Below the pieces are notes generated by a model, which saw only the letters and a list, made by a program, of their open reading frames with translations, did no database searches and was not told the DNA's origin. A DNA stretch of 64,000 nucleotides from Octopus vulgaris (Eukaryota). Position 1 is the stretch's first letter, and every line of letters starts with the position of its first letter. A program made the translations under genes and the position numbers. Shown in pieces: positions 1 through 64,000 of the stretch. The stretch lies in NCBI GenBank assembly GCA_951406725.2, contig OX597824.1, positions 95,790,001-95,854,000 of the forward strand, given 5' to 3'.

Positions 1-58
1 TAAACACACCAGCATCAGTTGTCAAGCGATGCTGGCGGGGGGACCACACAAACATACT

Positions 59-93
<35 letters not shown>

Positions 94-256
94 ATATATA
101 CGACGGGCTTCTTTCAGTTTCCGTCTACCAAATCCACTCACAAGGCTTTGGTAGGCCCGAGGCTATAGTAGAATTCCAAGGTGCCACACAGTGGGACTGA
201 ACTCGGAACCATGTGGTTGGTAAGCAAGCTACTTACCTCACAGCCACTCCTACGCC
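1..256 (-). mobile_element. tRNA-derived SINE family A, cut by the window edge
   Basis: Reverse complement gives the head GGCGTAGGAGTGGCTGTG..GTAAGTAGCTTGCTTACCAACCACATGGTTCCGAGTTCAGTCCCAC (A/B-box-like) and an internal (TA)n; matches full copies at 17659 and 57909. Confidence 0.9.
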
Positions 257-2437
257 TATCGGTAAAATAAGCATCAATTGAACACTGGAGTCAATGTAAT
301 CGACTAGACCCCCCCATACCCCCCACTCGCCACTCCTTAAAATTTCAGGCCTTGCGCCAATAGTAGAAAGGATTATTGTTATTGTTGTCTTTGTTGCTGC
401 TGCTGGTGCTACTGGTGCTTCTTCACTGCAAATTCGCTGAGATATATCTTGCCTTTGTATTACCCTAAATACTTCCGCGACGATTGTGGCCGATAAAGAA
501 ACCATTATCATCATCATCATCATCATCATCATTGTTATCGCTGTCGTTGTTGTTGTTATTGCTGTATTCTATCATTAGCGTAAAACCAGAAATTTTTTGG
601 TAGACTTAAGTCGACCCAGTTCTTCATGACTGATACTTGTTTTAACAACCCTGGAGGTTTGAAAGGCAAAGACGGCCCCCAGCGGGATAATAAATTCAGA
701 CCCCCCTATAGAACGTAAACAGAACCCGAAATACATAGGAGGGGATGGGAGGTGAAGGGAAAAAGTAATAGGCACGAAGTAAAGGGAAAACGGGGTGCGT
801 GGAATGGATGAGGAAAAGTAGATGGATATGGATGAAAAAACGGGGCCAAGGGGCAATGAGTGGGAGAGATTAAGGGAAAGGAACGAGGGCGATAAAGAAA
901 TATAATTGTCGCCTTAGAGATGAACACACAACAGGGACTGTAGCGTATGTTATAAAAGGACTTTATATTAAGGAAAGGGGCCTTAAATTAAAAACATTAC
1001 TTTATTGAATTATAACTATGTTTATAGATTCATCTGTGTGTTTGAAGGACCAATATATAAAATCAGCGAGCATGGTAATCGAAATGAATTCAAAAGCACC
1101 GACTGTTATTCGATTCATTAGTTTTGGAGTGCTTATGACTGATGAGACACAACGAGATCGAAACACAGGGTGTCCGAAAACCCTTTGCGCTAAGGAATCG
1201 GGCGTGTTATGAACGCACATTCGTCGTAGAGGAAAAGCTGTTCTCCTATGACGCAACACAACAGGGAACAGCATGGTCATGTTCGAATCTGCCTGAACGT
1301 ATTAAGAATATGCAAGCCATCGTCGGTACTGTTTATTATTTCACCTAAAGGATGATATTTATCGTTTAGTCAACGTGTTTGAGATATTGAGATGGTTAAT
1401 CCTGCAATCGAACGGCTTGGATACGGTAAATTATATGACGAATTTGAATGAACGGACCCTTCATCTGTAGAATCTTATTTCGTTTAAACAAAAACCCTAA
1501 AACTACAAAGTATAAATGCTACAACATTATGCAAATTCACTAATGTAGGACATTGTTTCTAAGCAACTAAAATGGAGTTAAACATTCTCTTTAGATACGC
1601 AACTCTAATATAATGTAAATTTGTTTTTGTGGTCTAATGTGGAATATGGAAAGACATGTGGCTGACTGTAAATACATACAAACTGACGACGCTCAATGAT
1701 GCAGAAATGCACATTTAGCATTCCCAACCAGCCACTGCCGGGACGATTTTCGTCTACCTCTGCCATATTGTGTTTCTAAACACAGCACGTCCATAAAGAT
1801 ATTATATACAGTTAAATACCGCAGAAAAATTTACTTTTCGCGGTGTATTTACATAAAGTATGAAACACAGATGGCTATTTTAATCCGCTTCTGTTGCACA
1901 TAACGGATTCTTTTTGTAACGCTACAAATATTAATTCCCTAATTGTGCCATAGTTTTACTAAACAGCAAAAGGTTAAAGGAGCAAAACTGCACATAACAT
2001 ACTGATCCATACCTGTCTAAAAAGTCTCCATTTCAATCAATGGAAACAATTAGAGAACGCATTACGGTCTCTGTAATATATTATTAATAATCTGGTTGGT
2101 TCAACCGATCTTATTTATGAGAAAAATAATAATTAAGCTCAGTTATTGCACAACTAGTTGAGATAAAGAGAATAGCAAGTCTTTTAATTAACGACCGACG
2201 AAAATGAAGTCTGTTTAATTTAGCATTTACCATTCAATGTAATTATTGTAATTTGTGTAATTAAAATTTTGTTGGATCTCAAAAGTATTCTGAGAGTTAG
2301 ATTAATCTTAAACACCTCGTCGTTTACAAACGTAAAAATTAGTACAATAGTACAGTTCTTGGTATGGATCTCTTTAAATGCGAGACCTCCTTTTACTACT
2401 AGGTTAATCCAGGATTAGATTAAGATAGGACGAACAG

Positions 2438-2889
2438 GGGATCTTTTCGGTTTGAATGGCAGTTTTTTCTAGCGGTGTCATATGAAATTGTCACCCATAA
2501 TTATGACCCTAGTATCGATCTATTTGCATTTCAATCTGTTTTAGGGCTAGGGTTAGAATTAGGGTTAGTTAGGGTTAGGGTTAGGGGTGGGGGGAAGGGT
2601 ATCTTTTTTTTCTTCACAAATGTAAATAAACCCAATCTGTTTCTTAAACGAGGAACATATTCATACGGCACAGAATGTTTTCACCTCAATAGACGTCATT
2701 GATTGGTTGAAATTGCAGAAATTGTAGAAAAAAAAAAACAACAAATATCTTACAAACTATAGAATTTTCTCAAGAAAGCCAAGAGAAAAAGATGTTTTAT
2801 AAACACATTCTACCAGTATACGAAGTTTAAAAGTGTTTAGTTACGTGGAAATTATTTAAAAAAACTACCGGTCAAACTGAAAAGATCCC
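2438..2889. mobile_element. MITE with ~30-bp imperfect TIRs and 6-bp TSD GAACAG; contains TTAGGG repeats
   Basis: Ends GGGATCTTTTCGGTTTGAATGGCAGTTTTT and AAAAACTACCGGTCAAACTGAAAAGATCCC; GAACAG at 2432-2437 and 2890-2895. Confidence 0.88.
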
Positions 2890-3684
2890 GAACAGGAATA
2901 TGCTGAGGTGTTTTATAAAACCAGGGAACTTCCGCATAACACATCGATCCGTTAAACATAACTGCCAAATATTTCTTAAAATTACATCCTTTAATCTTAG
3001 AAAGCGGGAAGGGCGCACTGGGCAACATAGTTCTTCGTTGATAAAGGGAAATTTAGGATGGTCAAGCATGTAACACTTTTGATTAAATCTCTGCTTTATC
3101 AGAGATTACTTCAGGGCTGAAACACCAACGACAACAAGGAAAGCACAAACAACGACAACAACAACAACAACAGCAGCAGCAGCAGTAACAACGACAGTAA
3201 CAACAACAACAACAATATCAGGAACAATGCAACAAGCAAATAATTGTCTCCAACATTCTATTTGCTGTCGTTTGGAATATAAACTCGGTAAAATGTCAAC
3301 AGATGGTAGAAATTCCAACATAACAAAACGTTCAAAATATAAGGTGTCTCTGTCGTTTATTTCTACAAATAGTTTCCATATGACTCAGGCCAACAACTGC
3401 TGCCGATCGTATAGTTTAGCGGTGATGAACCCTGCTATTATTACTATTATCTAGGCTTGGTGACTAATGCTTTTGTTTTTCTTTTTAAATACAAATATGT
3501 CGCTTGGAAATACACACCCTACAGTATACTCAAAACCTTATTACCATTTCCACATTGTAATTCTTCTAATATAATTTCATTCGCTGCCAGGATGCTTTTA
3601 TGGAATATCAAGTCGACACAAGCGCCTCGTTTCATCGCCCCCGTAAAGATGGTAGACAAAATTGCGCATTGTTTTCATGCACAA

Positions 3685-3687
<3 letters not shown>

Positions 3688-3737
<50 letters not shown>

Positions 3738-3840
3738 GTATGTACGTATGTATGTATGTATGTATGTATGTATGTATGTATGTATGTATGTATGTATCTA
3801 TCTATCTATCTATATGTATACATATATGTATATGTATGTA
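3688..3840. repeat. (TA)n/(TATG)n compound microsatellite
   Basis: Directly visible. Confidence 0.95.
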
Positions 3841-3939
3841 TTATGTCAGTGTGTGTGTATATAGAAATATTTACTATATTTTTGAAGTCATTTTCACTTT
3901 AAAATATTTTTTAAATATGCCAAAAAATTTTTTGTAATG

Positions 3940-4423
3940 GTATTTACTTGAAAATAATTTTAAAACACATTAAAATATTGTCTGTTTAAAGAAAGCTAAA
4001 ATATAAATACTTATTGTACAAAACGTACATTTTTGAAACCACATTTACTTAGAAATATTTCTAAATGATTAAAATATTGTGTTTAGCAAAAGCGAAAATA
4101 GAAACATTTACTGTAAAAAAACTTGTATTTTTCCATTGTCGAGTTAGTGTCTGATAAAAAAAATAAGAGTTTCTTTCCTTTCAGGATTATGATTATTTTC
4201 GGAATATTTTCCCATTATGCACCGTTTTGGGTATATATACCCGGAAACCTCTAATATCTCTAAAATTACTAGTCTGATTTACGCGAAACTTGTTTTACTC
4301 CATTCGTATTAACATTTCAGAGTAAACTTAATTCAGAGTATTTTCCCATTATGCGCCAGTTTGGCTGCGTAACATTGCAAGCAAGCAAGCAAGATTCAAA
4401 CTGACTTTTAATGTATTATAGAT
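3940..4423 (-). mobile_element. Possible non-autonomous Helitron fragment with internal repeats
   Basis: Minus strand begins TCTATAATACATTAAAAG followed by a (CTTG)n microsatellite; TTTTCCCATTATGC occurs twice and a diverged ~100-bp tandem lies at 3940-4130. No 3' hairpin-CTAG end found. Confidence 0.35.
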
Positions 4424-4930
4424 ATCACTTTAGGGGCGTGTCGACTCCATACAAATGGACAGAATGCATACAATCTTTCAACACACTTCCTAGCGTTTGA
4501 TATATCATTAAAGATTTAAGTCGAATAACCAAGAGAAAAACAAGATTCAACCAATAATTTATAACGACGAAGCAGAATAAATATCAAAAGATAATATTTA
4601 TCTTCTACTTAAAGTGGATGTTGTGTTAGAACAGGAAACTGTGTTATTTACCATGAGAGGATCCCTTGTACGGAATTGTGGGGCATGGAAGCTCTTGTAT
4701 TCATATCGCTGGGAGGCAATAACCATCCACTACGGCCGCCGGAACTACCAGATCACGTAATTTCGACCTTCTTTGGCCTTATCAATGACAGATATCCGAG
4801 CCTAGACATAGCAACCGATTCTGCCATCAGAATATATCTAGAATTTCAGTGTCTGCTCAGGTACTGGTGTCACAGATAGCTACAACTACATTGCCCTCAT
4901 ATCTACAATCTTTGGAAAAAGGGAAGGAGA

Positions 4931-5209
4931 GTGAGAGAAAGAGAGAGAGAGAGAGAATCAGAGAGAGAGAGAGAGAGAGAATCAGAGAGAGAGAGAGAGA
5001 GAGAGAATCAGAGAGAGAGAGAGAGAGAGAATCAGAGAGAGAGAGAGAGAGAATCAGAGAGAGAGAGAGAGAGAATCAGAGAGAGAGAGAGAGAGATCAG
5101 AGAGAGAGAGAGAGAGAGAATCAGAGAGAGAGAGAGAGAGAGAATCAGAGAGAGAGAGAGAGAGAATCAGAGAGAGAGAGAGAGAGAATCAGAGAGAGAG
5201 AGAGAGAGA

Positions 5210-5263
<54 letters not shown>

Positions 5264-5270
5264 CAGAGAA
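4931..5270. repeat. (GA)n array periodically interrupted by ATC (~20-bp minisatellite)
   Basis: Repeated GAGAGAGAGAATCAGAGA units. Confidence 0.95.
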
Positions 5271-6335
5271 AGAACGAAATAGAGAGAGAGAGGGAAAGAA
5301 AGTGAGAAACAGATATGATAAGTGAAGTCCGTGAAAAAAATGGCATTGTCAAGGCTGGAGTACATCTGATTACAAGTTTGCTCCATCAAAGCTTACCGGC
5401 GGTTAAATACCAGAACTTGCATATATGAATAACAATGGCTACGAGTCAGAATTCTGCCTTTCATCAAGTAAAGATGTCACAGCGGTCAACGTCATCGAAA
5501 ACACCGTATTTGATTTAATATATGGTGCACATTTTTTCTCAAAAAATGTTTCCTAAGAAAATCATCCCGCATCTTTTATGCGAAGTTCAACCGATATTAC
5601 TTGCTTCACTGTACTAAAAATGGCTTTAGCTGAATCTGCAGAGCTGAAATTGGGATGCGTCTAACATGAAAATGTGTCTTTAATGCTATCAAATACAGAA
5701 CTTTTTTCTTTACTTCAGAAATGAATTCAGAGAAAGCGGATGTGAGTTTGCTAGGAACACGCCGTTATCTAAGTAATTAAACAACTGTTAGGGAGGGTCA
5801 ACGAACGAACCTTTTCGCGAGCGTTCAACCTGCTTGAAGTAGCAGCTAAGTATCCCTCAAATCATACTTTACTATCTTAAAAAAAATGACATGTAAGACA
5901 CTAGATAAGATAGTAGACCTTGTTAGGCATAAAAATAAAGAAAAATAAGATTATCATAAATCTGCTTGGTCAGGACTACTTGATCTGAGCTGAATACACT
6001 TACGCCCGCGCGTATATATAGTCACTTAGTTAGATAAGATTCGGCTAGAATTGGCGTAGGCCATGTCTGACTTAATAAATACCACCTGGAAAAGGCATTT
6101 AACACTTTTTCCAGTTACTTATATTCTTTGGGCACCATAACCCATTCGAGTAAAGAGTTACTGTTTGCAGAAATATAACCGGGTGTATATTTACGTTGCT
6201 TAATGTCGGACGAATGAGGAAGGAGTGCTCAATACATGTAGAGGACATAAATACATATTATTCATTATATATATATATATATATATATACAAACACACAC
6301 ATATATATACATACATACACACATATATATATATT

Positions 6336-6466
<131 letters not shown>

Positions 6467-6630
6467 TTTGTTTAATTAATTAAAACTGAAATTTAGAGCT
6501 TGTCTGGTCGCATTGACATGAAACCCGAGTCACTAGACAAACACTGCTGGAGGTTTAATAAAAAAAGTGTGTGCTTGGCGTACATACACACATATATAAG
6601 ACAGACAGACAGAGAGACAGACAGATAGAC

Positions 6631-6681
<51 letters not shown>

Positions 6682-8089
6682 AAGAAAAACGACAGCGCCA
6701 ACACTAATGGCAACTGCTCACTTCGTACTGAGATGGAATCCTTGATCACCAAAATGTGCGTCTATCTCCAAATATCCTAGAATATCGTACGTAATCTCTG
6801 TATTCAATGTTTCATCAGGAATTATTGAACTAAATTTTTCCCCCCTCCTTTTTCTTAATGTCTACAATTTCAGTTGAAATGTAAATTAACAAAAAATAAA
6901 TTATGATTTGAAAGAAATGCTTTGAAATAAACGGATGCATCCAGTATTATTTTCCGGCCGCATAAGTGGTGACCAACCGAGATAGCTAGTCGACTTCCGC
7001 TTGGCTACTTAACATAATCGTCGTTGTCTCTGGCGTGCTTATTGCCTGTCTGTCTGTTTGTCTGTTTGACTATCTCATCCCCCCTCCCCCCTCTCTCTCT
7101 CTCTTTCTCTCGCCTACGCACTTAGAAAGTGATAAGTGATAAGTATGTAGGCATACATACACACCTGTACATACATACATACATACATACATACATACAT
7201 ACATACATACATACATACATACATACATGCATACATACATACATACATACATACTCTGTAGTTGATGTTGAAATTCCAATGAAGGAACCTTGGGTCTAGG
7301 TTAGAAACCAGTTCTTTCTCGATTGGCAAGAAATCTTGAAATAAACTGAATAATGACCTAAATACATACAAACAAACTTAGAGATTCTTGAAGCATGACA
7401 TCGTTGCCTCTTGCCATAAGAGTGTACGATGCAATCTGTAGAATGGTCAGTCTTGGAGATAAAAATGGAAGAAGTTTCAGTGACGCAGAAACCATAATCC
7501 TACATTATATAAATGAATAACGACGGAACGCAGACGTATAAGCATACACAGACGCATGCGTACGCCTATCCATCTATCCCTCTATCATCCATCCACCCAC
7601 CCATCCATATGCATACACTCATACATACCTGATGGTTGCGACTCGGTTTCGAAACAGGAGCAGCACAGATGTGATTTTACAATCCTGCTAATCATCCTAA
7701 TGGATGTGACAATGATGGGCGCCTCATGCAGTAGGTGTTCAGAGAGCTTACCACTCACGCTGACTTATACTTTCATTCCGTCATGGTATTTTTCATTAAA
7801 TGTTTTGTCTTTATCGACAACAGCTATTCATAGTATGCAACGCATAATAAAGCTGTTCAAAAATCAAGCGATACCTGTGCCTCAAGATTTTTAAAGTGAG
7901 AAAAGGCTTCCCACTTTCTAAACAACGTAGGCTTTTGTCCAAAAAGAAGAACTAGGCGACATCATTGAATACAAATGAATCAGAGTCGTCTTTCTCCTTG
8001 AGAGATGTCTAAACAAAGGATCTGGGTCTCCAACTCCCAGCTGTTGGATCATCACTGAGTTCATTCGCCTTTTTACACAAACAGACAAA

Positions 8090-8388
8090 CAAACATACAT
8101 ACATACATACATGCATACATACATACATACATACTCACACATACATACATACATACATACATACCTACATACATGCATACCTACATACATACATACATAC
8201 ATACCTACATACACACACACACACGTACGTACATACATACATGCATACCTACATACACACACACACACACGTACATACATACATACATACATACATACAT
8301 GCATGCATGCATGCATGCACACACACACACACACATACATACATACATACATACATACATACATACATGCATGCATGCATGCATGCAT

Positions 8389-8423
<35 letters not shown>

Positions 8424-8435
8424 TACATACATACA

Positions 8436-8469
<34 letters not shown>

Positions 8470-8516
8470 CATACATACATACATACATACATACATACAT
8501 ACATACATACATACAT
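8090..8516. repeat. (CATA)n/(CA)n/(CATG)n compound microsatellite
   Basis: Directly visible. Confidence 0.95.
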
Positions 8517-8899
8517 GAATGTCTAGTTCACGTTGGTTGATGGTGCCTAAATTCCTTTGAAAGAATCTTGTTCCTGGATTAGTCTATAAGTCCTTCTCTT
8601 TTAGTGAGAAATTTTTAAAAAATATAACCGGAAGAACACACACACACATACAGGGAGAGATAGTCAAACAGGCAGATAAATAACTTTATAGATAAGGTGT
8701 GTAGTGCTTGCCAAAAGTTCCACGGGGCGTTTAAATATATTTCCAGATAGTGAAGCCATCTAAAAAGCATGTCAGCATTCTGTCTGTCTGTCGCTCTCTC
8801 TCCCTTTCTCTCTCTCATTCTCTCTGTCGTTTCTTCTCATATGTATATAACCACACATACAATACACAAACACACTACAGAAACACACATGCACAAACA

Positions 8900-9101
8900 C
8901 GAGTAAGCCAACAGAAGAAAGAGTAAGAGAAAGTTGCGGCGAAAGAGTACAGCAGGGATCGCCACCACCCCCTGCCGGAGCTTCTTGGAGCTTTAAGTGT
9001 TTTCGTTCAATAAACACTCGCAACGCCCGGTCTGGGAATCGAAACCGCGATCCTACGACCACGAGTCTACTGCCCTAACCACTGGACCATTGCGCCTCCA
9101 C
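8900..9101 (-). mobile_element. tRNA-derived SINE family C, 3'-truncated
   Basis: Minus head GTGGAGGCGCAATGGTCCAGTGGTTAGGGCAG...GGTTTCGATTCCC; homologous to 24933-25245. Confidence 0.88.
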
Positions 9102-9583
9102 GTAAAGCTATGAATAATATCATGTAAATATATAATGTAACACACACACACACACATGTGAAATGCACACAGACAGACATACAGACAGACCACACTGATG
9201 TGTACCCTCATCGACATATCAGTGGAGCCTATAACTACCCAGGTGACCTTTCAGCGTCAACAGAAAATTTGATAATACATTAGAAGTCATACTTTGGAAT
9301 TTAATATTTGGAATACCAATGTACAGTTAACGATCTTATTATCGAAACTATTTCTGAATAAACACATGATTTGTTTGGCGATTTGTCCTTTAAACTTTAT
9401 GCACCCTTTAATCGCATTCACCCCCTGGTACGCACCCAACAACTTAGATATTTCGCTGGTAGTTTTCAGCAACACGATTCCAGGAAGATGAGGTCAGTCA
9501 TACATACAAAGGGCACTGTGTCGTACTTTTGAGAATATGAGATTTCATAATGCCTAGCCTGAAGTAGAAATGTGTTCACTGAG

Positions 9584-9648
<65 letters not shown>

Positions 9649-10533
9649 CACACACACACATTGGTTGGTGAGCAAGCTACTTACCAGACAGCCACTCCTA
9701 ATATATATATATGGAAGATCAGTGTTAATGTTGATTAATTTGCATCTTCTAAAGATTTTTTTATAAAATTAATAATTTCTAATTCAAGAAAATCTTATTT
9801 CATACACGATTTAAGAAAATAAAAAGTGTGTATACTGCGGCTATTGAACGCAAAAAAAATAGGTATATATATATAGCCTTTCTTATCAAACATATTGCCA
9901 TTCAAGATCTATATTAACTGGACCGGATGAGAACAAAATATCTTAGAGTCTGATACAAACGCACAAACATAAACACGACGCAACGCCGACGATGAAGTTC
10001 GGATCAGTTGGCAGTCGGCCATTTTCCCAACCCAGACAACTGTTAACTCTCGGTTGAGAAATATAGGAGGCTAAAATAATGAGAGAAATGGAAGAGACTA
10101 GCGATAGAAGCAACAATCTTCTGCTGGTTTTCGTTGGAGAGAGAGAGGGAGAAGGGGAGCTTAGTTTAAGAATTTTCAGATTTATGTTCTGACGCATAAA
10201 CCTGATGTTTGGAATCAATTCAGTCTGTTATAAACTGTTGCTATAATAATACACGCGAGCTCGTCTGCACGCATATATTAATGAACAACCTCATTAAATT
10301 GTAAGGTATGAATAAGGTCAAGCGCTACTAAGTACCCTGGTACATAGATACTTGTATTTAATCAATATACATGGTTACCGTGTAATTTCTCAAACAAAAT
10401 ACCATGCAGAACGAATACGGTCATAGAGTTTGGCAGACGACGCTCAGATATTTATGACTCTCTGTCTCCCTGCTTGCGCCCGCATTTGTGAGAAAGAGCT
10501 GTATACATACACGCATGCGCGCGCACACACACC

Positions 10534-10890
10534 TGTTTCAGGTATTGGACTGCGGACATGATTGACCTCCACCTTGTAGAGTTAGCCGTACAAATCGGCC
10601 CCAGGGCTTATTTTTTAAAAACATGGTATTTATTCTCATGGGAGTCTTTTGCCGACCCGCTATGTCACGGGAACGTAAATGAACCAACATTGGTTTTCAA
10701 GTGGTTGGAGAGTAGACACAAACACAAAAACACCCCACCATATAAAAATATAGCGGTTCGGCAAAAGAGTCTGATAGAATAAGTACGAGATTTAAAAAAT
10801 AAGTACTGAGGTAGATTTGGTCGACTGAAAACCGTCTCAGTGCACTGCCCCAGCTTGGCCGCAATCCAATGATAGAAACAAGTAAAAGGT
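10534..10890. mobile_element. Two oppositely oriented 3' halves of SINE family A
   Basis: 10534-10735 matches the SINE A tail on the minus strand; 10751-10890 matches it on the plus strand. Confidence 0.75.
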
Positions 10891-11369
10891 AAAAATATAT
10901 TTTATAAATTTTTCTTTAAGTTCTCACTGGGAGCAGGTTTCACAAAAGAAAGTAAAGACTGATTATGTTTTATACATCGAGTGAATATATCCATCTTTCT
11001 TTTTCTGTGATATTTTCTCTAAGTCCCATCAGATGCCTTTAAACTCTGAAAGCGCTTTATAATTTATTTAGTGATAAACACCTTTTAAAATTCTGTCGGG
11101 AAGTCGGAAAATGGTCTAAGTTTGGCAAACTACAGAAAAATACCGCATAACAGATGAATTATTAAATTAGTTATTTGTCTGATCTTAATCAGAATTCTAA
11201 TTGGATTTTCATTCACACTGTATATGGAGTAATAAAATCAGCAGATATAAACAGCCAGCTGGAGTTGGAGGTCCCAGTTATAAAGCTCTCTCGTTATCAA
11301 CATCCGTTTACTTCTGGTCAGCAAGGACGTAACCACTCTATGCAAAACATATCTTCACCTTTGCCTCCT

Positions 11370-11680
11370 TGCAAGTGAATTTGTTGGATAGAAACCGTAT
11401 GGAAGCCGGTTGTATACACACACACACACACACTTATATATATGTGTGCGCGTGTGTGCTTTTGTGTCTGTGTTTGTCACCCCCTTTCCACGGCTTTGCA
11501 ACCAGTGTTGGTTTGTTTACATCCCCGTAGCTTAACTGCTCAACAAAACAGACAGACTTCAAAAACAAAAACAAAAGCAAAAACAAAAAACAACATAAGT
11601 AATGGGGTCGATTTATTCGACAAAAGCCCTTCAAGGCGACAACCCGACATGGTCGCAGTCCAATGACTGAAACAAGTAGA
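11370..11680 (+). mobile_element. SINE family A, diverged and 5'-truncated
   Basis: GTGAATTTG..GAAAC, internal CA/TG repeat, tail CATGGTCGCAGTCCAATGACTGAAACAAGTA. Confidence 0.75.
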
Positions 11681-11695
11681 AGATGAAAAAAAAAA

Positions 11696-11910
11696 GGCGG
11701 CGAGCTGGTAGAATCGTTAGCACGCCGGGCGAAATGCTTTACGTTCTGAGTTCAAATTCCGCCGAGGTCGACTTTGCCTTTCATCTTTTCGGTGTCGATA
11801 AATTAAGTACCAGCTGAGTACTGGGGTCGATATAATCGACTTAATCCGTGTGTCTATTCCTTGTTTGTCCCCTCTATGTTTAGCTCCTTGTGGGCAATAA
11901 AGAAATAAGA
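11696..11910 (+). mobile_element. tRNA-derived SINE family B
   Basis: GGCGGCGAGCTGGTAGAATCGTTAGCACGCC...GAGTTCAAATTCCGCCGAGGTCGAC, CORE-like GATAAATTAAGTACCAG, ends TAAAGAAATAAG; homologues at 18620 and 61893. Confidence 0.9.
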
Positions 11911-12891
11911 AGATGGAAAAAAAAAGGTAGCTATGCGTCAGAAGATAAATCTAAAATTCTTAAAATATAGTTTTCTCTCTATCGTGAACCAACACAAAAT
12001 ATTTAATACTGTCAGCTACCAATATCTTTCATTTTCCTACTTATTTTAGATTTTAATATAATTCTACACAGAAAGCAACAGTCGGCTGGGCTACAAAAGT
12101 TGGCAGGATGCCAGTTGGACTGTAACTCGTTCACTGGATTTCTGTTGTGTTGTATCCACGTTGTCGCTTGCGAATTCACAAATGTTAAATCGCTTACACA
12201 AAATCCTACTCGACCTTAAGGGGTTGCCAACAACAACGAAGATTATAATTAAAGAGCATGCCTGGTGCCATTGCAACACGGTAAACTATGCACATTTTCA
12301 AGAGTGTTTACTCGAACAGAAGCTGTATAAAATAGCACTTAAGATTTTCTAAGATGTATCTACTTCCGTATTTAAAGTGGGTTGTTTAAAGTCAACTAAT
12401 TTGTTGAGTCTTCAAGTATATTTCATGTCCATTTAATGCCATTCAGGCTAGCGATGACTGATTCATCCATTCATACTTCAAAACAACTGACAACATCTGC
12501 AGAAAACGGTAGTAGGCCAGGCGTTCTCTAATCTTTTAGTAAATATGTTCTCTTTTAGCAAGGAAATGCTAAATTTGAAAGAACAATGGCCAGTAGTGGC
12601 GTGTCGTGAATAATTAGCGATTGTGCTGTAGTATAATTAAAGTGAAGATGGGTGGAAAGGACAGAAAATGGTACAAATTTAAGTGTAGTGTTTGTTGGTC
12701 TAAAAGAGCTATTTTAAACAGCATTTTATATCAACAGATGAGCAAATGATAGAGAAGAGACTACAAACTACGATATACGAGGAGTACTAGGAATATACAG
12801 ACGTACACACAAATACATACATACATACATACATACATACATACATACATACATACATACATACATACATACATACATACATACATACATA

Positions 12892-13041
12892 CGATATGGT
12901 GCTGAAAAGTTCCTGGCTAAAGGACCACTGCAATAAGTGTGTGAATCTGAGAGGGGAATATGTTGGATAAAATCATAATTCACTGATCCTCCTGTATTTT
13001 CTTTTACCCAAATCCAGGAACTTTTCGACACCCCGCCCCCG
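12892..13041. mobile_element. Mariner-type MITE remnant
   Basis: Inverted ends GTGCTGAAAAGTTCCTGG and CCAGGAACTTTTCGACAC, flanked by TA. Confidence 0.65.
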
Positions 13042-13073
13042 TACATAAAATTCATACATACGTGACATACATA

Positions 13074-13276
13074 CTTCAGTCATTTGATTGCGGCCATGCT
13101 GGAGCACCACCTTTAGTCGAACAAATCGAACCCAGGACTTACTCTTTGTAAGCCTAGTACTTATCCTATCGGTCTCTTTCGTCGAACCGATAAGTTACGG
13201 GAAAGTAAACACACCAACATCGGTCGTCAAACGTTGGTGGGGAGACAAACACAAACACACAAACATATATACATAC

Positions 13277-13335
<59 letters not shown>

Positions 13336-13468
13336 GACGAGCTTCTTCCAGTTTCTATCTAGCAAATCCACTCACAAGGCTTTGATCGGCCCGAGGTTAT
13401 AGTAGAAGACTGAACCCGGAACAATGTGGTTGGTAAGCAAGCTACTTACCACACAGCCATGCCTGCAC

Positions 13469-13470
<2 letters not shown>
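13074..13470 (-). mobile_element. SINE family A, near full length with an internal deletion
   Basis: Head and tail both match family A; internal (TA)n. Confidence 0.9.
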
Positions 13471-13505
<35 letters not shown>

Positions 13506-14581
13506 TATATATAAAATTCATTAATGCATGCATACATATATGCATACACACATATACATGCATACATACAAACACACACAAATGCATACATACATACATA
13601 CATACATACATACATACATACATACATACATACATACATACATACATACATACATACATACGTACATACATGCAAATTTTTATCGTAATTTTGCAAAGAA
13701 ACCTATTCGACATTTTTTCGAGCATGTTTTATAACCATAGAATTTTCTTCTCTGAACCAACTTTCTTTTAACCTTTCATCTTTTTTTTTTTAAATTTTCA
13801 ACTGAAAAAATATAAATTGAATCGCTATGGTATTTCAATAAATTTTAAACAATTAAAAATAAAACCTACGATTCATTTTAAGACCCATATTCATATATAT
13901 TAGTGTATATAGCATATTAGTCGTATAAAGCATTATTTATTTGCGAGACCTTAAACTCTATTAAATGGTACTTGATATATTCTGTAAGATGCTTCCTCTT
14001 TCTGCCTTTGAAGTAAGTTGTTAAAAAGAAGCTGCTAATTAGTTGAACTTTTACGAGTTCTTTGATGGTGGACTCAGTCCAAGACATTTGATAATTTAAA
14101 TATTCTACTCGAGGTACAACGCCATACCTCACAGCTGGTTTTGTAACCTATTTCGTTTAACTTATAGGTGTATTGACGTATAAACATTGGGTAAAAACAA
14201 TACATCTGGCGTGAAGGATTTCAGAAAAGTTGTTGAAGTTAGACCGTCTTATTTTTTATTAACCATACGGTTTTCACTCCTCGTCGCGGTCAAGACCTAA
14301 AAGCAGCGGTGTCGACCGTCTCAAACAAATAAATTTCAAGGATTACATAAAATTCTCATGAGATGCTAAAACTTACCGATCTATACTTGGTTTCCAAACT
14401 GTTAATGGGCGACGGCCTAAGCTGAGATTAGAGGTTTGTGCTTCCAAACTACCTGGAAGAGAAATAAAAGGCGAATATTAAAACATTTCTACAAGAAGAA
14501 GAAAGCAATAATTTAAAAATACAGTTTTTACTCATGTATACAAAAAAGGGATAAAAATAGGCTAAAGATCCTTCTCGAATC

Positions 14582-14814
14582 CTATGCACTCATAGAACCG
14601 GTTTCCTGGTTTCTGTGGCATATATTATATTCCCCAACTGGACAGGACGCGGGTCCGTCGTAGGATAACTCCTTTTTGCAAGCTGAGTGGACTGGAGCAT
14701 CGTGAAACGAAGTGCTTTGTTCAGGAACACAACACGCCGCCCTGTCCAAGAACCGAACCCACAATCTTTCGATCATAAGTCCAACACCCTAACCATTAAG
14801 CCACGTACCTCCAC
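14582..14814 (-). mobile_element. tRNA-derived SINE family D (CORE-like body)
   Basis: Minus head GTGGAGGTACGTGGCTTAATGGTTAGGGTG..GGTTCGGTTC, then TGTGTTCCTGAACAAAGCACTT and CCAGTCCACTCAGCT. Confidence 0.8.
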
Positions 14815-14917
14815 ACTCCTGTATAATTCGCGCTATTTTGTACTTGACTTTTGCTAGAAAAAACTGGGACACGACTTATACACAGTGCAAATTTAAAACT
14901 ATGAAGGGAAAAAATTT

Positions 14918-15324
14918 GGGATCTTTACCTTTTGACCGACAGATTTAAAAAATAATTTTTTGTAACTAAACACTTTTAAACTTCGTATTCTGGTAGAATG
15001 TGTCAAATAAAACATCTTTTTCTCTTGGCGTTGTTGAGAAAATTCTGTATTTTGGAAGTGACAAACGAAAAATACACCGCCGATAATTGTTGTTGACAAA
15101 CAACGGCAGTAATTTTATTCAGCTGAATACACGTCATTGATTGGTTGAAATTACCGAAATACGACAACTTTAACAAGAAATAACTTCCAAAATACAGAAT
15201 TTTCTCAACAACACCAAGAGTAAAAAATGTTTTATGTGACACATTCTACCAGTATACGAAGTTTCAAAGTGTTTAGTTACAAAAAATTATTTTCTAAATC
15301 TGTCGGTGAAAAGGTAAAGATCCC
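14918..15324. mobile_element. MITE with ~140-bp TIRs and 6-bp TSD AAATTT; same family as 2438-2889
   Basis: GGGATCTTT...AAAGATCCC ends; AAATTT at 14912-14917 and 15325-15330; shares ACGTCATTGATTGGTTGAAATT and CACATTCTACCAGTATACGAAGTTT with the 2438 element. Confidence 0.92.
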
Positions 15325-16119
15325 AAATTTGTACCAAGATTTAACCCTAAACTAGGGCAGTGACATATTCACGAGGAAATACGGTAGTTTTCGGTGTATA
15401 TTTTTTTTATACAGAAAGTGTTAACAGCTGTTTATATTAATATGGAATTTATACTTTTATCATCTCTCCTGCAATATGTAACATATTTAAATCATTTAAC
15501 TTAAAAAATGTTTTTACTTTGGTTTATTTAAGTTTTTTTTTTATACAAAACCACATCATCCACTCACATTCTAACACATTTATCTCGTGTACCTCTAAGG
15601 TTTTATTCTCCATAGGAAAACATTTTGCTTCTCATTCTCTGTAATGTATTTCCTATTAGCATCTCAAAACACTTTACATGTGTGTGTTTATGTGTTTGTT
15701 TCTGGGAGTGTGTGTGTGTGTGTGTGTATGTCTGTGTGTTTAACCATATTTAAACTCTGAATAATCTACACCTGTAAACCATTACGTGGGGAGCTGAACA
15801 ACTTACGCTTGATATTATCAAAATATTTGATGTATGTTAATCCATCCACATAAGGATTGCACGTTAAAATTAAATCAGTTTTTTATAAATATACAAACAA
15901 AAATTCATACCATGTTTTTTCAGTACAGTTCCCAAGAATATATATATGTATATATATATATAAAGTATATACATATGTATCGTTGGTTACTTTCCATACC
16001 AGTTCCTCTGACGAGCGACGTCTTCGGTTTCACCTCGTTTGTGTGCGAAACCGATTAGCAAAATAGTCTGAAATCGATCTCTAATACTGTATGGCATAAA
16101 GTTGAAGGTGAATATACAT

Positions 16120-16186
<67 letters not shown>

Positions 16187-16240
16187 TATGTGTGTGTGTG
16201 TGTGTGTGTGGGTGTGTGTATATATATATATATATATATA

Positions 16241-16378
16241 TGGCTCAGTGGTTAGAGCGTCGAGCTTACGATCGTGAGGTTGTGGGAGGCTGGTATGCAT
16301 GGGCGACTGCTGGTCTGCCATAAACAACCTTGCCCGGACTTGTGTCTAGGAGGGTAACTTTCTAGGTGCAATCCCATG
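16241..16378 (+). mobile_element. SINE (family D-related), internally deleted copy
   Basis: tRNA-like head TGGCTCAGTGGTTAGAGCG joined directly to the 3' tail seen in the neighbouring full copy. Confidence 0.85.
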
Positions 16379-16424
16379 TGTGTATGTATGTATGTGTGTA
16401 TGTATGTATATTGCTTCTGCTGAG

Positions 16425-16759
16425 ACTCCCTTTGGTCATGACTGACCATGGGATTGCACCTAGAAAGTTATCTTCCCAGGCACAAGTCCGGGCAAGGTTG
16501 TTTATGGAAGACCAGCAGTCGCCCATGCATACCGGCCTCCACTCTCCACGCCACTGATGTTCCCCAAGGGAAAGGCAAAGGGGCCGTTACAGCTTGGCAC
16601 CTGTGATGTCGCAACTCGTTTCTACAGCTGAGTGAACTGGAGCAACCTGAAATAAAGTGTCTTGCTCAAGAACACAACACGCAGCCTGGTCCCGGATTCG
16701 AACTCACAACCTCAGTATCGCAAGCTCAACGTTCTAACCACTGAGCCATGCGCCTTCAC
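16425..16759 (-). mobile_element. SINE (family D-related), full length
   Basis: Minus head GTGAAGGCGCATGGCTCAGTGGTTAGAACG..GAGTTCGAATCC, CORE-like TTGAGCAAGACACTT. Confidence 0.9.
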
Positions 16760-16912
16760 ACACACACACACACACACACATGCACATACATACATGTGTC
16801 TGTGTACTTGTATGTATACATACATATATACATATACATATACATACACATATATATATATATTCTCTCCCTCTCTCTCTCTCTCAGACAATATATATAT
16901 ATAGCGAGATAA

Positions 16913-16958
<46 letters not shown>

Positions 16959-17658
16959 GCATTTTTATTTAAAAACATTCTGATGATATCCCTTCAGGAT
17001 CAAACCTTTACCGAAATATGACGTCAATGAAATAGTCTTAATGAGTCCCGGCCCCATCTTAATAATAGTAAGTGTGTAAAATATAATTTAGCTTTCAAAA
17101 TATCTAATCTCACCCCACCCCCACCACCACCACCACCACCAAAAAAAGAAAATGGCGCTGACATTACTTTTTCCTGTTCAGTATGGAACAATGACATTTC
17201 CAGCATAAGTAACCCCTTTCAAAGCTAAATTCAGACGTTTCCAATGCAGACCGGTTTACCTTAAGCCAGTTCCTTCGTGGCATCAATTCCTGCTCCCTAT
17301 GTATTCAGCGATTCGATAGAGTTTAGCAGCAGGCGTCGTTTTCAAGAAAGCCGTCACATTACATCTCTCAGTGCGAACGCATGTGATAGATGGATTTACA
17401 GTATTTTCGCGGAACATGAGAAGCAGAGAATGTCAAAGCTGAGAAAACTGGTCGTGTTTCGTCCCACTTCTTGCTTAATATTCTCCAAAGCATATTTTGA
17501 ATACTCACAGAACATGTGAATTCTGAATATGATATATTTATTAAAGACCTCGCATCACATTAGTTGATATCATGGAATTTATTATTATTTTTTTAATGTT
17601 CGAACACATTTATTTTTTTTATATATAAACTGAAATGTATATGAAAAAAAAAAGCAAA

Positions 17659-18072
17659 GGTGCAGGAGTGGCTGTGTGGTAAGTAGCTTGCCTACCAACC
17701 ACATGGTTCCGGGTTCAGTCCCACTGCGTGGCACCTTGGGCAAGTCTCTTCTTCTATAGCCTCGGGCCGACCAAAGCCTTGTGAGTGGATTTGGTAGACG
17801 GAAACGGAAAGAAGCCCGTCGTATATATGTACATATATATATATGTGTGTGCATGTATATGTGTGTGTGTGTGTGTCTGTTTGTCCCCCTAGCATTGCTT
17901 GACAACCGATGCTGGTGTGTTTATGTCCCCGTCACGGCAAAAAGAGCCCGATAGAATAAGTACTGGGCTTACAAAGAATAAGTCCCGGGGTCGAGTTGCT
18001 CAACTAAAGGCAGTGCTCCAGCATGGCCGCAGTCAAATGACTGAAACAAGTAAAAGAGTAAAAGAGAGAGAG
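17659..18072 (+). mobile_element. SINE family A, full length
   Basis: GGTGCAGGAGTGGCTGTGTGGTAAG head, B-box GGTTCAGTCCC, CORE-like CCTTGGGCAAGT, internal microsatellite, (GTAAAAGA)n tail. Confidence 0.95.
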
Positions 18073-18419
18073 TAAACTGATAATGAGTATTACTTCAAAT
18101 GTTTTTTTTATTTACTAATTGTAAAATGTATCATATTTTTTTACGTTAATCTCTTTATGGCTTTACAGAGTTTATGGCCTTTTGCATGGAGAAGTGTATT
18201 CATAAAACGCCATTTTGATTTTCTCCTTACGCAGAACTAAGCGGAAATCGCCCAGACGAAAAGAGAAATGGAGAATGTGTGCTTATTCATTTGCTTTCCT
18301 CGAGCCCTAGGACTCGCAAGGCCGGTTACCCGGATTTCATGTCGTGTACGTGACTGGGATCACAACGCTACCCCTGAACGGGATGCCGGTCCGTTGCAGG
18401 ATTCAAGGACAGCACTTTT

Positions 18420-18815
18420 GAGGGGACTGGGGTTAGTCGATTACATTAACCCCAGCACTTGATTGGTATACTTGGTTGTTATCGATCCCAAACGGATGAA
18501 ATGCAAAGTTAACCTGTTTCTTTACAACTGGTACTTATTTAATTGACTCCGAAAGGATGAAAGGCAAAGTTGACTTCGGCGGAATCTGAACTCAGAACGT
18601 AGCGGCAGACGAAATACCTATTTCTTTACTACTCACAAGGGGCTAAACATAGAGGGGACAAACAAGGACAGACAAATGGATTAAGTCGATTATATCGACC
18701 CCAGTGCGTAACTGGTACTTATTTAATTGACTCCAAAAGGATGAAAGGCAAAGTCGACCTCGGCGGAATTTGAACTCAGAACGTAACGGCAGACGAAATA
18801 CGGCTACGCATTTCG
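18420..18815 (-). mobile_element. SINE family B, head-to-tail partial multimer
   Basis: A ~93-bp segment is repeated at 18526-18618 and 18710-18802; a third degenerate piece lies at 18420-18515. Confidence 0.85.
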
Positions 18816-18825
18816 CAATATCCAT

Positions 18826-19055
18826 GACTGGATATTGCCACAAGCGGCGGAGGTTTGAAATTAGAGTTTTCCTTCTCCTAGATGGGCAGCATTCCTTGGC
18901 TGACGAGCCCCAACTACCCAAAGCATTTGGTTTTAAGGCGCCAGAAACCCGCCTTTGCCCCTTCTCCTGTCCGTAAAAGCAGTTCCGCTACGAGCAGGCA
19001 GGGAGTTGGACTTTGGTTGTCAGAGGCTTTTTGAGACGCGTGCCATGTGGGGGCA
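18826..19055 (-). mobile_element. RTE-clade LINE 5' UTR-like fragment
   Basis: Minus strand CCCATCTAGGAGAAGGAAAACTCTAATTTCAAACCTCCG resembles a conserved RTE 5' region (recalled, not searched). Confidence 0.55.
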
Positions 19056-19716
19056 TTTTGTAGATAGTGGGCGCTTATCCCTACAACCACCCCGCCTGTG
19101 ACAACCTTCGATATAAACAGTATACAACTTTTAATGTTATTTGTGTCTGTGTTTACAGTTTTGTCCATCACTTTTCAGGTTTCTGTCTACCTATTGTAAC
19201 CTTTCATGTTGGTCATCAGTCAGTCTGTTATTTCTCTTTTGCCATTTCTGCTATTCACCTATAAAGGTTTATAAGTTTACATTTCCTCCCATTTCTCTCA
19301 GAATAAATGATAAAATAGAAAACGAAAAAGTTATCAGTCATAAAACATTAGAACAGGAACGAAAACAAACAACAAAAACATCTGCAAGAACGGTTGCATT
19401 GGCAGCCACCGGCACCACACCGGCAGAACTAGCTGCACCACCAACAGCTGCACCAGTACCAACTACACAGAGCCAAGAAACGCAATAAATAAAAAGCTTC
19501 GAATGAAATTCAACGTAAGGCAACATTAATAACAAAATCAACAACACCCTCCTCGTAGGCAGAGATAAAATCCTAATGACTATCCAGGCAGCCGACCTTT
19601 TAAAATTACACCCAACTGCTAACATCAACTTTGTTCTATCGCTAAAAGCCAACCGAATTATCCTGAATCCTCCCAACATTCCAGAGAACGGTAGTAAACC
19701 ATTAACACAAATGTCT

Positions 19717-19815
19717 GCATAAAATATCTCTGCAGCACGTAACCAGCTTGCTCTCAGACTTTCCCAACTTGAAATATTCTGTCTAATAAAAACCGTTTAC
19801 CGATTTCAGAACGTC
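19717..19815 (+). pseudogene. Degenerate hAT transposase C-terminal dimerisation-domain fragment
   Basis: Translates to IKYLCST*PACSQTFPT*NILSNKNRLP, resembling the hAT motif KYLCIPATS..SER.FS..G.I.S.KRNRL; contains stops. Confidence 0.4.
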
Positions 19816-20446
19816 GGGGGTAATATTCTAACTAATATGCAGAGAAAACACCCAATGTAGGCGGGTATTAAATAGAATGAATTTCGTAGGATATAGTATT
19901 TCATCCGTATGAGCTAAATTTTTCTGTGTAAAAACCAAACAGCAACGAGATGTTGTTTAAAGTTTTAAGTTGCACAGAAAAAGCGAAATGAGAGAAGAGA
20001 GCGAAGACGGAGAACGCAGTCGACGCTAATGGAATGGTTTGTCTTCATTGAGAGTCCATTACATTGGGAAATATCAAAATCAAGCCCGCTGTTGTACGTG
20101 TAAGATATATATTTCTGAAATGCATTCCAAACATAAACAGTAATTTTACTAGTTTTCAGATGTTGCAATTATTACTACTACAGCTGTTGTTGTTGTTGTT
20201 GTTATTGTTGCTGTAAATAAATTAAATGTTGTAACTAAATTAATAAAAAGAAAACGGAAAACGAAGAAACAAGTCGTAGCTTGGTTAGCAGAAGATGATC
20301 GCTGAAGTTCGTTTGCCGTTGGGAATCGAAAACTGTAATGTTTTTTGAGAGCAAAGTCCTCCCGAACATTTTCCAAATATGCGAATTATTGTTGTTGTTG
20401 TTATTACCGTTCTTTAGGTTCAGAAAAAAAAAATTAAACTATGTTT

Positions 20447-20905
20447 ATTGGTAAAAAGTTTGCATCCCAACCACATTGCTTCGGGTTCGGTCCCAACGCG
20501 TTGCACATTGGATGTTTTTTACTATATATATATATATATACTAGCAGTATCGCCCGGCGTTGCTCAGGTTTGTAAGGGAAATAACTATAAAGCATTTTTA
20601 GAGAGTTATAGCCAAAAAATAGCAAAAAAATGGAAAAAAGTGATGGTAAATTTTTTTGAGAGTAAAAAAAGGTGGAGTTGCGTCCCCTAGACAGTTTGCG
20701 GTTTGTATTTCTGATTCTCGACCCCATGTCGAATTTATCGATTTTTTCAGAACTGGGGGAACTTTTCAAAATTTTCGCTGCGTCAGTTTTGAATTATGAC
20801 ATTGGGCTATGTGTGTGTCAAGTTTCATCAGAATCGGTTGAAAGTCGTGGTCAGGGTGAGGGTACAAGCAAACAGACACACAGAAACACGCACAGACAAA
20901 CTGCC

Positions 20906-20955
<50 letters not shown>

Positions 20956-21165
20956 GTGTATTTGTGTGTCTGTGTTCGTCCCCCTCCAATCGCTTGACAG
21001 CCGACGTTGGTGTGTTTACGTCCTCGTAACTTAGCGGTTCGGCAAAGAGTCCGATAGAATAAATACTTGGCTTACAAAGAATAAGTCCTGGGGTAGATTT
21101 GCTCGACTAAAGGCGGTGCCCCAGCATGGCCGCAATCAAATGACTGAAGCAAGTAAAATATAAAT
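20447..21165 (+). mobile_element. SINE family A pieces flanking a Helitron
   Basis: Head fragment 20447-20525 and tail 20955-21165. Confidence 0.75.
20540..20910 (-). mobile_element. Non-autonomous Helitron (DINE/HINE-like)
   Basis: Minus 3' end CCTGAGCAACGCCGGG hairpin followed about 8 nt later by CTAG; CAGA-rich microsatellite near the other end; flanked by (TA)n. Confidence 0.72.
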
Positions 21166-21383
21166 AAATAATTACACGTACAATCCCAAATTTTATCTAA
21201 TTTGGTTTGCGGGAGTAACTGTTTTATCGAAGACGTATCTTGTCAGGAAATGCTCGAAATACGGATTAGAAAATCAGCCGACACCTGACGAAAGGTCGTT
21301 CTTTGTGTTGTCTAGTCTTGTTTTCCATGTTTCTTTCATTGTTCCATTATGTTTCTTTCGTTGTGACGTCCTGTGCCCACATT

Positions 21384-21866
<483 letters not shown>

Positions 21867-21981
21867 CGATTATGAGACCTTTCTTTTACTTCTGCGCTGA
21901 TGTGTTGCGTCATTTAACAAACCGGTCTGTCTTTCTTTCTTAAAAAATGTTGGAGAAGCCTAAAAATATGTTTATCTAATG

Positions 21982-22040
<59 letters not shown>

Positions 22041-22340
22041 CGTCGTCAACAATATAAATAGAGGATCTCTTAAATCTGTGTTTAGTTACTTAGACTCGTC
22101 ATGCAAAATTACTCCTACACATAATCTAAAACAACTTTCATGAATTAAAACACAGACTCCCACCTACTTTACGCAAATATATTTGTATAAGCAACGACGA
22201 CGAAACGCCATTGTACACAGAGCAGCACAAACTGACGAGCAAATCCTGCACTTGATCGTTATATCAAGTTTGGAAACAGGTTGTCATAATACTTAACAGA
22301 CATTTAAAGCCTCTTCCATAATTATAATTCATATTAAATA

Positions 22341-22512
22341 GACGCAGACGTGGCTGTGTGATAAGTAGCTTGCTTACCAACCACGTGGTTCCGGGTTCAG
22401 TCCCACTGCGCGACACCTTTTGCAAGTGTCTTCTACTCTAGCCTTGGGCCGACCAAAACATTGTGAGTGGATTTGATAGTCGGAAACTGGAAGAAGCCCG
22501 TTGTATATTTTT

Positions 22513-22548
<36 letters not shown>

Positions 22549-22586
22549 GTGTTTGTTCCACCGCCATTGGTTGACAACCGAAGCTG
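22341..22586 (+). mobile_element. SINE family A, 3'-truncated
   Basis: Head through TTGACAACCG. Confidence 0.85.
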
Positions 22587-22755
22587 ATAACCTTTAAATT
22601 TTTGGGAAAAAAGTGCGGATTATACTCGAGGATTTACGGTATTTCTTATTTTTATTTTCCTAAAATTTTCGTTGCATCTTGCAACCTTTTCAACAGTCTT
22701 GACTCACCAACACACGAACTCACGTAAATAATCTTGCAAACCAAATCCAAAAGCG

Positions 22756-22757
<2 letters not shown>

Positions 22758-22799
<42 letters not shown>

Positions 22800-22842
22800 G
22801 CTTGTATAAATGTATATGTATAAATATATATTTGTATATACG

Positions 22843-22874
<32 letters not shown>

Positions 22875-22939
22875 TGTATGTATGTATGTATGTATGTATG
22901 TATGTATGTGTATGTATGTATGTATGTATGTATGTATGT

Positions 22940-23020
<81 letters not shown>
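22758..23020. repeat. (TA)n/(TATG)n/(TG)n microsatellite
   Basis: Directly visible. Confidence 0.95.
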
Positions 23021-23382
23021 CACAGCATATTCTTACAGAGACTATCGCGAATAACAATAATTGTCAGTTGTCAGTTTGCTAAACTTCAACTCTCTGGAAT
23101 GTCGACCATAAGAACCAATTATTTTCGTTATACTTTTCCAGAATTACGTAACGCAAAGCTCGTCGTGTTTTCAATTACGCTGTTCCGTTTCTTCCCTTCC
23201 ATTCCGTCCACAGAATGGTCTCTTCTGAAACAGACTTTGCTGCTACTAAACGCCACTCAACAAAATAGAAGAACCAAGATAAATATCTTTTCTTATTGCT
23301 TTGTCTATTCAAATATTTACATAAACATGTGAAGTCACTGAATATAATTTTCTTTTTCTTTCATGTTGTGCGAGTGTGCGAC

Positions 23383-23415
<33 letters not shown>

Positions 23416-23539
23416 AGACACATTCTCGCACACATGCACACATATATGTATAATATATATATATATATATATATAATATATGTATAAATGATACAGACAT
23501 ATATTTACCCATTTATCTATCTATACATATCTATATTCG

Positions 23540-23540
23540 T

Positions 23541-23639
<99 letters not shown>

Positions 23640-23648
23640 AATAGATAA

Positions 23649-23699
<51 letters not shown>

Positions 23700-23700
23700 T
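23540..23700. repeat. (GATA)n microsatellite
   Basis: Directly visible. Confidence 0.95.
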
Positions 23701-24932
23701 ATCGGTGTGGGTTTTTGTATAAGTGTGTATGCGTGCATATATGCTACCACACTATCAAACCTTATTCCTCCATTATTCCAGCCAAATTTATCCACGTACA
23801 AAGCCTATCAACTACTGAATATAGTTAACGAAGACTTTTTTGGCTTCAAACAAGGTTCCACATTCCTTAAAAGCGTATTCATTCCCGAACAGATCGTATT
23901 GAATCATCTTTATGTTCTTGTGGAGACTGTTTAGAAACCTAATGCCATTAATTGTTCCAATGTAAGGCGGCGAGCAGGCAAAACTGTTCGCACGCCGGAC
24001 AAAATCTTTTGCACTCGACTTATCTGTCGCCATTTCACTGAGTTTCACCCTGCCAAACATTGACCTGAAAACTTTGCTAAACCCGTTGTTTCCAGAACTG
24101 AAACCGTCTGGAATTTCCTCTCTAACTACGTCTGTCCTATATTTTACCAGGTCCCTTTTGAATGTCACCATCACCCACCAAGTAATATGTATCAAGATTT
24201 TTCTGCTCACACTGTAATGTCCGTTCCGTTCCTTCAACACAATCACAAACATTGGCCGACCGAAGCAATGCTGTGAACTACTTCCTCTCAATGTTCATTC
24301 ACTTGTAACTAATTTAACCCCTTCATTCTGATGATTGCTTCTGGTGACGCCGAATACTCTGTCCATAACATTTAGCTCGGGGACATTAATTACATCTTAC
24401 CCCAATGTTTCATTCGAAAGTGCCAGTGGTTGACATAAAATTACTTAAAAGTCGAAACCAAGCATGCGTGTATAAATGAAGCACTATGTCCCAAATATTA
24501 GATATATTTATGTAATTATACGCATAGGCATATAATTATACATGCCTTGTGATCATCTGTGTTAATGCCTATTAATTTACATTAGAGATACGTTGGTATC
24601 CAAAGCTGAAATACTTAACTAAACTCGAATACTTTGTTCCCGTTATGGATCTAATGTTACACCGTAAGTCGTGGAAAATATTTGCTCTCCACTGCTACGA
24701 CTGAGGCTGTTTGTGAATCAAGTGAATGAGTATGGACAGTGAGTTCAGGCTTCTGCTGTTGATCAAACTCCTGGATTTACTCGTGGTCTACTCCGAGTGT
24801 TCGACTATCATAGAGGAGACCAATCCTTTCTAGATTAAATTAGTTTGAGAGTTTGAGAGTTCGAAATTTAAATTAAAGAGTAAAAAAGGTGTACAGAGTA
24901 TACACATTTAATATTTCTCACTCATATGCGTT

Positions 24933-25245
24933 ATCACCGTGATCACCGTGACCGACCAGGCTATCAGAGGTTGCTACACATCGCTGGTCACAATGCGCTT
25001 CGCATTGTTTTAGCCTTCAAACGACGCCACCCCGCCGGCTAAGCGAGCAGGCCAACAGAAGAAAGTGTGAGAGAAAGTTGTGGCGGAAGAGTATAGCAAG
25101 GATCGCTACCACCCCCACTTGCCGGAGCCTCGTGGAGCTTTAGGTGTTTTCGCGCAATAAACACTCACAACGCCCGTCTAGGAATCGAAACCGCGATCCT
25201 ACGACCGCGAGTCCGCTGCCCTAACCACTGGGCCATTGCGCCTCC
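24933..25245 (-). mobile_element. SINE family C, full length
   Basis: Minus head GGAGGCGCAATGGCCCAGTGGTTAGGGCAGCGGACTCGCGGTCG..GGTTTCGATTCC; ends in (CACGGTGAT)2. Confidence 0.92.
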
Positions 25246-25948
25246 TCCATACGCCTTATAAAGATGTTAATATTTCCAGTCATTGGTAGCCACGTAGAGC
25301 GCTATTTCATTCTTCTTTCGAATCGTCAGCACGACAAAACTCGAGGCAAATAAATTTAAGCGAAATCAAACAGATTCTATTATTGATTCCTTAAAACAAC
25401 AATCCTCTGGGCCTGTTCTTGAAAAGTAAAAACGGAAATGAAAATAATTAGGGCATATACTAGTTCAGACTTATACCCCAGCTTCTGTTTGCAGAAACAA
25501 ATTTGAACCCAGCCACACAAGATGAGAACATGCCCTTCGGTGAACATCATTGTCACACAACTAAGCGGACTGAATCAACATGCGTGGCACAACAGGTGAA
25601 CGCTGACAATATAGCTCTAATGGTGGGATTTTCTGTCCACATCATCTGGCCTTACACATGCGTCACACACACACATACACACTGCCTGAGTTTAATTATA
25701 GCTAAGCGGACTGAATCAGGAAGTCTCACGGTTTTAGTTCGTGGCACAACAGGTGAACGCTTATTAACAAATAAATATAGCTAAAAGACTAATGGTGGGA
25801 TTTTCTGTCCACAAATCTACACCCCGGCCTTACACACACGCACACACACACACGCACACACACACACACACATACACACATGCATACGCGCAAACAATCA
25901 CACACACACGCACACATACAAACGCACACACACACACACATACATGTA

Positions 25949-26018
<70 letters not shown>

Positions 26019-26492
26019 TGTATGTATGTATGTATGTGGGGTAGGTAGGTATGAATTCCCTGGACCGACAAATCCAGAGAAGTTACGTCCGGCCACTTAG
26101 AATAAACGAGCGCAAAGATTAGTTTCAGAGTGAACAAGCAATTGGTCCGTAATCATTAACGCAACAAACTATATTTTGTCGGACTAACGATTATAATTAA
26201 AGGTGTATATGTACACACACACACACACACACACAGACACACACACACATGTACATGTCTGTAGCGTAGTGGAGATATGGGCACATTCAAGAACTGCTCC
26301 TGGCGGCACATACTCTAGCTATGTCACAGTATGTATGTATATATACTTGTTGCATCACTACTTTTCTTTAGTTGATAATTGTATGTGAGCTGCACACGGA
26401 TGTTATCAGTCTTTCTACATTATCAATACACACACACAAACACACGTATACATACATGCATGTATGTATTGATTAAATAGATATTAATTTGC

Positions 26493-26566
<74 letters not shown>

Positions 26567-26669
26567 TGCATATTTTTACATATATAGATACATATACATA
26601 CACACACACACATATATATACATACATATATATGCATATATAATGCATTCATATATATATGTATTTTAT

Positions 26670-27082
26670 AGGAGTGGCTGTGTGGTAAGTAACTGACTTA
26701 CCAACCACATGGTTCCGGGTTCAGTACCACTGCGTGGCACCTTGAGCAGGTGTCTTCTACTATAGCCTCAGGCCGACCAAAGCCTTATGAGTGGATTTGG
26801 TAGACGGAAACTGAAAGAAGCCTGTCGTATATATGTATATATATATATATGTGTGTTTGTGTATATGTTTGTGTGTGTGTGTGTTTGTCCCCCCAACATC
26901 GCTTGACAACCGATGCTGGTATGTTTACGTCCCCGTAACTTAGCAGTTCGGCAAAAAGAGACCGATATGATAAGAACTAGGCTTACAAAGAATAAGTCTT
27001 GGGGTCGATATGTGCTCGACTAAAGGCGCTGCTCCAGCATGGCCACAGTCAAATGACTGAAACAAGTAAAAGAGTAAAAGAG
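26670..27082 (+). mobile_element. SINE family A, full length
   Basis: Complete head-to-tail match to 17659. Confidence 0.95.
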
Positions 27083-27166
27083 TATATATATATATACATA
27101 CATATATACGTACATATAACACCATATTTTTGCTTGCATAGTAAATTAACTTCTCTCTATGTCTGC

Positions 27167-27211
<45 letters not shown>

Positions 27212-27338
27212 TGCGTGCACTAAGCGTCAACATTACGCATGAAGAGATGCTCCGTAATCTGCATCATCGAACTCTCTCTCATCACTTTTGTTTTCCAGAC
27301 TCCCCGCACTGCCACGTGTGGTAGCATGCTGTGTGTGT

Positions 27339-27379
<41 letters not shown>

Positions 27380-27629
27380 CATAGTTGATATAAGTATATA
27401 TTGGTGGATGTGTAATCTTCTATATTGGCTAATCTGTTTAATGGCATTCGCTGCTTTCACACTCCAGCCGACCCATATTTCTGTATGCGATACGAGAACC
27501 GGCAAGAATTTCATTAAAACCGTTTCAAGACAACACAGAGCATCGTTTTCTGGCGGAGGAATTCAATCGTGACTGTCTGACACTATAAAAGAAAAATGGC
27601 AGCCGAATCAATGAAGCTATATCCAAATA

Positions 27630-27900
27630 AAGAAGAAGAGGGAGAGAGACGAAGAAGGAGAAGAAGAAGAAGAAAAAGGAGGAGGAGGAGGAGAAAAAGA
27701 AGAAGTAGAAGGAGGAGGAGGAGGAAAAGGAGAAAAAAGAAAAAAAGAAGGAGGAGGGGGAGGAGGGGGAGGAGGAGAAAAAGAAGAAGAAGAAGAAGAA
27801 GAAGTAGAAGGAGGAGGAGAAAAAAGAAGAAGAAGAAGAAGAAGAAAAAGAGAAAGAAGAAGGGGGAGGAGGAGGAGGAGGAGGATGAGGGGAAAAGAGG
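27630..27900. repeat. Purine-only (GAA)n/(GGA)n tract
   Basis: Directly visible. Confidence 0.9.
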
Positions 27901-28186
27901 TGGGGGCAATAACATGTTCCAGACAATATATATAACTTGTATTCATTCAACAGTTTCCAACATTTCCTTTTCAGACACACAGACAGATAGATACGCTCAG
28001 ACACAGAGCGTGATGCCGACGAACATACATACATACATACATACAAACAAACATATATACACACATACATACATGTATGCATACATGTACAGGCAGTTAT
28101 ATGTTTGTTGCTAAATAACAACAGTCGCCTGGCAGCGCAAAATCGATTCTTGTAGTAAAATGTTATCACGACAATTGCTAATATTT

Positions 28187-28187
<1 letters not shown>

Positions 28188-28270
<83 letters not shown>
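28188..28270. repeat. (AGT)n(AGC)n microsatellite
   Basis: Directly visible. Confidence 0.95.
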
Positions 28271-28954
28271 CCGTGAACAGCAGAGAAGTACTATCATTAT
28301 TACCACGTAATAATAATAGCACACACACCGTCACATTGGCTGAACTAGACTCATGCAGCCATCACCAATCTCTGCGGCAACACAGGCATTGTTATAGACA
28401 AAAACTGCAGAGATGGATACAATTGGCTGCATAAATTTGAATCAAAATCTTCAACTAGGAAACAAGAAACAATGTTCATTCAAAAATATACGGTAGTAAT
28501 TTGATAAAAATGAAAAAACAAGGGAAGGAAACGATAGATCTAAAAGCTTTATAAACGACTTGTTTTACACGGGCAAATCTTAAAATCCCTTCGTAGTCTT
28601 AAAATCAGAAAAGGAAGAGAAGACAAAAACATTATAAAGCTAGCAAATTAGAGAAAGGTTCAAATGTTATGGAATTGATTAAGTATTGTTACTGCAGTCC
28701 AGCTCACTGCATTAACAATATTGACTGTGAAAAGCTAAAAGTTTGGATTTTCGGCAGACGAAGGACGTCACGTGACATTGTGATGATGGTGATTGTGGTG
28801 GCGTGATGTGGACTGTCGTAATGATGACACACACACGTATATATGTGTATGTATGTGTGTGTGTGTATGTGTGTGAATCTTGCTTCCCAGTCACATGGTT
28901 CTGGGTTCATTCCCATTGCTTGTCATACCTTGGGCAAGTCACTCGTCATCATCA

Positions 28955-29167
28955 TTATTGTTCGACCGTGGTCGAGACAATGGAATTTACCATGCTACGC
29001 CAGACTTCACGGTCCATCATGGCATTACGGAGGTCCTGTTGCTGGATGCCTGTATCCCTGGAGATTACATCAGGGTAGGAGAGTGTGCGCCCTCTGGTAT
29101 TGCGAGTAGATGGCTTCCAGAGGAGAAGAGTAGAAATTACCTCTTTTTCAGCTCTACAACAATGTCC
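28955..29167 (-). mobile_element. RTE-clade LINE 3' end (5'-truncated), inserted in a SINE A
   Basis: Open 70-codon frame GHCCRAEKEVISTLLLWKPSTRNTRGRTLSYPDVISRDTGIQQQDLRNAMMDREVWRSMV...*, with the RTE C-terminal GH..R / W.P / RGR / DR..W motifs, followed by a (TGA)n tail. Confidence 0.9.
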
Positions 29168-29637
29168 ATCGTACTATAGCCCCCGGTGCGACCAGAGCCT
29201 TGTGAGTGGACTTGGCGGGCAGTGCTCCAACACGGCAGATGGTCTAATAAGTGAAACAAAAGATAAAAGATACACGCACACACACACACACATATATATA
29301 TATGACGAAAGTAGGGCGAGAATAGAAATGAAAAATTCCAATTGTTGTAGGAGAGAGAAAGGCGACTGCAAGGTTAATTGTTTGATTAAATGGAATGTCG
29401 AGAGAGATAGGATGGTTCAGAATATCTCTGTTGACAGTTGGGAGATTTCGAATTTGAGTTGACATTTCGTATTGGTGTCACAATATGTTTTGATAACTGC
29501 TTTGTGTGACCTAACGAAACATTATAGAATTGAAGTCCCACAGGAGTGAGATTGGGGCTAAGAGATTGTTCCGAATCACATCATATTGTAGAGCATGCTT
29601 TGACCGATTTATCATTAATTTTTTTTTTTAAGTAATA

Positions 29638-29794
29638 CGCGCAGGCGTGGCTGTGTGGTAAGTAGCTTGCTTACGAACCACATGGTTCCGGGTTCAGTCC
29701 CACAGCGTGGCACTTTGGGCAAGTGCCTTCTGCTATAGCCTCGGGCCGACCAAAGCCTTGTGAGTGGTAGACGGAAACTGAAAGAAGCCCGTCG

Positions 29795-29826
<32 letters not shown>

Positions 29827-30078
29827 CAAGTATGTATGTATGCATGTATGTATGTGTATATGTATATGTTTGTGTGTCTGTGTTTGTCCCCCAGCCTCGC
29901 AACATCGCTTGACAACCGATGCTGGTGTGTTTACGTCCCAGTAACTTAGCGGTTCGCCAAAAGAGACCGATAGAATAAGTACTAAGCTTCCAAAGAATAA
30001 GTCCCGGGGTCGATTTGCTCGACTAACGGCGGTGCTCCAGCATGGCCGCAGTCAGATGACTGAAACAAGTAAAAGAGA
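29638..30078 (+). mobile_element. SINE family A, full length
   Basis: Complete match. Confidence 0.95.
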
Positions 30079-30989
30079 ATATAATACATATAACAGTTTG
30101 GATATTTATTTTATCCACATAGTTTTGAGTTAATCGTAGATCATCTCAAGATTTCGAGAGTGCGATTGTTTATTTCTAGAATGGCATTGTAGGGTAGATG
30201 TGACATACCAGATCTTGCTGGTTTAAACAAGTCGGATATTTGGGGGCTGGATATGGCCGGTTTAAAAACTAAAGGGTTAAATGATAGACCTCTATGTTTA
30301 CAAATATTGAGACAAATGTGAAATAAATAGAAACATTACGGAAATTGTGTATTAGTTCAACACACTTCAATATACACCCCACATGAAATGGAGGAAAGTC
30401 GGTCCACTTCTTGAAGTACTTGGGCTATAGTTAACTACCAGACCATTAGTAACTTCCTTTTTTACAAGACTAATTAGTCTACTTGAAGACTAAATCTCAA
30501 CCAAGGATCGGTTTTCACTTGCAATTATAAGCTGACAGCAACACAAAGCAATTCAAAATATGATTTAACTAGTTTTGAGAAGAGAGTTGCCAGTGGACCT
30601 GCCCCCCACTGAAGGACTTCGTACTTCGTAAAGCCTCAGCTGGTATAGCAACCAACGATTGGGCAAAGATACTTGACCACTTAACTGTAAATAGCCACGA
30701 TAGGCGAACCAACGAGAGGGGGCCCACGTCGTCGTTCGGCCAACTAGAAATAATAAACAAACCTCCCTCTAACCACACCCTACTTGTATTAAAAATAAAA
30801 TTGTGACTGAAATGATGTGACCCTGAGTTTCTCAATAATCATTTCACGACTAAAAATAATAAATGCGCCCCTTTAAAGCCTAGCCAGGCTCATGGGCCCG
30901 GTTTCCCGGTTTCTATGGCGTATGTGTTCCTCAGCTGGACGGGACGTGAATACGAGTCTGCCAGCTTGCCTCATACACACAATATGTAT

Positions 30990-30990
30990 G

Positions 30991-31050
<60 letters not shown>

Positions 31051-31087
31051 GAGTGAGAGAGTGAGTGAGAGAAAGAGAGAGAGAAAG

Positions 31088-31159
<72 letters not shown>

Positions 31160-31192
31160 GAGAGAGTGAGTGAGAGAAAGAGAGAGAGAAAG

Positions 31193-31267
<75 letters not shown>

Positions 31268-31315
31268 CAGACAGAAAGACAGATAGGCAGATAGATAGAT
31301 AGACAGATAGATAGA
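30990..31315. repeat. (GATA)n array with a duplicated GA-rich block
   Basis: GAGAGTGAGTGAGAGAAAGAGAGAGAGAAAGAGA occurs twice. Confidence 0.9.
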
Positions 31316-31607
31316 AACCAAAACAATGTAATTTCCAAAAATAAGGCAGGATGATGGTTTTATCTGGCATTTCAGTATTTCAGGGTCAGGACCCCTTTTC
31401 AACCTGCATTATTTTCATAACTTGGATTGTTTTGGCTTCAGAAAGAAATATAATTAAATACACAACTACATGTGTGTGTGAGCGTGTGCGCGCGTGCATG
31501 TGTGTGAGCGTGCGTGTGTTGTGTGCATGTATAAACGTACAAATGTATAATATACATGTATGTTATACTAGGAAGAAGATTGAGAAGACTAAAACACAAT
31601 ACAATGC

Positions 31608-31648
<41 letters not shown>

Positions 31649-31919
31649 TTTGCATAATACGTACATACAGAGAGATAAAGAGGGAAAGGGAGAGACATAC
31701 ATACATATACATTTGAATGTATGTATGTATGTATGTATGTATACATGTATGTATGTATGAAGGCATTTGTGTTTGTATGAAGAGTATATATACTTATTTA
31801 TTAAGACAATAATGCATTTTAACGGTACAGGTGTTTCAATTCATAATGGAATCTTCCTGCCTTTGAAAATATACGATTATGTATTGAAAGAACCGAACCG
31901 TTATTATGTATTACATCCT

Positions 31920-32051
<132 letters not shown>

Positions 32052-32719
32052 TTAGAAAAGAGGCGAGAGGGAACAAGGGGTGAAAAAAGAGGAGATTTCG
32101 TCAAGCTGTCTTACCAAGGACAAACAACATGAAGATATATGTCTGAATGTCATTTCATATTGTTCACGCATCCATTCACTTAACGGAAAATAATAAACTA
32201 TATATTTGTAAATTTTCACTACTCATCCCTGACGAGAAAGAAGAAAGAAAAAAAACGTTATTTCAATCAATGTAACAGCAATAATAGAACAAGAAGTGAA
32301 TTCCTTGTGAATCAAATCTGCAAGTCTGCTATCTGTTATCTGTTGACGTTAAGTCATAGAATAAATATTGCAAATGGCGTCGGAGAGACTTCCTCTTCGA
32401 AAGCTCGCTTCCCCAAGTAAAATCGCTCTTTACGGTTAATGGCTTTGTAAAAGACATTAGCCATAATGTCTTTTAATATACCAATATATTTAAATAGTTG
32501 TTTGTGTATACTACTTAATGTAAATACGTCATACAAAAACAAATTTACTGCGGTATTCGCCCGGAGTTAATATCTAGTATTAAAAAGCATAAACTATATC
32601 GATAGCAAACGAAAATCGTTCAGCTCTGGCTTATTAGAGTGCTAGATGTGCATTTCTGCCTTGTTAGGCTTTGTCAGTAGCATGAACTCACTGTCAGCTG
32701 TATACTAAGGCAAAATCTG

Positions 32720-32946
32720 TTGCTATTGATATAAGAAAACAGTGATTGAACAATCAGAGGTGTTGTTGCAATTAGACACCCAGCTGAATAAAAATCCGTT
32801 ATATTTCCTCTTAACAGTGGTTGACAGTTTGTACATGCTACTGACAAAACGCAACAAGGTAGAAATCCGTGTCTAGCATTCTCATTTGCTGCTGTTGGAC
32901 AATCTTCGTCTGCTACTGATGTATTTTGTATTTTTAAACACAACAC
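32720..32946 (-). pseudogene. Possible degenerate hAT transposase C-terminal fragment
   Basis: DEDCP...VLSVACTN...FYSAGCLI resembles the hAT motif DPL.WW...VLS.PATS..SER.FS.AG.LI. Confidence 0.33.
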
Positions 32947-33041
32947 GTTCTGCGATGTATTTACATTAAGTATGATTCAGATGGTTGTTGTAATCTGATG
33001 ATGATTCTGTGGCATATAACAAATTATTAATATATTTAACA

Positions 33042-33410
33042 GGCGTATGAGTGGCTGCGTAGTAAGCAGCTTGCTTCCCAACCACATGGTTCCGGGTTCA
33101 GTCCCAGTGCGTGGCACCTTGGGCAAGTGTCTTCTATTATAGCCCCGGACCGACCAAAGCCTTGTGAATGGATTTGGCAATGAAAACTGAAAGAAGTGTG
33201 TGTGGGTGTGTGGGTGTGTGGGTGTGTGTGGGTGTGTGTTTGTTTGTCGCCACACCATCGCTTGACAACCGGTGTTGGTGTGTTTATATAAAATAAGTAC
33301 TAGGCTTTAAAAAAGAAGTCCTGGAGTCGATTTGCTCGAGTAAAACCCTTTAAGGCGGTGCTCCAGCCTGGCCGCAGTCGAATGACTGAAACAAGCAAAA
33401 GAATAAAATA
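33042..33410 (+). mobile_element. SINE family A
   Basis: Head and tail match; small internal deletion. Confidence 0.9.
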
Positions 33411-33589
33411 ATAGTGTTTAACTCCAAATCAGACGACAGTGTTCTCTGAATGCATGAAACATGTTTACTTGATTCAAAGCCCAAGTTAATCATGGAAGTG
33501 TTTCACAATTAAATATGTAATCCGTTCCAGATATGGCATTAGGAAAGAAACGAAACTACGGAAAGATCAACTAGTGACACAGCAATGAA

Positions 33590-33905
33590 TATATGTCGAC
33601 CTCGGTGGCATTTGAACTCAGAACATACAAAGCCAGTACAAATTCCCCTAAGCATTTTTCTCCGATGCTTTAACAATTCTGCCAGCTCGCCGCCGTATTC
33701 TCTTTTACTCTTTTACTTGTTTCAGTCATTTCATACATATATATGACGGGCTTCTTTCAGTTTCCGTCTACCAAATTCACTCACGAGGCTTTGGTCGGCC
33801 CGAGGCTATAGTAGAAGACACTTGCCTAAGGTGCCACACAGTGGGACTGAACCCAGAACCATGTGATTGGTACGCAAGGTACTTACCACACAGCCCCTCC
33901 TACGC
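33590..33905 (-). mobile_element. SINE B head (33590-33695) plus internally deleted SINE A (33700-33905)
   Basis: Matches to both families on the minus strand. Confidence 0.8.
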
Positions 33906-34159
33906 CTTCTGTTCATTAAATGTAAACATTGAATAAAACAATAGAGGCGAGGTTTTCGTGAGCTGAGTCTGTGACCTAATATTAACTTCTTTATTTTGTA
34001 TTTGAACAATTTGATTTGCATACATAAAAATAAATTGGAAACCACAATTTCCCGTTTCTCACCAGATTCGAGCCTACACAAAAATTTAAATTAAATACTT
34101 GTTCTATTTTTTATATTTTATTTTATATCACTTTATTTTTTTAACAGTGTCCGAGTTTC

Positions 34160-34510
34160 ACAACTACAGAGCAGGTCAGGGTACCAGGCCACTTCGTATG
34201 ATTATGGGTTACTGTTAATCGGATTCCGTATCCAACCAACGAGTCTACTCAGGAACTAGGAATTATGTTGTATGATTGGGGAGCGCCATCTCATATTGTT
34301 TAGCCAAGTTGCTCGATTTTCCCGTCACTGAAGATCCGACTGGGTTGACAACTCGTATTGGTCGATCACATGGCTGGTGGTCACGACAGATGAGGAGATA
34401 TTTCGCGGACGTGGGGACTGATTGGGACTCTGCTTGAAGGGTCGCCCGGGAGGACCCTTCAATATACTGACCAATGGCGAATGCAGCAACGCATACCCAC
34501 ACATCAGACC
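34160..34510 (+). mobile_element. Degenerate RTE-clade LINE 3' end
   Basis: ERHLILFSQVARF / EDPTGLTTRIGRSHGWWSRQMRRYFADVGTDWDSA*RVAREDPSIY*PMANAAT resembles an RTE C-terminus; contains stops and a frameshift. Confidence 0.7.
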
Positions 34511-34799
34511 AGACAATTTTCCTTTAATAAAAGCGTCGTAATTGCACATTCCCAACTGGTCAATCATTAATTTATGGCATTTCTCAAAGCCAGAGTGACA
34601 ATGGAGTGTTTAACTCGATGCAGAACAAATGTCTCAAGGGACTTCGTACACAAAGCATCGGTTTTGTCGTTTTTTTTTTTCACGATGCTTATAACCTTTG
34701 TTAATAAATATCTATAAAAGACAAGCGCATATATAAAACACATACATACATACATACATACAAACATGCATACATACACATACGTCCTTCATTTTTTAT

Positions 34800-35175
34800 A
34801 TCTTTTGCTTCTTTCAGATATTAGACTGTGGTCAACATGGAGCACCATCTTAAATAAGTATTAGCCAAATAAATCTACTCCAGTACTTTTTTAGAACTTG
34901 GCACTTACTCTATCAGGCTCTTTTGCCGAACCGCTAGGTTATGAGGACGTAAACACACCAACAGCGATTGTCTAGCGTTGGTGGGACAATCGCAAACACA
35001 CACACACACACACACATATACACAGACACACACACACATTTATATACCACAGGCTTCCTTCAGTCTCCGTCGGTCCGGGTCTACGGTAGAGGACACTTGT
35101 CCAACGCAGTGGGACTGAACCCGGAACCTTGCCGATGGGAGGCAAACTTCTTACCACACAGCCACGCCTGCGCCC
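34800..35175 (-). mobile_element. SINE family A, diverged
   Basis: Head and tail recognisable. Confidence 0.85.
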
Positions 35176-35998
35176 ACATGTGTGTGTGCAGTATTTTACG
35201 CAGTATGCGTGCAGTTCCAAGTGAAGACGATTATCATCATCATCATTATTATTATTATCATTATTATTATTATTCTCATCATCATCATCGTGCATGGAAT
35301 TGACCACACCTTTCATTGTGAACAAATGTTCACAAATTAATTTGAGCTTCGAAACAAGTAACCTATACCAACCACCAGGTCGTTCTGCACGCAGAAAACA
35401 CACTTTTTGTTCTTTGTGTGCTAATTACGATAGATAAATATATTAAGAGTGGCATGTAAGGGAAAGTCACATTTTGATCTGATTCACCTGAAGTCGTATA
35501 AGATTATATAGGTAGGAGAAATAGCAGCCTGTTTAAAGATAACAGCTGATAATTAGAATTGTCAGAAGTGTCTTTATTAAGAGATTGGGAACACACGATT
35601 GTAATTTCATACAGTAAAACAAAATCTGTTGAATGGATGGGTAGTAAGTAGGAAAAGTCACGTAAAAGTATCTGCTGGTTTTGATAAGCTAAATGTGTCG
35701 AGAGAATATAATTGATATTATTTGCCTTCTTGGAATCTCGAAAATCTTGGTTTAAATATATTTATTTCTTTGTATATTTATTTATTTGTGTTTGTAAGAT
35801 GGATGGTCGTAGGAGAGTAGAAGCGGGCGAATCACATTTAGAAATAGTTTAATTGTAACGTAGACAAAATTTTGCCGGGAATAACGTCACAGAAGAGAAA
35901 TCTCGGTAACAAAAGAAATAGTCGCCATTTTGGTTAAGAAAATAATAAGGCAGATAAAAAAAAAACGTGTGGCACTCCATTTAAACATGCATACACAA

Positions 35999-37194
35999 GG
36001 CGCAGACGTAGTTGTGTGGTAAAGAGTTTTCTTTCCAACCACGTGGTTCCGGGTTCAGTCCCACCACGAGGCACCTTCTATTATAGCCTCGGGCCAACCA
36101 AAGCCGTGTGAATGGATTTGGTTGGTTGTATACATACTCTACTCTCGTCACTCTTTTACTTGTTTCAGTCATTTGACTGCGGCCATGCTGGAGCACCGCC
36201 TTTAGTTGATCGAGCAAATAGACCCCAGGACTTATTCTTTGTAAGCCTAGTACTTATTCTATCGGTCTCTTTTGCCGAACAGCTAAGTTACGAGGACGTA
36301 AACACACCAGCATCGTTTGTCAAACAATGCTAGGGAGACAAACACAGACACACAAACACACACATATATACATATATGCGACAGGCTTCTTTCAGTTTCC
36401 GCCTACCAAATCCACTCACAATGCCCGAGGCTATAGTAGAAGACACTCGCCCAAGGTGCCACGCAGTGGGAATGAACCCGGAACCATGTGGTTGGTAACC
36501 AAGCTAGTTACCTACCACACAGTCACACCTGCGCCTATATGAATATATATGTATATATGTGTATGTCTGTGTATTTGCATTTACCCACACCCACCATCAC
36601 TGCTTGACAAGCTATATTGGTTTGTTTACGTTCCCGTAATTTAGCGGTTCGACAGAAAAGACAGACAAATTAAGTATCAACCTTCAAAAACAAGTACTGA
36701 GTTCAATTTAGCCGACTATGGTCGACGAGGTGTTGCCCCAGCATGGCCGCACTTTCAACGACAGAAAGAAGTAAAAGAAAATACATACAACAATCAATTA
36801 TGCAAGAGATCAATACCCCCGACAACATCCCCCTCTTCCTTACACTCATCCACCCCACCCACCCCCGCAACTTATTTGTAGCTTTATGTCAATGTCAAAA
36901 ATCGATATTATCGATGCCTTACGTCAGTCGTATCATTTTCCTATGATCTAAACGTCATGTGATTCGAATGGTTTTTCTTTTTTATTTGTTTTTCTTTTAC
37001 AGATTTCAATCATTGAACTAAGGCCATGCTGGAGCACCGCCCTTAAGGATATATTTCAGTTCAGTCGAATGAATCGACCCAAGGGCTTGGATAATTTTTC
37101 TGACGATCATTTTTGCAGAACTGCTCAGATAAGGGCGCGTAAACAAACCAACACCGGTCGTCAAGCTGTGGGGAGACAATTACAAACTCACAGA

Positions 37195-37240
<46 letters not shown>

Positions 37241-37615
37241 CGCACATACACACATCCGATAGGCTTCCACACAGTTTCCGTCTACCATATTCACTGGTCA
37301 GCCCGGGGCGTCATGCAGTGGGACTGAACCTGAAGCCCCATGGTTACGAAGCAAGCCCCTTAACCACAAAGCCTGCGCCTATAAAGCCATGCCTGAGCCA
37401 AGATAATTTGTATGACATTGTCCCATCACTTGACAACCGGTGTAGGTTTGTTTATCTCCTTGTAAGTTACCAGTTCGACAAAAGCGACCGACAGAATAAA
37501 AACAAATCATTTTTTTTTTTTTGTAAAAAGAAAAAAGAAAATCCCTAAGTACTGGGGTCGATTTATTCGAGGCAGTGCTCCAGAATGGCCGCAGTCCAAT
37601 GAACGAAACAAGCAA
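35999..37615. mobile_element. Cluster of five SINE A copies or fragments in alternating orientation
   Basis: +35999-36130, -36150-36537, +36560-36780, -37005-37382, +37415-37615. Confidence 0.85.
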
Positions 37616-38109
37616 ATGCGTTTGCGGGTGGCATGGTGAACATTGGTGGACGAAGGTCCCTAACGTCAATTTGCTTCACGACATGGCGAGGAGCATTTCA
37701 AAAGCCACGCGAGAAGATCCAACTCGCTAAATAATGTTTGTTCCTGTCCGAGCAAAGGTGGCGGCTTTCAAAAGTAATATTTCTTGGCAACAGAACAACG
37801 TCTCCGTGATGACATATTGCAGCTAAGTTGCATCGATCGAATCGATTTCAGCTGCTGCAACGGGTCAGCCGTTGGCTGTTAAAAGTTGTTGCACCAATAA
37901 AGTTTGAATGCCAGTAAAGATATTTCGTTAGAGTATACAGGCCAATGAACCAACGAGTGAGGGAGGGGGAGGGGGAGGGGGAGGCAGACAGGCTTTATGA
38001 AGTCGTTCGACCTACAAGACATAGGAAGCCACACACGTATTCCTCATATCACACCTTACTCTCTTTAAAATAGAGTAAGTGATGTATATTGGGTAATGTA
38101 GTCTTCGAT

Positions 38110-38552
38110 ATCATCACCACCACCACCACCATCATCATCATCGTCATCGTCATCATCGTCGTTGTCGTCGTCGTCATCGTCATCATCATCGTCATCATCA
38201 GTATCGTCATCATCATCATCATCATCCTCATCAACATCATCGTCGTCGTCGTCATGACCATCATTGTCATCATCATCATCCTCATCATTAACAATATCAT
38301 CGTCATCATCATGATCATCATCATCATCAGTATCGTCATCATCATCATCATCATCATCATTGTCATCAGTATCGTCATCATCATCATCATCATTAACAAC
38401 ATCATCGTCGTTGTCGTCATCATCACCACCACCATCATCATCATCGTCATCATCGTCGTCGTCATGATCATCATTGTCATCATCATAATCATCATTAACA
38501 ACATCATCATCATCGTTGTCGTCGTCGTCATCATCATCATCATCATCATCAT
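38110..38552. repeat. Degenerate (CAT/CGT)n trinucleotide array
   Basis: Directly visible; source of the poly-D/M/I ORFs. Confidence 0.95.
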
Positions 38553-38964
38553 CAAACATAGACCTCTTTCTGAAGCAAATTCAAAGCAACTCTATTCCAC
38601 AAATAAAACTTAACTTAAGGAACCCATTATTTTGTTTGTTTTTACATGAATTTCCACTCCATTATCGCCCTACTTTTCTACAACGCCTCCTTGGAACTTT
38701 CCACTGCCCTCGGAGGGGGCAATATCACCCACTTTTAATCGACTTGCTCGCTCTCCTCAAAAAGTTGCTGGCCTTGAGCACTGCAACAGACCGATATCCC
38801 GTTTAAGGGGATCGCCGTGATCTCAGTTGCTTATACTCCATGCAAACTAAGAAAACCGACCTAATAAACCGAGCAAGAGAAGAGAAATGAAAAGAGGTTT
38901 ATAAAAAACAGCATTGGAAAACTAGCGATGGACCCTGTCAATAAAAGTTATGCATTAAAAGTCA

Positions 38965-39323
38965 CGGGTTCAGTCCCACTGCGTGGCATCTTGGGCAAGT
39001 GTCTTCTACTATAGCCTCGGGCCAACCAAAGCCTTGTGAGTGGATTTGGTAGACGGAAACTGAAAGAAGCCCGTCGTATATATGTATGTATATATATGTG
39101 TGTGTGAATGTTTGTGTCTGTGTTTGTCCCCCTAGCATTGCTTGACAACCGATGCTGGTGTGTTTACGTCCCCGTCACTTAGCGGTTCGGCAAAAGAGAC
39201 CGATAGAATAAGTACTGGGCTTACAAAGAATAAGTCCCGGGGTCGATTTGCTCGACTAAAAGGTGGTGCTCCAGCATGGCCGCAGTCAAATGACTGAAAC
39301 AAGTAAAAGAGTAAAAAGAGAGA
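38965..39323 (+). mobile_element. SINE family A, 5'-truncated
   Basis: Starts at B-box GGGTTCAGTCCC; intact tail. Confidence 0.93.
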
Positions 39324-40538
39324 GTTTGAATAAGTTTATTTGCCGTTTATTTAAACATGGGCTGAGGGAGTCAACCTTCAAAGAAAATCAAGAATGAAGC
39401 CCCGACAGAGAGCGGGACGGTTATGTCTCATTCTGGTAGCTTCTGTAGCCAGTTACTTACTGCTCGGTTGTCTTAATTCTGTGTCGCCATTGAATAACAG
39501 AAGAGAAAGACGAAAGGGTGAAATCATTTCCTGCACGATTTTACCTCATCTTAAAAATTTAGCGTAAGTGTTGCAGCTTTATATATTTGGAAGCTTTTGG
39601 CCTAAATAAGCCACCTCGGGGCTTACAAAAAGTACTGCTGCCAAATCTGGTCGTCTTCGGAGACATGAAGGACAAAAATGTAATATATTAGAAAGATAAA
39701 AGAGGAATCTGACATTTTGGAGCTGGGTTTTTTTTTTTCATCTGAGAATGAAACGTTTTTTGCTTGTTTTAATTTGTTTCATATAACAACTCTGTAACAT
39801 CCTGTAGTTATTTGCTCCACAACAGAGACAGCTGGAGCGTTGAGGTCGTTAACAGTCACAAGAAAAACAAAATATAGATGCATAAGTGCAATATAGACGA
39901 AAATATTCAAGAAAGTTGGCTGCTTCACAAGTTTTTCCCCGTTTCGCTGTTTACCTGACGTTTGGTATTCGTCATATTTTCTGTGCCTAGGCATTATGTA
40001 CTTTTTGTTGTTGGTGCTATTGCTGTTGTATTATGTTCATAATATATGAAACAGTATCAGTCTTCAGATGAAAAGAAGAATTTTAGATATACTTTGTACA
40101 TTTTTATTGTTAATTTTATTTTATATATATTATGTATTTAGCGAACAATGGCGGCGCCTTTGGTTGTATGTTTAACAGCGGGCCAATGGCTGGTTTTACT
40201 GTATTTGTGATTACTAGAGTAACATGGGAGAGACTGCGCAACTCGAGTAGGTTAAATGCTACAAATTAATTTTCTTTTTAGTTCGATGCACTGGGTTGTC
40301 GCTTATTTTTAGTTCGTATATCTTTCACTGACGCACACATACACACACACATACATCATATATACATACATACATTCACACACGCACACACACAAATATA
40401 AATGTAATTTGGTGTGTATGTGTGTGTGTATGTGTTATATATATACACACACTCACGTATGTGTATGTATGTGCATATATATATATGCATGCGTATCTAT
40501 CTCTATATATATTTGTATGTATATTTATACATATAAAG

Positions 40539-40745
40539 TTAATCCAAACATGAAAACACAAAGAGAAAACACAGCAACGCGAGGACTTGGAAACAAGTAT
40601 AGTGTTATTGGACGCTCAGGAAAGGAAAGAAAGAAGGAGGATTTAACGTTTCGAGCGGAGCTCTTCGTCAGAAACATAGAAAAAGGAAAGATCCAGGGAA
40701 TGGAAGGCGGAGAAAGAAAATCGCCAACGATACACACGCTGTCAA
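40539..40745 (-). mobile_element. ~200-bp Penelope-like terminal-repeat fragment with a minimal hammerhead motif (40641-40675)
   Basis: Minus GTTT-CTGACGA-A-GAGC-TCC-GCTC-GAAA-CGT-T-AAAT; homologous to 52345-52548. Confidence 0.7.
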
Positions 40746-41267
40746 TATGCATACCTCTACATTCATATACGTATACGTATATAGATGCACACATACATGT
40801 ATATGTATGTGTATCTACATAAGTAAATATATATGTATGTGTATCTACATAAGTAAATATATATGTATGTGTATGTACGTATGTATGTATTATTATCAAT
40901 GTATATATTATCAAGGCGGTCAGCCGGCAGAATCGTTACGGCGTCGGACAAAATGTTTAGTGACTTTTCTGACAGCTCTTTAGGCTCTGAGCTCATATAA
41001 CCCCTTAATCCTTTCGGAGACGATAAAACAAAGTGCCAGCCAAAAAAATGGGGTTGGTGCAATCAACAAATTTCGGGTATTTTGCTTATATTAGACACAA
41101 TATATACAGTAGGCCAAAAGTCACGAAAGGGTTTGAAATTTTAACAATTTTTTTTTTAAATCCTTAATCCATTTTTTTTTCTTTTTGGAATTTTCGATAT
41201 GTGGTTTTCTATACTCAATGTATATTTATTTCTTATATATTATGTACATATATATGTATATATGTGT

Positions 41268-41314
<47 letters not shown>

Positions 41315-41340
41315 TGTGTGTGTGTGTGTGAGCGTGTGTG

Positions 41341-41533
41341 TGTTAAATAAAATGAGACAACAAAGCCAAGGCTGTGTGGAATTTATAGGACATTTATAAA
41401 GAGAAAATTAATCTTACAGCTGTTTCTGGGATATCCCTAATATCCCAGAAACAGGTGTAAGACTACCTTTCTCTTTATAAATGTCCTATAAATTCCACAC
41501 AGCCTTGGCTTTGTTGTCTCATTTTATTTAACA
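41341..41533. repeat. Near-perfect 94-bp-arm inverted repeat with a 5-nt loop
   Basis: Arms 41341-41434 and 41440-41533, 4 mismatches, loop CCCTA. Confidence 0.95.
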
Positions 41534-41651
41534 TAGACATGCACACACAAGACCCGCATTAGACTCCTCACTCGTAGAGAGTCTAACTAAGGCCCTCCCG
41601 TAGAACTTACATAGCCTTACCTACCATCTTAGGTCTTCTGGATACCAATAC

Positions 41652-41688
<37 letters not shown>

Positions 41689-42666
41689 CAACTATTGAAT
41701 AGGCTGCAAGAAGCAACGAAAATTTTATATCAAAAATAAATGAGTGGAAATCGAACCGGTGAGTGTGTTGATTAATAAGGCATCAAAACAGGATGACTCT
41801 CCCCAGACACAACAAAATATGCTTCACCACCCGAATTCACATAAAGAACCTTGCAAACCAAATAAAAAAAAAACGATATGTGTGTGTGTGTGTGTATGCA
41901 TGTATGTATATATATGCATATATGTATACGCATGTATATGTGCGTGTGTGCACGTGTGTGTGCACGTGTGTGTGCACGTGTGTGTGCACGCGCGTGTATC
42001 TGCCTTTGTGCCCCTCCCCCCATTTGATAACCAGTGTTGGTTTGTTTACGTCCCCGTAACTTAACAGTTCGGGATAAGGATCCAATAGAGTAAGTACCAG
42101 TTTTTTTAAAAAAGATATACGAGTCCCGGGGTTAATTCATTTGACTAAGACCTGTCAAGGCGTTGCCCTAGTCTGGCCGCAGCCCAACCCCTGAAACAAA
42201 TCAAAGACACAAGAGAACGTTTTATGCGTTGCTCATTCAGCATAAATCCTTCTTTAAACGGCCCCTTCCGTTGTCGCTGTAGTCCTTTAATTGTTTAACC
42301 CCAGTTCAACCCTAATCGAACAGACCTCTGATCAAAGGCGTTCCATCCTGTGTTATCCTGTCATTTTACAAAGACAGTCTATCCAATGTAAGCCTGTAAT
42401 ATAGAATATGAATCGAGGGGTGGAGAGTTGGCTGCTATTACTAGCAATTCGTGCGACCGGGTAGAGATTCAGTTCTTCGTTGGCACGTGAACTTCATGTT
42501 TTCTGTCCATCCAGTCAACATCACGTAAGAGTTGTAAGAATCACCGTTTCTCAAAACCATTTATTTCCTTTTCGTTCTCTTTTTCTGTTTTAGAACTAAC
42601 GGCAGCGACAACACTGCAAAGAGTTAGGAGCAACAACAACAACATTACCGATATTTTATAAGAGAA

Positions 42667-43118
42667 GGAGTGGCTGTGTGGTAAGTAGCTTGCTAACCAA
42701 CCACATGGTTCCGGGTTCAGTCCCACTGCGTGGCATCTTGGGCAAGTGTCTTCTGCTATAGCCCCGGGCCGACCAATGCCTTGTGAGTGGATTTGGTAGA
42801 GGGAAACTGAAAGAAGCCAGGTGGTGCTATTAAGTTAGACATGGCCTGGGCCAATAATGGCCGAAACCTATCAAAGTATCAAAGTATATATATATATATA
42901 TGTATGTGTGTGTTTGTGCGTCTGTGTTTGTTCCCCTAGCATTGCTTGACAACCGATGCTGGTGTGTTTACGTCCCCGTCACTTAGCGGTTCGGCAAAAA
43001 GAGACCGATAGAATAAGTACTAGGCTTCCAAAGAATAAGTCCCGGGATCGAGTTGCTCGACTAAAGGCGGTGCTCCAGCATGGCTGCAGTCAAATGACTG
43101 AAACAAGTAAGTAAAAGA
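42667..43118 (+). mobile_element. SINE family A with a ~65-bp foreign insert
   Basis: Full SINE; non-SINE sequence at about 42819-42885. Confidence 0.92.
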
Positions 43119-43849
43119 ACCCAATCCAGTCATGACCGTCACCGTTGGTGCTTCTTTCGTTCATTCACAGCGTTCGTTCTTTCAGCTGACTGTTCTAAAC
43201 ACCTGTCTTCCAATCGCTTGCAACTAAAACGATATCAGGTCACTGTAGCAGTAATTGCTGTGGCTTGCTTCCTTCCACTCGAAATTGATCGAAGACATTC
43301 TTCAACTGCTACTATTTACCATTTTACATACAAATGACAACTTTTTTTTTTTTTGCAACCAACACGAATTCTTCGACACAGCGAGCTGAAACCGAACCCA
43401 TGTTGGCTGTCGTGTGACGGGAACTGCATCAAATCAGGGCGTAGTAAACTTCACATTTCCCACAACACCACGATGTTAGCTTGCACCATACAATATCACA
43501 TGGTATTATATTCTCTCATATTTTAAGTCGTCGAAGGGATTCAGACAGATAATCCTCTCTCTCTCTCTCTCTCACTCTCGCTCTCTCTTCCTCGCGCGCG
43601 CACGCCTCCGTGTGTGTGTGTGTGCGCGCGCACAAGCGTTTGTACATGTACGCCTCGTTCGTTATTTATGATATTGCTCCATCCCTGCCACCCCCCACCG
43701 ACTGCTTTCTTTTATTCATTGATTCCTTCCGCTGCTCTCCTGCCTCCGAACTCTCTCTCCACATGTCTACAGCTCATACAGGTCTTCATCTGGACGAGAT
43801 TTCGTTTCTTTTTTTTCTCTTCCCCCAGCTGAAAGCAAGACGAGAAGAG

Positions 43850-43900
43850 AGACAGAGAGATATATAGAGAGAGAAAGAGAAAGAGTAAGAGTGGAAATAA

Positions 43901-43938
<38 letters not shown>

Positions 43939-44120
43939 AAGAGAAAGAGAAGAAGTAAGTGAGGGAGAGAGAGAGAGAAATAGAAAAAGAAAGAGTAAGA
44001 GAAGAAGTAAGTGAGGGAGAGAGAGAGAAATAGAAAAAGAAAGAGAAAGAGAGGCAGTGAGTGAGGGAGAGAGAGAGATAGAAAGAGAAAGAGAGGCAGT
44101 AAGTGAGGGAGAGAGAGAGA
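43850..44120. repeat. GA-rich minisatellite (GTGAGGGAGAGAGAG units)
   Basis: Motif recurs five times. Confidence 0.85.
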
Positions 44121-44714
44121 AGAACGATCGATCCTGTTGAAAAATTCGCTTCTCCATTTTGGCTGCTTTCGAACGTAGAAGTCACGTTGACTGAAACGCC
44201 TTAGCATACTTCACAGGTGACTCATAACGCTCTTCTACGCCGTCTCCCCCCCCCCCCACCATTCTCCGATTCTCTTTTTGTCTATCTATCTATCTATCTT
44301 CCTTTCCTCACTTTATTTAATCTACTTCTCCCTCTGTCTCTCTCTCTCTTTCACTCTCTCTCTCACTCCTTCTGTCTGTCTGCTTTTTTCTTCCTCTGCT
44401 GCTAAGCTTCCCTTCTGTTCGCAGATATTAAAGCATTTTCCTATCTTTATATCCCATCCAGGTTTTCTTTCATGTAAAGTCAACCCCCCACCCACCCACC
44501 CATTACATCCATCCCCCTTCCACCTTCCTTCTTTCGTTCAACCTGTTTCATTCTAATTTCATTCAAAAGACTACAAAAGCAAGCAAGGGGAAAGATGGAG
44601 GAAAGACAATTTTGGGCGACTGAAAAAAAAAATGAATAAATAAATAAATAAGAGACGAGTAAAGAACGGCAGAGAAGAAAGAGACAGAAAGAACGAAAAA
44701 TTAAGAGTGAATGT

Positions 44715-44924
44715 GAGAAGTGAAAGAAGAAGAAGAAGAAGAAGAAGAAGAAGAAGAAGAAGAAGAAGAAGAAGGTGAAGGAGAAGAAGAAGAAGAAGTG
44801 AAAGAAGAAGTGAAAGAAGAAGAAGGTGAAGGAGAAGAAGAAGAAGAAGAAGTAAAAGAAGAAGAAGAAGAAGAAGAAGTGAAAGAAGAAGAAGAAGTGA
44901 AAGAAGAAGAAGAAGAAGAAGAAG

Positions 44925-44955
<31 letters not shown>

Positions 44956-45092
44956 GAAGGAAGAAGAAGAAGAAGTGAAAGAAGAAGTGAAAGAAGAAGA
45001 AGGTAAAGGAGAAGAAGAAGAAGAAGAAGTAAAAGAAGAAGAAGTGAAAGAAGAAGAAGTGAAAGAAGAAGAAGAAGTGAAAGAAGAAGAAG

Positions 45093-45123
<31 letters not shown>

Positions 45124-45225
45124 GAAAGAAGAAGAAGAAGAAGAAGAAGGTGAAGGAGAAGAAGAAGAAGAAGAAGAAGAAGAAGAAGAAGAAGAAGAAG
45201 AAGAAGAAGAAGAAGAAGAAGAGAG
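44715..45225. repeat. (GAA)n array with GTGAAA/GGT interruptions
   Basis: Directly visible. Confidence 0.95.
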
Positions 45226-45595
45226 TGAATAGGAAAGAAAAACTAGAATGAGTTAAAAGCTAGAATTACAAACAAATGGAAAGAGAAGATAATAAGAGAA
45301 TTGGTGAGACCAAAATTTATTAGAATTAGTTAAACAAGATGACCTCTTAACAGGTCGGGGTGGGGGCCACGGGGTGGTGGCCGGCAGGCGGCTAATGTTT
45401 ACTTGCTTCAGTTTGTTTGGGTTTTTTTCTACTTTATTGGTTAAAGATCGGAATTGTGTTAATTGGTATAGCGATACATACATACATACATACATACATA
45501 CATACATACATACATACATACATACATACATACATACACACATACATACACACACACACACACACATACAAACATACATACATACATACATACAT

Positions 45596-45630
<35 letters not shown>

Positions 45631-46254
45631 TACATACATACATACATACATACATGCATGCATACATACATACATAAGTACGTACGTACATATGCATGTA
45701 TGTATGTATGTATATGTCTGTCAGTCTTTGTATGTATGTATGTATGTTTGTATGTATGTATGTACGTATTTATGTATGTACGTACGTACGTATTTATGTA
45801 TGTACGTACGTACGTATGTATGTATGTATGTATGTATGTACGTATGTATGTATGTATGTACGTACGTACGTACGTATGTATGTATGTATGTCTTTAATCT
45901 GTACCTTGTTTCAGTAATGGGATTGTGGCCATGCTGAAGCACCGCCTTGAAGAACTTAGTCGGTGAGACTTTAATCGACCCCAGTACTTATTAAAAAAAT
46001 ATTTTTCTTCAAATCTATTATTTATTTTATCGATCTCTTTTGTGCGGCACCGTTACGCCTCGGGCACGTAAACAAAGCAACACCGGTTGTCAAGCGGTGA
46101 GGTGAACAAACACAAAGATACACATACATAACTTCAAATTCAGATTTCTAATCCCGCCACATGTTGCGAAGAGATGGTTATCTCCCTTGTATTAACAACC
46201 ATCACTAGAGGGAACCACATGTGTCTTTAGATATGTGTGTATATGGGTGCGTGC

Positions 46255-46880
46255 ATATGTATGTATGTATGTATGTAGCTGTATGTATGTATACATGCAC
46301 GTATGTATGTATGTATGTATGTATGTATGTATGTATGTATGTATGTATGTATGTATGTATGTATGTATGTATGTATGTATGTATGTATGTATTTTTGTAT
46401 GTATGTATGTATGTATGTATGTATGTATGTATGTATGTATGTATGTATGTATGTATGTATGTATGTATGTATGTATGTATGTATGTATGTATGTATACAT
46501 GCACGTATGTATGTATGTATGTATGTATGTATGTATGTATACATGCACGTATGTATGTATGTATGTATGTATGTATGTATGTGTATGTATGTATGTATGT
46601 ATGTATGTATGTGTATGTATGTATGTATGTATGTATTTATGTATGTATGTATGTATGTATGTATGTATGTATGTATGTATGTATGTATGTATGTATTTAT
46701 GTATGTATGTATGTATGTATGTATGTATGTATGTATGTATGTATGTATGTATGTATGTATGTATGTATGTATGTATGTATGTATGTATGTGTGTATGTAT
46801 GTATGTATGTATGTATGTATGTATGTATGTATGTATGTATGTATGTATGTATGTATGTATGTATGTATGCATGTATGTAT
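46255..46880. repeat. ~620-bp (TATG)n microsatellite
   Basis: Directly visible. Confidence 0.97.
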
Positions 46881-47124
46881 CTCGCTTCCATTAGTTTTAC
46901 TGCGCGTCCAGATATTCAGGAGACGAACACTCTGATATAAAACCAATTTCACGTGCTTGCTGATCGTGTCGCTTCTAGATGGTTATCACGGACACTCAGA
47001 GAGCGGTTTTCCTGTTGTGCAGGCGTTTATCACGACAATCCAACGACCAACAGTTGTTTCTTTGCGGTGACCTCGTTCGTCATTTATCATTCCATCTGCC
47101 GAAAGTGCTGAGGTGATTGATGGC

Positions 47125-47260
47125 AGAGTGGCAGCGTGTGCAGACCGAACCAGTTGGAAGCGCACAGGGAGTCACAAGTCTCGTCTGTCACCTGTGTGCT
47201 TCAAACCATGGAGATCTTCAACAGGACTGAATCGTCATTTGAGAGGTCATGGATGGAAAG
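47125..47260 (+). mobile_element. Possible RTE/BovB-like LINE C-terminal fragment
   Basis: ACADRTSWK...SPVCFKPWRSSTGLNRHLRGH: a DR..W motif followed by a degenerate C2H2 finger. Confidence 0.5.
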
Positions 47261-47482
47261 TCGGAAATGCCATTGACAATGAGGAAGCACATGGAGACAT
47301 ACATCACCATGTATGCATGTATGTATGTATGTATATGTATATATATATTACAAATAATAAATTCAATAGAGAAATACAATTGACAATCTGACAATTTATT
47401 ACATTACAATATAAGATAATATACTAAGAATATAGTATTAATATACGATAAAATATAACCATTTAAAAAAAACAAAACAAAT

Positions 47483-47563
47483 AAAGCCAACAATTTGCTT
47501 CGAGTTCTATACATTGATTTATAAATAATTCATATCTATGTATACGAGTCTCTTCAGGGCCTT
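47483..47563 (-). ncRNA. Candidate type I hammerhead ribozyme (probably decayed)
   Basis: AAGGCC-CTGAAGA-[stem II, 13 of 17 bp paired]-GAAG-CAAATTG-TT-GGCTTT; 6-bp stem I; core differs only at 15.1. Confidence 0.55.
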
Positions 47564-47946
47564 GGTTCAAAAGACAGGCGAAATCCCATGTAAAAAGACT
47601 GCCAGGCTGCATAATACTGATTATATATATAGATATAATAATAATATAAATAATATATAATTGTATGCATATATACATACATATATGTACATACCTACAT
47701 CTATATGTATATATACATGTATATAGAGGTATAAGACATCAAAAAAACGTAGACACAATGAGGAACGAAAACATAAAAAACAAAAACATAGAAAACGAAC
47801 TCTTTTTTTCGAACAACGAAAAAAACAAGAGATACGAGACATGCAACAAAAAGAACATTCCCTTCATCAGTTGTCCCCTACTCCGCGTTTCGAAGGTAAT
47901 ATATATACAAATATAAAACAAATATATAACAACCGTGATATATGAA

Positions 47947-48150
47947 TCATCTGCATGCATTTTGTAAATGAATCGAATGGCTAGATTCATCGACACCACA
48001 ACAACGCTTCCACCGCCAAGTATATTCTTGGTCCTCTTTACCGTTTCCTGTAGAGAATTTCACTCGCCTGTGTTGTTTGTTAGGATGAGGATCAGTGTCA
48101 TCATAAGACATGGGCACACTGGACATGCGCACAGGGTCCACATGACCGAG
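47947..48150 (-). pseudogene. Possible Tc1/mariner transposase relic
   Basis: PNKQHRRVKF...W...VDESSHSIHLQNACR resembles the pre-DDE R..F...W..SDE..F...QN.R region. Confidence 0.33.
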
Positions 48151-48872
48151 GGGGCCCAATTCTGATCTATGTATACTATGGATTGCTGTCAACAAATACT
48201 CTAGCGTCCATTGTATTGATTTACCCAAGGGATTACAATGTTGCTACAACGGTTCTGATCTGGAGCCTTCGTGGCTTTTCTGTTCATTGGTCCCATGTTC
48301 ATGGATACGACTACATAAATCCGTGTAAAATATATGCCACCTTGCAGTATGTTCCATGTGGACCCAAGCGATAATCGGCGCATTCTGTATAGTAGAGCAT
48401 TTGGGGTGGTTTTGGGGACGCGTTTTTGCGGTTGTTTTGAGCGGTCGCTGACCTGTTCCGCTTATCACAAATCATTCTATGATAAGCGTAACATGATTCA
48501 CAACTGAGTATCCCGTGTTGTCCTAGATCAGTGTTGAATGAATCAGTGAAAAACGAGGACGGATGTACTTTTTTTTATCGACCTCGAAACGACGAAAGCA
48601 AAGTTGATTTTGGCCGAATTTAAACGTACGACGCAGGGATTCGGAACAAAATACCGCGAGGCAATGTATCTGATCCTCTCAAGATTCTGCCGCCTATGAA
48701 AGGGTAAAGTTGATTAAATTAACACCAGAACACGACTGGTATTTATTTATCGACCGTGGAGGGATAAAAGATAAAATCAATACCAGGAGTGAAGCTGAAC
48801 TCAATCCGTAGATCTTTTTAAATTCATTCCACACACATATAAGCTCCTTCTTTCTTTCTTTCTTTCTTTCTT

Positions 48873-48906
<34 letters not shown>

Positions 48907-51900
48907 TCACTCACTCTCTCACTCTAACATCCTCATACAGACATATGTACGCACGTTCTGTCTCGTAATGGTAAGACTGTTCTCAATGTAACACGATTTC
49001 GACTTCCGCTATGTCGGCAATGGATACTTCCAATTGGTTAAAATTACATAATTTTAGAGGTTTGTAATTTTCTTCACTATTAATTTCTTGAGGAAATTAA
49101 CCTAATTTTCGTCATCAGCTTGCAAAACTACATTAATTTTAAAAACTTGAAAAACTCCTGGTGGCTGGAAGGAATTTTAAAAGATCCCACACTGTAAAAC
49201 TAAACACCACCAGGTATTCTCTTCGTAGTTGGCGTTCTTCTATTGATGCTACAAACTTTTCAAAATGATGTTCCAAATCTGGAAATGATATCGTAAGACC
49301 AACAATCCTTCTCGTCTCTAATGGATCTGTCAGTTAAGTAAACAAAAGGTGACCAAAACGAAACGGGAAGAAATCGTTGGAAAGTGTAAATGCTTTAACA
49401 TCAATCGTTTCTAGCATTTAAGAAGTCATTAAAAAGACATTGCTGTTGTTACTACTGCGGCGCTGGTGTTGTTGTTGTTGGGTTCAGCTCTCATCAAACA
49501 CGTCATGCAGAGGGACCAATGATCATAAACCAATAAAGCATCCAGCCGTTAGACTCCTGGGGGAGGGGATTTTATTTTGTCTTTTTCGTTTGTTTGTTTG
49601 TTTTTTGTTTTCGCTTTTTTTTTTGACAAGGGAGTATATATGCGTAGGACCACATTATCTATTATTTATGTGAGACAGCAGCGTATGGTAGGGAGAAGCA
49701 GAGAAGGAAAGAGAGAGAGGCAGACAGACAGAGAGATAGAGAGACAGAGGGACAGACAGACAGATACACACACACACACACACAAACAAATGCAAAGAGA
49801 AGAGAAAGAAAGATAGACAGATAGATAGATAGATGATAGATAGACAGACAGATAGATAGCTAGAGATAGATTTAGAGGGAGAGAGGAGGTAGAAAGAGAG
49901 ACATTTAGCTGCTATTTCTCATGGTTCGATCGAGCGACCACTCGGTGGCTCCTTCGTTGACTGGCACCTAAACTCACCCAGTTTTGTGTGTGTGTGTGTG
50001 TGTCTGTGTGTGTATGTGTGCGTGCATGCGTGTTTTCGTGCCTGTGTGATAGCTTTCACTTTATTCTCATATCTTGCTAGTCGGCTGGGATAACAACGGG
50101 AATGCACGCACGTACACACTCACTTTCATATATTGAACACATTCGATCTATTAAATTTTCATTTTAATTCTAATAAACTGCCAAAGAGATGACAGAAATA
50201 TCGCTGCTATCTCCAGCTGTCGAGTGTCTACCACCGATAAGGCTAGGGAAGGCCGAAATCCCGTGATTTCGGCAGTGGCGACGATGTGTGATTTATCTTC
50301 CGCTAGCGATGTAAACAAAAGTGTCTATATGCACCAAAGACCTATATGCAAGATTCTCTCGCGGTAACTATCGCAGTGTCCTCTGTTCTAACACAACATC
50401 CACTTTGATGGAGGGATAAATATTAAATGATACTTATTTATTTATTTTGCATTGATTTCGAAGTTAATAAGCACTTTTCTTCGGTGGAATGATGAAACAC
50501 AAGGATGATCGCAGCCGAATTTGAAATCGTTGCTGAGAAACTACATATTGTTAAATTGGAACAATTGCCCGGGGAAACTATGGTCGTCTGCGTTATCTAC
50601 TTTGGTTGTTATCTGCCAGACGCTGCATCCTTTGAAAAGTCCAAACGACTTGAAATTCATCAACACTATTTCCTGACCTACCTACGTACCTTCTCCTCTT
50701 TCTGTTCACCCTTCTCTCGTGTTTTATTTTCTGTTACTAAGCACACACTTTTGGCATTCATTGCTGTCTGCCTTTACTTGACCCTTTCCTGTTTTCTGTC
50801 GCCTTTTTTAAACTTTTCCCAACTGAGAACTAATTTTAGTAAATCAAGAATTTTTATTGTATGCCTGTATTTGTTTATGTTGTTCAAATACATGCCACGG
50901 GCCATTCTGAGTCATTCCTCTTGGCCCATTTTTGGCATAGATGTTTTCTACTGAGCTTTTTAATTTTATATAAATCCAGGTCCTCTGGCTACTGGAGATA
51001 AGGTCAGACTATTGCCGTGCTGATAACGGTTATTGAGCCAGAATTACTTGTCCTTGATTGTCCTCTTGTCTCCAGACAGTAAGTCTGTCTTTTATCTGAA
51101 TGGCATGTCAGCTTTGGAGAGTCCTTGAATCTTGAGACTATCCCAACTTCTAAAGTGGAACGAGTCTTAATTGCAGTTTGATGAGTATGGTACATCCTGT
51201 AGAGATGAAGATAATTTTGATAAATCAAGAATTTCACATGTCAACGTTTAATTTCATACTTTAAGCGAATTTAATTAAGTGCATGTTTGTGGGACGTCAA
51301 AGAGCATTGAGATTCTCGTCTCGTCGTGGTATATGTACGAAGGCTTACTTTTGCCAGTGAAAGAGATTTTTGCTTTCAGCGTTCAAATAAAAAGCGCCCG
51401 GCGTCTCCTTTCCTGAGATGCTACACTAAAATAATCACCAGAAATCCAGAAAGAACCAAATAATGAACAAGTAAATAAAAAAGAAAGTCAAAAACACGAG
51501 AAACTTCAACTGAAAACAAACATAAATTCTAATTATGGCTACATCGAAACAAGCAATTAGACATTTCTTGATTGAAGCCAGAACGGTTTTCTTTTTAAGG
51601 CAGTAATTATGAGGTGTATGGTAAATTGCTAATTATCATGATAATAATACAACAAGATGACATAAAATATATTGTATTTGATGGTATAAAAGACGAGCAG
51701 GCTTATGAGTCGCACGCCGATTCCAGCAGCGCATATTCAGAAAAAATCTTTTTAGGGCATCAAAAAAAGATTATAGGAAGTCCAACTTCTTATATAGAAT
51801 CCAGGAGGATTTTTGAGACTTTGTTTTCTTAAATTTAAGGGCGGCGTCTTATGTTCCCTTAAGTATAGTTGATATGCAAAGTAACTGGGCAGGGACGGTT

Positions 51901-52344
51901 TGTGAGAAAACCAGAGAATCCCGTGTCCTCAACCGTGGGAAGAACTAAAAATACTGTTCGTTTCAACCGAGCTAGTCTCTATTCGATCGCTCGTCTTACT
52001 AGAAATAGCAGTAAAATTTACTTCCGAACACGCCCTAGCGTTTTTAAAGTAAAAGAGAATAAATTGACTGAAGTGGAACACTGCCTCCAAGAAAAAGGCG
52101 GAGTGGGCATTGCTGGAACACCTTTGATCATTAGTCTACTCGATTAGAGCTAACTTGGGAGTAAACAACAACGACGGCTTCTAAAGCGACGGGAACAACC
52201 AAAAGGATTCCTTTACCTTCGGTAGACGCTCCATGAATGTTGAGGGGTGGCTGTCATGACATGAAATATACTACTACTACTACTACTACTACTGTTATAT
52301 AGGCACAGGCATTGTTGTGTGGCTAAGCTCAATATATATATATA

Positions 52345-52544
52345 TGACCTCGTCTGTATCACTAGCGATTTTTTTCCTCTGTCTTCCCTTCTCAGGATCT
52401 TTCCTTCTCCTATGTTTCCGACGAAGAGCTCCGCTCGAAACGTTAAACCCTCCTTCTTCCCTTCTTTCCTGAGCGTCCAATAATACTTTATTTGTTCCAC
52501 GTCCTTGCGTTGTTGTTTTTTGGTTTTTGTTTTCTTGTTTGGAT

Positions 52545-52548
<4 letters not shown>
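52345..52548 (+). mobile_element. ~200-bp Penelope-like fragment with a minimal hammerhead motif (52414-52448)
   Basis: GTTT-CCGACGA-A-GAGC-TCC-GCTC-GAAA-CGT-T-AAAC; flanked on both sides by (TA)n. Confidence 0.7.
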
Positions 52549-52609
<61 letters not shown>

Positions 52610-52962
52610 TTTCAGTTCGTATATGTGAAACGTTTTTGAGTGCGCTCATAAAAAGCTATGCTACTTATTCCGGCCACCGCTTATTCCCGTCTTCCACAGC
52701 AATTTTATGAGAATGTTATTGGTCTGGTGCCACCGTGGCGTAGGATGAATCCAGTAATAGCAAGAACTTTTGTTTGGAAATTCATAAATCCTTTAATACA
52801 TTGCTACGTACGTTTCCACAAAGCACATGTTTTTGTTGCTGTATTTCCCATCCATAGGATATTACAAATATGGTTTGCAATATCCCAAGATTTTAAAGGG
52901 AAATATCAATACATGTTTCGTTTGTTCAGGCAAAAAATTGTCTTAGTGTTCTGGCTCTATTA

Positions 52963-53125
52963 TACGACGGGCTTCTTTTAGTTTCCGTCTACCAAATCCA
53001 CTCACAAGGTGAGTTCAGCCCGGTGCTATTGTAGAAGACACTTGCCGAAGGTGCCACACAATGGGACTGAACCCGACGCCACGTGTATGGGAAGCAAACC
53101 TCTCACCACACAACCACACCCGCAT
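52963..53125 (-). mobile_element. SINE family A 5' half
   Basis: Matches the family A head. Confidence 0.85.
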
Positions 53126-53634
53126 TTCTTTATTCAGTTTAAATTTCGGAGTTGTCTCCGTTGCCTTTCTTAGCAAGAATTGTCATTATTGCTAAGATAT
53201 GTTTCTCATTGCAGGTATAATAATATAAATAGACTTTTTGAATCGCAACATTAAGTAACATTTTACTATAAGTCATAGTAAACCAGGTGTTGATCTTGGT
53301 GTATGTCAATGGTGCAACATGACACTAAATAAAAATAAGAAATATAAGAACAGGCAAACGACACAAAGAGTGCGTCTCCGGTTACTGACATTGCTCCTCT
53401 GACCCAAGAAGAAGAAATCACTTAACGCTGTTTATCTATAAATAAGTAAACGCGTGGGTACATTTTCACTGCGGCAGCCATGGAGAAAAGAAAAAAAAAA
53501 CCATCGTAAGCGCGTTCCTATAAACGCGTATGTCACGAATATAACGATGTCTATAAGATATCGTTTTCTTTGCCTGGTGGAGAGAGACAAAGTAACGAAG
53601 CTTATATCAAGATTCAGCAGTTTTAAAATAAGAT

Positions 53635-53726
<92 letters not shown>

Positions 53727-53730
<4 letters not shown>

Positions 53731-54760
53731 GGGAGAGTTCACGAAAAAAAAAAAACAAGCGACGAAGACAGGTGGTGTACAAACAAACATGTATTAGTAT
53801 AACGCTCAGGAATTGAAAAAGTCTTTTACGTTTCGATCCTACGCTCTTCTACAGAAAAAAACAAGGAGAGAAAAAAAAAAGGAGAGAGAAAAAAATGTGT
53901 GTAGTGGCTACCGATCTATCATGGCGACTATATATATGGGACATGGTATTATCGGATAACACCTGATTTAATGGATAAACTAATCAATGAGCATTGGCCA
54001 AGTGAATAAAGGTTAGGATAATGTTTCTCGAAGGAGCGAGAAGTCTGTGAGGATTGAAAAGGGTACAAACTTCCATGTTTAATAAAATTAGATGGTTTTA
54101 GACGTATTTTTTTAATTCGTCCAATACCGTAAGAAGAGGAAGAGGAATTATACAGGGAACATAAAAGTAAAACATAAAACGTAAAGGATTAGTAAAGACG
54201 GGAGGGGGGAAGTTATCCCTAAGTTTTGGGAATGGGGTTAAAGAAAGACAGGTGTCGCTCAGTTTTCAAACCACTGCATTGGATGCTTTTCCAAGAATTC
54301 CCTGCAGTAGTAGAACTCAAGGTACGAAATATGAGGTATCGGTAATATATATATGTATGTATGTATGTATATATATATATATATAACGGGAAGGTTTACG
54401 AAAATAAACAAAAGACGAAGGCAGGTGGAGTACAAATAAACAAATGTGTTAGTATGGCGCTCAGGAATATAAATAGAACAAGTCTTTTACGTTTCGAGCC
54501 TACGCTCTTCGACAGAAAGACACACAGAAAAGAAACAAGGAGAGAAAAAAATGCGTGTAGGAGCTAACATATATATATATATATATATATAGTTGAAATT
54601 TACAGAAAAACAAAAGATGAAGACAGGTGCATAAACAACAAACAGGTGTATTAGTTTAACGCTCGGGAAGGTGAGAAAATCTTTTACGTTTCGAGCCTAC
54701 GCTCTTCAACAGAAAGGAACACACGAAGAAATAAGCAGAGAGAATAAAAAGTTGTTTGCG
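53727..54760 (-). mobile_element. Three tandem ~170-200-bp hammerhead-bearing repeats (Penelope pLTR or retrozyme-like)
   Basis: Copies at 53727-53930, 54386-54567 and 54590-54750; each has minus TTT-CTGTnGA-A-GAGC-GTAG-G(C/A)TC-GAAA-CGT-A-AAAG; separated by (TA)n. Confidence 0.75.
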
Positions 54761-54845
54761 TTTTGTTAAAAATCATACAGTGAACATGTGTTTGGATAAG
54801 TTTATCAGAATACCGATCAACACACACACAGATACATACACACAC

Positions 54846-54877
<32 letters not shown>

Positions 54878-54886
54878 ACATACACA

Positions 54887-54914
<28 letters not shown>

Positions 54915-54917
<3 letters not shown>

Positions 54918-55160
54918 ACACGCTGGAGTTGAACTAAGGACAGCTGATGAAGGGGAATTTTCCTTGTGTAGTTTGTCTTGTACTCTGTTTTTTTCGTTGT
55001 TTTTTTCGTTTCTCGTTGAGTTCAACGTCTATTTGTGGTGTCCTGTACTCACGTATATATATTTATATATGCATGTATATATACATGTAGATGTAGGTAC
55101 GTACATATATGTATGCATGTATGCATATATTTTATTTATTACACTATTATATATATATAT
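54915..55160 (+). mobile_element. Penelope-like fragment family E (also 47620-47897 on minus, 21250-21390 on plus)
   Basis: Shared ...GACA-CTGA(T/C)GAAGG..., T-rich tract, GTC(C/T)TGT and ATGTAGGTA(T/C)GTAC segments; adjacent to TA repeats. Confidence 0.55.
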
Positions 55161-55884
55161 ATATCCACACACACATACACACACATGTTTGTAGGCGCGA
55201 GCGCTTGTACGTGAATGTGTGACAGATTAATTCTCAAAAATTGTTATCGAACATTCCGTCTCCCTTCCTTTACGAATACTACAGAAGGGGGCTATTTCTA
55301 TGGCTACGAAGCCCGATTAGCCCGTCCCCAGAGCAGAATTCCGCTGATACTTGAATACAAAATATGAATAACGGCAAGCGACACAATCAACGACTTCGTT
55401 AAATGAGGAAGTGTCAGGAAATTCGAAACCAACACCCGTTATACAAAGAAGAATTACCTCAGAGTAGCTTATTAATAGCAAGAAAAACGAAGAGCAGGTG
55501 CTAGGGATGACACATAGTGAGGGGTGGTGAGTCTCGAAAGAATACGATCCCTGTTTCATTTGGTGGTTAATGGGATAGGGGAGAATTTGCTCGCTGAAAC
55601 TGAAGCTAGGAGCAGAGAAGATACAAGTCAGATGCCGCAGAAAATGTGTCCTACATATTTCAAGGTAAACTGAGAAGTACGGCTCATGTGTCACCAGCCG
55701 TGCCTTGCTTCACACGTGTACAAGCAATATAGGGGCCGGGATATTACCATTGCCGTTGTTGCTATTGTTGCTGTTGTTGTTGTCGTTATTATCATTATTA
55801 TTATTATTTACATCATACATAAACTCAGGACGATACAGTTATTTAAAAATAAAACGGGGATGGTTGAAACTATGACGTTCGTGC

Positions 55885-55919
<35 letters not shown>

Positions 55920-55986
55920 AGTGAGTACAGAGAGAGAGAGAGACAAACAGACAGATAAACATACAGATAGACAAATAGATAGATAT

Positions 55987-56031
<45 letters not shown>

Positions 56032-56364
56032 ACAAATTACAAGGTAGAGCTTTTCTTTTGGGGGTAAAAAAAAAGGGAGTGGTGGTTTTCGATCAAAAGG
56101 GATCGTAGAAGAAGAGGACAAAAGGGAGCAAAAAAAATAGATAGAAGTGTAAAGAGACAGGTGAGGTAGAGAGATAGAAGTCACATGTTATATTTCTTTT
56201 TTTTTTTTTTTTGAAATAGATAGATAGATAGAATCATAGTCAAGGTGGCTTCGTCATTCATACGTGCCATCCTTGCTACATTCACCCATCTTTTTTTAAA
56301 ACATTCACTAGACAAAACTTGCCTATCTACTCTCACTTTTTTCTTCAAGTGATACTTGAAGAAG

Positions 56365-56414
<50 letters not shown>

Positions 56415-56659
56415 CTTTCGCGTACGTTAGTGAACGAAGAAAATGGACAACGCTTCAGTCAGGAATCAAATGCTAAGTTGGGATCACCTGGAGAAGAATG
56501 TCCCAGTCATTTACAATGAATTGTGAATATACAATTGTATCCTCCCCAAAGTGAAAGAGAATGACAGCTATTGCTATTTCGCGGTCATTTCCGCGCCTCA
56601 GTTCCACACACTGATCCGCCACCGAAAGGAAACATCTGCTTCGACCAGCTCCAGATTCT

Positions 56660-56930
56660 TTTATTATTTTACTTGTTTCAGTCATTTGACTGCGGCCATG
56701 CTGGAGCACTGCCTTTAGTCGAGCAAATCGACCCCACAACTTATTCTCTTTCAGCCTAGTACTTATTCAATCGGTCTCTTTTGTCGAACTGCTAAGTTAC
56801 GGGGATGTAAACGCACCAGCATCGATTGTCAAGTGATGTTGGGAGGGGACAAACGCAGACATAGAAACGTATACACACACACACACACGCACAACACACA
56901 CACGCATATATATCCGACGGGCTTCTTTTC
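56660..56930 (-). mobile_element. SINE family A 3' portion
   Basis: Tail match on the minus strand. Confidence 0.88.
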
Positions 56931-57908
56931 TTTCAAAATTCTTATCTTGTTTTTTCACTCATTAACGTAAGCTGAGCTATGTAAAACATAAGAGAAAGAA
57001 ACATGGTTGTTTTTGTAATAAATGCATCTAAAGTAAAAAAAAATTTCGTGGATCCTTGATATACTACAGTGTGTCCCCTAATTTACTGTTTCGCTTGCGA
57101 GGACGTCCAAAAGTCTTATATGGAACTTCAGGAATAATATAGATCCCGGACGAATTTCACTAGTCTAAGCGTAGAGACGCAACTATGACAGAGAAACGAA
57201 GGCCCTGCTCGCCGGCAGCTAACCTTCTCATCCTACTTATAAAAGTAAATATCTGCACGCTGGCAAACGCACAAATATACATACCTAACTCTAGCATAGC
57301 TTGCCTCTCCGCCATGCTATGGCAGCCGATCTATAAACGCTTATCTCTTTCAGCAAACTTCAATCTATTTCTAGAACTGCTAGCTTTACCTGAGGGCTGT
57401 GTAAATAGCTCTTCCGATGTTAACTTTAAAATGTATCTCTTTCCACATTCTGGCGCCTGATTAACTGCTGGCTTCTTGATAGGAATGCCAAGAAGGATGA
57501 ATTGTAGCGCTTGTATTTAGCCTGAACACAGCGTCTAATGAGAACATTCATCATAATATCTTTCACGTTTCATATCAAAGATTGCAGCCGACCCCACTTG
57601 CACTTCTAGTGATCATTGAAAATGATACGCCTCATACACACATACATATACACGCAGATAGACACATACACAAACACACATGTATATATATAGTCATACA
57701 CACAAACACGCGCATATATATATATATATAAACTCCAAGAAAGTTAGGGGTTGTGGGTCCAACCCACTAAGGGATAACATCTATCCAATATACTGTAGGT
57801 AAAATACCCAATTAATTAATACACAAGTGTTTTTTTAAAGCATTGCAATTAACTTACCTAGTGTATTAAATGGGTGAAGGTAAAGAGATATTTTACCATT
57901 AATTTATA

Positions 57909-58306
57909 GGCGCAGGAGTGGCTGTGTGGTAAGTAGCTTGCTAACCAACCACATGGTTCCGGGTTCAGTCCTACTGCGTGGCATCTTGGGCAAGTGTCTT
58001 CTGCTATAGCCCCGGGCCGACCAATGCCTTGTGAGTGAATTTGGTAGACGGAAACTGAAAGAAGCCTGTCGTATATATGTATGTGTGTGTATGTGTTTGT
58101 CCCCCTAGCATTGCTTGACAACCGATGCTGGTGTGTTTACGTCCCCGTCACTTAGCGGTTCGGCAAAAGAGACCGATAGAATAAGTACTGGGCTTACAAA
58201 GAATAAGTCCCGGGGTCGATTTTCTCGACTAAAAAAAAAGGCGGTGCTCCAGCATGGCCGCAGTCAAATGACTGAAACAAGTAAAAGAGTAAAAGAGTAA
58301 AAGAGT
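57909..58306 (+). mobile_element. SINE family A, full length and young-looking
   Basis: Complete match; (GTAAAAGA)3 tail. Confidence 0.95.
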
Positions 58307-58309
58307 ATT

Positions 58310-58499
58310 GCAAATAAGAAAATGGAGGAGGACAATAGTTGGTTCATCAACTTTAGGACATTAAAAATGTTAACTTAGAATAATATGCTATATGTATGTT
58401 TGTTATTATAATTATTAGTTTAATAAATAAATAAGTTAACATTTTTAATGTCCTAAAGTTGATGAACCAACTATTGTTCTCCTCCATTTTCTTATTTGC
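58310..58499. repeat. 68-bp-arm inverted repeat with a 54-nt AT-rich spacer
   Basis: Arms 58310-58377 and 58432-58499; one G-T mismatch. Confidence 0.95.
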
Positions 58500-58514
58500 T
58501 ATATATATATATAT

Positions 58515-58702
58515 TTTTTTTTTTCTCTCTCTTTCTTTCTGTGTTTCTTCTCTGTGTATCTTTCTGTTGAAGAGCGTAGGCTCGAAACGTTAAAGACTTG
58601 TTTTATTTATATTTCCTGAGCGCCATACTAATACAATTGTTTGTTTGTATTCCACCTGCCTTCGTCATTTGTTTATTTCCGTAAAGCTTCTTTCCGTTCC
58701 CG
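58515..58702 (+). mobile_element. Hammerhead-bearing repeat, same subfamily as 54386-54567 (motif 58559-58596)
   Basis: TCTTT-CTGTTGA-A-GAGC-GTAG-GCTC-GAAA-CGT-T-AAAGA; (TA)n on both sides. Confidence 0.72.
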
Positions 58703-58766
<64 letters not shown>

Positions 58767-59273
58767 CAATCTAATGACTGAAACAAGTAAAAGATAATAT
58801 GCATTATACATAAATGTATATATTGGGACGATTGTGTGTGTGTGTAAGAGAGAGAGGAGGAAGGAGAGAGGAACAGAGGAGAGGAAGCCGAGAGGAAAAA
58901 AAAGCGAGTGTTTTTGAAGAGTGACCTTCAGCCAAAGAGGAGACTCGTAAGAACCAGTTGAGGATCTCTTCTGACGAACGTACATCCTCGCCATATCAAA
59001 GACCGCATCTTAAAGACCAACTTTTCACTTTAGAGTTTTCCCACCAGCAGTTATCAATTTTCTTCAAAGACCAACAATAGAGAGCTGCTCTCACATCTGG
59101 AATAGAGTTACTGCTACACACACACACACACATGCACATACACACACACAAGACACACACAAATACATACACATATACACACACATGTACATACACACAC
59201 ACAAGACACACACACAAATACATACACATATATACACACACACACAAAAGGACAATTTCTAAATGTTATCGCT

Positions 59274-59660
59274 TACCATAAAATTATCAACCATCGTACA
59301 AACAATAACTCTGAGCCCCTTTTCAAACTCTACCTGTCTATCACCCGTGGACATGTTTACAAAGTCAGAAAACAGCACAGCTCCCATGACTTCAGGAAAC
59401 ATTTTTTCACGCTAAGAGTTGGTGAAGCATGGAACAAACTGCCGGCATCAGTTGTTAGTTGTCGGAGCACTGCATTCTTCAAAACTTCCATGCTTCCTGA
59501 GATTCGCCAACACTACACCTGATTTTCTCCCCTCCATACACACACAAGCATGTATCTGACTCATACACTGTTCGTTTTCCAGACATTTGTACATTACTGT
59601 ATATGCTTTATACGCACTTTTGACAAATTGTGGTGCACCTGAGCACTGTACACAATAATT

Positions 59661-59713
<53 letters not shown>

Positions 59714-59718
59714 ATTAT
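59274..59718 (+). mobile_element. CR1-clade LINE 3' end with (ATT)n tail
   Basis: Open frame 59274-59522 YHKIIN...TRGHVYKVRKQHSSHDFRKHFFTLRVGEAWNKLPASVVSCRSTAFFK...*, the CR1 TRGH / FF..RV / WN.LP signature; then a 3' UTR and (ATT)n. Confidence 0.92.
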
Positions 59719-59719
59719 C

Positions 59720-60030
59720 TTTTCTTTTACTTGATTTCAAGCATACTGGAGCACCGCCTTAAAAGGTTTAGCCAAACAAAGCAACCCCAGTAGTTTCTTT
59801 TCCCCCTGAGCCTGAAGAATAAGGCTCAGGGTCTCTTTGTGCAGAACGTAGACAAACCGACACGAGGTGTCAAGCAGTGTGGGACACATCAAACACGCGC
59901 GCGCGCGCAACAGGTTTCTTTCAGTTTCCGTCTGCCAAATCCACTCACAAAGCTTTGATTGACCCAGAGCTTTTATCAGATGACACCTGTCCAAACTGCT
60001 GAACTGTGGGACTGAAACCGGAACCATTGT
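59720..60030 (-). mobile_element. SINE family A, diverged
   Basis: Tail and body matches. Confidence 0.75.
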
Positions 60031-60481
60031 GGTCTAACAATGAAGTATGTACCTGTTGCAGTACAAACATAAACCAGGATATTGTTTTACTAGAAAGATA
60101 TTGACTTACCTGAAATACAGTATTGTCTTACCAGGTGTAAAACGAAAGTCTGGTTGCTTCCTTCCAAAAGCTTTTAGATTAAGAGAAAGCATTGTTTTAA
60201 GCTGAGTGGGGGTGTTAGATTCCCTTGTATAAGGACACAGATCGTGTCATATAGCCAGCTAGAGACGATGTCTCCTGGAGCTAAATTACAGCAACATTCG
60301 TCCTAGGACTGCCATGTTATGTTGGCAGACAATCTTTACTACAAAGTACTGTTGCTGAATATCTCACGTTCTGAGATTTAAAAATAGTAATTTTCTAAAA
60401 GAAAGCAATCTTCCGTTTTATTGTTTGTTTTCAACTATCAAATTTTTAAATATTGCTTTTTTTTTTCAGCAAATTAGCCTA

Positions 60482-60660
60482 AGGCGGCGAGCTAGCAGAA
60501 TCGTTAATTTTGAGTTCGAATTCCGCTGAGGTCGACTTTGCCTTTCATCCTTTCGGGGTCGATAATTAAGTACCAGTTTAGCACCGGTGTCGATGTAATT
60601 GATTTACCCACCACCACCACCATCAAATTGCTGGCCTTGTGCCAAAATTTGAAATCAAAT
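60482..60660 (+). mobile_element. SINE family B
   Basis: GGCGGCGAGCTAGCAGAATCGTTA..GAGTTCGAATTCCGC head plus CORE-like segment. Confidence 0.85.
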
Positions 60661-61892
60661 TACAAACTTTCTTCTTTTAATTGCTTCATTCATTGAACTT
60701 CAGCGCCATGCTGGAGTTCTTCCTTGAAAGGTGTTCTATTAATTGAACAAAGCGATCCTAGCGCTAATGTTTTGAAGTCTAATACCTATTCTATCGATAC
60801 TCTTTTACCAATCTGCTACGTCATGGTGATCTAAACAAACGAACACCAGTTATCAAGCAAGTGGGGAGGCAACACACACACACAAACACACACACATATG
60901 GTGAGCTTCCATACAGTTTCCGTCTAACAAATTCAGAAGACATTCATCGTCTCAGATCTATAGCAGAAGACACTTTCCCAAGGTGCTGCGCAACAAATTA
61001 TACCAAGTTCTACACACAAGGTAATGGTCAACCTGCAATGGTGGAGAAGGGCACTTGCTGAAGATGATGTTCAGCAAGATCAAGAGGGTTTTCTTAAAGT
61101 CCTTTACGCGTCACCAAAAAAAAGAAAAAACCCCGCTCCGTGTAACGGGCAACACGCGTAATAGCTTCGCCATCATTGCCCTACGTAGTCACTTCACCAG
61201 CTTGAAACAGTAGCCAAATATCCCTTAAATCGAACACTATTGCTCATTTCACCAAATCCCATTGTGCAAACGCCCTCTTCGCATATTTTACAAATAATTA
61301 AAACAAAATTAATTTTAATTACACGGGAGCCAAGTTTGCTTAATTACGAAGCATATTTTCCTCTACCCCCCCCCCCCGTCCCGTCCAGTTCGGTATGTGT
61401 CACTTCTCAGATATTTGCGGGGATTATTGCCGCCTACGTTAAAATTTTGTTTCAGTCATTGGAGTAGGGCTACGCTGGGACAAGAGTTTAGTATACTTCA
61501 TAGTATACTATGGCTGTGACTACGCTGGGTGGGACAACGTTTATATTATGACTATGCTAAGACAACGTTTAATATACTTCGTGGTATATTCTGGTCGCAT
61601 ATCGAAATACGGCGTCCCCACAAGTCATTAATACTAACACCTTGCAGGGTTTTAGTCCAAAAGATCGAATCCAGTACTCTTTTTAAAGTACGGTACTTAT
61701 TCTCTCAGTGTCTTTTTGCCGAATAGCTACGTTACAGAAGTGTAAACAAACTGATGACGGTTGTCAAGCGGTGTGTGGCAGTGACAAACACAGACGCAAT
61801 GACAAACACAGAACACGCATACATAAGACGGGCTTCCACACAGTTTCTGACAACCAAATTTACTCACAAGTCAATGGTCGGAAACTCTGTAG

Positions 61893-62305
61893 AGGCGAGC
61901 TGACGGAATCGTTAGCACGCCGGGCAAATACTTTGTGGTATTTCGTCCGCCGCTGCGTTCTGAGTTCAAATTCCGCCGAGGTCGACTTTACCTTTCATCC
62001 TTTCGGAGTCGATAAATTAAGTACCAGTAACGCACTGGGGTCGATGAAATCGACTTAATCCGTTTGTCTGTACTTGTTTGTCCTCTCTATATTTAGCCCC
62101 TTGTGGGCAGTAAAGAAATAAGAAGAATCGTTAGCACGTCGGACAAAATGTTTAGTGTCATTTCTTCTGACTGTTTACGTTCAGTGTTCAAATCCCGCAG
62201 AGGTCAACTTTGCCTCCACCCTTCGGTGTCTGTAAAATAAAGTATCGTTCATGTATCGCGAGCAATGTAATCGACTTGTCTCCTCACCTCAAATTGCTGG
62301 CTTGA
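61893..62305 (+). mobile_element. SINE family B head-to-tail dimer
   Basis: Full copy to 62122, immediately followed by AGAATCGTTAGCACG of a second, more diverged copy. Confidence 0.88.
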
Positions 62306-62428
62306 ACCCTGAAACAGGTCGACGTCCAGTTCAAAGGGAATGTTTTGATCTTCGGCCATTTATACACCACGAAAACCTGGCAACCGTTCTTACGAGTCCC
62401 AAGGCTCCAGAATAATTTTAGCCTAGAC

Positions 62429-62647
62429 CATTGGTTTTCAACCAGGGTTCCACGGAACCTTAGAGTTCCACCAGTACAGTCCAGGGGTTCCGCAAGAAGT
62501 TACAAAACTGCTAAAATCGGCAGCAATTTTTAATTCTCCTGTGCAGGTATGTGTGCATAAGACTATTAAAATATTGCACAGGGGTTCCTCGAGCCAGTGG
62601 AATGTTTCCTTGGGGTTCCACTCCAGCAAAAAGTTTGAAAAGCACTG
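62429..62647. mobile_element. hAT-type MITE with 8-bp TSD GCCTAGAC
   Basis: Ends CATTGGTTTTCAA and TTGAAAAGCACTG; GCCTAGAC at 62421-62428 and 62648-62655; internal GGTTCCA repeats. Confidence 0.92.
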
Positions 62648-63357
62648 GCCTAGACAGCATTTCGTCCTCGTTTTCAGCTCGATCAGTGTTAAACTGGGGT
62701 TAAACAACAGCAGCAACATTGCAGTCTTTCAGTTTTAGCAAAGTACATTTTATTCAGATAAAGTTCACAAAATGGAATAAATTATTTATGACGAGGGAAA
62801 AAGTAGGTGTCTAGCATTTCGGGCGGAACCTTTTCGTCGGAGAAAAACGAGTTGTTTACCGATATTGGATAAATAAGTTAAGGGTAGCGAGAGGGAGAGA
62901 GGGAAAAAATTAGTAGCGAAGAATAAGAGGGGGAGGAAAAAGGGGAGGTAATAAGGGAAAACAATTGTTAGTTGAATACAAAGGTCAAAGCGTGGTGAAT
63001 ATCAACAGAATCTCTTTCCGTCTTCTGCTCGCCCCCACCCCCACCCCCCGGGCCTGTCACAGTTAACAGCTCGTAACTAACTGCTCGACCCCCATTTGTG
63101 TGATTATTACAAGCCATGCTGAAGGCTGCTGTACGATGTTTTACATGTCCCTGTCATTCCACCTGCCAGCCAAACCGACCATCAAGCCAGTAAGGGAGCC
63201 TCTACGTGGTCACACGAATTGCTAGAAATATTAGCCAATTTTTTTCTCAACTGTGTCAATGAAACCGGGAAACCGGCCCTTATGAGCCACGCAAGGCTCG
63301 AGAAGGAACAAACAACGACATAAAAAAGACTGGATCTCTAGACCGAAATCTAGATAG

Positions 63358-63520
63358 GACGACGGGCTTCTTCGCGATTTCCGCTCAGCAAATTCACTCA
63401 CAAGTTATTGGTCAGCCCGAGGCAGAAGACACTTTCCCAAGTTGCCGCGTTATGTGACTACACCCGAAACCACGTGGTTGCAAAGAGAGCTCCTTAACTA
63501 CACAGCTATGCCTGCACTCC
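63358..63520 (-). mobile_element. SINE family A 5' half, diverged
   Basis: Matches the family A head. Confidence 0.8.
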
Positions 63521-63754
63521 CTGCCCCTTTTCCTAATTCTCTTTATCTATTTGTCCTTATATAAAAAAAAAAACCACCACCATTTTTTCCCTTCCCTCCT
63601 CTTCTAATCTTATCTTCACAGGCTCCCCTCTCTACTGACTCAGCTAACGCAAACGCACACAATCGTCCGACGCCATTTGCACGTGTTATGTCATCTAACA
63701 AAACAACTCCTAAACGCTATTGTATCGACAGTCAGTGGCTTGTTGTTTGCCTTT

Positions 63755-63990
63755 GCTGTTTAACCCCAGGTCGACCTTGATCGAGCAGAGAGGCCTTTGA
63801 TCAAAGACGTTCGAGCCGTAATCATTCTACCCTACCTTTTTTTTATGCTTTAGCACAGTGTATCCAGAACTACACCATCCTGGATACACATGCTTGTTTC
63901 GTTTATGGCAATTGGGTATGATTTAAGGTACATTTGGCTGCTTCTTCTAGAAGGTTAAAGGACCAGGTGGGAGCCCCGTCTCTAGCATGG
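63755..63990 (-). mobile_element. Old interspersed repeat (SINE-like); other copies near 5800, 30720, 42295, 49905, 51970, 63200
   Basis: Shared CTAGAAATAGCAGCCAA-like and TTTGATCA..GGGGTTAAACAAC segments. Confidence 0.6.
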
Positions 63991-64000
63991 TGACTGGTTT

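What the first reader, a model, noticed from the sequence alone, without database searches (positions are those of the whole stretch)
53727..54760. Tandem minimal-hammerhead repeats that could excise a ~197-nt RNA (retrozyme-like unit)
Seen: three same-orientation (minus) repeats, each with a hammerhead-like core at 53821-53857, 54482-54521 and 54681-54716. The best copy reads GUCUUU-CUGUCGA-A-GAGC(GUAG)GCUC-GAAA-CGU-A/AAAGAC, with a perfect 6-bp stem I, a 4-bp stem II and the palindrome ACGU in place of stem III. Predicted cuts after 54685, 54488 and 53827 would release 197-nt and 661-nt pieces; the longer piece spans a ~410-bp unique interior between two repeats. Established: Penelope-like elements carry minimal type I hammerheads with palindromic stem III that cleave as dimers, and tandem hammerhead repeats (non-LTR retrozymes) yield small circular RNAs in several animals. 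Inference: adjacent copies could dimerise in cis, making this a non-autonomous self-cleaving repeat system. All three copies have U at the normally conserved A6 plus an extra A after A9, which may be a lineage-specific core variant.
Basis: partly seen in the sequence, partly recalled or inferred. Interest (0 to 1): 0.8.

Follow-up and report, generated by a model that had tools for sequence, protein, structure and literature searches.

The report
Dispersed Penelope-type hammerhead with U6 core
The three neighbouring repeats are likely separate insertions of a very abundant ~200-base tail of a likely Penelope-type jumping gene, not one circle-making unit, and every copy seen carries a hammerhead-ribozyme motif with U at a normally fixed A, a change predicted to weaken RNA self-cutting that nobody has tested.

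Summary
The three motifs, cut sites and 197/661-nt arithmetic are correct. The retrozyme reading is not supported. Adjacent copies A and B are the least alike pair (67.5%). B is 88% identical to a solo copy D, 4 kb away on the other strand; 24 sites split AC|BD against 5 for AB|CD. In DNA contigs of three organisms the motif has about 10^5 times single-copy depth, while most of the 410-bp interior is at single-copy depth. All six intact units in the window end in (TA)n 93-112 nt past the cut site. The closest public motif is the coral Neptune PLE hammerhead, which lies ~100 nt behind a GIY-YIG ORF whose full-length relatives carry RT. No such ORF was found in this window. So these are most likely independently inserted 3' ends of a Penelope-like element. 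The extra A after A9 is the published PLE consensus. U6 is real and family-level: 4 of 4 copies, against 1 of 131 in the outgroup and 0 of 56 published motifs. Published data predict weak cleavage. The motif nevertheless stays conserved between subfamilies. Activity is untested.

The parts
54592..54760 (-). Copy A (subfamily AC): U-rich leader, minimal hammerhead motif (C3 54712, residue 17 at 54685, N7=U), 93-nt tail; 5' boundary not determined
54569..54591 (.). (TA)n run between A and B; end of A and 5' flank of B; inferred insertion target
54386..54568 (-). Copy B (subfamily BD): best-formed motif (C3 54515, residue 17 at 54488, N7=C, 6-bp stem I), 102-nt tail
54345..54385 (.). (TA)n/(CATA)n microsatellite after B
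53942..54344 (.). Interior: single-copy depth in DNA runs of organisms A, B and E (53942-54340 laid), with a low-copy patch at 54042-54101; no Pfam family below E 0.88 in six frames; inferred host DNA
53728..53941 (-). Copy C (subfamily AC): longer 5' end (53902-53941 at ~340-790-fold single-copy depth), motif C3 53854, residue 17 at 53827, N7=A, stem II mismatch at 53837, 99-nt tail
53658..53727 (.). (TA)35 after copy C
58512..58703 (+). Copy D (subfamily BD), solo, opposite strand, between (TA)n runs; C3 58564, residue 17 at 58591 (U), N7=U, U6
40536..40744 (-). Copy E of a sister family (55-60% to A-D) with canonical CUGACGA core; C3 40671
52346..52548 (+). Copy F of the sister family, A6 but C at position 4; C3 52418; (TA)n on both sides

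Best explanation
The three repeats are likely independent insertions of the ~200-bp 3' end (pseudo-LTR) of a very high-copy, probably Neptune-type Penelope-like retroelement family into (TA)n microsatellites, and each carries a minimal hammerhead motif with U at position 6 that is predicted to cleave weakly at best. Shown: the motifs, the subfamily split, the dispersed high depth, the single-copy interior, the common 3' end at (TA)n, and the same motif architecture behind a GIY-YIG ORF in outgroup elements. Inferred: an element-encoded RT-endonuclease nicks AT-rich DNA and reverse-transcribes from ~100 nt downstream of the hammerhead, usually stopping early, so short 3' stubs accumulate. Each stub leaves (TA)n beside it, which invites the next insertion and produces chance neighbours such as A-B. 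The hammerhead served, if at all, in the parent element's multimeric RNA as a dimer, probably with protein help. The U6 change arose in a master element before the AC and BD subfamilies split.
For: Pairwise identity A-B 67.5%, B-D 88%, A-C 74%; informative sites AC|BD 24, AB|CD 5, AD|BC 1. Summed contig depth over the motif 4.38M/4.35M/1.54M against 36-53/31/27 over the interior in DNA runs X1/X4/X13, ratios 0.6-1.4 x 10^5 (the tool warns this is no copy number). 6 of 6 intact units end in (TA)n 93-112 nt after the cut site; (TA)5+ runs cover 1578 of 64000 bases. A relaxed motif retrieved 121 metagenome loci whose commonest motif equals the Acropora digitifera Neptune hammerhead of PMC4209133 Fig. 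S3. In L017 an ORF ends ~100 nt before C3; 13 of 121 loci hold that ORF by tblastn; its full-length relatives carry RT (PF00078) and GIY-YIG (PF01541) and a CX4CxxC linker. Outgroup units share a median 75 nt (90th percentile 133) downstream and are mostly short upstream. Literature passages: PLEs tend to insert into or next to earlier copies (PMC6765202); Neptune-type microsatellite bias (PMC8557442); PAc cuts AT-rich DNA and starts RT 111-118 nt into the ORF, ~85-92 nt past its hammerhead cut (PMC11167929). Motif conserved between subfamilies: 0 of 40 against 16 of 115 diagnostic substitutions, p=0.012.
Against: No RT or GIY-YIG remnant in the window by tblastn with 12 PLE proteins or by their profile (best E 0.063), so the link of this family to an autonomous PLE is by architecture only. 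Similarity to the coral element is confined to the motif: its nucleotide profile hits only E and F cores. The outgroup units are not beside (TA)n (0 of 94). Three copies within 1 kb is denser than uniform insertion would give. No genome was held, so the family consensus rests on four copies.
Confidence: 0.8

Rival explanations
1. A non-LTR retrozyme-like tandem unit: A, B and C dimerise in cis, self-cleave and release a 197-nt (and 661-nt) RNA that circularises and is re-inserted.
For: TRF calls 54368-54741 a 1.9-copy array of period 202. Hybrid stems I of 4 and 6 bp and a 4-bp shared stem III can be drawn for A+B. Retrozymes are proposed to derive from PLE pseudo-LTRs (bioRxiv 10.64898/2026.07.22.740005, parts 1-3 read).
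Against: A and B are the most divergent pair and of different subfamilies. The 197-nt piece is a chimera of A's tail, a (TA)n run and B's head. Its circular fold is modest: -25.1 against shuffles -19.2 +/- 3.4 kcal/mol, 52% paired. The best fold holding the dimer is -28.4 against an MFE of -45.4, with stem II and III pair probabilities <=0.004 (tertiary energy not modelled). The interior is single-copy. Described retrozymes carry canonical type I hammerheads (PMC7229834); 8 of 9 predicted Xenopus dimers did not cleave.
Confidence: 0.07
2. A self-standing non-autonomous, SINE-like element derived from a PLE pseudo-LTR, copied as a ~200-nt unit by a PLE enzyme in trans, rather than truncated copies of the autonomous element.
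For: Very high depth of the short unit against ~340-790-fold for the 40 bp further upstream in C. E and F share one 5' boundary and lie between (TA)-rich runs. No ORF remnant nearby.
Against: 5' ends of A, B, C and D differ, as expected of truncation. Outgroup PLE copies are likewise mostly short stubs. Depth upstream of C depends on likeness to C.
Confidence: 0.25
3. The U6 motif is catalytically dead. It is conserved for another reason (protein binding, promoter or splice signal, or slow drift in few master copies) and hitch-hiked to high copy because cleavage is dispensable for transposition. This is compatible with the best explanation.
For: CUGA-turn single mutants had low activity (PMC9901934, passages). 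A natural A6C variant has kobs <0.1/min (PMC3088659, passages). PAc hammerhead mutants still insert in vitro (PMC11167929, passages). Sister copies F and G have another U-turn change, C4.
Against: Among A-D the only core positions that vary are the tolerant ones, N7 (U, C, A, U) and residue 17 (A, U). No subfamily-diagnostic change falls in the 40-nt motif. Stem I covaries across the three families: 3 of 4 pairs with two-sided change, 0 of 500 shuffles reach the score, though the sequences are related.
Confidence: 0.5

Closest known systems
Minimal type I hammerhead of Neptune PLEs, Acropora digitifera entry (Cervera and De la Pena 2014, PMC4209133, Fig. S3 and Table S1)
   Same: Short stem I, extra nucleotide after A9, 4-bp stem II closed by G10.1-C11.1 with 3' strand GCUC and a 4-nt loop, GAAA-C-G-U-H with palindromic 15.2/16.2, U-rich leader; in outgroup loci it lies ~100 nt behind the GIY-YIG ORF.
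   Different: U instead of A at position 6 in 4 of 4 copies (0 of 56 entries in Fig. S3, whose search required the box; 1 of 131 outgroup matches). Different stem I and loop II sequence. (TA)n-bounded. No parent ORF found. Depth suggests ~10^5 copies against hundreds to thousands reported per genome there.
Non-LTR retrozymes (Cervera and De la Pena 2020, PMC7229834; Li et al., bioRxiv 2026)
   Same: ~200-bp, low-GC, non-coding unit with a type I hammerhead; two units adjacent; probable PLE kinship.
   Different: Neighbours are not copies of each other, the hammerhead is minimal and non-consensus, the predicted circle is not strongly self-paired, other copies are solo, and no circular RNA is shown.
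Natural hammerhead core variants (Perreault et al. 2011, PMC3088659), e.g. A6C of phage Bcep176
   Same: Substitution at position 6 of the CUGA turn in an otherwise intact motif.
   Different: U rather than C; shared by all seen copies of an abundant animal repeat family rather than a single phage locus; minimal dimer-type scaffold; activity unmeasured.

Membership tests
PLE-associated minimal type I hammerhead | CUGANGA box | tested here: not met
   U6 in A, B, C and D; sister copy E meets it
PLE-associated minimal type I hammerhead | Extra nucleotide between 9 and 10.1, and G10.1-C11.1 pair | tested here: met
   6 of 6 units; consensus CUGANGAH in PMC4209133 Fig. S3
PLE-associated minimal type I hammerhead | GAAA-N-N'-U-H with palindromic stem III region | tested here: met
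   GAAACGU(A/U) in 6 of 6 units
PLE-associated minimal type I hammerhead | Stems I and II pair and covary | tested here: met
   92% of cells paired, 3 of 4 stem I pairs with two-sided change across three families (11 sequences, 5 chosen from 131 outgroup matches). Within the six window units alone covariation is not above shuffles (36 of 500)
PLE-associated minimal type I hammerhead | Self-cleavage as a dimer | not testable with these tools
   Needs an in vitro assay; only contigs were available
Penelope-like element (Neptune type) | RT + GIY-YIG ORF upstream of the hammerhead-bearing repeat | tested here: not met
   No remnant in the window; present upstream of the outgroup motif
Penelope-like element (Neptune type) | Common 3' end downstream of the hammerhead and variable 5' truncation | tested here: met
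   3' ends 93-112 nt past residue 17 in 6 of 6; 5' ends differ among A-D
Penelope-like element (Neptune type) | Dispersed, microsatellite-associated insertions | tested here: met
   (TA)n at the 3' end of 6 of 6 units; ~10^5-fold depth
Non-LTR retrozyme | Head-to-tail array of near-identical monomers | tested here: not met
   A-B 67.5% against B-D 88%; AC|BD split; TRF still reports a 1.9-copy array at 78% matches
Non-LTR retrozyme | Canonical, efficiently cleaving type I hammerhead | tested here: not met
   Minimal motif with U6; no Rfam hammerhead match. Cleavage itself untested
Non-LTR retrozyme | Monomer folds into a highly self-paired circle | tested here: inconclusive
   -25.1 against -19.2 +/- 3.4 kcal/mol, 52% paired
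Non-LTR retrozyme | Abundant circular and linear monomer RNA in tissue | not testable with these tools
   No run on record as RNA and no raw reads
Non-LTR retrozyme | Target-site duplication around the array | not tested
   Flanks are microsatellites, which hide a duplication

The most novel reading that the evidence does not exclude
The U6 minimal hammerhead is an active natural core variant, kept under selection in a PLE lineage (perhaps rescued by the PLE protein) and present at roughly 10^5 copies in this genome and its relatives. Searches that demand CUGANGA would have missed it, which would make it among the largest hidden ribozyme families in an animal genome, with chance neighbours such as A-B able to cut host transcripts.
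Probability: 0.25. Interest if true: 0.65.

Novelty: new variant of a known kind. Interest (0 to 1): 0.38.

Why it matters
A6 is treated as near-invariant and is written into the descriptors used to count hammerheads in genomes. A family with U6 in every copy seen, with the rest of the motif conserved, is a natural experiment on the open question of what PLE hammerheads do. If it cleaves, the core consensus and genome-wide counts need widening. If it does not, a PLE-derived family reached very high copy number without a working ribozyme, in line with in vitro data that cleavage is dispensable. The local three-copy cluster itself is ordinary.

Tried and rejected
Whole genome: none held. The exact family motif was not found in metagenome or viral contigs, nor the relaxed motif in viral contigs. 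Reading position 6 family-wide from laid contigs failed: records were cut at 53855 beside a skipped repeat, so 53851 sits at their edge, and C's private stem II change at 53837 was not listed either, so that table gives no frequencies. Reading it from spurious translations failed: no homologue. RNA: no RNA holder is on record. Run X10, guessed to be RNA, holds the repeat at high depth with no cover over most of the interior and no joints; contigs cannot show ends or strand and the A-B junction was not in the stretch laid, so this counts neither way. Interior as PLE coding remnant: rejected. Pfam and PDB did not recognise the outgroup endonuclease fragment; homologue and Atlas searches did. No covariance model was built; a profile HMM was used instead. 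A Pfam scan of 14 ORFs, mostly near the copies, found nothing above a curated cut-off; the whole window was not scanned against Pfam. Earlier findings of this scan: none in three look-ups. Print searches that showed no report of a U6 PLE hammerhead or a cephalopod family: (listings only, plus the passages cited). Lunse et al. 2017 (RNA Biol 14:1499), the most likely place for such a variant, is not held and was not read; Repbase and Dfam could not be searched; supplements of the bioRxiv preprint are closed.

Full report
Observation. B has a 6-bp stem I and a 4-bp stem II. A has a 4-bp stem I. C has a mismatch in stem II. They are far beyond chance. Rfam has no match. The window holds more than was reported: a fourth family copy D at 58564-58591 on the + strand, two copies of a sister family with A6 (E, F) and a degenerate seventh, G. 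The host is a microsatellite-rich eukaryote. From recall its repeats look cephalopod, but no call established this; run labels are coded and no genome is held.

The cluster is not a tandem amplification. A and B, the adjacent pair, are 67.5% identical. B and the solo copy D are 88% identical, A and C 74%. Informative sites favour AC|BD 24 to 5 to 1. All six intact units end in (TA)n 93-112 nt beyond residue 17, although (TA)5+ runs cover 2.5% of the window; A's terminal run is B's 5' flank. I laid contigs of four of the 24 listed runs on 53762-54340. In the three DNA runs (organisms A, B, E) summed depth over the motif is 4.38M, 4.35M and 1.54M against 36-53, 31 and 27 over the interior, ratios of 0.6-1.4 x 10^5. 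The tool warns that this is no copy number, but four copies in 64 kb point to the same kind of abundance. The interior lies on long single contigs in organisms B and E, so it is most likely orthologous host DNA. Only 53902-53941, next to C, is repetitive (~340-790-fold) and is read as C's longer 5' end. The 661-nt piece would thus be mostly host sequence, and the 197-nt piece a chimera of two subfamilies around a microsatellite. Its circular fold is modest (-25.1 against -19.2 +/- 3.4). In a nearest-neighbour model the A+B transcript prefers a fold at -45.4 kcal/mol over the best fold containing the dimer at -28.4; that model omits tertiary energy and protein help.

What the unit resembles. 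The exact motif is absent from metagenome and viral contigs. A relaxed motif with positions 6, 7 and loop II free gave 121 loci, from 3 of 64 parts of the collection, about 3500 estimated. Their commonest form equals the Acropora digitifera Neptune PLE hammerhead in Fig. S3 of PMC4209133. Upstream of the longest copies lies an ORF ending ~100 nt before C3, found in 13 of 121 loci. Pfam and PDB did not recognise the fragment. Its 257 longer homologues include proteins with RT (PF00078) and GIY-YIG (PF01541), one named from A. digitifera; the Atlas agrees, and P0107 has the CX4CxxC linker of Neptune elements (linker described in PMC8557442, passages). Outgroup units are mostly short upstream and share a median 75 nt downstream, the same stub architecture. 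Against a direct link: similarity is confined to the motif, the outgroup is not beside (TA)n (0 of 94), and no PLE coding remnant lies in this window. I therefore call the units PLE-derived by inference, not members by test.

Mechanism. Most likely a Neptune-type RT-endonuclease nicks AT-rich DNA and starts reverse transcription about 100 nt downstream of the hammerhead, as shown for the anole element PAc (PMC11167929, passages), and usually stops early. Short 3' stubs then accumulate in (TA)n, including the (TA)n beside earlier stubs. PLEs are described as inserting into or beside earlier copies (PMC6765202, passages). These steps are inferred. Whether the stubs are truncated autonomous copies or a SINE-like derivative is open.

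The core. The extra A after A9 is not lineage-specific: a nucleotide between 9 and 10.1 is listed as a conserved feature and the consensus is CUGANGAH (PMC4209133, main text parts 1-2 of 4 and supplement parts 1-2 of 3). U6 is the real oddity: 4 of 4 copies across two subfamilies, against 1 of 131 outgroup matches (Fisher p 4e-7, copies not independent) and 0 of 56 published motifs, whose search was biased towards the canonical box. The 40-nt motif is more conserved than its flanks: 33 of 40 against 59 of 115 invariant columns among A-D (p 0.0006), and 0 of 40 against 16 of 115 subfamily-diagnostic changes (p 0.012). Core variation falls on the tolerant positions N7 and 17. Stem I covaries across the three families but not significantly within the six window units. 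Against activity: single mutants of the CUGA turn had low activity (PMC9901934, passages; no A6U value seen), a natural A6C variant cleaves at under 0.1 per minute (PMC3088659, passages), canonical minimal motifs are already slow as dimers (PMC4209133), and sister copies F and G carry a second U-turn change. PAc's hammerhead cleaves only with its protein and is dispensable for insertion in vitro (PMC11167929). Two attempts to read position 6 family-wide failed, so the claim rests on four copies. There is no evidence on transcription strand, cleavage or circles.

Comparison and verdict. It works like, and probably descends from, the minimal hammerhead in PLE pseudo-LTRs, but fails the CUGANGA box. 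It fails the retrozyme tests that could be run (homogeneous array, canonical hammerhead; PMC7229834, part 2 of 6 and passages; bioRxiv 10.64898/2026.07.22.740005, parts 1-3 of 5). I saw no report of a U6 family in the searches. Passages of PMC13282606 note Penelope-like expansions in an octopus without mentioning ribozymes, and PMC6962438 counts 235 hammerhead-1 matches in a squid. Lunse et al. 2017 could not be read and may already list such variants. The cluster is ordinary. The abundant U6 variant is a modest, testable novelty: new variant of a known kind, interest 0.38.

Noticed in passing
window 40536-40744 (-) and 52346-52548 (+): Sister hammerhead-bearing repeat family (88% to each other, 55-60% to A-D) with A6, a 3-nt loop II and a shared 5' boundary; F has C at position 4.
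   Followed up: partly
window 62794-62843 (-): Degenerate third-type hammerhead-like copy with C at position 4 and a different stem I (profile E 0.001).
   Followed up: no
window 58310-58499: Near-perfect ~68-bp inverted repeat with an AT-rich ~55-bp spacer directly upstream of copy D; MITE-like hairpin or inverted insertion scar.
   Followed up: no
window 17658-18074, 26670-27082, 38965-39316, 57908-58307 and others: A ~400-bp dispersed SINE-like repeat with more than ten copies or fragments in the window.
   Followed up: no
window 59350-59500 (+): Translation resembles the C-terminal end of a CR1/L2-type LINE ORF (recalled; no Pfam match).
   Followed up: partly
window 54042-54101: Small patch of the interior at about ten times single-copy depth in all three DNA runs.
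   Followed up: no
window 53955 (run X13, record 24): In organism E the orthologous interior contig stops aligning near 53955 with ~50 letters left over, a weak hint that copy C is absent or different there.
   Followed up: no
L001, L021, L023, L055, L058, L059, L063, L091, L110, L111: Ten of 121 outgroup loci hold two motif matches; in the seven listed they are inverted and about 40 nt apart, like PLE inverted insertions. L091 has the single sporadic U6 match.
   Followed up: partly
window 2541-2586: Eight degenerate TTAGGG units far from any evident end.
   Followed up: no
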